NCBI GenBank assembly: GCA_964016885.1
Contig: OZ024740.1
Location: 275,900,001-275,964,000 of the forward strand
Length of the DNA stretch: 64,000 bases
Source of the DNA: Eledone cirrhosa
Lineage: Eukaryota
Direction: 5' to 3'
Shown here: piece by piece, positions 1 to 64,000 of the stretch
Layout of the letters: every line of letters begins with the position of its first letter
Position numbering within the stretch: the first letter of the stretch is position 1
Position numbers and translations under genes: made by a program
The notes under the pieces: generated by a model
What the model was told of the DNA's origin: nothing
The model's database searches: none
The model's input: only the letters and a program-made list of their open reading frames with translations

Positions 1-1934
1 TATGCATGTATGTATTATTTATATAGTTTGTTTTTTTGTTTGTTTTTTCTAAGACAGTAGGATATGAGTTGACAATGATTTGGCTGCTATTTCTACCAAG
101 TTGATTGACTATTTTGTTGCTGCACCGCTGGCCCGATCACCATATTGGTTTTACTTAGTGATGTCATTCATATTGACCCCAATCCCTTCCAGCCTTCTAA
201 CATAATTCATTGGCAATTAAAGTTGTTGTATTTTATATTTTAATATTTTCCAGTCTGAACATTTCTCTCTCTCTCTAAGTGGCTAACTATTGCCAAGTTG
301 GTCAGTAATTTGGTCAGATGTTTGATCAGCACTAGAGTTTAGTCATATAGGCTTAACGCCAGGATTCATTTCTTCCTTGTGCAGGAAATTAGGCGCAATT
401 CGCATATTATTATTGTTGTTATTGCTATTGTCATTATTGCTATTATTATTATTAATAATAATATCATTAATAGTATTTCATCTTTGTACTGTCTCTGAAA
501 CGCCTGGGGCTCTAATGATCAATAAAAGAAATGATAATAATTATGATTAATGACTGTTGAATAAATGAACGCTGCTTTCGGACCTTGTGTGAAATTGTAA
601 ATTTTACCTAAATTACTTAATAAATTTCATTTTTTTTTATTCTGTATCAATTTCATTAACAAAAAATTTAAAATCTTTTAAGCATCAACTCCATTACTTA
701 GGGTGGAAGAAATGATCTTCCTCAGACATGTTCTAATTCTATATAATTTTGGACGATAGCCATTTATATTGTTGCTTGTATTGCAAATTAATTACTTTTG
801 TGCTAGAGAGGAAGGGGGCTAGCCACAGTAGTACCAGCAGACTCAATATTGAACATTCTTTCATTTGATGTTTTTTTAATAAAAATAAGCATTTTGTGTG
901 ATATGTATGAAAGATAGCAGCTGCTTTAAAAATGCAGAGAAAGCCCTGTGCCTGGAACTCATGGAAGAGGCAGACCCAGGAAGACTCGGAATGAAGTTGT
1001 GAAGACCAAAAATATGACCATGAAACAAGCGTATTTAAATGCAAATATTAACGGTCATAATTTGAAAACAAAACTACATAGATAAAGAAAAGTGATGAAA
1101 ATATAAACTTAAGTACCTAAAGCAATGGAAACAATAGCACCAACAAGGTGGAGATGGAGAAATGTAGAAAATATATTTTAAGAAAAAAGTACCTCTTGGA
1201 GATTTAATAAAAGAAATGACAAAGAGGAAAGGAATGAACCTCAGTTTTCCAAAACGAAAAACAAGGAAAAGTTAAATGTCCTGGCTGCTATGTGACAGGC
1301 TGTATGCTTCATTAATCAAAGCAGTGCATATGGAAGTATGAGCCTGTTATCTAAACCTGGAAATGAGGCAAGGAAACATGCAGAGCTCACGTACTACATG
1401 CTTGATCATAGAATAGTGTTGTAGTGGTTGGCTTAAGGCCTAGAAAATTTGTCAACTTGGTTCCTTGGGTTGTGTGTGTTGATGTCAACTTTTGGCCTGC
1501 TCTCCCTTTTGTATCATAGACCAAGTGGTTGATAAGCACAGAGTTGATCTACAAGGACTCACACAACTAACATGTTAATGCTATACAAACCACACATCAC
1601 ACATCTGACAGAGAGAGACACAACACAGATTATGCAGTACACATGGAACATACTCACTTCTCAATAAAATAGCACAACTCACTCTACACATACCCTAAAC
1701 AATAGAACAAACTATAAATTAATCCCAGAAAGAGTAAGCCATACCCCATCACAAAACAAAATGAGCTGTACATCCCTCATAAAAAATATAAACATTAAGG
1801 CTGTACACATTTCAGGAACACTTCCTGCATAGAAACTCACACGAACCTGTTGAAGAAATGATAATAACAATAAATTATTTATTATAAGAATTGATAGAGC
1901 ATTGTACAAAATACTTTGCATTAGTTGTTTCAGT

Positions 1935-3100
1935 CGTGGATTGGCAGTATCAGTGGAGGGTCGGACGCCATGCTTTCCAGCATAGTTACGTCCCTTTATG
2001 GTCTGTGTTCAAATCTCGCCGAAGTTGACTTTGCCTTTCATCCTTACGGGGTCGATAAAATAAAGTACCAGTAATGCACTGGGTAATTGCTGGCCTTGTG
2101 CCTAAAGTAGAAACAATTATTTGTTTCAGTAGAGGATTGGACGCCATGCCTTGCAGCATAGAGTTACGGCTCTGAGTTCAAATCCCACCGAGGTTAACTT
2201 TGCTTTTAATCCTTACAGGTTCGATAAAATAAAGTACCAGTAATGCACTGGGATAATTGCAGGCTTTGTGCCAAAAGTAGAAACAATAATTTGTTTTGAT
2301 GCTTTGTGTATTAAGTTGAAATGATAATAATTGTTTCTACTTTACGCACAAGGCCAGCAATTACCCAGTACATTACTGGTACTTTATTTTATCGACCCCG
2401 TAAGGATGAAAGGCAAAGTTAACCTCGGCGGGATTTGAACTCAGACTGTAAATGTTGAAATGATAATAATAGTATCTGATATAGGTACAAGGCCAATACA
2501 TTTGGGAGGAGGGGAAAGTCGATTAAATTGACCCCATTATATTAAGGTACTTTATTTTATCAATGACATAATGATGAAAGACAAAGCTAACTTTGGTGGG
2601 TTTGGAATTCAGAATGTAATGGGCCGTAACTCTATACCATAAATCATGTTGTCCAATGCTCTATCAATACTGCCAATCTACTGCACACTTTTGAAATGAT
2701 AATAATATTGATTTCTGCTATAGGCACTAGGCCAGCAATTTTGGGGGAGGGGAAAGTCGATTAAATCAACCCCAGTACATTACTGGTGCTATATTTTATC
2801 GACCCCATAAGGATGAAAGGTACAGCTGTAAAGAACTCAGAATGTAAAGTGCCGTAACTCTATGCTGACGATTTACTGATACTGCCAATCCACCACCCTC
2901 TTTTTAAATGATAATAAATTAGTTATCATAAGAATTGATAGAACAATGAACAATACATTGCATTATTTGTTCCCGTGCCATTCTGAGTTCAAATCCCGCC
3001 AAGGTTAACTTTGCCTTTCATCCTTATGGGGTCGATAAAATAAAGTACCAGTAATACACTGGGTAATTGCTGGCCTTGTGCCAAAAGTAGAAACAATTAT
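1935..3100. mobile_element. Cluster of six copies of a tRNA-derived SINE (three +, three -)
   Basis: A-box-like TGGCAGTATCGGTAGA and B-box GAGTTCAAATCCC, central ...TTGCCTTTCATCCTTACGGGGTCGATAAAATAAAGTACCAG..., 3' end GGCCTTGTGCCAAAAGTAGAAAC(AAT)n. Resembles octopus OK/OR-type or Meta-domain SINEs (family name from memory, unverified). Confidence 0.9.
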
Positions 3101-3929
3101 TTGTTTTGATGCTTTGTGCACTTAGTTGAAACCTTGTTTAGTTCAATTTTAACTTTTCATTTTTTGTTCAATAAAATTTGGTACTATGAAGTACTGAGAT
3201 CAAACTAATTGACTAACCACTCCTACCAAATGTCTGTCTTTGTGTCTATGCTAGAAACAATATCATTATTCTTGATATTGGTTACAGTACAAATAGTCAT
3301 GGTGATAGCCATTATAGTGATGTTATAAACCATTACACATTGTATTGGTGATGGTGTCATGATGAGGGTGTATAAAGTAGAGAGTAAGGAGCTAATATAC
3401 TAATTGTACAGACGTAACAGTAGGACACAGAAACTAACTTCAATTTCCAAACTCAACATTATTAACCTCATCATTATTACCATTATTACAACCACCACCA
3501 CCACCACCACCACCACCACCACCACCACTACCACCATCTTCATTATTATAAATGCCATGATTATTTTGTTGCTCTTGTCATCAATCAAGATGGTTTAATG
3601 ACAGAAATGATAGTGTCTGATGTAATGACTTTTGGCTTTTAGATTTTTTCTATCTAATTATTGAAATAAAATTTCACTATAGAAGTGGTAGATGTTGTTT
3701 TGCCTCAGAGCAATGTTGATGCAGAAGAGCTATGATCAAAAACATTTCACTAACACCATCCCACGTCTCTCTATTGGACCACGTTATTAGATTTGTCTTT
3801 CCTTTTGTTGATTGTGTGATTGTAATTTGTGGAGGGAATTTGTTGCTACTTCTAGCAGGTTAAATGATCATGCAGAGGCTAATTTAATAGTTTGTTATCT
3901 GGATCAGGCATTTTATAAAAATAAGGCAT

Positions 3930-4340
3930 AAAAAACTTATGTGATGCTTGTGTGTAAACTGCAATGCTGCTTGGCAGTGAAACATCGATCATGACCACAG
4001 AATATCTGCAAAGGCTAGAAAGAAATGAACTGAGTATGCTCTGATGGATGTGTAATGTTAGTGTGCATGGGCAGCATAACATAAGTGAGATGAGGGAAAA
4101 ATTTGGCATAAGAAAAATTGGATGTAGTGAGGAAGAGAGAAGACTGTGTTGGTATGGACATGTTATGTGTATGAAAGATAGAAGCTGCTTTAAAAAGGCA
4201 GAGAAACCCCATTGGCTGGAACCTGTGGAAGAGGAAAACACAGGAAGTCTTGAGATAAAGTTGTGGAGACCAATCTTAAAAAAAACAAGCCCAACAACAG
4301 AGGGCTGGTGCTATGCTGTGCTGTTGAAGACTCTGCCAAC
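3930..4340 (+). mobile_element. Degenerate RTE-clade LINE ORF2 C-terminal fragment
   Basis: Translation WMCNVSV...REKFGIRKI...RRLCWYGHVM matches the RTE C-terminal RRLxWxGHVxR motif; contains stops. Confidence 0.7.
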
Positions 4341-5467
4341 AGCATGCAATGCGATCTGACTTATCCCTGTGTCCTCCCACTTCCCCTAGCACTCCCTAGC
4401 AACTATCCTTACCTTTACTACATACTCCTATTTCCTCTATGCCCATCCAGTTTTTACTCCTTAGCTTCTGCCCCCACTAAAACCATTAAATACCTTCATT
4501 ATTGCACATTAGTAGCTACTCTCTTTAACCCTATGCATCCAATCCATGCCCCCCCCCCCCCCTCCTATCACTCCTTATCTATTCACTCCATCACTACACA
4601 TCCCCACTCAAGCACTAATGCTCCCCCACCCCATCTGTCTCCACTTTGGTGTTCTCACAATTGCATCTCTTTCGCCACTCATCACCCTGTTAAATCACAC
4701 CACACTTGCCATAACTTCCTACTCATCTCTCTCCTATCACTCCTCTCAACCCAACCAGACACATGAAACAGAGAGGGCTCTTCCATTGGGACAAAGACCA
4801 AAAACCTCTTTAGTGTTGGTGCCACAAAATGCACCAGATACACTCTTTAAGGTGATTGCTGACAGAAAGAGTACACCACTGTAGAGGCCATGTCCCCACC
4901 CCCAAAGGGTTGTGAGGATCTTTCAGTTGTGTCATGGTGTGACAACCTCTCTAGTATTGGTAATATACATGATAATCACACCCAGAACATGCTGTAAAGA
5001 GGTTGGTGATAGGAGGAGCATCAAGCAATAGAAAACTTATGAAACAAAGGGATAGGAGCATCATTCAGCTGTGTCAAGGACATGACAGCCTCTCTAGTCC
5101 TGGTGTCCAGGTAATCTACTTGATAAACGCACCCAGCACATCTATGAAGGGCATCCAACTGTAGAAAGCTTGCAAAATAAAAGGTTGGGAAGACACTTCA
5201 GCTGTGTCAAAAACATGAAAACCTCTCCTGTGCACCTGATAGACTGTAAGGCCATCTCTTAGTGAAGTGCGGCTCCTCAGCCTGTCTAGAAGGTCAGTAG
5301 CATCACTCAAGAAGAGTTGAAATTAAAGCATGCAAGATTTCACAGATCTACTATCAGTCCTTCATAGTCACCCTATGAACTTTTCAGCTGACACCTCATA
5401 AGTGATTTGACAAGAATTTCCTTGAGAATTTATAGTTTTATCATAATCTATTCATAATATCATAAAT

Positions 5468-5642
5468 TATCAGTAGAGGGTTTGACGCCATGCTTTGCAG
5501 CAAAGAGTTACATCCCTTTATGGTCTGAGTTCAAATCCCACCGAGGTTAACTTTGCTTTTCATCCTTATGGGGTCGATAAAATAAAGTACCAGTAATACA
5601 CTGGGATAATTGCTGGCCTTGTGCCAAAAGTAGAAACAATTA
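5468..5642 (+). mobile_element. tRNA-derived SINE copy
   Basis: Same consensus as the 1935-3100 cluster. Confidence 0.9.
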
Positions 5643-6513
5643 TTCAAATTACTACTGGACTTTTGAAACAGAATCGTCATTTAATGCTGGTTCTTTATTA
5701 TATATTGTCAATTACGATTTTATTTGATGTATCTTCTCTACATGTATATATATACCTGCTTATAATATCAATATACACACAACACATGCTAGCAGAAAAC
5801 CATCCGCAGGGTGGTTTTTCTGCTAGTTTTAAATAATGTTTTCTGATCCTCATTTCATTTCCTTTTTCTCATATTATTAATTCCTCGTTACATTCCTTTG
5901 TATTACTTCTCCTTTTTCATCAGTTATTTCAAAGCTGCTATTTTGGTTTCTGCTAGTTTACGTTAAAAGTTTTCTGAAAGTGTATTTTAAGTTAGATTCT
6001 TTCATGTTTTTCAAACTATCTGATACTCTGGGTCTTGATTTGAATTTGTTGCTTTTGCCATTCTCTTATTTCTAGGTTATACCTTTTGGTTTTTTTATTC
6101 TTATTTATCTGTTTATTTTTCTTTTGCCAAACAGGAATTTGGGAATTTTCAGAGTGATTATAAGTTGTTTTTCTTGCCAAAAACTGCATGTATATTTGTT
6201 TTAGGAGAAACAGATATCTTATCTGTTATATATTGTCATCACTGTATTGCTTTCGATGATGATTTTCTTGGGAGTGTTTTGGTTTTGAAATTCTATATTT
6301 GAACTTGTTTGGTAAGCCAAAAGATTTATTCCAGCAATATACATACCTCTTTCACAAGAATTTCCTTGAGAATTTATAGTTTTATCTTAATCTATTCATA
6401 ATATCATAAATTATTGTAGGCTGCTCCCAAATTTCATTTGTTATAAATAATTTCAATATGGCTAAATATTCACTCACAAATTATTGACATTTTCTATTGT
6501 TATATTATGATTA

Positions 6514-6703
6514 AGGGCGGTGGAGTGGCAGTATCGGTTGAGGGTCTTACACCATGCTTTGCAGCAAAAAGTTACAGCCCTTTTTGGTCTGAGTTCAAAT
6601 CCCGCCAAGGTTAACTTTGCCTTTCATCCTTATGGGGTTGATAAAATAAAGCACCAGTAATACATTGAGATAATTGCTGGCCTTGTGCCAAATGTAGAAA
6701 CAG
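6514..6703 (+). mobile_element. Full-length tRNA-derived SINE with TSD-like flanks
   Basis: GGGCGGTGGAGTGGCAGTATCGG...GTAGAAAC, with TATGATTAAG on both sides. Confidence 0.9.
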
Positions 6704-7719
6704 TTATAATATGATTAAGAATTGAACTTTCTATATTCTAGAAGTTGATATAGTTCATTTAAAAAAAAAAGATATTATTAAAATATGCATCTCTTTCACC
6801 TCTAGTTCTGCATTGTAGTTGGTATTTTAGTTATGAAGTATGCTTGCTTCTTGTGACGACATGTGTTTGTTTTCTTCTATTTCTTCTATATTTTTATTAC
6901 CCTTCACCATTTCTTGTTATTCTTCATGATTTCATATGTTTTTTCAATTAGTTTTCCAGCTTCGTTTTCTGTTACCTTTTACCTGTCTATTAAGAAATAT
7001 GCGCGTGTGTGTATGTGTTTGTGTATGCGTGTGCATCTGTGTCTCTGTGTGTATGTGTGTGTGTGTGTGAATCTGTGTCTCTGTGTGTATGTGTGTGCGT
7101 GTGTGTGTATGCGTGTGTGTGTGTTTGTATGTATTAGTAAACACATTTTTGCCTAAAATGTTTTGTTCAGGTACATACCTTTCCTTATCATATTGTGTTT
7201 GGATTACTGCTCTCAGGTGTTATCCAAATACAATATGAATATATACAAGTCTTTGCACAGCAATTTCTTATTGTTTTGCTTTATGCTTTGACGTCTGAAC
7301 AATTAGAGTCGGATATGGCTGTTTCAGATTTTCACTCAGTTAGGGGTCTTTTTCTTTTTCTTATCACAAGAGATAAAGTGGGTTTTGGTTTACTAAGATG
7401 CTAGGGGCAATTAATCAACTGTATCCCTTCTTCATAGATAACTGACCTTGGTTATTTTTAATTATCATAGAAATTGCTTGATCATTATCATTTATTATCA
7501 ATATGTTACACATACAAGACGAAATAGTCAAGACCAGGTTTGTTTTACTTAATTTTGACCTTTATAAGAAGCAACTTTAGCTGTACTATTGGAAAAAGGC
7601 ATGAATGAACACACTTATCATTTTTGTCCTCCTACATGACTACGATAAACATATAGTCAGATTGTTTTCACTATACAGTTCAGAATAAGGTTTTGACTAT
7701 ATATTTCAGAATCCTGGAC

Positions 7720-8050
7720 TCTCAATGTTACTCTTCAAGATGTTACGAGTGGTGTTCAACATTTCATGGCAAAGTCCCACTACCAACAAAGTTCTTTTTG
7801 TTGATCTCCTATGAGTTTCATTGAAAGTTTTATGGTCATGTTTCCTACCATATGAACCTGCATGGAAACTCCTTCTCTGGTCACAAGATCCAAAGTGCCG
7901 AATAGGACATCCAAACATTACTATCAGGACTCTGTTGGTGAGGGACACTTGTCTCACTGGACAGGATCTTCTTACTGAAATGAGAAATCAGAAAGCCTGG
8001 AACAAGATCTTTGTATATGCTTCACCTTCGATGGAGTAATGTCTCAAGAA
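7720..8050 (+). mobile_element. Highly degenerate RTE-like LINE 3' fragment
   Basis: KMLRVVFNISWQ and KLLLW motifs resemble the better-preserved copy at 26355-26740. Confidence 0.45.
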
Positions 8051-8390
8051 GAGAAAAAGATTAAACTAAATATTGCTAAATATCAATTTCTACCATAATC
8101 ACACCAATGTCACAGATATCAATAACATCAAAAACAACAATAACAACAAACATTTCTAATTAAGACACAAGGGAAGCAATTTGGGGGAAGGTAAAGTCGA
8201 TTGAATTGATCCCAGTACTTGACTGGCATTGTATTTAACCACCCCACATGGATAAAAAGTAAAGTTGAACTGAGTGAGATTTGAACTTAGAACATAAAAG
8301 CAAAAACCAGAAATACTTTTTTCAACACTAATGATTCTGCCAATCCCTTGCCTTTACAGCAACAACAACAACATCTTTATTATTATTTAT

Positions 8391-8441
<51 letters not shown>

Positions 8442-8546
8442 AGCTTGACTAAGCAGGTTATAATATTTAAATCTTCATCCCTTTCCACTCAAATTTATAC
8501 TCAGACGTTAGAGAGATGAGAAATGCATTATATATATATGTAGGTA

Positions 8547-8811
8547 TGCAAAAGTCAGCTCAAAAGTGACACAGAAGAGACTGAGGTTAGCTGGACATAT
8601 TCACTGACATCCAGAGTTGACATTGCACTCAGTGCTCCTGTGGGAGCCCCTACATGGACACACTGGAAGAGGAAGACCAAGGTTAACGTAAGTTGATGCC
8701 CTAAGGACAGACACTGGTCTGTTGGAGACGCGGGACATGGCAGTGATAATGAGGGACAGAGACCGCTGGAGAGAACTCGTCATTGGTTCTCGGGAATTTT
8801 ACCCACCCTAG

Positions 8812-8812
<1 letters not shown>
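8547..8812 (+). mobile_element. RTE-like LINE 3' end inserted in (TA)n
   Basis: Close match to 26465-26728 (RRLRLAGH...LLWEP.HG...RGRP...YVD); ends CCCTAGA(TA)n. Confidence 0.8.
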
Positions 8813-8842
<30 letters not shown>

Positions 8843-8892
8843 AGGAAATGTGGTAAGGAACCAGATGGACCATAACGCACCAAAGTACTCAA

Positions 8893-9539
8893 TATAAAGA
8901 ATTAGTATATCTACCAACATATTTATACAGAAGTATACTTATGGTAGCAAGATATAGGTTTTGTCTTAGTAACTTTGTGGTTCAATACAAAAATCTAGAA
9001 CAATTATATGAAAGACGTAAAATAAGAAAATTATAATAATTAACTTACTTAAGTTTCACTCCAACTAATTAGTTTCTGAAAGGGGATATACATAGTGCTC
9101 AAAACCATGGAGAATTCCTTTCTTCACCAGGGAGTCAATTCTCGGCTAAGATCCCTGGCAATAGGCGGACACAGGGAGTTCAAACAAAAATAATTCAGTG
9201 AATGGAAAAAGAAGCAAGCGCGGACTAAATTTCAAGACACTGAAAATTTCACTACCTTCCCGGTCAGTGGCAAATTCAAAAGAATCAATCACGTGACATC
9301 GAGGTTAATCAGTGAGGAGTGGGGTGTTAAAAAGACAGTAGCCAAAATATTATTATGAATCATAGTAGTAATTCAGGCAAATTTTTGCTCAACAAATAAT
9401 TTGGAGATAATTATAAAGAATTAATATATCTACCAACATATTTATACAGAAGTATACTTATGCTAGCAAGATATAGGTTTTGTCTAAGTAACTTTGTGGT
9501 TTAATACAAAAATGTAGAACAATTATATGAAAGACGTAT
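8893..9539 (-). mobile_element. Retrozyme-like family I, divergent member: about 1.25 tandem copies of a ~519-nt monomer
   Basis: 8893-9018 recurs at 9412-9539 (offset 519). Homologous throughout to the 558-nt array at 62551-63877. Carries an HHR on the minus strand. Confidence 0.8.
9058..9135 (-). ncRNA. Type I hammerhead ribozyme (family I, core A6G mutant)
   Basis: Minus strand: ACUCC-CUGGUGA-a GAAAGG...CCUUUC a-GAAA-CUAAUUAG-UU^GGAGU. Confidence 0.75.
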
Positions 9540-9904
9540 AAATATGCTTCTTTTGATAGGTTGGGGACAAATAATGTTCTTCTTTTACTTCCTAGCTGTA
9601 TATTCTTAGCATAATTTCAAACCCCGAGCAACGCTACTAGTATATATATAAAAGCGAGGATGTATGTGTGTCTGTGGACAACTTTGGACACCTAAGGCTT
9701 TTACAATTCCCAACCGAATTTGACTAAATTTTCTGTGCACGTTGCACCTGTCGCTAGGATGGTCACATCACAAAAAGTTTTCAAATCGACTCATGTTGAG
9801 CAATAGAAAATCGATAACAAAATTATCTATATATATAAAAGCGAGGATGTGTGTGTACAGAGTATGAAAGACCACATGGGTCAGAATCAGTGGTAGAGGA
9901 AACA

Positions 9905-9915
9905 CTGAGAGAGCG

Positions 9916-9980
<65 letters not shown>

Positions 9981-10720
9981 ATGGTAGAGAGGGAGAGGGG
10001 GAGATATAGTACAGACGGAGAGAGAGGAGATATGTTACAGAGAGAGAGAGAGAGAGAGAGGAGATATGGTACACAGAGAGAGGGAGAGAGAAGATATGGT
10101 ACAGAGGGAGAGAGAGAGAGAGAGGAGAGATATGTTATAAAGTGAGAGAGAAGAGATATGGTATAAAGAGAGTGAGAGAAGGGAGATATGATACAGAGAA
10201 ACAGAGGGAGAAAGAGGAGATATGGTAAAAAGAGACAGAGGGGGAGAGAGATGAGATACGGTACAGAGAGAGAGAAAGGGGGAGATATGATACAAATAGA
10301 GAGAGAGAGAGTGAGAGAGCGCGAGAGCGAGAGAGAGTGAGAGAGCGCGAGAGCGAGAGAAGAGATATGGTATAAAAAGGGACAGAGAGGGAGATGAGAT
10401 ACAAAGAGAGAAAGAAAGAGAGGAGTGATACAAAATAGTGAGAGCGCAAAGCCAAAATTAATAGAGAGAGGAAGGGGTAGATGAAATATAAAGAGAGGGA
10501 AAAAGAGACAGAGAGAGAGGGTGAGAAAGAGAAAGAGAGGAGAAATGACACAAACAGAGAGAGATGGGGAAAATAAGATATAAAAAGAAAGAAAGAGAGA
10601 GAGAACATAACAGAAAGAAAGAGACGGAGTAAGTAAGAGTGGCGAAAGAGGTAGGAAGATACGTTGAAGGGGAGGAGAAAAAAGTAGAGGAGTGAAGAGA
10701 GGAAAAAATTATGGAAGCCA
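9905..10720 (+). repeat. (GA)n-rich degenerate minisatellite inside the Helitron
   Basis: Repeated GAGAGGAGATATGGTACAGAGAG units. Confidence 0.9.
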
Positions 10721-11334
10721 GTTAGGACAAGTAATTGTACACAAATCTAAGATGGTCACATCACAAAAAATTTTCAAATCGACCCACCTTGAACAATAAA
10801 AAATCGATAACAATAATATTAAGTGCTGTATTCGTACACATCAAACTTTATTGACAATGAAGGAACATACTGAACAGGATGTAGTTATTCAAAGGATTTT
10901 TTAAGTTTTGCCAGTATATTTTTAATTTTACCGTAACGCTTCAATTCATACATTTTGACTTGACAATTTAAATTAAACGATTTAATTAAGAACTTAATTT
11001 CTGCTGATCATGAGCAAATTATTTTATGAAAAATGCGTACTATAAGGGAGATAACAATGAAGACAAAATCCTTATGGGATTTTCCATGCAAATTAAAAGT
11101 TGCAATTACTTTTACATTTTTCGAGCTTTTTTTACCAAATGTGAGGCAGGCATTGCCTATGCCGTCGAGGTAATACATGAAGATTATTTTTTCTAAAGTG
11201 TATGCTGTAAGGGAGAAATCAATCTAAAAACAATCCTTATGGGACTTTCCATTCAAACCGTTGGGACCTACAACTTTTACATTTTTAAAGTAATTTCGTC
11301 CACATTTGAGGTAGGCACTATCTATGCTTCCAGC

Positions 11335-12781
11335 TGTATTCGTGATCCTCTGTCCTTGTGGATGAAATATAGGGATGAACTAACAAACGACTATTGCTGC
11401 TTCCAGAAATAGAGGTCGGCTTTAGTAATGAATTATACAACAGAGCTCTCATTGATATTGAGGACAAGTTAGTTCTGATTGCAGGAAAGGTTTTACGTGA
11501 CTACGGTTTACCAGAAACTCATCGCACGGACTCAAACAAACTTCCCACAGATATCAGACAGGAGACTTCTTATGACATCCATGATCTTGGCCTGTATGTC
11601 ACAGATAATGAGCCAAAACTTCTAGCTGATCAGCGACTGGCTTATACCTCCATTACTGGATCGCTATTTCAAAGAAGAGGTGGCATATTTTTCCTCGATT
11701 CTCCAGAGGAGGGGGGGGGGGGGGGGCAGGAAAAACTCTCGTTACTAAACTTCTTGCAACGGTTAGACAGAATAAGGACATAGCAATAGCAGTTGCGTCC
11801 TCTGGAATCGCAGCAACTTTGCTCCCTGGTGGAAGGACGGCACATTCAGTTTTTAAATTGCCCCTTGATTTGGCAAAATTGGAAACTCCTACTTGTCATA
11901 TCACCAAAGACTCCGAAATGGGTTATCTGCTGCGAAGGTGTCACCTTATTGTTTGGGATGAGTGCACAATGGCGCACAAAGGTGCTCTTGAGGCACTATA
12001 CAGGTCTTTGCAAGACATACGGGATTGCAGTGATGTTATGGGGGGGGGGGGGTCACCCTTCTGCTATCAGGAGACTTCAGACAGATTCTTCCTATAATAC
12101 CAAAAGGAACAAGAGCAGATGCGGTAAATGCATGTCTTAAGTCTTCACCATTGTGGCGACATGTGACATCATTAAGACTAACTACCAACATGCGTGCAAG
12201 GTTGCATGGGGACCTTCTGTCATCAACATTTTCTGGAGACATTCTTACAATAGGAGTTGGTAATCTACCTCCGGATACAGATGGACACATAGCAATTGAT
12301 CACATCTGCAATGTAGTTGAACTGTCGATGATCTCAAAGCGAGTGTATTGCCGAACTTGAATGATAACTATACGAGGAAACGCCAGTTATTTTGCTGAGA
12401 AATATCACTCCTCCAAAACTATGCAATGGTACACGCCTTGTGGTTAAAAAACTGTCTCCACTTAGTATTGACGCTACCATTCTATCTGGATGTGGAAAAG
12501 GCGAGGATGAGATAATTACAAAAATTAGCCTGACTATATCAGGCGTGGATACTCCCATCTCCTTTCGCCGAACCCAATTTCCCCTTCGTGTTGCCTTTGC
12601 GATGTCCATAAACAAGTCGCAAGGTCAAACTCTGTCCGTCGCTGGAATTCACTTGGATGAACCTTGCTTTTCGCACAGACAATTCTACGTTGCCTGCCCA
12701 CGAGTTGGCAGTCGAGATAATCTCTTTGTGTTTGTTCCGAAAAGAAAAACAAAGAATATCGTCTATCCTGAAGTGCTTTAG
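11335..12781 (+). pseudogene. Helitron PIF1-family helicase, frameshifted and deleted
   Basis: FFLDSP..G.GK (Walker A, broken in a G run), ASSGIAATLLPGGRTAHSVFKLP, LIVWDECTM, GDFRQILP, LRNITPPKLCNGTRL, QFPLRVAFAMSINKSQGQTL, FSHRQFYVACPRV, KTKNIVYPEVL*. Confidence 0.92.
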
Positions 12782-13319
12782 TGTTAAGAAAAACACTTAT
12801 TACAGCTCTGCCTTGACTTCACCTTACTCATTACAAAACATACCAATGAATATGTCATGCAGGATATTTTGGATTATAAGTTCAAAAGGATGCTCTCAAA
12901 GAATAGCTTTTCTCTTATTCTACTCTCATTGTTTTTTTGTTTGTATACAACTCTGCTTTCATTGCAACTTTTTGTACTTTGGCAAAACTGTCTGTTCTTT
13001 TACAGATTTTCAACGTGTATTGTCTTTAATCATTTGTATAACTACACCCTGTTCAGTGTTTTCATTCATTATCGGCATAGTTTTATGTGTACAAAGATTG
13101 CACTAAATATTCGTTTGCATTAATTATTGAATTTGACAGGTTGGGGACAAATAATTTTCTTCTTTTACTTCCTAGCTGTATATTCTTAGCATAATTTCAA
13201 ACCCCGGGCAACGCCGGGTAAATCTGCTAGTATATAAATATAGTAAAATTTTAAAAAACATTAATTTATACATAGTTTATATATAAATTAACGATTTTAT
13301 TTATTATATATTATTTATA

Positions 13320-13512
13320 AGGGCAGTGGGTTGGCAGTATCAGTAGACGGTCGGATGCCTTTCTTTTTCAGCATAGAGTTATGCCCCTTTATGATCTGAG
13401 TTCAAATCCCGCCGAGGTTAGTTTTGCCTTTCATCCTTACGGGGTCGATAAATAAAGTACCAGTAATGTACTGGGGAAATTGCTGGCCTTGTGCCAAGAG
13501 TAGAAACAATTA
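13320..13512 (+). mobile_element. tRNA-derived SINE with TSD TTATTTATAA
   Basis: Consensus match and duplicated flank. Confidence 0.9.
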
Positions 13513-14124
13513 TTTATAATTTGTGTGTTGGCAAATCTGTGTGGAAATAGGATTGAGAGCGCTGAGGGAATTACATGGCCGTGGCGTCGACATTGGCCGA
13601 AAACGTTTGAGGACCTCTGATTTAGAATATGCTGGACAGCTTTTCTCTGTAAGAATTGCATGGCGATGATTATGGATAATTTTCACATTCTTTGACCTAG
13701 CAGTACCACCATGTTATCTATTGTCTGTTTGATATTTTTGTTGTTTCAAGATAAATTCCATAGATATAGTTATGTCATCAGAAAAAAAACCTATATGAAA
13801 AGCAGAATCAATGTTGAGATTGTATTCAGTAAATCGTTTCGAGGCAGCATGTTGCTGATACACATAGCAAAGAACAACTGAGAGAAGACACTTACATTTG
13901 GCACAAGGAATAATCTGATACTTGTGGTTTTCCTCGAATGGGTTGCATTGTTTTATTTTTTCCATTTCTCATTTTGTGTTTATACTGTGGTATTAAATTT
14001 ATTTTTTTCTCATACATGATTCTGTTAAACACATCACTGTTTTTGTTAATTGTCCCTCTAATATCCTCTCATCCATTGAGCTTATGGCAATGATAACGGA
14101 TAACTATTGCTAAGACATTAAGGA

Positions 14125-14348
14125 TGAAGAAGAAGAAGAAGAAACATGGGGACAAGAAGGGGGAAGAGGAGGAGAAGAAGAAGGGGAAGAAGGAGAGGTA
14201 GAAGAAGAAGAAGAAGAAGAAGAAGAAGAAGAAGAAGACGAAGAAGGAGGAAAATTAGAAGAAGAAGAAGAAGGACGAGGAGGAGTAGGAGGAGGAGGAG
14301 GAGGAGGAGGAGAAGAAGAAGAAGCACAACAGCAACAAGCAGCAGCAA

Positions 14349-14405
<57 letters not shown>

Positions 14406-14414
14406 CAGCAGCAC

Positions 14415-14447
<33 letters not shown>

Positions 14448-14478
14448 TAGTAGTAGCAGTAGTAGTAGTAGTAGTCGT
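14125..14478. repeat. Compound trinucleotide microsatellite (GAA/GGA/GTA/GCA)n
   Basis: Direct reading. Confidence 0.95.
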
Positions 14479-14743
14479 CATAATAATACTTGTGTTTACT
14501 AGCCTGCAGTCTTTACTGGGTGATTATTGTATGTGAAATTGGCTAAAGATGACTTTTTGTTGCCAAAACAAATGGCCAGTTTACTTAATGCTTACAAAAA
14601 TAGGTTTAAGATTTAAAATAAAGGCCAGTGACACAGTAAAGAAAATATATATTCATCACATGCTCATAGCTTCGTACTTACAAGCACACACACACTTTTT
14701 ACACACATTTCTTCTTAGCTTCGTACGGACGTATAATAAAACA

Positions 14744-14781
<38 letters not shown>

Positions 14782-14959
14782 CATGCGCACGCGCACAAAT
14801 ATATCTTTTTCCAAAACGTTTTTTTTCCATTTCAGGTAGACGCGTTCCATCATCCACATTTCTAAAATAATAAATCATACACAAAACGCCAGCATCAACA
14901 GTTTTCCAAGAGATGTCAACATGAATGTTATTTTTATCTAAAGACATTTTTTCCAATTC

Positions 14960-17900
14960 TAACCCGCCCGTCCCTCCAATCTGTCTTTTTTTCATTCTTT
15001 CGCTTGATGAAGGACTAGTGCCCGAAACGTTAAGACCCTCTTCCTGCTATTTCAAGCGTTAACCTAATATATTCCTTCCATATACTGTACCGATTGTGTT
15101 GTTATTTCTGTTTACCTTTTACATACATATATATATATCAATGTTTACGTGGACCTCTCAAATTCGTTCGATTTTCAAATTGGATTTTCACCCCGAAACT
15201 GTATACAAACCCGGAGTATACCCGAACTTCCACCAGGAAATGTTCTTTGCTTCTTGCATTTAAATATTCCACGACTCTCTACCACTTTTCCTCTACTACA
15301 ATCTTCTTACATCACCTTCTTCTTCTCACCCCACTATTTTTCACTCCCACCCTAGTACCTTCAACATGCCCAATCTCAAATCTTTTCTCCGTCAGTTCCA
15401 TTCTTCTCTCAAACGCTCCCTCCAACCTCCCCACCCCTATATGCATCCAATCATCCGTGCGTCTCTCCAACCTCATCTTCACCAAAACAAAATACAACAG
15501 TCACATTAACTTTCTAAGTTGGTGTCTCCACCACCACCTAATTCCCCGAGGTTTCCGCCTCAAGTTCCACCCCACCTCTTACTCTGCTCCTACCACTTAG
15601 CCCTTCCTTACTCGTTCCTCTCGCCAGCTCATGCGGGCGACTATCCGATTAACTCTTGCCCAAATCCGTTCTCTCGACCGAGAACTCCCCAAGGCCTACC
15701 TCCATCTCTCCACCACTTGCCACTCCCTCATCGCCCAATCCCTTATCCAATTCAGCCTTTACTTCACTCGCCTCCTTTTCAATTTCTTCACTTCCATAAA
15801 AAACCACAAACTCCACTCACTCCGCTCCACGCCTGCCGTCACCACCCATACTCATATCACCACCAACCCTAACCCCTCTATCCCATCACCTACCACCGCT
15901 TTCCTCTCCCCACCACTGAATCTGCATACCCTTTGCCCAACCACCTTAACCCCTCCGTCTCCACCCCTTTCACTCCCTCATATCCCTGCACTGAGGCCAT
16001 GTAGCCACCATACCCCAGAACCTACTACTCTCCGAAGCTGAGCACTCACTACTCGCCCGTGGTTTGCGTTTTATACCAACCACAGCTACCTGCGACGAGT
16101 TCCGCACACATGCCGATATTGAAGGATTCTTCCGTCGATTAAAGCTCAAAGCTTTTTTTACGACCCCTCATCATCGACACAGACGGGTGACTTCACTCGT
16201 CTCAGTTGCCGGCAATCACATTGGACGCCAAACTCTGGCCGGTTCAGCATCCTCGACTCCTTTGTCGATACTTGTAGGCGTACTGTGAACCAGTTCCGTT
16301 TCCACCAGCATTCTCGTCGCTCTAACATTACGCGGGCTGAGCTCTCCACTCTTCGAAACCTTCGGCGTCGCGATGGCATTGTCATCAAACCCGGTGACAA
16401 AGGTGGCGCTGTGGTGGTTTGGAGCGTTGGCCTCTATAAGGCTGAGCACTCCACCAGCTTCCCGACCACCTTTTTTCCCCGTCCTTTATCCTCCGACCCC
16501 ACTCCTGGCTACCAACAACTCGTGTCCTCCACCATCCACCAGCTCATCTCCTCTCTCCTAACCCCACAGCCACCAACCTTATTGTACACACCCCTCGCAC
16601 ACCCAACATCTACTTCCTCCCCAAAATATAGAAACAAAATAATCCCGGCCGTCCTATCGTTTCTACGTGTAACTGCACCACTGAGATCAGTTCTGAATAT
16701 TTAGACACCATCCTTGCCCCGTTAATCGTCAATCTCCCCTCCCACATCCACGATACCAATCATGCCCTTAGACACTTTAACTCCTTCTCCTTCCCTCCTG
16801 GCCCCTCTCGCCATCTCTTTACCCTGGACATCACCTCTCTCTATACCGTCATCCCTCATGATGACGGCCTCCGCACTCTCCAACATATTTAGACTTACGC
16901 CCTACCCTTACCCCAGCACTACTACTCTTCTCCGTCTGGTTGAGCTTGTTCTCACCCTCAATCGCTTTTCCTTTTCGGGTGAATTCTATCAGAAGGTCTC
17001 TGAAGTAGCGATGGGAACCAGAATGTGAGCAATCTATGCCAACTTGTTTGTTAGCTACGTCGAAGCCCAGATCTTCTCCCAGTACGCTGGACCTACTCCT
17101 GAGCTATACGGTCGTTATATCGACGACTGTATCGGCACCACCTCTCTATCACGAGAACAGCTCGACTGCTTTCTATCTTTTGTCCTATCTTTCCAACCTG
17201 CTCTCACCTTCACCGTCTCCGATCCTTCTGTCCCTTTTCTATCTATCTCTCTATCTATCAATCACTCTCACCACACCCTCTCTACTTCCATCTTCTATAA
17301 AGCAACAAGACTCACACTCTTACCTCGACTTCACCTCCTCCCATCCAACCCACACCAAACACTCCATACCCTATTCCCAATTCCTCCGTCTTCGTCGGCT
17401 ATGTAGCCAGGACGACGATTTCGAAACCCATTCCCTTCACATGGCTTCCCGCTTTATCCAGCGTGGATATGATCCCACCCTGATGCAAGCTGCTCTCATT
17501 CGCGCCCGTAAAATCGACCGTACCACAGCCCTCTCACCTCACCAGCGCCCTCCCAACGCCCGCGTTCCTTTCCCTCTCACTTACCACCCCATCACCCTAC
17601 CACTCCAACGACATATCCTCCGTTCATTCAGCACCCGTCATTTCTCACTTTTTTCCAAACCCACCTATTACTGCATTTAAGCGCGCCCGCAACCTCCTAC
17701 AACTCCACCTAGCTCTCATCCTTGTTCTCGTCCCCGCTGCAACACTTAACACTTGTCCCTTCATTTCCACCCTCACCACTCTCACAGGCCCTAACTGGTC
17801 TTTCCTTATCTGCCAGTCCTTCACCTGCACCCACGTTGTCTCTGCGCTCCGGTGTTCCCTTTGCGGGTCTTTATACACCGGACAAACAGGACGCCGCATG

Positions 17901-18095
17901 GCGGACCGCTTTGCTGAGCATTTGAGGGACCTATGATTCGGTTTGGATATTCCTGTCGCCCGTCATTTCCGTTCTCCTGGTCATTCTTCCCTTCATGCAT
18001 CAGTCCTAAGTATCTTTTTACATCATAGATCATAGGCCTCACGCACTAGGTTTGAACAGAATCTGATTCACCGCCTTGGGTCCTATTTCCATCAT
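14960..18095 (+). mobile_element. Penelope-like element, Neptune-type (RT + GIY-YIG), decayed
   Basis: N-terminal HINFLSWCL...IPRGF; RT motifs IVIKPGDKGGAVVVW, YFLPKI, PGRPIVS, LDITSLYTVIPHDDGL, VAMGTRM, YGRYIDDCIG, SYLDFTSSHP..SIPYSQFLRLRRLCS; GIY-YIG CSLCGSLYTGQTGRRMADRFAEHLR near 17850-17930. Many frameshifts. Upstream pLTR-like piece with HHR remnant. Confidence 0.88.
15001..15035 (+). ncRNA. Degenerate minimal hammerhead in the Neptune pLTR
   Basis: (C)TTGATGA-AGGACTAGTGCCC-GAAA-CGTTA; core and stem I imperfect. Confidence 0.5.
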
Positions 18096-19403
18096 AGACT
18101 CGTGGAGAGCCGACCAGGAGGTGTAACTGCCCTGATAGATCTACGTGCCCCCTCAACAACAGATGCCGAGAACGTAACGTGATCTACCAATGCAACGTGA
18201 GGACGGAAAACTCCAACAAATCCTATATACGATTAACAGCTTGTGACTTTAAGACCCGGCTCTACCAACACCGACATACGTTTAGAAACCCGGCCCGGCG
18301 ACATTCCAGTACACTTTCGGGCCACATCTGGGACCTCCAAGATAATAACATCACATACCATCTTACTTGGAGCTTACTTTCCAGGGCTAACTCCTACACG
18401 GGCGAATGCGGTCCGTGTAACTTATGCTCAGAGGAAACAATACAAATGCTGTTTACGAAGGACCAACACCTAAACAAAAAAGACGAACTTGTAACCGCAT
18501 GTAAACACCGATTGTGTAGGACTTACCTCGCCCTCAAACCCCCTCATGACTCGGGTGGGTAGACAATAGCTGTACCATCCTTCTTTTCCCCACTTACCGA
18601 ACAAGATAGGGGAAACCCCAGCATACATAGGTAGATGTACTTCTTTTCTTTTTTTCCCTTTATCTCTTCTTCTCACTTCCTTTCACTCCCTCTCCTTTTC
18701 CTTTTTTCTCTTACGCTTACCCTGAGGCAGCCCATCGGGCGTTTGTAGCCACAGTACCCCCACCCCAGTAAATTCTATATAGCATTGGCCGAAAACGCAA
18801 TACCAGCTAAAAATATGTTTTAGACGCAATACCAGCTAAAAATATGTTTTAGACTCTAGTTTTTTTTATTATCTTTTATTATTTAATTTTTTAATATTAT
18901 TTTTATTTATTATATTTTAAATTTTTAATTTCAATTTATTAACTTTTTGATTTTTTAATTTTATAAATTCCCACACCCAGATTCCTCCAGATTTCTTTTT
19001 CCGCCTGCTTTCTAGCTAGCCTAATTTCATCAACACTCCTAAGAATTTGCCGTATAGAGTTCACTTTCAACGCTTGACCGGCTCCACCCACTCCCTCGTT
19101 GTTCTACAGGCAAGTTCAGCCAACCCCACCCTCCGCCATGAAAGATTTAACTGTGTTTACAAGAAATTTTGACCAATCATTTTGACAACTACAATCTTCC
19201 CATATAAGGAAGTACCCCGTTGAGAAGTTCGGCTATTTATTCACCAGCTAAAAATTCTAATTTAGTCCAGAAATAGCTGTCGAAACGGCTTGAGCTCCGC
19301 CGTCGGAGTCTTGAACATTTTCCTAATACACACTCTACTAGCCTAAGTATTGGGTACTCTAGTGGGTTATGGTCCACCTGGTTCCTTACCACACTTCCTT
19401 CGT

Positions 19404-19404
<1 letters not shown>
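18096..19404 (+). mobile_element. Penelope-like element, Nematis-type 3' part: GIY-YIG plus pLTR (family A)
   Basis: CNCPDRSTCPLNNRC..NVIYQC...SYIRLTACDFKTRLYQHRHTF...LSGHIW...CNLCSEE, stop at 18562. The 3' UTR ends ...CACTTCCTTCGTT(ATA)n. Confidence 0.85.
19214..19309 (+). ncRNA. Hammerhead variant (family A, U3-A8 core)
   Basis: ACCCCg-UUGAGAA-long stem II (CGGCUAUUU/AAAUAGCUG)-GAAA-CGGC...GCCG-UC^GGAGU; stem I register uncertain. Confidence 0.55.
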
Positions 19405-19461
<57 letters not shown>

Positions 19462-19462
<1 letters not shown>

Positions 19463-19680
19463 AGTGCTCTATGTATAGTACAGAGCTATTTAATTATGTA
19501 ATAAACAACACAATAGAATTATTCCATTACCCAAGGTTTCACGAAGACAGGCGACCATAAAGAGGCGTCCAAAGTCATTCATCAGTCGTTCATCAATATC
19601 AAATTAATATTAAATTTTCCTTCTGATGAAGGACGTTGGACGCCTTGGATAATGGAATAATTGTATTCTGTCGTCTGCTT
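19462..19680. mobile_element. Family E fold-back with hammerhead
   Basis: Minus 19585-19522: CUGAUGA-AUGA...UCGU-GAAA-CCUUGGG-UA^AUGGAA. The inverted + copy (19617-19665) keeps the stem I 5' strand and CTGATGA but has an internal deletion. Confidence 0.65.
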
Positions 19681-19684
19681 TTCG

Positions 19685-20326
19685 CCTTTCGCCTACCCCG
19701 ATGCAACCTATCGGGCCTCTGTAGCATCAGTTCCCCCACCCCTGTAATTTTAAGATAGAATTGGCCGAATACGTTTTACTAACTACTTATAGCAGACGTG
19801 TTAAACCCCTTTAATGTTGTATCAGTTTTGGTACTACTCAATTTCTACAAGTTTTTCTATTCTCAACTTATTAACCTGTAATTGTAAGATAACGTTGCGA
19901 TATTTTTTATTCATTTCTCACTATCTAATTTTATATATTTTTTAATTTCTTTTTTTATTTATTTCTATTATCTTTTATTGTCTCCTACTCTCATTCGATT
20001 TACCTATTCTATAACCTCCCTCCTCCACTTCATACACTATCCTTAGAATCTGCTGTATACATATCATTTTCAACGCTTAACCGCTCCACTCACTCCCCTA
20101 TTGTTCTTCAGGCAAGTTCAGCCACCCCTACCTGCCACCAAATGCCATAGTAGACTTATTTGTGTTTACAACACATTTTAACCAATCCTCTTGACAACTA
20201 CAATCTTCCCATATAAGGAAGTACCCCCTTGACAAGTTCGGCTACTTATTCACCAGGCTAAAAATTCTAATTTAGTCCAGAAATAGCCGTCGAAACGGAT
20301 TGAGCTCTGCCGTCGGGGTCATACTT

Positions 20327-20330
<4 letters not shown>
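19685..20330 (+). mobile_element. Second, diverged family A pLTR copy with U3-A8 hammerhead (20223-20319)
   Basis: Colinear with 18715-19320; CCCC-UUGACAA...GAAA-CGG...CCG-UC^GGGG. Confidence 0.75.
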
Positions 20331-20401
<71 letters not shown>

Positions 20402-20404
<3 letters not shown>

Positions 20405-20583
20405 GAACGAGTAGGACCCCGACGGCTGAGCTCAAGCCGTTTCGACGGCTAATTCTGGACTAGAATTAGCCGTCGAAACGGCTTGAGCTCAGCCGTTGGG
20501 GTCCTACTCGTTCCTATTACCCACTCTACTACCCTAAGTATTGAGTTATGGTCCACCTGGTTCCTTACCACATTTCCTTCGTT
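20402..20583. mobile_element. Family A fold-back palindrome in (TA)n
   Basis: Arms GGAACGAGTAGGACCCC...AATTCT and AGAATT...GGGGTCCTACTCGTTCC around GGACT (~20459); the right arm runs on to ...CCTTCGTT. Confidence 0.9.
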
Positions 20584-20614
20584 ATATATATATAAATATA
20601 TATATATTTATTTA

Positions 20615-20835
20615 TTTATTAAAATAACATATTAAAGTTTAAGCAAAGAATCGTTGCTTTCACCCTTAACGGGATCTTCTGAAGATCCCGTTAAGAGTGA
20701 AAGAAAGCAGCGATTCTTTGCTTAAACTTTAATCTGTTATTTTAATAAATATTTACTCTACGGTTCTTATATATTTGATATATATTTATCCTTATCGAGC
20801 CCTCTTTGGATTTTAGTCTTCAAATTTATTATTAT
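20615..20835. mobile_element. Family B fold-back palindrome
   Basis: Centre GGGATCTTC-T-GAAGATCCC at 20680; arms match the termini of the PLE at 55619-58800. Confidence 0.9.
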
Positions 20836-20840
20836 TACTA

Positions 20841-20900
<60 letters not shown>

Positions 20901-20916
20901 GTAATATATATATATT

Positions 20917-21900
20917 CTAGCAACAGGACCCGGCGTTGCACGGGGTATGAAACGTGAAATAGCAACATGTATATGCAAAGATTGCGGAATGTTCCTGTGT
21001 ACATTTTGAATTCCCTTATTCTCAGGGAATAATTGAGGAGCGATGTAGTCAATTGTGTGAAAACTAAGTAACGATATACGTTTAAGTAGGGATATTGAGG
21101 TGACAAAATCAGCGTGGCAACGCATCTGCAGCAGAAGGAGGTCATAGTGCAATTAGTACAAACGCTGCGAGGCACTGGTTGCACTGCGTTTACACAGCAA
21201 CAAATGTGCGACAAAAGGGTCACCGCGAAATTAGCACAACCGCTGTTCGGCGTACATGCGCAGGGCGTCCATACTGCGGTGTAGGTGCAACAAACGGGGT
21301 CTTAATAGAAGTAGCACAGAGGTGAGTTTTACGGTGTCAATAACACGGCAACGTACACAGGGCTAGGATCTGTGCGTCAACAGGCCGCCCTCAAAAATTT
21401 TAAGGTCCTCCTCATTTCCTCAATCCCCCAAAAGTGGTCTTGCTTAAAAGTAATTGTTGTGTCCTCTGTTAAATAAACCACATTTTTAACGAGATATTAT
21501 ACGCTACTTACGATCTTTAAGTAGCGTTTATATTGAAAATGAAAATGGCATGTAATGCCCAATGCTAATTCGTAAATTTGCTAGAAACCATTAATAGAAT
21601 CGCAAATTCTTTTGTTCACAGCAATGCGAGGGGACTACCTAATGTGTGCTGCAATTTTCGAGGAAATCGGCTGGAATATCTTTAAGTTAGGTCCCCCAAA
21701 AGCCTTAAAATGCCTTTAGAATGCGGTTTTTCGCCTAATGCGACCCTAGGTCAGAAAAAAGTTATAATTCTTTTAGCCCATTACACTTCAAGAAATATAA
21801 GTAACGCATGTGTAAAGTTTGAAAAAAATCGGTCGGGTACTTCTCGAGTTTTAGGGATTTACACAGACAGATAGACAGACATCCTATGTTATATATATAT
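20917..21900 (-). mobile_element. Non-autonomous Helitron
   Basis: Minus strand: 5' (TA)n-ACATAGGATGTCTGTCT; 3' hairpin CCCGTGCAACGCCGGG then CTAG. Confidence 0.75.
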
Positions 21901-21904
21901 ATAT

Positions 21905-22341
21905 AAACGTTTGTATTTGTAAAGCCAAAACAATGCAGGTATGAATATAGAATATAAATGCAAATGCAAAGATATTGTTGACAATTAGTCTTTTACCTTA
22001 AATTTATTTAAATATCTTAATTTTCGAGATAATATCTCTTCTTCGGAGGGATGTAAAGTGGTTAAACCAGCGTTCTAAATAGCTTGCCAAGTCATGCTGA
22101 CAGGAATTACCTGGCAAGCTATTTAGAACGCTGGTTTAACCACTTTACATCCCTCCGAAGAAGAGATATTATCTCGAAAATTAAGGATATTTAAATAAAT
22201 TTAAGGTAAAAGACTAATTGTCAACAATATCTTTTGCATTTGCATTTATATTCTATATCCATACCTGCATTGTTTTGGCTTTACAAATACAAACGTTTAT
22301 ACCTCATCATACAATGCTTCAAGTGAACTATAACTTCCTCC
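21905..22341. mobile_element. Family C fold-back (~185-bp arms) with minimal hammerheads
   Basis: 21905-22089 is inverted at 22113-22300. HHR at 22149-22188: AUCCCU-CCGAAGA-aGAGAUauuAUCUC-GAAA-AUUA^AGGAU. Confidence 0.85.
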
Positions 22342-22342
22342 A

Positions 22343-22403
<61 letters not shown>

Positions 22404-22408
22404 GTATA

Positions 22409-22614
22409 TAACGAAAGAAATGTGGTAAGGAACCAGATGGACCATAACGCACCAAAGTACTCAATACTTAGGGTAGTAGATTGGGTAATAAGAACGAGTA
22501 GGACCCCGACGGCTGAGCTCAAGCCGTTTCGACGGCTAATTCTGGACTAAATCTAGTCCAGAATTAGCCGTCGAAACGGCTTGAGCTGAGCTGTCGGGGT
22601 CCTACTCGTTCCTA
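22409..22614. mobile_element. Family A fold-back palindrome
   Basis: Long arm starts AACGAAAGAAATGTGG; centre CTAAATCTAG near 22550; short arm ends GTTCCTAT. Confidence 0.9.
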
Positions 22615-22639
22615 TTTATGTATATATATATATATATAG

Positions 22640-22860
22640 TAATAATAATAAATTTGATGACTAAAATCCAAAGAGGGCTCGATAAGGATAAATATATATC
22701 AAATATATAAGAACCGTAGAGCAAATATTTATTAAAATAACAGATTAAAGTTTAAGCAAAAATCACTGCTTTCACCTTTAACGGGATCTTCTGAAGATCC
22801 CGTTAAGGGTGAACGCAGCGATTCTCTGCTTAAACATTGATCTGTTATTTTAATAAATAT
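22640..22860. mobile_element. Family B fold-back palindrome
   Basis: Same centre as 20680 (T at 22792) but opposite orientation. Confidence 0.9.
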
Positions 22861-22921
22861 ATATATATATTATATATATATATATATTTATGTATATTTA
22901 TATATACATATATAAGAGTGT

Positions 22922-22977
22922 ATACGTTTGTTTACAAACAAACCGAACATTATAATAAATGTTCGGTAAACCCATAC

Positions 22978-23045
<68 letters not shown>

Positions 23046-23401
23046 ATGTATGTATATATATATATATATACATAATACTGTACACATATATGTATGTACG
23101 TATACATACTTATATTTAAGTAACAGCCGTACTAAGAGTGAGAAATGAAATTTCGTTTCATTCTTTTCCATTTATCGTTTTCGGTGCGCCCGGCCGACTA
23201 ACTCACTCGATATGCAAATTAGGCTGCTCAGCCGTTAATATGCATAAGGAAAGTATATACTTTCAAATGTTCAATCATCTGACAGAAAGATACACAATGC
23301 TGACGATAGCTAATAAGCTTGAAACTAGTATACATACTTTTATTTAGGTATCAGCCGTACTAAAAGGGAGAAATGAAATTTCGTTTCATTCTTTTCCATT
23401 T
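22922..23401 (+). mobile_element. Retrozyme-like family F, partial tandem with hammerhead core at 23300-23330
   Basis: The 3' segment TACATACTT...TTTTCCATTT occurs twice (23103-23173, 23331-23400); CUGACGA-uAGCUaauaAGCUu-GAAA-CUAG-UA. Confidence 0.8.
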
Positions 23402-23403
23402 AT

Positions 23404-23494
<91 letters not shown>

Positions 23495-24027
23495 AAGAGT
23501 GCTTGTGTAGGCACATATATGTGTTCGCAAGCATGCATTGAAAAAAAATATATATATAATGATTACACATAAACCTATGTGCATAAATACAAGTATAATT
23601 AAACAGTTTTTCTTGTTGTTCCCACCAATATGACCCAAGTGCAGTTGCTTAACCCTAAGTCAACTCTGATAATGCAGACCTAATCAAAATCATTCCAGCT
23701 GTGGGTTATGCTTCCAAATGCATTTAATCTAGAATCACGTTATTTAATGTCTACAAAATCTCAATGAGTGGTTTGAGGAAGATTTGACTGCTAATTCTAG
23801 TAGATCAAGTGCCTATGTAGCAGCTGCTTCATTGCCTAGGTATATGTGTAGTGAACAGTAGAAACAGTAATCAATTATGTTTATTTATATTCTGAGTCCA
23901 AATAACACAATGGTTGACTTTAACTTCATTTTCCTGACCTCTATGAAATAAGTAGTAGTTGAGTATTGAAGTCAGTCAAATTTACTATACCTTTCCCCAA
24001 ATGTGAGGCCTCTATTATTATTATTAT

Positions 24028-25962
24028 GGTTTGGCAGTATCGGTAGACCGTCAGACACCATGCTTTGCAACATAGAGTTATGGCCCTTTACGTGCTGAGT
24101 TCAAATCCTGCCAATTTTAGCTTTGCCTTTCATCCTTACGGGGTCGATAAAATAAAGCACCAGTAACGTATGGGGTCGATTTAATCGACTTTCCCTTCCG
24201 CCCCAAATTACTGGCTTGTGCCTATACTAGAAATCATTATTATTGTGGTGAATTGGCAGTATCGGTAGAGGGTTGGACGCCATGCTTTCTAGCATAGTTA
24301 CGTCCCTTTACAGTATGAGTTCAAATCATGCCGAGGTTAACTTTGCCTTTCATCCTTACGGGGTCGATAAAATAAAGTACCAGTAATACACTGGGTAATT
24401 GCTGGCCTTGTGCCTAAAGTAGAAAAATTATTATTATTATTATTGCTATTCTGAGTTCAAATCCCGCCGAGGTTTACTTTGCCTTTCATCCTTACGGGGT
24501 CGATAAAATAAAGTACCAGTAATGCACTGGGATAATTACTGGCTTTGTGCCAAAAGTAGAAACAATTATTATTATTATTGTTATTACTAGTAGGGTGCTG
24601 GATTGACAGTATCAGTAGAGCGTTGGACACAATGCTTTGCAGCACAGAGTTTCGGCTCTTTACGTTCTGATTTCAAATTCTGCCAAGATTAGCTTTGCCT
24701 TTCAACCTTACGGAGTGGATAAAATAAAGTACCAGTCATGCACCGAGGTTGATTTAATCGACTTTCCACTTCCCCAAAATTGTTTGCCTTGTGCCTAAAG
24801 TAGAAACAATTATGCTTATTATTACTAACTTTGCCTTTCATCATTAAGGGGTTGATAAAATAAAGTACCAGTAATACACTGAGTAATTGCTGGCCTTGTG
24901 CCAAAAGTAGAAACAATTATTACTAGTAAGGCCGTGGATTGGCAGTGTCTGTAGAGCATCAGATGCCATGCTTCACAGCATAGAGTTAAGGCACTATACG
25001 TTCTGATTTCAAATCCTGCTGAGGTTAGCTTTGATTTTCATTCTTAAGGGTTCGATAAAATAAATGTTTCCCTCTCCAAAAATTGCTGGCCTTGTGCCTA
25101 AAGTAGAAACAATTATGCTTATTATTACTAGTAGGGCAGGGGATGGCAGTATCGGTAGAAGCTCGGACACAATGCTTTGCAACATAGACTTAGATCTCTT
25201 TATGGTCTGAGTTCAAATCCCGCCGAGATTCACTTTGCCTTTCATCCTTACGGGGTCGATAAAATAAAGTACCAGTAATACACTGGGATAATTGCTGGCC
25301 TACCTGTCACTACACTGCCAGTAAAATACACACACAAATAACCAGAATAATAACTCTATGTATTATATATATACTTATAAGTGTGACAGACCAATGTTAT
25401 GGTCTATTTCGGAAGACTGTGTTACCTTGTCTATATGTTGAAGGACACACACACCACAATTGCGTCACACGTCTTGTACTTATATAACATTAATAACAGT
25501 TTCGGACGCCATGCTTTCTAGCATAGTTACGTCCCTTTACGGTCTTAGTTCAAATCCCACCGAGGTTAACTTTGCCTTTCATCCTTACTGGGTCGATAAA
25601 ATAAAGTACCAGTAATACGCTGGGATAATTGCTGGCCTTGTGCCAAATAAAGAAACAATTAATAACAGTTTAAATAATGTTGAACAATATTCTGTAGAAT
25701 ATAAAAGAAAGTATCTTAAATAAATGCAGGTCTATCAATAAATAGCAAACCACACTTCATTATAGTTAAAAATGGAGGTGGATTGGCAGTATCGGTAGAG
25801 GGTCGGACGCCATGCTTTGACGCATAGAGTTACGGCCCTTGCCATTCTGTGTTCAAATCTCGCCGAGGTTAACTTTGCCTTTCATCCTTACGGGGTCGAT
25901 AAAATAAAGTACCAGTAATGCACTGGATAGTTGCTGGCCTTGTGCCTAAAGTAGAAACAATT
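24028..25962 (+). mobile_element. Dense co-oriented array of about 10 full and partial tRNA-derived SINEs
   Basis: Repeated consensus separated by (ATT)n tails. Confidence 0.92.
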
Positions 25963-26183
25963 ATAGTTAAAAACCTACCTGTCATTATAGTGAAATTCAT
26001 TTTTTAAAGTCTGTTGTCATCCCTTTCATTCTGACATCATAAACAATCCACCTCTCTCTCTCCCCCTCTCACTAATTTCTCTCTCTCGACAACACCTTTT
26101 CAACCCCTCAATTTTTTTCTCTTCCTACATATATGTTGTGATGGAGAGATAGATGGAGAAACAGCTTCTTTTTTATAATATTA

Positions 26184-27347
26184 CTAGCAGAATGGCCCGG
26201 CGTTGCTCGGGATTTGCTATAGGGTTCTTATATATTTGATATATATTTATCCTTATCGAACCTCGTGAAATAAATACGTTTGTTTATATTTTGTTATTGT
26301 GTATGCAAAAATATCTGTCCATAAATATATAATTATATATATATATATATATTAAGAGACTCACTCAGATGGTGGATGGGTGCTACACGAGAATGCTGAG
26401 GATGGCTCTGAACATTAATCAGTATACACTGAGGATGAAAAACTCAGAGCTGTATGGGAGCATTCCAAAAGTCAGCTCAAAAGTGACACAGAGGAGACTG
26501 AGGTTGGCTGGACATGCTCACCGACATCCAGAGTTGACATTGCACTCAGTGCTCCTTTGGGAGCCCCTACATGGACACACTAGAAGAGGAAGACCAAGGT
26601 TAACATATGTTGATGCCCTAAGGACAGACACTGGTCTGTTGGAGATGCAGGATATGGCAGCGATAATGAGGGACAGAGACCGCTCGAGAGAACTCGTCCA
26701 TGGATCTCGGGAATTTTACCCGCCTTAGATAGATAGATATATATTAAAATAACAGACTAAAGTTTAAGCAAAGAATCACTGCTTTCACCCTTAACGGGAT
26801 ATTCTACCTAAAAGCAGTATGCAGTACACTAAGACTAATTGATGTAATCTTTGGCCTTGTTTGTTTATATTTTGTTTTTGTGTATGCAAAAATATTTGTA
26901 CACGAATATCTATATTAATGTTTAAGCAAAGAATCGCTGCTTTCAACCTTAACGGGATCTTCTTAAACTAAAAAAATCAATCTGGAAAACAGGAAGACGA
27001 TACTTTGGTTCGTGAAGACGTTCCCTGGCATAAGAATATATACACACACACACACTGATCGCGTCATAATGACGTAATGCAGACAGTCAGGCATACAGAC
27101 AGATATTATGAAGGCGCGACGTCATATCTATGTATCTATCTAAAAAGAGAAAGACTAAGAGAAAGAGAAAGAGATCGCTAAATCGCCTAATGCGGTCCCT
27201 AGGGCATTGAAAATTTGAAATTTTTTTGCTCAAAACACTTCCGGGGTCATACGAGTTACATGTATAAAGTTTGAAAAAAACCGGTTGGGTACTTCTCGAG
27301 TTTTAGGGAAACAGACACACAGACATCCTCTGTTTTATATATATAGA
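26184..27347 (-). mobile_element. Non-autonomous Helitron with nested family B fragments and an RTE-like LINE end
   Basis: Minus 5' TCTATATATATAAAACAGAGGATGTCTG at 27347; 3' CCCGAGCAACGCCGGG...CTAG at 26184; inserted between A and T. Confidence 0.8.
26355..26740 (+). mobile_element. RTE-like LINE ORF2 C-terminus with (TAGA)n tail
   Basis: DGCYTRMLRMALN...RRLRLAGHAHRH...LLWEPLHG..RRGRPRLTYVD, stop at 26728. Confidence 0.85.
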
Positions 27348-28916
27348 TTACGGCTCATTACGTTCTGAGTCCAAATTCTGCTGAGGTCAACTTTGCTTTT
27401 CTTCCTTTCAGGAGTTCATATAATAAAGTACCAGTCAAGTACTGATGTCAATTTAATCGACTTTTCCTTCCCCTAAATTACTGTCTTAAATTAGAAATCG
27501 TTATTATTTTCTTTACTGTTATTTGTTTTTGTTGTTGTTAGTGTTATTGCTGTTGCCATTATGATTGCTTTGGATTTTGTCATATTTTTTCTGCTCTGTA
27601 AGCAGGAAAATAATTACTTTTCGATTACACATTTAGGGTGATCTAAATTTTGGTGATCCTTGTTTTTTTTCTGGAAATGACTACAATGGCAAAGCAATGG
27701 TCAGTTCCTTGTATCCTATGCCTCATTTGCAACTATATGCACCTCCTCTCGACCAAAGAAAGATTTTCACAAATGAATAGAAATAGCATAAACCTACTAG
27801 ATGGCATTATGTTTGGTAACTTACTAAAAAGAGGGATGAATGAAAGGTGATGAAACCAACAGAAAGTACTACTACATATACAAAAGGTTGGAATAATTAT
27901 TGCTATAACCTTTAATCAGGGCTGATCTAGGGCTAAGCAAATACAACAATTAATGTGAAGATCAAACCAACAAGAAAGGCCCAACATGATAATTTGAGTT
28001 AATAAGAATAGCAACCATGTCTTCCTCAAACTACATTTTATTATCATAAAACAGGAAAACATTGTGCAATGTAGACCTGGCTATACAAACAGAAGAGATG
28101 GTCACAACTGGAATGCCTGTTATCATAGGTCAGTACAAACAGGGATGACCAGGTGATTAAGCAGCAAGAACACCAAGAAGATCGTAAATTTTCCATCAAT
28201 TTGCATCTATCAGCTTATCTTTCTCCTACATCCCCTCTCCATCCTGCCCCTCGTGCCAGCATTTGCTCTCTGAAATTATTCATGCTCCCACTCTGTTTAC
28301 AGAAATCTACAATAGCTCATATTGTGCAGTAGACTTACATATCTCATTCTGGATAGTGTTTAGAGAATACAACAAGATGCTACATATTTTGAATGCCAGA
28401 AATTCAACAAACGTATGTAACTTAGATTAGAACCCTCAAGAATGTAGAGGGGAACAAGTGTAATGTGATTATGCTAGAATTAGTTGGGTCACTAGGTTTA
28501 GTCCCTAAAAATAATCTGGAACCAGTATGAGAACAACATCAAGCAATGAAGGCTCTACAAAAACATAAGCATTACTTGAAGCTACAAATACATCTTAGAG
28601 AGAAACTAATTACTCTTTGAAATCTTGAAAGAATGAGCAAAATTATTGTGTTGTGTTTCATTTTGCTATCGATGGCTAAGATTTAGTCATTCTTGTCTTA
28701 AAATAACAAACAACATAATAATTTCTAGCATTAAAATTCTTAGAAATAATGTGGATTGGCAGATTTATTAGCATTTTTGGTACCAACACAACCAAAACCA
28801 GCATGAAAGAACCCCTCCCCCCCCCCCCCATTTCAAACAATTCCTCAATAAATTTATTTCTTCCAGCATGATATTATATAAGATCCATATGTTGAATTAT
28901 TATGTTAGGAACAAAA

Positions 28917-29130
28917 GGGCGGTGGATTGGCAGGATCGGTCGAGGGTCTGACGCCATGCTTTGCATAGAGTTACGGCTCTTTATGATCTGAGTTCAAATC
29001 CCGCTAAGTTAACTTTGCCTTTGATCCTTACGGGGTCGATAAAATAAAGTACCAGCTACAACTGGGGGTCGATTTAATCAATTTCAACCTCCTCCAAATA
29101 TTTGGTCTTGTGCCTAAATCAGAACCCATT
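28917..29130 (+). mobile_element. tRNA-derived SINE
   Basis: Consensus match. Confidence 0.88.
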
Positions 29131-29460
29131 ATTACTGTTTTAACTTTCATAAACCATTTCCTGCTTACATCAATTTCAAGATCTTTCTAGTTTGACAGTT
29201 TTTCCTGACCCATTCTGAAAAATTATTTGTTTAGGAGGAAACTAGTTGATTATCAGTGTAGACATTTTTATTCCAATGGTTGATGACAGTCGGAACTATT
29301 TACTTCAACCACGTCGTTAGTCTGGACAAATATATATCCTGATTCTGGCCAGGTTACTGTTATGTCCCATTTTAGGTCCATGTTTGTACTATTTCATAAC
29401 TGTTTTCACATTTAAGTGTCAGCATATTGCCCAGATGAACATAACTGCTGACTTAGATAT

Positions 29461-29661
29461 ATGAGGGGTGGCTGAAGAGTTCATAGACTGACCATGATAC
29501 ACTCATGAAATAACTAAATGAGGTTTATTATTCAACATAGTCACTGGAAAGAAACAATGCAGTTATTAATAAGAAGAGTTGAAATTAATGTATGCAAGAG
29601 TTCGCAGTACTAGCGACACTCCTTTATAGTCACCCTATGAATTTTTCAACCCATTCTCATA
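29461..29661. mobile_element. Mariner-derived MITE; related end at 5310-5400
   Basis: TA-flanked imperfect TIRs GAGGGGTGGCTGAAGAGTTCATAG / CTATGAATTTTTCAACCCATTCTC. Confidence 0.6.
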
Positions 29662-29770
29662 TGTTTGTGAATATATTCAGACTTGGTAAGAAGTGAGTAT
29701 CCAAGACTGAGATGCTCACTTGTTTCATTGTACTAGTTTAACGTCTGTTTTTCATTATTTTATCTTTATA

Positions 29771-29962
29771 AGGGCGGTGGATTGGTAGTATCAGTAGAGG
29801 GTCGGGTGACATGCTTTGCAGCATGGAGTTATGCCTCTTTACGGTCTGAGTTCAAATCCTGCCGAGGTTAACTTTGCCTTTCATCCTTACGGGGTCGATA
29901 AAATAAAGTACCAGTAATGCACTGGGATAATTGCTGGCCTTGTGCCAAAAGTAAAAACAATT
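29771..29962 (+). mobile_element. tRNA-derived SINE with TSD TTTTATCTTTATAA
   Basis: Consensus match plus duplicated flank. Confidence 0.9.
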
Positions 29963-31003
29963 ATTTTATCTTTATAATTGCTTATGACTTGTGGAGTATT
30001 GACCAGAGAAGAGATTCTCTGTTAATATTTACTTTAACTCTTTAGCATTTAAACTGGCTATATCCAACCAAAATTCTTTCACTTCTTTCTGTTCAAACTG
30101 GTCGTAACTGGTCACTTATACCAATGTTAAGGTATTGTTCTCGAAATAAATAACATCAAAATCTCATAGATTCGATATTATGTGAGCTATTATGTGAGAT
30201 AAAGCCTTCACCATGAACATACAATAGTAAATATATAGTAATGTGAATGCTAAAGGGTTAATATATTTTGGAATTCCATTTTGATTAAAAAAAAAAAAAA
30301 AATTCTATTATTTTGTCTTTATTCAGATCTTTTTATTTAGTGAGGTTAGTCTCCAACATGTACCTTATTGTTTCCTTCCTAAAGAGGTTTTTGTACTGAG
30401 TAAAGTACATTCTATCTACACTATACTTTGGGATCATGACGTCTGAGTGTTGTCGGTAGTTTTCTGTTTTTTGCATCTAAACTTTTCAATTCACTTAACT
30501 TAAACTAATTTTTGATAGAGTTAGAACTGGAGAAAAGAGTAGATAGAATAGTTTGTCTCTCCAGAAGATTTGCCTTCTTATGGACATAGGATTTGTCTTA
30601 ATAATCTTCTCTTTGCCACGTAGTATATGGTTTTCTATTTTAACATGACATGTTCATTTATGTGAAGTGGTTTTGGAATCCACGAGTGCAGTATACTATT
30701 AAATGCATTTTGTTAATCAATCCATTCCATGTGGGGCTTATTTTCTTTCTTTTTTTTTTCATGTTTTCTATAAGTCCAGTTCTCATTGTAGCTACTCTTT
30801 AGAGACATACATCCCTGTTCCGTATCCTTTCCGCTCCTTTGGTGATACAAATAACAAGTTTCTTGTAGAGTGCCAACGTAACGGATTTGTACGTTTCTGG
30901 CAACCCTGTATTTTGATAAGGGTCTTTCTGGTATTTTTGTTTTAGTGTATAGTTGTTCCTCTCTGCAGCAGTTATTCAGGCCATTGATTGCATACTCATA
31001 GAT

Positions 31004-31309
31004 CAGTCATGGGCAACTTTTTCGAGAAGCAGGCTGCATGAAATATGGTTCATCATCAGGCAGGCTGCAAGCGCTAATTTACATTTTTGCCCACATTAAA
31101 AAGAACAGCGGTAACTCAGGTTATTTTGATTTGTTTCTTCAGAATCCATACACGTTGTTTCCTCGATCGTAGAAATGATAGAAAGATAAATTATGACTGA
31201 ATGCTTGGAGTAAAAAAATCAGAAAGATTTCAGTTAGGTGACTTAGCGAGCCATTCAGAAAACTTCGCGGGCCACATGCGGCCAGTGGGCAGCAGTTTGC
31301 CCATGACTG
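31004..31309. mobile_element. hAT-superfamily MITE
   Basis: TIRs CAGTCATGGGCAA / TTGCCCATGACTG; perfect 8-bp TSD TCATAGAT (30996-31003 and 31310-31317). Confidence 0.92.
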
Positions 31310-32339
31310 TCATAGATACTTTAATCAGAAACCTTATCATTCTTAGAGTTTTTCCAATGTCTTGTAGTTCCTTACTGGCTACAACAAGTCATGCTTGGTG
31401 TGTTATTTGTTACCCTCTTCATTTCCAATCTATTGTGTTTTTTATTGTGGTGGATGTTTTCCTTCTATATCACTACCACACAGTATACTTGAATTTCTGA
31501 TGATATTGGTTTATCCTCCATTGCAGCAATTTTCATTAACGTTCCTGTAAAATAGTTTGATATTTGATTCAATTATCTTGTTTCATGGAAGAAATGTTCC
31601 AGTGTTTTCCAAAAACAAATGATCTCCCGTGCTTTTGCTTACATAGCTTTTAAAGCTTTTTTTCATTTCTATGGTGTCATCTTTTTGGTATTGATATTAT
31701 ATTCAATTACTTTTGTTCTTTTTAACTTTTATTTTTCATTGAGTAGGTTTTTACCAATTTGTTTAGTATGGTTAAGCATTTTCTTGTTAAAATTCTATAT
31801 AGTATATATTTGTTCCTTCTTTTTGTATGTATATATATATAAGGGACCAAAGAAAAGGCCAATTAGACTGTAGTTAAAGAGCTGAGGCCCAGTTGCCACA
31901 TGTGTGTTAGTAAAGGCTGCTTAAAAGCCTTCTACGTCTAAAAAAAAATAAGAAAAAAAGGGTGATACAGAGCTCAGAGGTGGAGACAAATAGAGGCCCA
32001 TGAGGGGAACATCATGAATACATCTACTGAAACTGCTGTTTCCACAGCATCATTGGTCACAGTCTGCAGATAACCAAAATGGACACAACAAAAAGGGGGA
32101 AGGCTATATTCTCTACCATCAACTGCAATGGCTGACGTGATAAGAAACCAGGATACGGGGAGTTCTCCTCCAGCACAGGGATGGCATGAAGTTCTCAGCA
32201 ATCATGATATGGAAGGAGATGGATGCTGGAAAAAAGGTCAAGAAAAGCTGGAAGTCACTGTGGACAATAGAAAGATAAAGAAAGTGACTTAAAATAAGTA
32301 AGTTAACAACAAACGAAACTCCCACGAAAGGGTGCCGAT

Positions 32340-32684
32340 AGGAGCGGATTTACTGGGAGGGGGGGGGGGGGGGGGGGGGCAAAGGGGGTAATTTTCCCGG
32401 GCCCCATGCAGTGAGGGCGCGGACCCACTAACAACGGCCGTAGCAATTTATTTGTGCCCTCAGCTGGGCTTTTTAGTTTTAGGATGGTTAGAGATTTTGA
32501 ATTTAATACCTGTATGTATAACCTTCCAATTCCAAATACCTGTGCCAAGCTAACTTTGTAGATTTGGGGGATTGCTATCTATTCTATGTTTCTTATTTTT
32601 GTGTGTGTATGAGCCCCCCCCCCCCCCCCCCCCCAAAAAAAAACTGATGTATCTCGAGCCACCCAAGGTCTAAATCCAACCCTG
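32340..32684. mobile_element. Probable degenerate hAT-like MITE
   Basis: Ends AGGAGCGGATTTA / TAAATCCAACCCTG; TSD not resolved. Confidence 0.45.
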
Positions 32685-32954
32685 GCTGCTGGTCCACAAG
32701 GATTACCCTAGTTGTATTTACAGAGAGATGAGGGCACTAATAATCTACCAACAACTAAATTTAAGTTACCAAAAATAAGCAAAAAGTCTTCTTACTTTGA
32801 AGAAACTAGATTGTCAAGGAAGTTTGGAGAAGAATACGAATAGAATTGCGTAGTGCCCTAATTTGTGTAGCTTTTCAACTATATTACTGGGTTTCCCTTA
32901 TTTGTTTTATCTACGAAATGTTTACTATGTTTACTATGTTTAATATATTGTATT

Positions 32955-35392
32955 TGGATTGGCAGTATCGGTAGAGAGTCAGACGCCATGCTTTGACGCA
33001 TAGAGTTACGGCCCTTGCCATTCTGAGTTCAAATCCCGTCGTGGTTAACTTTGCCTTTCATCCTTACGGGAAAATAAAGTACCATTAATACGCTGGGTAA
33101 TTGCTGGCCTTGTGCCAAAAGTAGAAACATTTATGTTTTCTGCTATCTCTCTGTTGAAGGATTGAAGTAACGTGCAAGAAATACGACTGCGCTGGTATAG
33201 ACATGCACGGAAGACGATCGCTGTTTAAAAAAGTACAATGAAATCTGAATGATGGAAACTCACGGTGGAGGCAGATCCAGGAAAATATGGCTATGTTGTA
33301 AAATAATGAATAAATCAACTTGTATATTTCCTCTATTACAAGTATCACTAACTCAGAATGAGATATGTACATCTCCCTTTGTTCTTTAATTACTATTTTT
33401 ATAGTATGTATAGACCATTCTGATGATCAGTTTAATTAGTTGACCTCGGAATCGTGAACACCCGTGGCTTCGCAGACGATCATTATTAATTCGACATTGG
33501 GTTAGCACAACTGCTCTAGTTAGCGGAGCAATCTACGAAAATGAAAGTGTGACGAGCCGCATATATTCTAGCTATTAGAAAAAACAAAATAAATGCTTCA
33601 CCTTCGAAAGAGGGATGATTCAAGAAGGAGAAGAAGAATAGAAGGCCATTGAGGCCAATAATAAACGACCCAGGAAAGATGAAAGACAATCACAGAGTAA
33701 CAAGATACGTAACTAAAAAAGGTAATAGATTTTTCATTTGTTCTACAAACTCTGCCGTCCACCAGCCTGTTAATAATTTCTTACATTGTTACAATGCCAG
33801 GTGGTGGAAGGAGGGAGCAGTCATACACATCGATACTAGTGCTTGACTTTTGCTTATTTTCTCAGCACCAGATGGGTGAAAGCCAAAGTCGACTTTAGCG
33901 GGATTTGAAATCGGAACTTAGTTACGTAAAACAATTTATTTGACGCTTTAACAATTCTGTCAATCCACCTCCTTCGCCATTATATCAATAATACAAAATA
34001 AGCTTTTCTTGCTTGGTAATAAACATCGGATCTTCTGCAGCTAGAAAATTATTATAAAAATATCCCCCATAGAAGCACAAATATATCTAGTTTTTAATAA
34101 TATGTAACTATTACAAATAACTACAACATATAAACATAGCAAACAACTGTTTTGTCTTCAGGAAAGAAAACACACATTAAAAGAAAGGTTGATGTATCAG
34201 ACACGGGGATAGGGGGAAAAACAAGCAAACCTTTTAAACATAAACTAAACAGAAAATGACATTTTATAAATATTATGTGAAGACGTTGGCAGAGAAAAAG
34301 CCCTACTTGGAGAATACCTGACAAGATTGAAAAAAACGGAAGTGGGTGAATATTGAAAGAAAAACAAATAAAAAATAATCAGCATTGACTTAGTACATCA
34401 CTCAATAGTGCGATATCTTTATCTACGTACAGTGAACCTTTGTCTAACGGAGGCCAATTTCTTCCAGGTTTAACCACAAAAAGAGTAGGGTTATACTCCA
34501 CAACACCAAAAAGCCCATAAGGCATCTGTGCTGCCACGTATCAACACTGGATAGCTGTGGTGCTTCGGGGTCGATAAAATAAAGTACCAGTAATGCACTG
34601 GAATAATTGCTGGCCTTGTGCCAAAAGTAAAAACAATTATTGTTGCTGAAGGTCGGTGAATTGGCAGTCTCGGTAGAGGGTCGGACGCCATGTTTTCCAG
34701 CATAGTTACGTCCCTTTACGGTCTGAGTCCAAATTCCGCCGTGGTTAACTTTGCCTTTCATCCTTGCGGAGTCGACAAAATAAAGTACCAGTAATGCACT
34801 GAGATAATTGCTGACCTTGTGCCAAAAGAAGAAACAATTATTGTTGGTTTAAGGGCTCTGGATTGCTTGTATCGGTAGAGCGTCGGACAACATGATTTGT
34901 GGCATTTAGTTACATGCCTTTACATTCTGGGTTCAAATCCGGCTGAGGTTAGCTTTGCCTTTTATCCCTACGGGCTCGATAAAAATAAAATACCAGTAAC
35001 GCACTGGAGTCAATTTCATCGACATTCCCCTCCCGAGGAACTTTTGGCCTTGTGCCTACCACTATAGTTGCTTAAACCAAGATTAGCCTTCACTGAACAA
35101 AGATATGGTAAATACATTCTAGGTATGTTTATTTTATCTATTTTTTTTTTTTTCAGAGGCATGTAATGTATTTCTGATTACATTATTTAATGCCATTAGG
35201 GCAGTGGATTGGCAGTATCGCTAGAGTGTCAGACACCATGCTTTGCAGCATAGAGTTGTGGCCCTTTACGTTCTCAGTTCAAATCCAGCCGTGATTAACT
35301 TTGCCTTTCATCCTTACGGGGTCGATAAAATAAAGCACCAGTAATACATTGGGGTATTTGCTGGCCTTGTGCCAAAAGTAGAAACAATTATT
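32955..35392. mobile_element. Region with six tRNA-derived SINE copies (32955-33130 +, 33800-33975 -, three in 34565-35060 +, 35198-35392 +)
   Basis: Consensus matches. Confidence 0.85.
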
Positions 35393-36035
35393 TAATGCTA
35401 TTTCTTTATCTTAACTTGACTGTAATTTGAGAGTGAATTAGCTATTATTTCTTGCAGAGTAAATAACAACGTAGAAGAAGCCCTGGCATTTGGTATCTAA
35501 AGAGTTTTTCTTCAATTCTATTATTTAACGCAATAATATATTTGCAACGATACCTTAATATTTTGAGACTTTACCTTTATACCCAGAATCCGGAATTTGC
35601 AAACTCTTGTAATTGCAATGTTTTTGTGAACACATAACACACTATGCCAATGAATTATTTAACAAACAAATAACGATAAAAACAAACAAACGAATGAACA
35701 AAGAAACAACAGCAATTTAAGAAAGTAATAAAACTTAATTGGAAAGATTTAACGAAATGTTTACTCATTTCAAATAACACAGCTATTCTTTCAATACAAT
35801 TTCTTTATTTCTCTCTGATTTTCTATCTGTGAAAGTTTAATTTTCTTTTTCGCTTGTTTTTTTTTTGTCCATAATTTCCAAATGAGCAGACATCGAGGAA
35901 AATCCTTTAAATTAGGATGCAGAAGTAAAAAAAAAAATACAAATAAGAGAAAGTCAGAGACACGTTTTTATTTTTTATATATAAATGAGTGTTTGTATTG
36001 GTGTATGTTTTTGTGTAAGCTTCTTCTTCTCCCCA

Positions 36036-36065
<30 letters not shown>

Positions 36066-36123
<58 letters not shown>

Positions 36124-36321
36124 GTTTATATATATTTATATATATTTATATATATGTTTATATATATTTATATATATTTATATATATAGTTATATATATA
36201 GATATATATATAGATATATATATAGTTATATATATAAATATATAGTTATATATATATATATATCTTATATATATACATATATATATGTATAAATATATGT
36301 ATATATATGAATATATGTGTG

Positions 36322-36359
<38 letters not shown>

Positions 36360-36369
36360 TATATATATA

Positions 36370-36421
<52 letters not shown>

Positions 36422-36450
36422 TTATATATATACATATATATATGTATGTG

Positions 36451-36481
<31 letters not shown>

Positions 36482-36534
36482 ATATGTATGTGTATATATA
36501 TATATGTATATATATATATGTATATATATATGTG

Positions 36535-36611
<77 letters not shown>

Positions 36612-36745
36612 CGAAGGAAATGTGGTAAGGAACCAGGTGGACCATAACGCACCAAAGTACTCAATACTTAGGGTAGTAGAGTGGGTAATAGGAACAAGTA
36701 AGACCCTGACGGCTGAGCTCAAGCCGTTTCGGGGTCTTACTTGTT

Positions 36746-36799
<54 letters not shown>

Positions 36800-36921
36800 T
36801 ATATATATGTATATATATTTTTATATGCATATATATGTCTATATATATGTATGTATATTTTTTAATATATTTATATATATATATATATATTTATACATAA
36901 ATATAAATATATATATATATA

Positions 36922-36990
<69 letters not shown>
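36066..36990. repeat. Long degenerate (TA)n tract hosting a family A fold-back (36610-36749)
   Basis: Family A long arm from AACGAAGGAAATGTGG turns back through the HHR stem III hairpin and ends GTTCCTAT. Confidence 0.9.
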
Positions 36991-36993
<3 letters not shown>

Positions 36994-37326
36994 AATGGAA
37001 ACTATATTTATAAAACCATAATTATTTTATTATATATATTTCAAGGGCAACCAAGGTAGTTTTGGTGCGCTTTCATCAGATAAAATACAAAATTTGTTTA
37101 TAAATGTTCAACATTTATAAAACAAATTTTGTATTTTATCTGATGAAAGCGCACCAAAACTACCTTGGTTGCCCTTGAAATATATATAATGAAATAATTA
37201 TGGTTTTATAAATATAGTTTCCATTGATTAATATATTGAATATTTACTCCAGTAAACTGTTGAGTGCTTTATATCAGTTATAAAACTTTTAAGCTTGTTG
37301 AATTCCAACAAATTAAATAAAACTTC

Positions 37327-37330
<4 letters not shown>
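36994..37330. mobile_element. Family D fold-back with two minimal hammerheads (37024-37086 -, 37133-37195 +)
   Basis: Near-perfect palindrome centred at 37109; AUUUUAU-CUGAUGA-AAGCGCA...UGCCCUU-GAAA-UAUAUA-UA^AU(A/G)AAAU. Confidence 0.85.
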
Positions 37331-37374
<44 letters not shown>

Positions 37375-37384
37375 TACACACACT

Positions 37385-37459
<75 letters not shown>

Positions 37460-37693
37460 GTTTCTACTTTTGGCACAAGGCCATCATTACCCAGTGTATT
37501 ACTGCTACTTTATTTTATCGACCCCGTAAGGATGAAAGGCAAAGTTAATGATATTAGAGAAGAAGAGAGTGAAACAAAGTATTTCAACCCTAAACTTACT
37601 GATACTAATTCAAAGAAATACTCTATCAAGCTAAAATTAGCCAATATGTGAAAAACATGAACAACGCCAAAGAATATAGGATTATAATATATA

Positions 37694-37782
<89 letters not shown>

Positions 37783-37827
37783 ATATGTATATATATGTAT
37801 GTATATATGTATATATATATATATGAA

Positions 37828-38255
37828 TATAAGTATGTATACGTACATACATATATGCGTAGAGACGTACAGTAGTATGTATATATATATACATACATGC
37901 ACACATATATATATGTACGTGTGGGTTTACCGTCTGTACGCATATATCTATGTACGTATACATACTTATATTTAAGTATCAGCCGTACTAAGAGTCAGAA
38001 ATGAAATTTTGTTTCATTCTTTTCCATTTATCGTTTTCGGTACGCCCAGCCGACTAACTCACTCGATATGCAAATTAGGCTGCTCAGCCGTTAATATGTA
38101 TAATGAAATTATATACTTTCAAACGTTCAATCATCTGACAGAAAGGTATATGATGATGACGATAGCTAATAAGCTTGAAACTAGTACATCTTTCCTTTGT
38201 CAGTGTTGAACAAAAGGGCGACGATGGTTGCTAAACACTGTACGGCGTAATTCGG
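37828..38255 (+). mobile_element. Retrozyme-like family F monomer (circularly permuted) with hammerhead at 38152-38190
   Basis: The 3' segment runs directly into the 5' segment; GAUG-aUGACGA-uAGCU..AGCUu-GAAA-CUAG-UA^CAUC. Confidence 0.8.
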
Positions 38256-38359
38256 TTTCCTCATGTGCTTTTTCATAAATACACATGAAGGCGAACTAGC
38301 CAGTTTTAGAATTCCCTTTTTCGGACTATATTACTGTGAGAGCCCTGGTTTTCTGTTGA

Positions 38360-38441
38360 GCTCTGCTGATGAATGATATTCCAACCGTGACCATCTCCAC
38401 TGAAAGTTTTCATGAAATAGTCTTTTAAGACTATACAGAGC
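38360..38441 (+). ncRNA. Canonical type I hammerhead ribozyme (family K, copy 1)
   Basis: GCUCUG-CUGAUGA-AUGA...UCAU-GAAA-UAGUC uuuuaa GACUA-UA^CAGAGC; all three stems and the core are intact. Confidence 0.9.
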
Positions 38442-38988
38442 ATTTGATGTTATTCCAAATTGAAGGATAAGTGTTTCAAACTTTGTTTTATCATGAGTTA
38501 AAGGTCTATAGATTTTTCCATGGATTTTACTAAATTCTGTGGATGAATTTGTATCCTGATTCTCTTTTGAGATGAGTTTGAGTTATTTTTCCTAAATCTT
38601 TCGTTAACTACTTTTCCCATCTTGACGTTATAGTCGCATATATGTTATAGAATGCCGTTAGCTTCTTGCTAAAACAATCTCTATACGTCTCATTTATATT
38701 TATACTCGGATTCTTTTCCTAGAGTGCTTAAACTATCTGTGACTAATCCCGGTTTTTTTCATAAAAACTGTGATAATTATTGCTATTTTGCTGAACTCCT
38801 TGTAGAGTTTTTTTCAGAATGTATTTGACTGCTATTTCTTGTAAATAAACATTCACTTCCATCCTGACGTCACTAGCCCCATTTTTTCCTCATGTGCTTT
38901 TTCATAAATACACATGAAGGCGAACTAGCCAGTTTTAGAATTCCCTTTTTCGGACTATATTACTGTGAGAGCCCTGGTTTTCTGTTGA

Positions 38989-39070
38989 GCTCTGCTGATG
39001 AATGATATTCCAACCGTGACCATCTCCACTGAAAGTTTTCATGAAATAGTCTTTTAAGACTATACAGAGC
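38989..39070 (+). ncRNA. Canonical type I hammerhead ribozyme (family K, copy 2)
   Basis: Identical to 38360-38441. Confidence 0.9.
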
Positions 39071-39320
39071 ATTTGATGTTATTCCAAATTGAAGGATAAG
39101 TGTTTCAAACTTTGTTTTATCATGAGTTAAAGGTCTATAGATTTTTCCATGGATTTTACTAAATTCTGTGGATGAATTTGTATCCTGATTCTCTTTTGAG
39201 ATGAGTTTGAGTTATTTTTCCTAAATCTTTCGTTAACTACTTTTCCCATCTTGACGTTATAGTCGCATATATGTTATAGAATGCCGTTAGCTTCTTGCTA
39301 AAACAATCTCTATACGTCTC

Positions 39321-39369
<49 letters not shown>

Positions 39370-39551
39370 TATATATATATATATGTAATTATATATGTAT
39401 ATATATATATGTATATGTATATGTATATATGTATGTATATATGTATATATATATGTATATATGTATGTATAAATATGTATATGTATATATATATATGTAT
39501 ATGTATATATATATGTATATATATATGCATATATATGTATGTATAAATATG

Positions 39552-39598
<47 letters not shown>

Positions 39599-39601
39599 AT
39601 A

Positions 39602-39671
<70 letters not shown>

Positions 39672-39677
<6 letters not shown>

Positions 39678-40305
39678 ATGTATACGTACATACATATATG
39701 TATACAGATGTACAGTAGTATGTATATACATACATAGATGCACACATATATATGTACGTATGGTTTTACCGAACATTTATTATAATGTTCGGTTTGTTTG
39801 TAAACAAACACCCCGAATTAAGCCGTACAGTGTTCAGCAACAATCGTTGCCCTTTTGTTCAACACTGACAAAGGAACGATGAACTAGTTTCTAGCTTATT
39901 AGCTGTCATCAGCACTGTATACCTTCCTGTCAGTCGATTGAACGTTTGAAAGTATATACTTTCCTTATGCATAAGGAAAGTATATACTTTCAAACGTATA
40001 CGGTGCTGATGGCAGCTAATAAGCTAGAAACTAGTTCATCGTTTCTTTGTCAGTGTTGGACAAAAGGGCAACGATGGTTGCCGAACACTGTACGTCTTAA
40101 TTCGGGCTGTTTGTTTACAAACAAACTGAACATTATAATAAATGTTCGGTAAATCCATACGTACATATATATATAAGTGTGTGTGCATGTATGTATGTAT
40201 ATACATACTACTGTACGTCTGTATACCTATATGTATGTACGTATACATACTTATATTTAAGTATCAGCCGTACTAAGAGTGAGCAATGAAATTTCATTTT
40301 TTTCC

Positions 40306-40310
<5 letters not shown>
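39672..40310. mobile_element. Family F fold-back (~300-bp arms) with hammerheads at 39876-39918 (-) and 40000-40042 (+)
   Basis: Centre TTATGCATAA (39965-39974). Minus HHR: ACAGUG-CUGAUGA-cAGCU..AGCUa-GAAA-CUAG-UU^CAUCGU. Confidence 0.85.
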
Positions 40311-40349
<39 letters not shown>

Positions 40350-40366
40350 TTATTTATATGTGTGTG

Positions 40367-40404
<38 letters not shown>

Positions 40405-40415
40405 GTGTGTGTATG

Positions 40416-40449
<34 letters not shown>

Positions 40450-41519
40450 TGTATGTATGTATGTATGTGTGTATGTATGTATGTATGTGTGTGTGTGTGG
40501 AAAATCGATAATCACGATTACAACAACAGAATAGAAAAATATTTCAAAACAAGACAAGTACAAGAAGAAGAAGAAGAAGAAGAATTTGTGACAAAACCAA
40601 CAATGATGACGATGACTACGACAACAACAATTTCAAGTCAAGCAAGAATATTCTCGAGAAAGTGGAGAGTTTTGTTTCGGTCTCCTGTTCTTTAGCTGGT
40701 AAAACGAAACGCTAAGTAGGTGAGTGCAGTCAGTAGATCTAAAGAAATGCCTACCAATGTAACTAGCTAAAACGTCTTCATAATCATATTTCTTCATTAC
40801 GTAGGTATTTAAAAGGGAACAACTGGTTTCATGTGTCAAAAAGCTAGCTATATATCTCGCCCACTTATTCACTTTCTCTCTCTCTATCACTCTCTCTCTC
40901 TCACTCCCCCCCTCTCTCTCTTTCTCTCTCTCTCTCTCACCCCCCCCCCATTATCTCTCTCTCTCTCATGATCAGATCTTCATATATCTATATCTGTGTG
41001 TAATTTTGCTATTGGTGTGCATGTGTGAGTAAATTGATTGATTGTGTGTGTGAGTGTGCGTGTGGCTAATATAGCAAGTGAAAGATTGTGCTTGTATCAA
41101 ATAGCTAACTCTCTCACTAGTGTGTCTCTTTAATGAGCCAATGTCAATATAATATATGTATGTCTTTGTAGATTAATGTTAATGTGTCTACGCTTGTGTC
41201 TGGCTAAGCTAATACGTATAATAGAGAAATGCTACGAGTGTGCTCACCAAGCCAACTTCCTCACTAACTCGTCTGCCTCTAATGATCTGATGACATGTTC
41301 ATACAATGGAAGCCATTTATCATGATCACTTTAGGATTGAAGCCTTTTCGACTACAACAACAAACTGATAACGTTAAGTAAATAGTCTAGGACTCAATAC
41401 TGTTGATAACAATAACCGGCTGATGACATTATCCGTGATTGTAACAGCGACATCTACAGTACATCATTGTCTGTGTCGATAAATATAAATATGATTGTGA
41501 CTTATATAAAAAGATAGCA

Positions 41520-41729
41520 TCCCAAGAACAGTCTTTCACTGGATACCAAAAGGCAAGCGAAAACGAGCAAAAACCAAATAACACTTGGCACAGAACAGTT
41601 GAGGGAGAGGTGAAGACCTGGCAACACACATGGGATACCATCCAGAAGCGGGCCCAGGACAGACAGGAATGGAAGACCTTCATCGCTGCCCTACATGCCA
41701 GTGGGCATAACGGGCAGTAGTAATAGTAG
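41520..41729 (+). mobile_element. RTE-clade LINE 3' end with (TAG)n tail
   Basis: KRKR..P.NTW.RTVEGE...QKRAQDRQEWKTFIAALHASGHNGQ*. Confidence 0.8.
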
Positions 41730-43855
41730 TATAGCGAGGATACTGGGTGTATGAATGTAACAAAACGAGACAATGTTTGTGTATATAATATTTAATTAAC
41801 GGTAGATAGAATACTTGACATGTCAAAGATAGATGTTAGAATGAAACAAAGTTAGTAGTTACCGTTTTGATTGCCAGGCAAACGCGGCTGGCAGAGGGCG
41901 CCTGGCTAAGGCCAGGCGCCTGTTGGCCAAATTAATGGCAGAGCCAAATGAGAAGACTCTTGACCTGGTGCCGAAAAGGCAAAAAGAGAGAGGAAGCTTA
42001 AAGTTGTTAGTTTTATAGGGCTCTGACCGGAAGTCGCAGAAAGGGTTCCACCTCCCGTCTAGATCCCAATCAAAACAAGGGAGACAACCGCTACATAACC
42101 TCCCGCCAGAATTTTAGTGTATAAAAATCGAAATGAAAATATGTAGCAAGTTGGCGAGAATGTTGTAACAGGCATGGAAAAATCAATGATAGATATCAAG
42201 GTAGCCAACCGCTCTTGGCCAGAGAACGACTGGACATCCATCTATCCATCACCCAAAGATACAATGTAATAAAGTAAAAGTAATAGAAGAGCTCAAAGTT
42301 CAAAATATAGTTCACAGGTGTGCAATCACATGACAGCAGGAAAGAAAGTGTGTTCCAGAGAATGAATGCAGGTGGTTTCTGTTCTGTGGTATATCGTGAA
42401 ATTTCCAACCTCCGAATGGATTTTCTCACAGGAAGAGTGCTGCAAAAATGAATTCTCTGGCTTTGGTGAAGCTGTATTGATGTATTGCTGTTGCTGCTGC
42501 TGTTGTCTCGCTGAGTGAGCGTATTCGGTGTTTAAATTCACAGTAAAAAAATTTTTTTTAGAAAAAAATGAGTTGCGCAAAGTGCTAGAAATAGCAGCCG
42601 AAGTTGATGGTCGATGTTGAGAATGCGTTGACCTGGAAGGGTCAAGAGGCCAGCGACCAGAGAAATAAGCATTCTTAATAAATGCGCGGTTATCAACTGT
42701 AAATTTACATTGTAAATCTATAAACCGGCAAATAGAAGAATATAGCTTAAGGCTGAAGAATCCTTGGGGGAGAAATGCTATCTCTGGCGTGCGGCTGTCT
42801 GTGAGTAGAGACATCTCAGTGAATCGAGAATTTATGCTGCCTACACGTGCCAATACAAGGTTGAAAAAAAATATTTCTAACGCGCGAGAAAATGATAGTG
42901 CAATTTTGAATGTGACAATGATGAAAAAGAAAGGCTTCAATCAGCATAATTATAGGTGTGAACTTTGGAAAAAAACAAAAAACTTGAACAATGAAGAAAA
43001 CGATGAACAAAAGGCAATGGTTCATCGAAAATAAATGTTCCTGTTGAAATGTTTTTTAAAGAATATCAAATTTCTTTTTTTTTTTTGTGTTTTGAAAGAG
43101 TTCGTTGTAAGAAACGAGAAACATATATATATATCGTGAAATGTTTTTTTTTGTTTTGAAAGTGTTCGTTGTAAGAAACGAGAAACATATATATATATCG
43201 TGAAATGTTTTTTTTTGTTTTGAAAGTGTTCGTTGTAAGAAACGAGAAACATCTATATATATATTGGTGAAATGCGACAGTTAATTGATGCGTGAGAGAA
43301 AAAGTATGTCTGTGCGAATTCCACATGTGCGTGTGTGCGTGTGCTTGAGTATTTTCATAGTTTGTCGCTAAATTTGCTGTGTATTCGTAATGTTACTCAC
43401 AAAACCAGATGTGCTATTTTTTTCTTTTTTTGGGGGTGACCACTTATAGCGATGAACGGCTGCGTGTTCGTATCACGTCAGGGTTACCAATATAGCGAAA
43501 TTACTGGTGTATGAATGTAACAAACCGAGACATGGTTTGTGTATATAATATTTAATTAACGGTAGATAGAATACTTGACATGTCAAAGATAGATGTTAGA
43601 ATGAAACAAAGTTAGTAGTTACCGTTTTGATTGCCAGGCAAACGCGGCTGGCAGAGGGCGCCTGGCTAAGGCCAGGCGCCTGTTGGCCAAATTAATGGCA
43701 GAGCCAAATGAGAAGACTCTTGACCTGGTGCCGAAAAGGCAAAAAGAGAGAGGAAGCTTAAAGTTGTTAGTTTTATAGGGCTCTGACCGGAAGTCGCAGA
43801 AAGGGTTCCACCTCCCGTCTAGATCCCAATCAAAACAAGGGAGACAACCGCTACA
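41730..43855 (-). mobile_element. Non-autonomous LTR retrotransposon (Gypsy-like, TRIM/LARD type)
   Basis: LTRs at 41730-42095 and 43491-43855 (TATAGCG...CGCTACA); 4-bp TSD GTAG; tRNA-Trp PBS TGGTAACCCTGACGTGAT next to the right LTR; PPT GGCGGGAGG at about 42099-42107 (minus); 1.4-kb internal region without pol motifs, with a 3x ~62-bp tandem at 43075-43270. Confidence 0.9.
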
Positions 43856-44712
43856 GTAGTTATATAGAAAGAATATGTATCTGAGTAGCTCTTTGGTAGT
43901 GGAAACGAGAGACTGAGAATGGCCAAGAGAGATTCCTCATTCACTCTCTCCCAACAAAGTATATTTAATAAGCCGATATTATATATAAACTAACATAGTT
44001 CCCTTCAAAATAACCGAGTTTGTAGTGAAAAAATATTTAATTTAATAATTCCTAAATTACAACAATCTGTGTAAAGATGCTTGAAACTTCGACGTTTCTT
44101 GATCTTCTTGTCACTACGGCCATTTCTATATTTCATGCCTTTTATTTCATTTGAAGCATTTACAACAATTTTCCTCTATATTCCCGTTAATCATTATCAA
44201 ACACTATCAGAAAAACCACCCTACGAGTGGTTTTCTGCTAGCATGTGTAGTGTGTATATTGATATTATACACAAATATATATGCATGTAGATATGATACA
44301 TCAAATAAAATCGTAATTGACAATATACACAGAAATTGAACGAAGTCTATGTTACACTGTCTTCTGTAATCAGTAACGTAATCCATGATACATTTAAAAA
44401 AAGACGATATTATATATAAACTGCATTAGGAGAAAATTAGCGACGGAAATATATGCGATATTTTTCTAAGTGTTATAATATAACGGCCGCTAACCGGAAG
44501 TGTTGACATTTGAAAATTTTAAAGAAGTGAATTTGAAAGGTCTTTAAATAAGCTATAAAATAGATTTAATCAACAGCCACGAAATTTAGCACATAAATTA
44601 TGTAACAGTCATTCATTATTTATTCAAAGTAATCCAATTTATTTTACTAACGGGGTAAAAAAATATATTCTGGACGCAATCCCGCACTCCTTTCTTTATT
44701 ATAGTTTAGATA

Positions 44713-44927
44713 TAGGGTGTATCAAAGAGAATCATCCGATTTTATTTACAATTTTTACAAATGCTCAATATGTAAATTACTTTATAAACAGTTATAAACA
44801 TTAAAAGAGAAAAAAAATAATACTTTATATTCAGACATGTATTGTACGAATTACCGTTTGATTATATTATATGGTCATTTGTTTAAGAAATACAGCCTTT
44901 GGAATATAGCCTTTTTGATACACACTG
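44713..44927. mobile_element. Tc1/mariner-type MITE
   Basis: TA-flanked TIRs TAGGGTGTATCAAAGA / TTTTTGATACACACTG. Confidence 0.65.
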
Positions 44928-45859
44928 TATACACACTAAATTACAATGACTTTGTTCTATCTAAAGAAGGTGAGAATGGAGAGAGTGGTGTTACACCCCT
45001 GTAAATTCGCTGAAAGGTGGGTGAATGTGGCGAAAATGGCCCAAGTGAATGGGCCTTCTCTGTATATAAACCTGTAGGTTGAGGAAGACAAACAGAGGAA
45101 AGACGGGAAAACCTACAAAACGTGTTCCTGGTGTTGAGGGTTGTTCTATACAACCCCGCTGTAACATTCCCCCCTATTGGGGATTTCGATTGTTTTATTT
45201 TGTATATAGTTTATTGTTATCCATTATTATTGATAAAGATTTTTATGTAAAACCCACGCCGTCACGTGTTGTAATGTTCCATTTTTGTACGCCCTCGTGG
45301 CAAAAAAAGAAATCTATCTATCTATTTATCTATCTATATATATATCTAAAGTGCTCCTGGTGTTAAGGGTTGTTCTACCTACGGGAGTGCCAAACAACCA
45401 CGCAGTAACGTTCCCCCCTATTGGAGATTTCGACTATTATTTTATTTTATATATAGTTTATTGTTATTTATTAAAGTTAAAGTTGTAAAATTTTTATGTA
45501 AAACCCCCGCCGTCATGTCTTGTAATTTCCCATTTTTTGTACGCCCTTGTCTATCTATCTATTTTCAGGAGTTGTGCTTTATTGTTGTACTTATTGTTAG
45601 TCTTGTTGGAAGATAGATAGGTCGGTAAACAGACGGATATGTACGTATAAAGACGGGTCTTGTCAGAAGCAGCCATCTCCGATTGATCAGCCTGGTTCCC
45701 CAAACAAGACAAGCCAAGCTCATCATGTTATCCAATCATCTTGCTTGTGGTCTACCACTGGATCAACTGCCGGTTGGTTTTACACGTAAAATGCTCTTCT
45801 ATTTCTATGAAACAGGTTGTATTGGACGACATGATACTTCTAGCAGGCAGAGACCTGAC

Positions 45860-46117
<258 letters not shown>

Positions 46118-46974
46118 ACATATATATTTATATATATATATTTATATATATACACAGAGAGAGGGAGAGAAAGAGAAAGAACGCGAGAGAGATGGATGCA
46201 CGCACGCATATTTCTACGGACATTCATCAAACAAACATATTTTGTATATATATTTACGTCTACATTATTTATGTTATTATTTGATCGGAGTTCAAATCCT
46301 ACCAACTTTTTTTTTACACTCTTCTAGACTTTAAACTTATTTGATTTCACTGCTTTTCTTTTGCTACAAATCTTAGGCTTCTTACCTTTGAGAGATATCA
46401 TGATTGTTGTTGTAGATGACATTGGCCTGTGTCGAAAGCCTGCCAAGTTCAACTGTTTAACTTCACCACCACCAGTCTGGTGTTGGCGAATGTCTACCAG
46501 TAATATACTGATTGTCGATTCAATCAGCTATTTTACTTCCCTACAAATTTATGAACTTGTGCCAAAGAAAAAATTATTTTGTTGATGATGATGATGATGA
46601 TGATGTTCTTTTTGCTTTCTTTTCTTTTTTTTCTTTCTTGAATTTTCTTTCTCCTTCATTTTTCTTTTCTTTTATTTCATGGTTTTCCTTTGGGGGACGA
46701 TGTCTAATTAATAACCTTTTTGAAGTTTCTCGAACGTTCGCAAAAAATGAAATTCCCTTGAGGCAAATGTTTGGCAACATACATGCACGATAGTTGGTAT
46801 GGCATGTTTTGTATTGTATAAGGTGGAGTCACTTAGCATATCATCGGAGACTCTATTTTACCCGTTTCAGATATTTTGGGTGTGTTCACGGGAACGTCCC
46901 AGCATGACGTCATTTTTGTTTTCTTTTGGCATACATATTCTGCGTCTCTAAATTTCTCTTATCACCATTAACTT

Positions 46975-47306
46975 ACTTTACACCCACCGTCACCTTATAC
47001 CTGTCTACCTCATTCTCAAAGCCTAACTCCACTTTACACCCACAGTTACCTTATACCTGTCTACCTCAATCTCAAAGCCTAACTCCACTTTACACCCACA
47101 ATTACCTTATACCTGTCTACCTCATTCTCAAAGCCTAACTCCACACCCACAGTTACCTTATACCCGTCTACCTCATTCTCGAAGCCAAACTCCACTTTAC
47201 ACTCACAGTTACCTTATACCTGTCTACCTCATTCTCAAAGCCTAACTCCATTTTACACTCACAGTTACCTTATACCTGTCTACCCTGTCTACCTCATTCT
47301 CAAAGT
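46975..47306 (+). repeat. Minisatellite, about six 56-bp units
   Basis: Unit CTCCACTTTACACCCACAGTTACCTTATACCTGTCTACCTCATTCTCAAAGCCTAA. Confidence 0.92.
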
Positions 47307-48990
47307 CTATTTATCCCACGCGCCTAATTATAATGTTCACTCAGTTTACCCACAATCCTACCCTCTGACGTGTGCCTTTACAGCTCTATTTTAATAATCT
47401 ACTTACTTTCCACCCTTAATCTACCAGATCCCTTACTCTTATATGTTTATCTATCTTTCATTTGTGACCTATCAATCCAACTGTTTCGACTAAACTTCAT
47501 TTTTTATATCTTATTTATCTACAAGTTACGACGTCGTCTACATCTCATCCTACTTCATCTACCCTATATAGTTGTACCAGATTAATCCAACATTCTCTAG
47601 TTACCTCATGCACTTTCCCCACACTTAGCTATCTGCCTTTTTTACTTACACTCTTACGCCTTTTATTTATCTTACCCCCTACAAAATAGCTTAGTGAGTA
47701 GGTTATTAGACTATTAGTGCGGGGTTCGTTCATTCAAATCGGCCGCCATTCTATCATTGTGTTTCTAAATAACATATTTCAATCAAGATCAGTAAGAAAT
47801 ATGTTTTAGATTTCCGGCGAAACGATCATTAGAATTCCACTGGTAACAAAACTTCATGTAGATGATTTTATGTACCCACCTAGTATTCCACAACAAAACT
47901 CACTATTATATGACATTACATAGGATTGTATTCTTTCATCCAGTATTCTATTGTTTTATGCAATGAGTCATAACTTCTGATGGACCCGTAGGGGCATTGT
48001 AATGATACACGGTATGTCTTGGTCATTTCCAAACCTGATGGAACCCATTTCTTCTCTAAATCAGAACACAGCCGATTTCCTCCAGAGAAGAAGCGGGAGA
48101 GAGTGTATGTGTGTGATAGAGAGCAAGTGAGGAGATATAGTGGAGGAATCGACTCCAGTACTCAACTGGTATTTTTTTTTTATAGACATCGCATTGATGA
48201 ATGGCAATATTGACCGCGGTGGATTTTTAACTCCCAGCATGGAGAGCCGATAGGAATACTACAAAGTATTCCTATCGGCTCTATTCCGTACTAAGTATTT
48301 TATTACCTTTCCCTATAATCTTGCTCAAAGTTATTTACACTCCACAATAGCAGGGTCTCCAAGAGAAAATTAAAGGGGAGAATATGACTGCTTTTGGATT
48401 CCGTAAAAGGATGGCTGCACTTCCCAGAATTTGAAAGCATTTTTTGGTGGGCTGTCATATATTGATGGTCCTCATTTAAGATCTCCCGAACGATGTACCT
48501 ACATGACTCCTTTCTTATCAGGTGAAAGAGCACACCATGCACATCAATAAGCACAATCTTTCCATCACCCTTGCCAGATCAACCTGGTTGCCTTCCAGGC
48601 ATTCTCGCGTGGCTTCTGAGAGGATTCTAAAGCTAGGATTATAAGCATCAACCCTCGAGGCAAATCGAATCTAAGTCAGAAAGAACCACATTTTGTGTAG
48701 AGAGTCACTATAATAAGTTTTGCTGTAACTCATATTTAACACTTCTGGCTTGGACGAATTAAACTCAAATCTGATGAGCGATAGTATTGGAATGATGATC
48801 TGAAGGTCGTCAATAATAGGCAGCAAAACCGTTCAGTGTCGCGTAATCCTAATATCAGAGATTGAACGGCGAATGAATTGAGTTATCAATGTTGTCGTTA
48901 GCCAAAGCGAAGAAACGCTGGCCACCTGTGTCAGATGTTGTTTCCAGAAATTGTGTTACCTTCACCACTATATATCTGCTCTAATACTTA

Positions 48991-49312
48991 CGCATGGCTT
49001 AGTGGTTAGAGCGTTGGTCTTGCAGTCGTGAGTTCGAGTCTCAAACAGGCTGATGCATTGTGTCCTTGAGCAAGACACTTCATTTCACGTTGTTCCAGTT
49101 TACTCACCTGTATAAATGAGCTGCGACGTCACTGGCGCCAAGCTGTAGCGGCTATAGCCTTTCCCTTGGACAACAAGTGTGACGTGGAGACGGAAGACCG
49201 GTATTAATGGGTGACTACTGGTCTTCCACAAACAACTTTACCTGAAGTTGTGCCTCGGAAGGGAACTTTCTTGGTGCAAATCCCATTGTCATTTGTGACT
49301 GAAAGGGTCTTT
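48991..49312 (+). mobile_element. Second tRNA-derived SINE family with CORE-like domain
   Basis: A-box TGGCTTAGTGGTTAGAGCG, B-box GAGTTCGAGTC, CORE-like TGTGTCCTTGAGCAAGACACTT. Confidence 0.75.
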
Positions 49313-49486
49313 TAAAATACTTAGCCAACTTACTGGTGTATTTCTCATCAAACTTCATTGATTCCCACGTCTGTTTACCTTCCTCTCTAACTTTGCTTAA
49401 TTATCTCATTTAATCGACACACTTTCCTACCTGACTATTTACCAACTACCTACATACCTACTTTTTTGTGTTTGTATACGTCTTTG

Positions 49487-49618
<132 letters not shown>

Positions 49619-51212
49619 CTACAATATGGTCACTCAAACACATGCACGCATACTCACACATAGACCAACACGTACGTGTGCTTCTACTTACACACACACA
49701 CACACACACATACAATAACACGGGCGCATGCTCACATACTCACACACACATATATACATACATATGTACCCAGACGCTCACGTACTCAAATACTTACCTT
49801 AGCTTCTAACCTCGATTCGTACCCTACTGGGTCTCTCCCTCCCTATTTCTTATGCACGCTCCTCAATATCCCAACCCTACCACTCTGCACAATGGCTGGC
49901 TCTTCAAACCAACTGACGTAGTCTCCACCACCTCCACTTGTTTCTCTACCTCCTCCTTTCCTCCCGCCATACCATCTTATCTTATTATTCCATCTCCTCC
50001 GTCTTCTTCTTCACTATTTCTTCTCTCTCACATACAGCCTCACCACCACCATCACCACCATGCACCACTATTACACGACTTTGCTGTGGTATTTTATGTC
50101 TTTCTCCCCCTCTCTCCTCCTCTCTCCACTTAATAATGTTATGGCTGTCTCACTTAACCCTTGACTAAGCTGTAACTATGTTAATTGACACACACCCTCT
50201 CTCTCTTTCTTTCTCTCTACATAGCAGATAAATGGTGATGATGGAATAAACAGTTACGGTGGCAAACAGTGGTAACAATAACCACAACAATAGCAGCAAC
50301 AACAATTAAAAGCAGTTGTAACAATAACAATAACATCAATAACAATTAAAAGCAGTTGTACCAGCAACAATAACAACAATAAAAAATAACAGCAAAAAAT
50401 ATAACAACAGTAATTACAGCAAGAGCAACGACAGCAGCAATAACAGCAACAACACTCAAAAGCAGTTGTAACAACAACAGCAACAAAGGTAACACCAATA
50501 ATAGCTGCAAATATAAGCAAACGAAACACACCAGCAAGAGTATCAACAAGAAGCGAGCCTCTATGTGGTCATCCAATCCTCGAGAAATATAAGCAGAATT
50601 TCGTTCACTTTACGCTCGACAGCATTGTTTCTCAATATTTTTACCCTTGTGGAAACCTTGAAATAGTTTTCATGTCTCAGCGAACCCCTGCATAAAGATT
50701 ATTATATATCATTATTATGGGTAATGATCTATTTTTAAATAATAAATATGAGGTTGAAACCTATATTATAATAATCAAGGGTTTTCCAACTATATTCCAT
50801 ACGTGTATAATAAAACTATGGATATAAAATTTAGTAAGAGTTACTCAAAGATGCATTAGCTTATTTATCAGTGTTTCTCGCGGAACTGCTAGCGACCTCT
50901 TGCGGAACACTAGGGTTACGAGGAAACGCTGCTCTACGGTCTTGATAATAGAGGATCACATGGGAGGATATCATTCTAGCGAGGTCGAATGCATAGTCAT
51001 GGATTTGATCCTGGATTTGATCCATAGTCAGGTCTTTGATCCTGGATTTGTTCAGTTAGTGGAAGAAAATAGGTATAAGAATAATAGTGATAGTAAGTGA
51101 GGTTACACAATAACAATAATAACTGTCATATGTACATGATAATAAACAGATCTTGTATGCTATAGAGATTAGTCGATTAGACAAGAAAAAAACCTAGGCA
51201 CTTTAGGACATT

Positions 51213-51960
51213 ATCCCGCCGAGGGTAACTTTACCTTTCATACTTATGGGGTCGGTAAAATAAAGTACCAGTAATGCACTGGGATAATTGCTAGCCTTGT
51301 GCCAAAAGTAGAAACAATTATTCTTTTAACGAAGTCTGAAATGATGAAAGGCAAAAGAACCTTCGGCGTTATTTGGACTCAGAAGAGCGGTGGATTGGCA
51401 GTATCGTTAGAACGTCGGACAGATTGCTTTGCTGTATTTAGTTACGACGTTCTACGTACTGAGTTCAAATCCCGTCGAGGTCAAATTTAGCTTTCATCCT
51501 TCTGGGGTCGAAAAAATAAAGCACCAGTTAAGTATTGAGGTCGACTTTCTCATTTTCCCCAGAATTGCTGGCTTTGTGCCTAAATTATAAATCGTTATTC
51601 GAATTCAATAATTACAGAAATATAATTGAGCATCAGGAGAGCACTAGAAAGTATTCATAGCTCTAGCAGAAAATGATCTCTCACTATGGCACATCAACCG
51701 AGAAACTGTAGTACTATGTGTAACAAACGAGTAACTAAACAGACTGCATAGAGCCCATTATTGCTGGTTCAACTTTACATGTTCATAATACCAAATAAGG
51801 TGGCGAATTGGCTGAGTCGTTAAAACATCGGATAGAATGCGTTGTGGTATTTATTCCGGCTCTCTGGTTTCTCTGAGTTCAAATCCTGCCCGGGTCAACA
51901 TTGCCTTTCATCCTTTCGAGGTCGATAAAAAAGTACCAGTCTAGTACTGGTGTCGATTCT
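51213..51960 (+). mobile_element. Three tRNA-derived SINE copies (main family, diverged)
   Basis: Consensus matches at about 51213-51320, 51385-51600 and 51798-51960. Confidence 0.85.
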
Positions 51961-52439
51961 TCCTCTCTTTATCTCTTTTTCACTTCCTCTCTGTCACCTT
52001 CTAACCTTCTTTGGAAGAAATCTGCTGTACTCAGCCCTAGAGAGGGATGGACTCCACCAGGGTAAGACGCCCAAGAAATGCTGTGGGTCACTACGGCGCC
52101 CTACGACTCCACTAGAAGTTACAGGACCTTACCATACCAATACCAAATACCAGTTCAGTTGTAAGAGATGCACACCAACTTGAGAATTCCTTTAATCTTG
52201 GCTACAGTTCAATGTAACATATATCGAGGCTGATCGAGTCAAAAGTGATAATCAACAATAGTTAACAATAGAGTGTATGTAAGATATCGAGCAACCTGAG
52301 AAAGAGAAATGGGAAAGGAGTATAGTTAGTGTCCGTAATATTTGTAGACTCTCTATCTCTGTCGAGATCGATAAGTCTAGTGTTGAGGATCAAGGTTTCT
52401 GAAAGTCGAACAGCTGTAGGATAAATGAATACAGAGAAA

Positions 52440-52650
52440 GTATCGCAAAAGATTGCAGTTTAAAGGAAAAAGGACTGGGCAGGGAGCTTTATTCGGAATC
52501 TAAGCAAATCACGATAAGGATGGTGAGAAAAAGCTAATAGATTAGAATATCGGGTGATATTTGGAGAGACGTGTAACTTACTCGAGCAGTCATAAACGAA
52601 GCAATGTAACTGCTGTGGTAGGAGAGAGAAAGAAAAGAAATTTCGTTAAT
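52440..52650 (-). mobile_element. Very degenerate CR1/Jockey-like LINE 3' fragment
   Basis: Minus-strand traces of LSLF..YH.S and .NKLP...FP..NL motifs. Confidence 0.3.
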
Positions 52651-53202
52651 GAGTTACATATTCTAGTGTATTGTAGCGTGCATCTTTGAAATAAAATTAT
52701 TGGTGTTGTTATTGGATGACGTCTAGAATGTTTTAAAGAGGTTTAACAACTGATCTTTATACGTATTCTGGTCCCATTGAATATTAAATATCTTCACTAT
52801 TGATTATTTGATCCTTCAACATTTTGCGACTCACTTCCTTTGATTGTAGTTTTAAGTCCTGTCATCTTATTGAAACAATGGGATATCAGTGAAAACTCTA
52901 ACTCTGTGTAGTCAGATAACTAAGTTAATCATACAATGAAGTGGTGACCCTTAGCAATTATAAAACCTGCAAGAGGTTCTGATATCAACACTGCAAAGCG
53001 AACAAAACACTTACTAATTTTTACAGTAGTTTCACTACTTAGAGCGGGTAACTATTTCACCTGGTTGTTGTTGTTACTGTTTCTATTGCTATTAATCATA
53101 GGCCCGATAGATCAGATCTGTCATCAAAGAAATTCTGAGACCATCACAGCTTTTCCCAATGAGTGGGAGACAATGGGCAACATTATCAACGCTTATCACA
53201 GA

Positions 53203-53765
53203 CTAGCATTAAAGCCCGGCGTTGCTCGGGGTCAGTAAGTTACCAAAGTTAGGTTGCACCACCCATTTTATGGCAGCACTTTTCTGTCTGCCAGGCACTG
53301 GGTGAATGAATTGTAGACCTGGACTGCCGAAGCAGGAGCTGCACCAGCAGTGACAATTGTAGTTTCGCCTATGGATATTATCTCTGTGCAAAGAAGTGTT
53401 GAAATTTATTGTTTCACAGTACTTGCGCAACACGCGCGTAGACGATGCCAGCCGAACAACAGAGCTGCGATGGAGTTGTTCTGCATGGTTGTCTAATGTG
53501 TGTTTTCTAAATTTAAGACAGTAGGGAGGGGTGTGATATGGGGGAGAGTTAGCTGCTGTTTCTAGCAGGTTTAGTGACTTCATAGAGGATATTATTGTGT
53601 ATAGTAAATAAACTGATACTTCTTTCTTCCACGTTCGTTGAGAGATGTTTTAAAAAAGATTTATCGCTATTTCTTTTTGTTGTTGAATAAATTTATCTGT
53701 TGCTTTTGAATAATTGTTGTCATTGAAGTAAATAAATGTTTGACCGTTCCACACTCAAAAACAAA

Positions 53766-53824
<59 letters not shown>

Positions 53825-54207
53825 CTCTCTCTCTCTCTCACTCTCTCTCTCACTCTCTTCTCTCTCTCTCTCTCTCTCTCTATTCTTTCTTCGGCGTTCC
53901 TAAAGGAAGTTTGTAAGTTTAAGCGTATATAAGAGAAAGTTGCAGCATATATGCAGTTTTATCTAATTTTAAGGGGAGTAGTAGAGGAAATCAGATTGTA
54001 TTAGAGGGGTAAAGCGTAATGTATTTAGTTTTATCGATTATTTCCGTAATTGTGGGTGAGTTTGAAATAAATAAATAGTCGTTGAACTAGATTAGACCAT
54101 TTACAACATTCTTACAGACTTTGAGTCAAATCGGTTTGAAATTGTGCAAATGTATACACATGGAACATGCACACACACACACACAACAACAATCTGCCTT
54201 TTATAGA
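53203..54207 (-). mobile_element. Non-autonomous Helitron
   Basis: Minus 5' TCTATAAAAGGCAG at 54207; 3' CCCGAGCAACGCCGGG...CTAG at 53203. Confidence 0.7.
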
Positions 54208-54208
54208 T

Positions 54209-54388
54209 AATTGTTTCTACTTTTGGCACAAGGCCAGCAATTACCCAGTGCATTACTGGTACTTTATTTTATCGACCCCGTAAGGATGAAAGGCAAAGTC
54301 AACCTCGGCGGGATTTGAACTCAGATCGTAAAGGGACGTAACTATGCTGGAAAGCATGGCGTCCGACCCTCTACCGATACTGCCAATT
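54209..54388 (-). mobile_element. Young tRNA-derived SINE
   Basis: Near-consensus reverse complement; AGATAAT on both flanks. Confidence 0.9.
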
Positions 54389-55470
54389 AGATAATGATAA
54401 ATAATAGACCGGAAATGTATGAAGCAGATTGGCTGCTATAATGATCTAGCCCATGCGTATTTCAGACACATAGGCCAGTTAAGGAAGAAAACGTCGATCG
54501 TTTGTCTTTGATTTACACAATTTCTGCTTCACATTTGAAAAGAGAGTATCACCCTTGAAGCATTATTGTTTTGTAAAATTTGTCGTCCTTTGCCCATTAT
54601 ATATTTCTATCGTATTGTATCGTTTTTTTTTAAATCTTATCAGTCACTTATCAAATGCGTTGTTTTCTAAGACCGTACAGAGTGTTGTTTAAAGAAATGT
54701 GACTGCTATGTTTAGCTGCTTAAGCGACCAGATTGAGGCGACCAGGTTGTTTCAAATTCTCCTTGGAGTTACCTGAGCTCAGTTAAGGTCATGACATAAT
54801 GACAGTAATAAGATATATTCACGTGCAGTATGTACAGTTTAGGGTTAATTTATAAATAGCAATAAGCATTTACTAATGAAGGGACTCAATACTTGTAATA
54901 GAGTCACGTTTATCATAAATCGATCTTTTCTTCCTTTCGCTTTCTCCTCTAATATTCCCCCCCCCCTCTCTCTCTCAGCTATTTCTTCCCTCGTTAAACA
55001 TTATTATAACTACAAAGAAACATTACCTATTCAGTGCTCAACAAAAACACATCTACAACAATAAAGAAAAATAACATTATCAGAAACAATATCAGTTTTC
55101 ATCACCATCATCAACAGCAGCTACAGACCAACAACATCAAAGGGAACACAAATATAACTCTATCTACATTCACAACAATATCACAGAGCTTGGCATATCA
55201 GAAATATTTCGTTCTGTAATTATTTACCAGTCATTCAATTGACTCCTGGCTCGCATCACTTTGCCTTATTATTCCACAAGAAGCTTCACTGGTGTTACAG
55301 CACCAACCAAAACAGAAGACTATCTTAATATGCTCATACATAGGCACATGTGTATACAAAATGTTACACTCTCATACATGTGCATACTGACATATATATG
55401 GACAACACATACATAAATAGAAACGTGTTTACACACATACACACACACACGCACACATATATTTATACAG

Positions 55471-55531
<61 letters not shown>

Positions 55532-55638
55532 CACATATACACGCATATATATATATCTGTGTGTGCGTGTGTGTGCGTCTGTGTGTACGTCTGCGTGTAT
55601 ATATATATATATATATATTTATTAAAATAACAGATTAA

Positions 55639-55689
55639 AGTTTAAGCAAAGAATCGCTGCTTTCATCCTTAACGGGATCTTCTGAAACT
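55639..55689 (-). ncRNA. Hammerhead-like motif (family B, U4A core); + copies at 58643-58693 and 63959-64000
   Basis: AGUUU-CAGAAGA-uCCC guuaa GG(A/G)u-GAAA-GCA...UGC-UU^AAACU, with stem I extension CAGAUUGA/UUAAUCUG. Confidence 0.6.
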
Positions 55690-56618
55690 AACAAAGTCAA
55701 TCTGTAAACGCAGAACTGGATATTTCAAAAAACGTTGCAACCGGAGGAAGACAGGAAGACGATACTTTGGTTCATGGTGACGTTCGCTGGCAAAGAACGG
55801 GAAAAAACGAATAATACGTCATTAATAGGAGCGGTGAAAAACCATTACGCGCAAAGACAGAACCACGTTTATGGTATAAAAGAGGTCGTAGACTAATGTT
55901 CTCTTAGGTGGTTCATAGAGATGTTCTCTGGCAATGAACGAAAAAAACGAAGATAATACGTCATATGTGGAGCGTAGAGAACAATAGCACGCAAAGACAA
56001 AACCACGTAAATGGTATAGCAGAAGTCGTAGACTAAAATTCTAACTAGGAGACCAAATGAATCTCCGCTACAGAGTTAAGAACAAAGTAAATAAATACAA
56101 TACAGAAGTATTAGAAATAAATAAATACATACACGCAAACAAAAACGTACATACACAAGCATACGCAAAACCTTACCATAGGTGTACAAAACCACGCACA
56201 TATAAATATGTGTGTGTGTGTATGCGTGTATACAAATAAATAAATAATTATATAAACGTATATAAATAAATAAATATGTATATAACAAGCGCACACACAT
56301 ACCTACATATAAATACACGAATGTTCGGAGACGTAAGTCAACTAAAACAAGAAGTACACATATACACACACCCACCATACGTACGAACCTACATAATCAC
56401 ACAGACGCAAAAACTCCCGTATACACATAGCTAAACCCTATGTACCAGAATATATAAAATTATACGCCATAACAATCAAATATACGTACGAGAAGTTATA
56501 CGTACCTTCACAAAACATACGGGTAGTATATACTTACCTATGCAAATAAGTAAAGGAATAAACAAAACATATACTTAGCTCCCACATCAAGACGTAAAAT
56601 ATCCACGTATAGATCGTA

Positions 56619-58334
56619 CTATCCGTTAGGGTATAACGTGGGGCTGTAATACAGGAAAGTTTTGTGCAATTTATGTTTACAAGCCGAAATTGCCTCAGAT
56701 TTTTTGTTTAAGATGTGGTCTGTGGCGTAGAGTATTTCCAGGGCCTCAGCGGCGCAGAGGTCACATGGTCTTTTATTTCCGTTATACGGTCTAGCCCTAG
56801 CTAGGATCTCCCCGTGTAACTTATATTGAGTGTGGTTGTCTTTTAGACTCCAGATATAAGCTGAAAGTGACGTCATATTCCTTCTTAGAGGGTAACGAAA
56901 AGAATGGGTATGCATGTAAAGACGCTGCTTGAAACTATTGGCGGTTAACCCTATGTAGGCGTTACGGGACGTGGGTGTTACAACCTTACATTTGTAGACA
57001 ATGTTACTAGAGAGGCATTTCCTGGATAGGGGACAATCAGCCCGATTCCTACAATTACAGTTAGTACTAACTACAGGGTTGCACGAGTTCCTACGGCTAG
57101 GTAGTATAGCTAAATTTGAAGCTGTGATGTTATGTGCAAGGTTAGGAGTCGTAGAGTAAGACATTTTAATAGTATTTCTATTAAAAATTTTACTATATTT
57201 ATGTGTAGGGGAAAATGCTTCGTAATAAGGGAAAGAAAGATCTTAGCTAATGGTGTGGCCACCTCCATATTATATGGTGGGTTATACCAACAAATGCGAC
57301 GGGATCTATTTCTTCTAGGTCTATTTTCGTACTCTGTATATGCTACCTTATCGACAAATCCACTTTGAGCAAGAGCTTCATTGTAATAAGTGGAATGGTC
57401 GTTGAAAATACGCTCGTTGGGGGAAAGACGGGAAAGCCTCAACGAAACGTTTCTTACCAGGTTCTTGGTTATGCTGGCAGGATGGTTGGAATGCTTACTT
57501 ATGTAATTAAGCGTATCATTCGGCTTTCTATACGGGTAATACAACCCATTCAATAAATTGAGGGTAACGTGGAGGTAATTAACGACCGAGAGATTGGCCT
57601 CAACCTGTATAGAGAGGTTGAAGCCTTTAAAGAAGGCTGTGAGTTCTTTTCTGAACCTGTCGCAAGCACGAGGTCCGCACTTAGTCATGGTCAAAAGACC
57701 ATCGTCAGGGTACAAACCACCGCCCGCGTTGGGGAATTCGTCCTTGATAGAGAAAAGAAGGAAAAGGCCAATAAGATCAGTAACCTCCGCAGAGTCACTG
57801 GCGCCCATACTCACGTCGAATGGGGTACTATTGGATTTGTTTATCCAAATAGAGTCGTCGAAATTAATCACCGACTTTCGGGCATTGAGGATGACATCAA
57901 CTTCGAAATCCTTAACCACTGTGAGTGTTTTAGCGAAATTGATAGCTCTAAGGAGAAGTGGTAAAGTGATGGAGGTGTAGTAATTGTTGATGTCGAATTG
58001 GATAAAACGGCAATGTTCCTTGTTACATATGCCGTTGAACGAATCAATCACCGCGAAAGAATTGTTCCACAGTGCAAGAGGAGCCAAACTTCTAATTTCA
58101 GGTATAATTCTATCAAGAATCGTTTTACTAAGTCACCTAAATCGGACTTAGTAGGGTTAATAAGCCGAATAGAGGGGTTGTTCGGAAAATTGGATTTGTG
58201 ATCCTTCAGGGTAAAGTGGGGAGAAATAGGGTCCAGAGGTTCGGTCCGGTCCAGGATGTTGAGATCAGATGTGATTTTAAACCCAGCATCGTTGATTTCA
58301 TTGATGACGCACCGATTAGTTTTACGGTAATCCT
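56619..58334 (-). pseudogene. PLE reverse transcriptase plus GIY-YIG endonuclease (frameshifted; YRDD to YPDD)
   Basis: FTLKDHK..F.NNPSIRLINPTKSDLG, FIQFDINNYYTSI, FDVSMGASDSAEV, GLYPDDGL, PYRKPN...SNHP, WYNPPY, CNC...CPL...C, YIGLTANSFKQR, CDLC. Confidence 0.92.
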
Positions 58335-58807
58335 TTTGTCTTTGCGCGCTATTGTTCTCCACGCTCCACATATGACGTATTATCTTCGTTTTTTCGTTCA
58401 TTGCCAGAGAACGTCTCTATGCACCACCTAAGAGAACATTAGTCTACGACCTCTTTTATACCATAAACGTGGTTCTGTCTTTGCGCGTAATTGTTTTTCA
58501 CCGCTCCTATTAATGACGTATTCGTTTTTTCCCGTTCTTCGCCAGCGAACGTTACCACGAACCAAAGTATCGTCTTCCTGTCTTCCTCCGGTTGCAACGT
58601 TTTTTGAAATATCCAGTTCTGCGTTTACAGATTGACTTTATTAGTTTCAAAAGATCCCGTTAAGGGTGAAAGCAGCGATTCTTTGCTTAAACTTTAATCT
58701 GTTATTTCAATAAATATTTGCTCTACGGTTCTTATATATTTGATATATATTTATCCTTATCGAGCCCTCTTTGGATTTTAGTCTTCAAATTTATTATTAT
58801 TACTATA

Positions 58808-59597
<790 letters not shown>

Positions 59598-59602
<5 letters not shown>

Positions 59603-60117
59603 AAAGAATAGAGGTGTAACACACAAGTTATTATATATTGGTAAACGGAATAGAAAATGCTGACAAATTGTTCACAGTTGAAAAATGGTTTAATTAGGAA
59701 TAAAAGAGTATTAGTGATTGTATGGGTTAGTATTCAGTTGTGGTTTTAAGTTTTTAAGTTTTTACCGGTTGCGCATTTCTAAATGCTTTTCAAAAATAAT
59801 TTTGAGATAGAGTGTCCGTGCTGTTTGCTCTGATCTGATTAGTTTTGGGAATTCTACCTGTTTTTATGTTAAAAAAATGGCTCCAGCGTTATTTTTGTGT
59901 TGTAAAAATGCTTGTGGTCAAAACAATTTTGATTGGTCGGTAGAGGTCATGTGAATGTAAAAAGTTGATTTTGCGCCAAGACTGTTTTTATGTTAAAATG
60001 TTAGAAAAGTGGCTCCAGCAAAAATTATGGTCAAAACAATTTTGATTGGTCGGTAGAGGTCATGTGGATAAAAAATTGGTTTTGCGCCAAGATTGAGAAA
60101 TGACTCTTTCACAACAA

Positions 60118-60199
<82 letters not shown>

Positions 60200-60594
60200 T
60201 AGTAGTAGTAGTAAGGTGTTCGATGCTGCGACAATAGCCACCAGCGATGTGTGTCAAATGGCTATTAAGATAAGTGTGTGTGTGTGTGTGTGTGTGTGTG
60301 CGTACATACACACAGCAGAGTCATTCGAAGGTCAAAAGATATTTTTCAGCTTTTGTCTTATACGGAGAAGTGCGTGTGTGTGTGTGTGTGTGTGTATAAG
60401 TCTCTTTGTATGTTGATGTACGCGTGTGTATGTGTTTGTGTATATATGTGTGTGTGTGTGTGCGTGTGTGGGTGGACCAGTATTTTTTTCCCCCCTGGTA
60501 AAATGGTGTACATTATTCGATTTTTTCAGTAAAATCGGTTCTCTTAATAGAACATCAACAATCTTAACAATAAAAGGTGTGAAATGATATTCAC

Positions 60595-60626
<32 letters not shown>

Positions 60627-61638
60627 TATATATATATTTTCACTACATATATATATATATATATATACATATATACATACATATATATGCACATATATTT
60701 TTTTGTATTGCACCATAGAGCATGTGTGTTTACGTGTGTCATTGTGTTTATATGTGGGTAGAGATGTGTGCTGATGTAGGTATGTATGTTGACGTGTGTA
60801 TGTTGTGGGTTCGTCTTAGGGAGAAGTGTTTAGACGGGGTCCGTATTTGTTAATGAAGTAAGATTCCTTGCTGATGCGCTGGGTGTGGGTGGCATTATCT
60901 TTAAATTTGTAGAGGGGAAAGATTCTGAAGTTGGGATGATTTTGGGCGGCGCAGGTATCAATGTGTTCACTCAGTGGTATTTTCCTGTATTCCCGTATTT
61001 TAATTTGGGATCTATGGACAGTCATGCGTTGGCGGAGGCTGTTTTGGGTCTGGCCTATGTATTGTTCTCGACAACCTGAACAAGTTAATACATATATTAA
61101 ATTTTCCGATGCACATGTGAAATTGTGTTTTACTATAAAACGTTGTCCATCTTTGAAATAGAATTCCGAACCCTCTATTAGGTTGATGCAAATGCCACAG
61201 TTGGGTCTATCGCATTTTTTTACTGTGGGTTTCGTTGTTGTAGTTGGCAGTACTTTGGCATGTGTTAAGATGTTTTTCATTGACTTGGATTGTCTTTTGC
61301 TCTTTATGATATCGTGTGTTCGTAGAATTTGGTTCATTCTATGGTCCTTTTTCAATACAGGGATGTTCTGGAGGATGGTGTCAAAGGCCTCGTTGTTGAG
61401 GGGGTTGTGTGTGGAGATGTATGGAAGAGCTTTTAGTTTTGGTTGATTTACTTTAGGGTGTCTAACACTCTATCTCAAAATTATTTTTGAAAAGCATTTA
61501 GAAATGCGCAACCGGTAAAAACTTAAAAACTTAAAACCACAACTGAATACTAACCCATACAATCACTAATACTCTTTTATTCCTAATTAAACCATTTTTC
61601 AACTGCGAACAATTTGTCAGCATTTTCTATTCCGTTTA

Positions 61639-61645
<7 letters not shown>
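59598..61645 (-). mobile_element. Penelope-like element, Neptune-type 3' part with inverted pLTR (family H)
   Basis: 59638-59816 is inverted at 61465-61643. HHR-like UUU-UUGAAAA-GCAUU..AAUGC-GCAA-CCGG-UA^AAA at 61484-61520 (+) and about 59759-59797 (-). The microsatellite-rich middle may include other insertions. Confidence 0.75.
60816..61443 (-). pseudogene. 5'-truncated PLE ORF: Zn-finger plus GIY-YIG endonuclease (Neptune-type)
   Basis: KCDRPNCGIC...FTCASENLIYVLTCSGCREQYIGQTQNSLRQRMTVHRSQI...H...ESYFINKY.P.LN. Confidence 0.9.
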
Positions 61646-61714
<69 letters not shown>

Positions 61715-61715
<1 letters not shown>

Positions 61716-62039
61716 CAACGTTTGCAGTTAGAAGGCCAGAACAATGCAGGTATGGATACAGAATATAAATACAACTGCAAAAGATATCGCTGACAATTAA
61801 AAAAGACAGTGGTTAATCCAGTTACACTGGATTAACCCCTTTACTTCCCTCTGAAGAAGAGATATTATCTCGAGAGTTAAGGATATTCAAATAAATTTAA
61901 GGTAAAAGACTAATTGTCAGCGATATCTTTTGCATTTGTATTTATATTCTATATCCATACCTGCATTGCTCTGGCCTTTTAACTCCAAACGTTTATACCT
62001 CACTACGCAATGCTTCAAGTAAACTACAATTTCCTTCTT

Positions 62040-62041
<2 letters not shown>
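61715..62041. mobile_element. Family C fold-back, second copy, with hammerhead at 61845-61884
   Basis: 61716-61800 is inverted at 61911-61993; CUGAAGA-aGAGAUauuAUCUC-GAGA-GUUA^AGGA. Confidence 0.8.
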
Positions 62042-62091
<50 letters not shown>

Positions 62092-62095
62092 ATAT

Positions 62096-62300
62096 AACGG
62101 AGGAAATGTGGTAAGGAACCAGGTGGACCATAACGCACCAAAGTACTCAATACTTAGGGTAGTAGAGAGTAGAGTGGGTAATAGGAACAAATAAGACCCC
62201 GACGGCTGAGCTCAAGTCGTTTCGGCGGCTAATTCTCTAATCATAGAATTAGCCGTCGATACGGCTTGAGCTCAGCCGTCGGGGTCTTATTTGTTCCTAT
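62096..62300. mobile_element. Family A fold-back palindrome
   Basis: Centre AATTCT-CTAATCAT-AGAATT near 62240; short arm ends GTTCCTAT. Confidence 0.9.
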
Positions 62301-62317
62301 TATATATATATATATAA

Positions 62318-62503
62318 GGGCGGTGAATTGGCAGTATCGGTAGCGAGTTGGACGCCATGCTTTGACGCATAGAGTTACTGCCCTTGCCATTCTGAGTTCA
62401 AATCCCGCCGAGGTTAACTTTGCCTTTCATCCTTACGGGGTCGATAAAATAAAGTACCAGTAATGTACTGGGTAATTGCTGGCCTTGTGCTAAAAGTAGA
62501 AAC

Positions 62504-62508
<5 letters not shown>
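62318..62508 (+). mobile_element. tRNA-derived SINE inserted in (TA)n
   Basis: Consensus match. Confidence 0.9.
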
Positions 62509-62555
<47 letters not shown>

Positions 62556-62621
62556 GACGTAAAATAAGAAAATATTTTTTTAAAAAAATTTAAAAAAAAT
62601 TTTTTTCTTACTTAAATTTTC

Positions 62622-62703
62622 ACTCCAACTAATTAGTTTCTGCAATGGGATAAAGACAGTTACGTAATCCAACTGTCGAGAATTCATTGCGTCATCAGGA
62701 AGT
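62622..62703 (-). ncRNA. Canonical-core type I hammerhead (family I, copy 1)
   Basis: ACUUC-CUGAUGA-cGCAAUG..GACAGUU..AACUGUC..CAUUGCa-GAAA-CUAAUUAG-UU^GGAGU. Confidence 0.88.
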
Positions 62704-63179
62704 CTATTCTCAGTTAAGTCTCCAGGCAATGCGCGGACACTGGCGGCTCATATAAAAATAATAATAATTCGGTAGATCTAACAGCTTGCGAGGACTGGAT
62801 TCTATGTACCGAAATTCTCACTGCTTCAAGTCAAATGGCCGATTCTAAAGAATCAATCACGTGACACAGAGGCTAGTTAGAAGGAATGGGATGGTAAGAT
62901 GACTGACGCCTACTAACACCCCAAAAAAAATTTTTTTAGAAGTGGTTTTGACAAGTTTGCTCGACAAATCAGTGATTTGGAGATAAATATAGATAATTTA
63001 ATATATCAACTAACATAAGCGCACAGATGCACGCCCATGCCAGCAAATACACAGGTTATGTCATAGTACCTAGGTGGTTCAATGCAGGAGAATGCAGAAC
63101 AATAATATAAAGGACGTAAAATAAGAAAATATTTTTTTAAAAAAAATTTAAAAAAAAATTTTTTCTTACTTAAATTTTC

Positions 63180-63261
63180 ACTCCAACTAATTAGTTTCTG
63201 CAATGGGATAAAGACAGTTACGTAATCCAACTGTCGAGAATTCATTGCGTCATCAGGAAGT
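63180..63261 (-). ncRNA. Type I hammerhead (family I, copy 2)
   Basis: Identical to copy 1. Confidence 0.88.
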
Positions 63262-63736
63262 CTATTCTCAGTTAAGTCTCCAGGCAATGCGCGGACACTG
63301 GCGGCTCATATAAAAATAATAATAATTCGGTAGATCTAACAGCTTGCGAGGACTGGATTCTATGTACCGAAATTCTCACTGCTTCAAGTCAAATGGCCGA
63401 TTCTAAAGAATCAATCACGTGACACAGAGGCTAGTTAGAAGGAATGGGATGGTAAGATGACTGACGCCTACTAACACCCCAAAAAAAATTTTTTTAGAAG
63501 TGGTTTTGACAAGTTTGCTCGACAAATCAGTGATTTGGAGATAAATATAGATAATTTAATATATCAACTAACATAAGCGCACAGATGCACGCCCATGCCA
63601 GCAAATACACAGGTTATGTCATAGTACCTAGGTGGTTCAATGCAGGAGAATGCAGAACAATAATATAAAGGACGTAAAATAAGAAAATATTTTTTTAAAA
63701 AAATTTAAAAAAATTTTTTTTCTTACTTAAATTTTC

Positions 63737-63818
63737 ACTCCAACTAATTAGTTTCTGCAATGGGATAAAGACAGTTACGTAATCCAACTGTCGAGAATTC
63801 ATTGCGTCATCAGGAAGT
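63737..63818 (-). ncRNA. Type I hammerhead (family I, copy 3)
   Basis: Identical to copy 1. Confidence 0.88.
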
Positions 63819-63898
63819 CTATTCTCAGTTAAGTCTCCAGGCAATGCGCGGACACTGGCGGCTCATATAAAAATAATATATATAAAATATATATATAT

Positions 63899-63933
<35 letters not shown>

Positions 63934-64000
63934 ATAATAAATTTGAAGACTAAAATCCAGTTTCAGAAGATCCCGTTAAGGGTGAAAGCAGCGATTCTTT

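Follow-up and report, generated by a model that had tools for sequence, protein, structure and literature searches.

Predicted twin RNA hairpins with a shared loop motif beside a hammerhead ribozyme in a Penelope-like retrozyme family of Eledone cirrhosa

Two copies of a repeat in the window (the whole 64,000-nucleotide stretch of Eledone cirrhosa DNA analyzed here) raise the question of what two hairpins with a common loop sequence are doing just upstream of a ribozyme. The first-pass annotation had compared the copies at 9.1 and 62.7 kb, proposing that selection acts on the RNA and that the twin loops might recruit a reverse transcriptase (RT), bind a protein or form a tertiary contact. The two copies are as follows:

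8893..9544, minus strand: copy of the older subfamily S8, about 1.25 units of 519 nt (self-BLAST)
62553..63878, minus strand: array of the young subfamily S7, about 2.4 units of 558 nt (self-BLAST)

The S8 copy has siblings that are 95-97% identical and its 3' end falls at the second of two insertion sites described below, while the S7 units are 99.5-99.6% identical to each other and flanked by (TA)n tracts. No stop-to-stop frame of at least 120 aa overlaps either copy. A complete type I hammerhead is present in every tandem unit, with three cores spaced 557-558 nt apart in the window, and the intact core pattern has 8,244 exact matches in the 3.0-Gb genome as opposed to 0 for a reversed control pattern. 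Units span approximately 500-570 nt, with cut-to-cut monomers of 504-573 nt at many loci, and copies occur as partial tandems and inverted truncated pieces enclosed by (TA)n tracts. Coding-free tandem units with type I hammerheads define the non-LTR retrozymes (PMC7229834), recently argued to be non-autonomous derivatives of Penelope-like elements (PLEs; 10.64898/2026.07.22.740005), and we are highly confident that this repeat is one. As described in these two sources, metazoan non-LTR retrozymes share with it the coding-free tandem units, one type I hammerhead each, low GC content, thousands of copies and co-existing autonomous PLEs. The units here, at 500-570 nt, are longer than the 170-400 nt given for invertebrates (PMC7229834) and fall inside the 51-972 bp range of Li et al. 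2026 (10.64898/2026.07.22.740005); the family also differs from the metazoan retrozymes described there in that its stem II is extended and contains an internal loop.

Partial tandems, inverted truncated copies, (TA)n targets and two 3' ends are Penelope-like traits (PMC8557442, PMC11167929), and by these the family is a non-autonomous PLE. The parallel with PLE pseudo-LTRs extends to the 5' truncation of the inverted copies and the alternative use of the two 3' ends, and their hammerheads likewise have a base inserted between positions 9 and 10.1 of the core, an invariant G10.1-C11.1 pair and a palindromic helix III (PMC4209133, PMC8557442, PMC11167929). Unlike a PLE, the family has no ORF, its two ends lie approximately 115 nt apart rather than delimiting a 30-40 bp tail, and an added invariant A before GAAA in its hammerhead leaves the base of stem II mismatched as C·A (or A·A). 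The element class is already known, and what appears new, as a variant, is the twin loop together with a long, pseudoknotted stem II; a literature search that left most subscription journals, Repbase and Dfam outside its reach returned no description of twin conserved loops in retrozymes. Adjacent units were mutually closest relative to all other copies in only 4 of 24 pairs in a test for rolling-circle origin, one that says little about old copies. The unit sequence is present in contigs of four sequencing runs of unrecorded kind, a matter of presence only, and two further organisms have low-depth contigs with matches to parts of it, reflecting either a relative or contamination. A different repeat family that targets (TA)n and shows inverted junctions (62,100-62,290, 20,420-20,580 and 19,220-19,400) adjoins the retrozyme family.

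Targeted pattern searches yielded 322 copies, a sample biased by the search patterns; 188 of them are distinct, full-length sequences. Clustering placed 154 of the 188 in 16 clusters of at least three copies, and the 28 clusters of one or two copies (34 copies) were left out. Because private changes acquired after insertion are neutral (their rate is approximately 4-20 per 1000 across almost every class of site), we compared the majority sequences of the 16 subfamilies, and covariation was assessed against 2000 tree simulations that preserve each column's number of changes, with pairing registers set by hand on the same sequences and a tree holding few independent events. About half of the ungapped columns are unchanged across subfamilies, and the region upstream of the ribozyme is conserved as a whole, with 65 of 140 columns invariant. 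Folding of the hairpin region in a single copy is unremarkable relative to shuffles (z of -1.86 at 9.1 kb and +0.44 at 62.7 kb), and a GC-rich 7-of-8 repeat arises by chance in 17-26 of 300 shuffles; the evidence for the hairpins and their loops therefore comes from the family comparison alone.

The ribozyme provides the reference against which the hairpins can be judged:

9058..9135, minus strand: type I hammerhead of the S8 copy (stem I 9131-9135/9058-9062; stem II 9117-9122/9078-9083; palindromic stem III 9064-9073; core 9124-9130, mutated to CUGGUGA, and 9073-9076; predicted cut between 9063 and 9062)
62622..62711, minus strand: intact hammerhead of the first S7 unit (core 62692-62698; stem II 62685-62690/62642-62647; pseudoknot 62707-62711/62678-62682; predicted cut between 62627 and 62626), recurring at 63185 and 63742

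Read along the minus strand, a 5-bp stem I leads into CUGAUGA and one added base, then a 6-bp stem II; the added A and GAAA come next, before the palindromic stem III ACUAAUUAGU with GUU as the cut site. These are the core and helices I-III of a type I hammerhead, with helix I open. Across the 16 subfamilies the core has 0 changes over 11 sites and stem III 0 over 10. A6 of the hammerhead core is important, and since CUGGUGA occurs in only 2 of the 188 parsed copies, compared with 166 carrying CUGAUGA, the 9.1 kb ribozyme is probably inactive. Rfam returned nothing at gathering score and no hammerhead family at E values up to 10, the three matches that did appear (E 0.76-8.3) being at chance level. 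Twenty-seven short-stem cores with the same stem III were read as deletion variants of the retrozyme family. Hammerhead-like motifs also lie elsewhere, at 23,300 (plus strand), 39,912 (minus strand), 37,079-37,140, 38,366 and 38,995 and at sampled loci L096, L218, L228 and L138, and the sampled DNA holds approximately eight or more further recurring hammerhead-like families, of which the examples checked carry no twin loop.

The first-pass annotation had read the change from GAAAGG/CCTTTC to GCAATG/CATTGC in stem II as compensatory, and this holds well beyond the two copies it compared: both strings are present on the minus strand and the covariation is strong family-wide. The outer part of stem II is Watson-Crick in 94 of 96 cells, with one pair occurring in all four Watson-Crick types, all four inner pairs show compensatory change, and the number of paired cells in stem II exceeds that in every one of the 2000 simulations. 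Tandem-repeat hammerheads with compensatory changes are known from newt satellite 2 and cricket pDo500 (PMC2837043). The non-ribozyme part of pDo500 is described there as less conserved, in contrast to the loop motif outside the ribozyme here, which is invariant.

A further element, absent from the first-pass list, connects the ribozyme to the sequence upstream of it:

9110..9143, minus strand: predicted pseudoknot, GAGAA 9139-9143 with UUCUC 9110-9114 in the internal loop of stem II

GAGAA lies directly 5' of stem I and is complementary to UUCUC in all 16 subfamilies (78 Watson-Crick and 2 GU of 80 cells), and the pairing reaches 97.8% on 18 real copies. Two sister subfamilies account for both of the changes seen (G-C to A-U; A-U to G·U); simulated alignments were as well paired in 50 of 2000 runs and had a compensatory pair in 190 of 2000, so that the pairing is weakly supported in statistical terms. 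On this pattern of complementarity, GAGAA/UUCUC is likely a loop-loop pseudoknot that would serve as the tertiary contact of the ribozyme. Pseudoknots of such type are needed for fast cleavage in other hammerheads, and the predicted pairing resembles that of the pseudoknot-stabilized hammerheads of Perreault et al. 2011 in its 5 bp and its use of the stem I and stem II regions, differing from those described there in that it engages the internal loop of a long stem II and that its 5' strand can alternatively extend hairpin 1 (PMC3088659). The base right after the 3' strand of the pseudoknot varies even between units of one locus (subfamilies S1, S3 and S4; e.g. L234-L236).

Upstream of the ribozyme lie the two hairpins at issue, together with a third:

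9148..9181, minus strand: hairpin 1 of S8, 10-bp stem, GUCC at 9167-9170
9194..9244, minus strand: hairpin 2 of S8, outer 7 bp plus inner 5 bp plus AG/CU, GUCC at 9222-9225
62716..62749, minus strand: hairpin 1 of S7, loop motif 62731-62738
62768..62813, minus strand: hairpin 2 of S7, loop motif 62788-62795
9252..9273, minus strand: third small hairpin, with an invariant GAC at 9263-9265 in an otherwise variable loop

All of the stem strings quoted in the first-pass annotation were found (9154-9175 and 62722-62743 for hairpin 1, 9194-9244 and 62768-62813 for hairpin 2), and the wider family modifies how they are to be read. Hairpin 1, given as a change from CCTG/CAGG to CCAG/CTGG, has a 10-bp stem, and the pair that compensates between the two copies is U·U in 6 of 16 subfamilies; in hairpin 2, given as TTCAGTG/CACTGAA changing to TTCGGTA/TACCGAA, one outer pair is A·C in 11 of 16. 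Overall, hairpin 1 comprises 131 Watson-Crick, 12 G·U, 9 A·C and 8 other cells (n=160) with four compensatory pairs, and hairpin 2 has three compensatory pairs among 13. Taken together, 7 of 23 pairs occur in two Watson-Crick types compared with 1.77 expected, a result reached in 1 of 2000 simulations (14 of 2000 for hairpin 1 and 26 of 2000 for hairpin 2 tested singly), and four of the seven remain when the two originally compared subfamilies are removed. The total number of paired cells in the two hairpins is not above the null (123 of 2000 simulations), with many A·C and U·U mismatches tolerated, and the third hairpin has no compensatory pair among the 16 subfamilies.

The full structure model pairs 85.8% of cells on 18 real copies, as opposed to 33-54% when slid along the sequence. 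Automatic consensus folding of those copies recovered hairpin 1 and stem II and not hairpin 2, the inner part of which was recovered from the subfamily sequences. Paired-looking changes are also seen by eye in other hairpins of the unit, so RNA folding is a property of the whole monomer. We conclude that hairpins 1 and 2 are very probably real RNA hairpins and that the proposed selection at the RNA level is borne out, strongly for the stem II domain and moderately for the two hairpins.

Both hairpins present a common loop motif, GUCC-N-C(G)(C)-2 or 3 nt-GC, throughout the 16 subfamilies. The GUCC(G/U)C that the first-pass annotation saw in both loops is therein retained as a conserved shared motif, with its fifth position relaxed to A, C, G, U or nothing. 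Over 12 sites GUCC and the closing GC never change, in contrast to N, which changed 6 and 4 times in the two loops; private mutation rates at these sites are similar. Loop 1's seven invariant positions all fall among the eight of loop 2, an overlap expected by arithmetic in 8 of 1716 arrangements. The motif is family-specific (335 of 337 matches within approximately 1 Mb of sampled DNA), and both loops are intact in 144 of the 188 copies. Conservation above the flanks is a modest excess, the loops being invariant at 15 of 24 sites compared with 24 of 57 other unpaired upstream sites (Fisher p 0.076, or p 0.034 without the interiors of U-runs). Together with the half of ungapped columns that never change, this p value would be consistent with the shared loop being a recent duplication devoid of specific function, its invariance reflecting few independent events; the invariance of the same positions, the hypervariability of the same N and the unrelated sequences of the two stems make such an origin highly improbable.

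We instead favor, with moderate confidence, twin hairpins in the retrozyme RNA that present their loops to an RNA-binding protein. From the sequence pattern, a tandem protein-binding site is the best option for the loops, at about an even chance of being right. The loops may resemble the sites of U1A, nucleolin and ZNF143. The RNA of the newt satellite 2 hammerhead is reported to occur in an RNP (PMC2837043), and a protein-assisted PLE ribozyme has been reported (PMC11167929).

The twin words could also be read on DNA. Upstream of the hairpins lies a further conserved word:

9281..9297, strand unassigned: near-invariant GTCACGTG (1 change over 9 sites) plus ATTGATT (1 over 7)

The word, GTCACGTGATTGATT at 9281-9297 and 62,849-62,865, is E-box-like, and it is likely a DNA promoter element as judged from its conservation. 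CACGTG or CCAAT words are also present in the UTRs of autonomous elements, which suggests that they and the retrozyme family share a promoter design. Loop 2 follows the E-box-like word after approximately 63 nt. In Penelope, the corresponding part of the repeat contains an internal promoter (PMC2377424), and in vitro insertion of an Anolis element did not need the sequence upstream of its ribozyme (PMC11167929), all of which could fit twin words that act as promoter or enhancer sites, lie downstream of this E-box-like word and arose by internal duplication, with stems that reflect general folding of the RNA or of single-stranded cDNA. The wobble pairs may point in the same direction for one hairpin: the outer stem of hairpin 2 has 15 A·C and 0 G·U among 112 cells, a bias that would suit the opposite strand, compared with 12 G·U and 9 A·C in hairpin 1 and a preference for G·U in the ribozyme helices. 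Against DNA sites, both words cap covarying stems and are closed by an invariant G-C, and the motif tolerates a deletion of N (once) and a 1-nt change in length, with inter-loop spacing varying by 3-6 nt. Since indels inside the motif suit an RNA loop better than a DNA site, we regard the DNA reading as rather unlikely.

The loops could also make a tertiary contact within the RNA, such as a kissing interaction between GUC and the third hairpin's GAC that compacts the monomer or aids ligation. In its favor, all 16 subfamilies have GAC in that loop among bases that otherwise vary, as do 149 of the 165 copies parsed. The contact would amount to 3 bp, a single GAC cannot pair with two loops simultaneously, and GGAC is found on the RNA strand in 0 of 16 subfamily sequences; covariation is absent because both sides are invariant. 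As no base-paired partner longer than 3 nt was found in the 16 subfamily sequences, the tertiary motif suggested by the first-pass annotation is improbable.

Recruitment of a helper RT, perhaps with one loop per subunit of a dimer, would accord with the predicted dimerization of the PLE protein (PMC11167929). Its assessment depends on where insertions end. Among 364 ribozyme copies with enough flank, 138 have 3' ends at or near site 1, approximately 56-79 nt 3' of the cut, and 87 end at site 2, approximately 172-184 nt 3' of the cut; of the rest, 51 read on into a following unit, the tail is interrupted in 77 and the first site is missing from 11.

9005..9035, minus strand: conserved 3'-terminal segment ending at insertion site 1

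Site 1 is likely the RT start. Its word, TTTTCTT-N6-10-GTCT(T/C), is common to one autonomous family, where it occurs at 6 of 8 ends compared with 4 of 16,800 shuffles for a pattern chosen post hoc, and is also seen by eye in a second. On sequence grounds this word would be a better candidate RT signal than the twin loops. The SINE-type concept holds that an RT-binding stem-loop is common to the SINE and its helper's 3' UTR; that sharing is not seen for the exact motif in the helper UTRs examined, and in this family the loops lie 5' of the ribozyme and insertions end 3' of it.

Helpers were sought among 46 GIY-YIG loci in seven clusters, taken from the 150 matches listed of 10,596 candidates. 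The exact loop or hammerhead is present in the 3' UTR of 0 of these 46 loci (one match lies 3.5 kb downstream, past the end of the element), so the loop that the first-pass annotation expected in autonomous PLE 3' UTRs is absent from them. Among the same loci, no autonomous partner with pseudo-LTR homology was found, the short 3'-end word alone being common to both, and all seven matches to a loop placed before a hammerhead with a 14-nt spacer belong to the retrozyme family. Two autonomous families contain weak look-alikes that could favor recruitment. One scores 14.3 (training minimum 13.0; 0 of 60 shuffles) and is intact in 8 of 15 copies, with no closing stem discernible by eye, which tells against it; the other scores 10.2 (1 and 5 of 60 shuffles). 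An uncut or circular template would also place the loops 150-330 nt from the start sites. A reverse-complement look-alike in the UTR of the element with a 784-aa frame was dropped, as it varies among copies.

In the Anolis element, the protein-binding region and the RT starts both lie 3' of the ribozyme (PMC11167929). Because of this location, the 3' position of the insertion ends and the lack of the exact loop in the 46 helper loci, RT recruitment by the loops is disfavored, and we consider it quite unlikely.

Other autonomous or degenerate elements were also noted. A very young autonomous PLE is represented at 59,590-61,640 of the window by a 5'-truncated copy with an inverted terminal piece and a GIY-YIG domain at 60816-61469; 150 scored copies are 98-100% identical, many copies have a 784-aa frame with RT and GIY-YIG, and the CX4CXXC linker makes the GIY-YIG Neptune-like (criterion of PMC8557442). 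Several autonomous families contain hammerhead-like cores with a U3-A8 change, namely UUGAAAA, UUGAUAA and UUGACAA (approximately 59,760-59,800 on the minus strand; L328, L335 and L329), and in the young family GCAA replaces GAAA. A degenerate distant PLE at 15,000-18,050 (plus strand), with approximately 24% identity to the 784-aa protein, is preceded by a hammerhead-like word with a UUGAUGA core near 15,005-15,030. PIF1-type helicase fragments at 11,630-12,781 (plus strand) are probably a Helitron remnant.

With protein binding as the preferred reading, a life cycle can be outlined. An internal promoter near the E-box-like word would drive read-through transcripts, which the hammerheads would cut to monomers, aided by the GAGAA/UUCUC pseudoknot; given the short palindromic stem III, they probably cut as dimers (PMC4209133). 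Monomers may circularize, and copying into (TA)n by a trans-acting Penelope-like RT/GIY-YIG protein would begin approximately 56-79 or 172-184 nt 3' of the cut. Circular monomers were available for 13 of the 16 subfamilies, and 11 were parsed with a folding model that ignores pseudoknots. Folding favors the ribozyme strand over its complement in 10 of 11, hairpin 1 has pairing probabilities of 0.56-0.98 in all 11 and hairpin 2 falls to 0-0.14 in 5 of 11. Stem I is unformed in 11 of 11, and GAGAA pairs with a U-rich linker below hairpin 1 in 7 of 11 and does not in 4. These modeled folds suggest a possible linker-based ribozyme switch. The most speculative step, which we judge unlikely as it stands, adds a host or PLE protein that would bind both loops and, at hairpin 1, favor the basal extension that sequesters GAGAA, turning off the hammerhead in the monomer or circle.

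Animal retrozyme circles reportedly retain a ribozyme expected to cut them, and a block has been postulated (Cervera and De la Peña, PMC7229834); if true, a protein-gated switch would be that missing block. RNA choice by Penelope-like proteins has been tested in one element only (PMC11167929). Both the circle block and RNA choice become testable with few mutants in this family, given its 16 naturally diverged subfamilies, one of them young and near-identical, its defined loop motif, its mapped insertion ends and the pseudoknot predicted for it.

What the first reader, a model, noticed from the sequence alone, without database searches (positions are those of the whole stretch)
38256..39326. 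629-nt tandem with a textbook hammerhead (family K)
Seen: a 1.7-mer with apparently identical copies and a fully paired HHR (6-bp stem I, 4-bp stem II, 6-bp stem III, AUA site) repeated 629 nt apart. It is fused directly to a family F monomer upstream and ends in (TA)n. Inference: a very recent retrozyme-like insertion whose HHR should cleave as a monomer. The F-K fusion without a spacer suggests template jumping by a shared RT.
Basis: partly seen in the sequence, partly recalled or inferred. Interest (0 to 1): 0.75.

Follow-up and report, generated by a model that had tools for sequence, protein, structure and literature searches.

The report
Hammerhead retrozyme array in (TA)n repeat
This is a very young 1.7-unit copy of a 629-base non-coding jumping repeat that carries a hammerhead self-cutting RNA motif and sits in a TA microsatellite; it was likely copied from a unit-length, probably circular, RNA by a Penelope-type enzyme, a kind of element already described in animals.

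Summary
Window 38256-39326 is 1.7 head-to-tail units of 629 nt, identical over 441 nt. Each unit carries a type I hammerhead motif (stems 6/4/7 bp, AUA site, cut after 38435 and 39064). "Textbook" overstates it: pair 10.1-11.1 is A-U, stem II closes a 33-nt loop, a shifted pairing is predicted to be more stable, and no Rfam hammerhead model matches.

The unit (family K) is dispersed and young: 2364 first-look candidates in the 3.0-Gb genome. Of 42 arrays whose 3' end lies inside the DNA I fetched, 38 end at the same unit position followed by (TA)n. Their 5' ends are truncated at many positions, mostly in (TA)n. Twenty-two rare variants are shared by all units of their array, which points to a unit-length template.

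This matches animal non-LTR retrozymes, thought to be mobilised by Penelope-like elements. An abundant, intact Penelope-like family that also ends in (TA)n is in this genome, but it shares no 3' sequence with K.

The F-K "template jump" is not supported. The F piece is about 5% diverged and broken at an internal point, and the junction was found only here.

Cleavage and circles remain untested. This scan already reported the same kind of element (310-, 466-, 615-nt families) elsewhere in this genome.

The parts
38256..39326 (+).
   Evidence: units identical over positions 1-441
38360..38441 (+). Hammerhead motif copy 1, type I: GCUCUG / CUGAUGA / AUGA-33 nt-UCAU / GAA / AUAGUCU-UUUA-AGACUAU / A / CAGAGC; predicted cut after 38435
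38989..39070 (+). Hammerhead motif copy 2, identical to copy 1; predicted cut after 39064
38436..39064 (+). Predicted unit-length (629 nt) RNA released if both motifs cut. It folds better than shuffles, with stem I closing the molecule
   Evidence: -141.2 kcal/mol, z -4.55 against 20 shuffles; minus strand z -3.08
38692..38704 (+). Internal A/U-only stretch (unit positions 437-449, ATTTATATTTATA). It is the unit's best match to (TA)n and the point where arrays end
   Evidence: top score at 10, 12 and 14 nt
39313..39326 (+). Family-wide fixed 3' end of the array (...CGTCTCATTTATA) joined to (TA)n; inferred start point of reverse transcription
   Evidence: 38 of 42 assessable arrays end here
39327..39672 (.). 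Impure (TA)n tract at the 3' side: target microsatellite and/or tail
37931..38255 (+). Partial unit of family F (another abundant (TA)n-associated repeat), cut at an internal point by the K junction; 37975-38255 was the stretch tested
37828..37930 (-). Short inverted F arm whose outer end abuts the upstream (TA)n
   Evidence: read from the sequence
37683..37856 (.). Upstream (TA)n-rich tract

Best explanation
Family K is a non-coding, hammerhead-bearing retroelement of the animal non-LTR retrozyme kind, and this locus is a very young 1.7-unit insertion of it into a (TA)n microsatellite, likely made by rolling (more-than-unit) reverse transcription of a unit-length, probably circular, RNA by a Penelope-like element's enzymes. 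Shown: the motif; the dispersed near-identical arrays; the common 3' end followed by (TA)n; the variable 5' truncation; the (TA)n flanks; and rare variants shared by all units of an array. Inferred: transcripts of an array would be cut by the two hammerheads into 629-nt monomers (38436-39064 here) and ligated into circles. A nick in (TA)n DNA would then prime cDNA synthesis at the RNA's one (UA)n-like stretch (unit positions 437-449), and the enzyme would run round the template 0.7 to more than 12 times. The 5' end would be joined to the target, often at TA microhomology. Here it was joined to an older F copy, probably with loss of target DNA. The helper enzyme is not identified. The abundant intact RT + GIY-YIG Penelope-like family that also ends in (TA)n is the candidate.
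For: Motif and its rarity by chance. Structured unit RNA that keeps the three hammerhead stems in the minimum-energy fold. Dispersal and youth: 2364 first-look candidates, 161 matches at 97-100% from the 40 scored. Among the 45 arrays examined, 38 of the 42 with an assessable 3' end stop at unit position 444-449 followed by (TA)n. Their 5' ends fall at more than 30 different unit positions, and about 37 of 45 have TA repeats right at the 5' junction. This is the pattern of target-primed reverse transcription. Head-to-tail partial tandems, 5' truncation, inverted 5' arms and (TA)n bias are described for Penelope-like elements (PMC8557442, passages read). One of the 45 K arrays (L027) has an inverted arm. 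Unit-length template: 22 variants seen in at most 2 of the 45 arrays are present in every unit of their array that covers the site; these fall in 18 arrays. A further 148 are in one unit only and 48 in some units. The fixed end coincides with the unit's best (TA)n match, and the second-best match (position 20) is the recurrent 5' junction, seen in 5 arrays. Helper candidate: the window holds a GIY-YIG fragment. Its family has 21,056 first-look candidates at about 99% identity, with intact 784-aa RVT_1 + GIY-YIG frames. It ends ...CTCTATTCTTTTAAC(TA)n. Its 3' ends, or those of relatives, lie directly upstream of K in the same orientation in 3 of 45 arrays. Literature: animal retrozymes and the proposed circle-templated tandem cDNA (PMC7229834, Results part 1 and Discussion read); retrozymes as non-autonomous partners of Penelope-like elements, units 51-972 bp (bioRxiv 10.64898/2026.07.22.740005, abstract, Results part 1 and Discussion read).
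Against: No Rfam hammerhead model matches, even at E<=10 on 111 nt. The G10.1-C11.1 pair, called highly conserved in PMC4209133 (passage read), is A-U here and U.U in a subfamily found in 38 of 145 units. The predicted share of the active secondary structure is about 1% for this subfamily. Copy-to-copy variation gives no sign of selection on the motif: the difference rate is 1.6% in the motif and 1.2% outside, with no compensatory double changes. Exceptions to one template per array exist: L014 and L066 have a rare variant in some units only, and 48 variants fall in the 'some units' class. K shows no similarity to the Penelope-like element's last 80 nt (score 12 against a shuffle mean of 15) or to its body, so the helper is not tied to K by sequence. 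The copy of that element I read (L088) has no CUGANGA core.
Confidence: 0.6

Rival explanations
1. K is retrotransposed from linear, uncut multimeric read-through transcripts of donor arrays that end in the flanking (UA)n. The hammerhead would be a weak or dead relic, and the fixed 3' end would simply be inherited from donor to progeny.
For: Weak, non-canonical stem II and a more stable inactive pairing in the currently amplifying subfamily. No Rfam match. A subfamily with U.U at 10.1-11.1 still spread to 7 or more arrays. Some arrays carry a rare variant in only part of their units.
Against: With 5' truncation alone, arrays could only shrink. A new variant in one donor unit could never reach all units, yet 22 rare variants are array-wide. 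L005 and L014 share 289C but differ unit by unit, so they are not position-wise copies of one donor. The hammerhead core is intact in nearly all units: 2 changes in the CUGAUGA columns across 142 units.
Confidence: 0.2
2. One reading: the F-K junction records a template jump from K RNA to F RNA by one enzyme during a single insertion event.
For: F and K lie in the same orientation with no spacer. Both families abut (TA)n. Complex tandem and inverted insertions are typical of Penelope-like elements (PMC8557442, passage read).
Against: The F piece is 14 of 281 sites from the majority of 20 copies, and no genomic F copy exceeds 95% identity to it among the 40 scored of 3283 candidates. K is undiverged. 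The junction is unique among the 40 scored of 1310 candidates. Other K arrays also have non-(TA)n 5' flanks with no sign of chimeras.
Confidence: 0.1
3. A local satellite: the tandem arose by duplication or unequal crossing-over at this locus, and the hammerhead-like motif is a chance match.
For: Older long arrays do show unit duplications after insertion. In L057, several sets of units (some adjacent, some apart in the array) share sets of variants.
Against: Dozens of dispersed arrays on many contigs share the same 3' end and have different 5' ends. The motif is expected about 0.04 times per 128 kb even at looser limits.
Confidence: 0.03
4. The UGAUGA ... CUGA stretch with a terminal stem is a C/D-box snoRNA-like gene carried by the repeat.
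For: Four weak C/D snoRNA matches at 15-16.6 bits, E 1.1-1.6.
Against: All are far below the gathering scores of 41-60 bits. No CUGA box lies next to the 3' half of the terminal stem (sequence). The same bases fit a complete hammerhead.
Confidence: 0.02

Closest known systems
Animal non-LTR retrozymes (coral, mussel, axolotl; Cervera and de la Pena 2020, PMC7229834; vertebrate survey, bioRxiv 10.64898/2026.07.22.740005)
   Same: Non-coding, AT-rich, head-to-tail repeats, each with a type I hammerhead. They are dispersed in thousands of copies, have no LTRs and co-occur with Penelope-like elements. The unit RNA is predicted to be well folded.
   Different: The unit is 629 nt, above the 150-450 bp of the 2020 paper but within the 51-972 bp of the 2026 preprint. 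Stem II has A-U at 10.1-11.1 and a 33-nt loop, with no recognisable loop 1-loop 2 contacts. Insertion is strictly into (TA)n, with one fixed 3' end that is not the cleavage site. In the parts I read, neither paper describes either of these last two features. Expression and circles are not shown here.
Penelope-like elements and their non-autonomous partners (Craig et al. 2021, PMC8557442; Cervera and de la Pena 2014, PMC4209133)
   Same: 5' truncation, partial head-to-tail tandems, an occasional inverted 5' arm, and microsatellite targets ((TA)n is reported for Naiads). Multicopy head-to-tail non-autonomous elements are reported for Chlamys.
   Different: K has no ORF and no sequence similarity to the 3' end of the one Penelope-like family tested. 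That family has a C-terminal GIY-YIG domain, so it is not a Naiad. Its hammerhead has a long stem III, unlike the minimal, dimer-dependent hammerheads typical of these elements.
Other retrozyme families of this same genome noted earlier in this scan (310-, 466/468- and 615-nt units)
   Same: Same genome, same kind of arrays, and the same inference of circle-templated copying by Penelope-type enzymes into AT-repeat DNA.
   Different: K is unrelated in sequence: no look-alike was found by sequence look-up. It is mostly one-armed (1 of 45 arrays has an inverted arm), whereas those notes stress back-to-back arms.
Plant LTR retrozymes (Cervera et al. 2016, PMC4918200; search listing and abstract only)
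   Same: Similar unit size (600-1000 nt circles), hammerhead-processed, non-autonomous.
   Different: Those have type III hammerheads inside LTRs, plus PBS and PPT, and are thought to be mobilised by Gypsy elements. K has a type I motif, no LTRs and target-primed style ends.

Membership tests
Hammerhead ribozyme, type I | Conserved core: C3 U4 G5 A6 N7 G8 A9, G12 A13 A14, A15.1-U16.1, H17 | tested here: met
   CUGAUGA ... GAA A...U A at both copies. The core is almost invariant in 142-146 units.
Hammerhead ribozyme, type I | Three helices round the core, with helix I open and helices II and III closed | tested here: met
   6/4/7 bp. All three are kept in the minimum-energy fold of the 629-nt monomer.
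Hammerhead ribozyme, type I | G10.1-C11.1 pair (called highly conserved in PMC4209133) | tested here: not met
   A-U here; U.U in 38 of 145 units.
Hammerhead ribozyme, type I | Covariation that keeps the helices | tested here: inconclusive
   Copies are 97-100% alike. The only common change in a helix region (q122 U/A) lengthens or shortens stem II, and there are no double compensatory changes.
Hammerhead ribozyme, type I | Match to Rfam Hammerhead_1 (RF00163) or a related model | tested here: not met
   No match at gathering score or at E<=10. The model does find other compact 45-nt hammerheads in this genome at 34-38 bits.
Hammerhead ribozyme, type I | Site-specific self-cleavage | not testable with these tools
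   Needs in vitro transcription.
Animal non-LTR retrozyme | Head-to-tail repeats, each unit with a hammerhead, dispersed in many copies | tested here: met
Animal non-LTR retrozyme | Non-coding and without LTRs | tested here: met
   No frame of 120 aa or more inside 38256-39236. Arrays have simple ends without LTRs. PBS and PPT were not searched for.
Animal non-LTR retrozyme | Expressed as linear and circular unit-length RNA | not testable with these tools
Animal non-LTR retrozyme | Co-occurrence with Penelope-like elements | tested here: met
   RT + GIY-YIG family with intact 784-aa frames
Non-autonomous partner of a specific Penelope-like family | Sequence similarity to the autonomous element's end (pLTR or 3' end) | tested here: not met
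   No similarity to the one family tested. Other families were not tested.
Penelope-style insertion | 5' truncation, partial tandems, microsatellite target, inverted 5' arm | tested here: met
   The inverted arm occurs in only 1 of 45 arrays (L027).

The most novel reading that the evidence does not exclude
The K arrays are a direct genomic record of rolling-circle reverse transcription. A 629-nt hammerhead circle homes to (TA)n microsatellites because nicked (TA)n DNA primes on the circle's single (UA)n-like stretch. Each insertion therefore starts at one fixed internal point, unrelated to the ribozyme cut site, and carries the haplotype of one RNA molecule in all its units. This would give testable rules for how Penelope-type enzymes choose and copy circular templates.
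Probability: 0.4. Interest if true: 0.6.

Novelty: new member of a known kind. Interest (0 to 1): 0.4.

Why it matters
Retrozymes are thought to spread through circular RNAs copied into tandem DNA, but the papers I read state that step as a proposal, not a demonstration. Family K offers a clean natural data set to test it: many very young arrays, one fixed start point, microsatellite targets and array-wide private variants. It also shows that a hammerhead with an unusual stem II escapes the Rfam models, so such families are under-counted by standard annotation. For this genome it is one more family of a kind the scan has already reported several times.

Tried and rejected
Rfam gave no hammerhead at either threshold or on smaller stretches. 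This lowers the 'textbook' claim but does not remove the motif.

K has no relative elsewhere in the window and none among the notes of this scan by sequence.

I compared the variation rate in the motif with the rest of the unit. The test had no power at 1-2% divergence.

I first read the window's GIY-YIG frame as the N-terminus of a Naiad. Full copies show it is the C-terminus of an RT + GIY-YIG frame, so I dropped the Naiad label.

K's 3' end against the Penelope-like element's 3' end gave no similarity.

I looked for the rest of the broken F unit downstream of K in the same orientation. Only an inverted F copy follows, so a simple insertion of K into F without rearrangement is not shown either.

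The C/D snoRNA reading was rejected.

My first DNA pattern with wide gaps and one literature term failed on syntax.

Full report
**What is there**

The first 300 nt of the two copies are 100% identical at a spacing of 629. BLAST of the unit against the locus gives 1-629 followed by 1-449, with one mismatch that lies in the TA tail. A per-unit variant table shows no difference at unit positions 1-441. The array is followed by an impure (TA)n tract of about 350 nt. It is preceded directly by sequence of another repeat, family F.

**The hammerhead**

I wrote a scanner for type I hammerheads. It requires CUGANGA, a closed stem II, GAAA, a closed stem III with the A15.1-U16.1 pair, a non-G at position 17, and an open stem I. 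It finds exactly two motifs in the 64-kb window on both strands, at 38360-38441 and 38989-39070. Stems are 6, 4 and 7 bp, and cleavage is predicted after 38435 and 39064. With much looser limits (4/3/3 bp), 100 block shuffles gave a mean of 0.04 motifs per window.

The motif is not textbook, for five reasons:
- The 10.1-11.1 pair is A-U, whereas PMC4209133 (passages read) calls G10.1-C11.1 highly conserved.
- Stem II is AUGA/UCAU closing a 33-nt loop.
- Because the sequence reads CUG-AUGA-AUGA, the UCAU strand can pair one register over with core bases A6-A9. That shifted pairing is the minimum-energy fold.
- The share of the active secondary structure in the predicted ensemble is about 1% for the window's variant. 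It is about 26% for an older variant with A at unit position 122, where stem II is 6 bp and the active fold is the minimum-energy fold. It is about 7.5% for a variant with U at 10.1.
- No Rfam hammerhead model matches at gathering score or at E<=10, on the window, on 1.3 kb or on 111 nt. The same Rfam model does find compact 45-nt hammerheads of another repeat in this genome at 34-38 bits.

On the positive side, the 629-nt monomer between the two predicted cuts folds at -141.2 kcal/mol (z -4.55 against 20 shuffles), and the three hammerhead helices are kept in that fold.

**The family**

In the window's own genome (3.0 Gb, 1796 contigs), the unit has 2364 first-look candidates. The 40 that were scored gave 161 matches at 97-100% identity on many contigs. 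I examined 45 distinct arrays.
- 3' ends: three arrays are cut by the edge of the DNA I fetched. Of the other 42, 38 end at unit position 444-449, that is ...CGTCTCATTTATA followed by (TA)n. The four exceptions are L021, L027, L072 and L073.
- 5' ends: they fall at more than 30 different unit positions. Position 20/21 recurs in 5 arrays.
- 5' flanks: about 37 of 45 have TA repeats right at the 5' junction. About 8 do not, and the window's copy is one of these.
- Size: arrays run from 0.7 to 12.7 units.

This is the signature of target-primed reverse transcription from a fixed 3' start with 5' truncation, into (TA)n. The sense strand is the strand that carries the hammerhead. One array (L027) has an inverted arm at its 5' end.

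**Template**

Variants seen in at most 2 of the 45 arrays were sorted by how many units of their array carry them. Twenty-two are present in every unit that covers the site (these fall in 18 arrays), 148 in a single unit, and 48 in some units.
- Single-unit variants are what later mutation or copying errors give.
- Array-wide rare variants cannot arise that way. They also cannot spread through 5'-truncated copying of a multimeric donor. They call for a unit-length template copied more than once round, either a circle or repeated jumps on identical monomers.
- Exceptions exist (L014, L066). The old 12.7-unit array L057 shows unit duplications after insertion.

The fixed 3' end is not the ribozyme cut site (unit position 180/181). 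It coincides with the unit's best match to (TA)n: positions 437-449, with 9 of 10, 10 of 12 and 11 of 14 bases matching. The second-best match, at position 20, is the recurrent 5' junction. I infer priming of (TA)n target DNA on that stretch. An alternative is that the stretch is simply an inherited remnant of a tail.

**Helper**

The window holds a GIY-YIG frame at 60816-61469 on the minus strand. Its family has 21,056 first-look candidates at about 99% identity. Full copies carry a 784-aa frame with RVT_1 followed by a C-terminal GIY-YIG domain, preceded by a 455-aa frame. At the 5' side there is an inverted copy of the 3' region and a 97-nt direct repeat of the 3' end. The 3' end reads ...CTCTATTCTTTTAAC(TA)n. 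This is a Penelope-like element, not a Naiad.

Its 3' ends, or those of relatives at 81-97% identity, lie directly upstream of K arrays, in the same orientation, in 3 of 45 arrays. But K shares no sequence with its last 80 nt or its body, and the copy I read has no CUGANGA core. It is therefore a candidate helper by activity, target and tail only.

**The F-K junction**

F has 3283 first-look candidates. In 19 of 19 other copies examined, F reads on past ...GTAATTCGG into GCTGTTTGTTTACAAAC... and cycles back to its own start. F is thus itself a repeat unit of roughly 450 nt, and it is cut here at an internal point.

The window's F piece differs from the majority of 20 copies at 14 of 281 sites, and its best genomic match is 95%. 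K, in contrast, is undiverged. The 80-nt junction is unique among the 40 scored of 1310 candidates. I conclude that K arrived later beside an old F copy, probably with loss of target DNA. A one-event template jump is unlikely (about 0.1).

The rest of the F unit does not follow K in the same orientation. Only an inverted F copy does, so the history of the locus is not fully resolved.

**Comparison with what is known**

Animal non-LTR retrozymes are tandem repeats with type I hammerheads that are expressed as circles. They were proposed to be copied into tandem cDNA, with Penelope-like elements as the likely helpers (PMC7229834, Results part 1 and Discussion read). A 2026 preprint gives units of 51-972 bp and relates retrozymes to the terminal repeats of Penelope-like elements (10.64898/2026.07.22.740005, abstract, Results part 1 and Discussion read). 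(TA)n bias, 5' truncation, partial tandems and inverted arms are described for Naiad Penelope-like elements (PMC8557442, passages read).

K fits this kind and is a new family of it. Earlier notes of this scan report 310-, 466/468- and 615-nt retrozyme families in this same genome with the same reading. K is unrelated to them by sequence look-up.

**Limits**

Only 45 arrays of more than 2000 candidates were examined, and they were chosen from the best-scoring hits, which favours arrays with at least one full unit.

Noticed in passing
window 60816-61469 (-); L088, L089: The C-terminal GIY-YIG part of a Penelope-like element. Its family has 21,056 first-look candidates at about 99% identity. Many copies have an intact 784-aa RT + GIY-YIG frame and an upstream 455-aa frame that overlaps it in another reading frame. 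The family has a (TA)n tail, an inverted 3'-region arm and a 97-nt direct repeat at the 5' side. The copy I read has no CUGANGA core.
   Followed up: partly
window 37828-38255 and 39674-40310: Family F forms back-to-back inverted arms. Their outer ends abut (TA)n at two fixed points (...ACATACTT and ...CCATTTAT). F copies carry a CUGAUGA-like core followed by a short hairpin and GAAA; the window's upstream copy has A in place of C3. F may be the 466/468-nt family of earlier notes, but I did not check this.
   Followed up: partly
L003 674-907, L008 298-665, L029 153-355: 5'-truncated 3' ends of the Penelope-like family (81-97% identity) lie directly upstream of K arrays, separated only by a short TA run and in the same orientation. 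This could be co-insertion or repeated use of the same microsatellite.
   Followed up: partly
L090-L095 (positions 1501-1545 of each): A different repeat family carries a compact 45-nt type I hammerhead (AUUGCC CUGAUGA GUCC-UAAAUA-GGAC GAAAC...) that scores 34-38 bits, above the Rfam cut-off. The first look gave about 415,000 rough candidates.
   Followed up: no
L057 (G000:C4:303598700-303607000): An old 12.7-unit K array in which several sets of units, some adjacent and some far apart in the array, share sets of variants. This indicates unit duplication or unequal crossing-over after insertion.
   Followed up: no
window 11630-12097 (+): A frame with a PIF1-like helicase match (E 4.5e-30), probably a Helitron-like remnant.
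   Followed up: no
L013 5' flank; L088 (reverse complement) 8350-8420: Another repeat whose end (...GGGTGAAAGCAGCGATTCTTTGCTTAAACTTTAATCTGTTATTTTAA) abuts (TA)n. It suggests that several unrelated families in this genome use (TA)n.
   Followed up: no
window 43080-43262 and 46975-47284: Short tandem arrays of 64-nt (2.9 copies) and 56-nt (5.6 copies) units.
   Followed up: no
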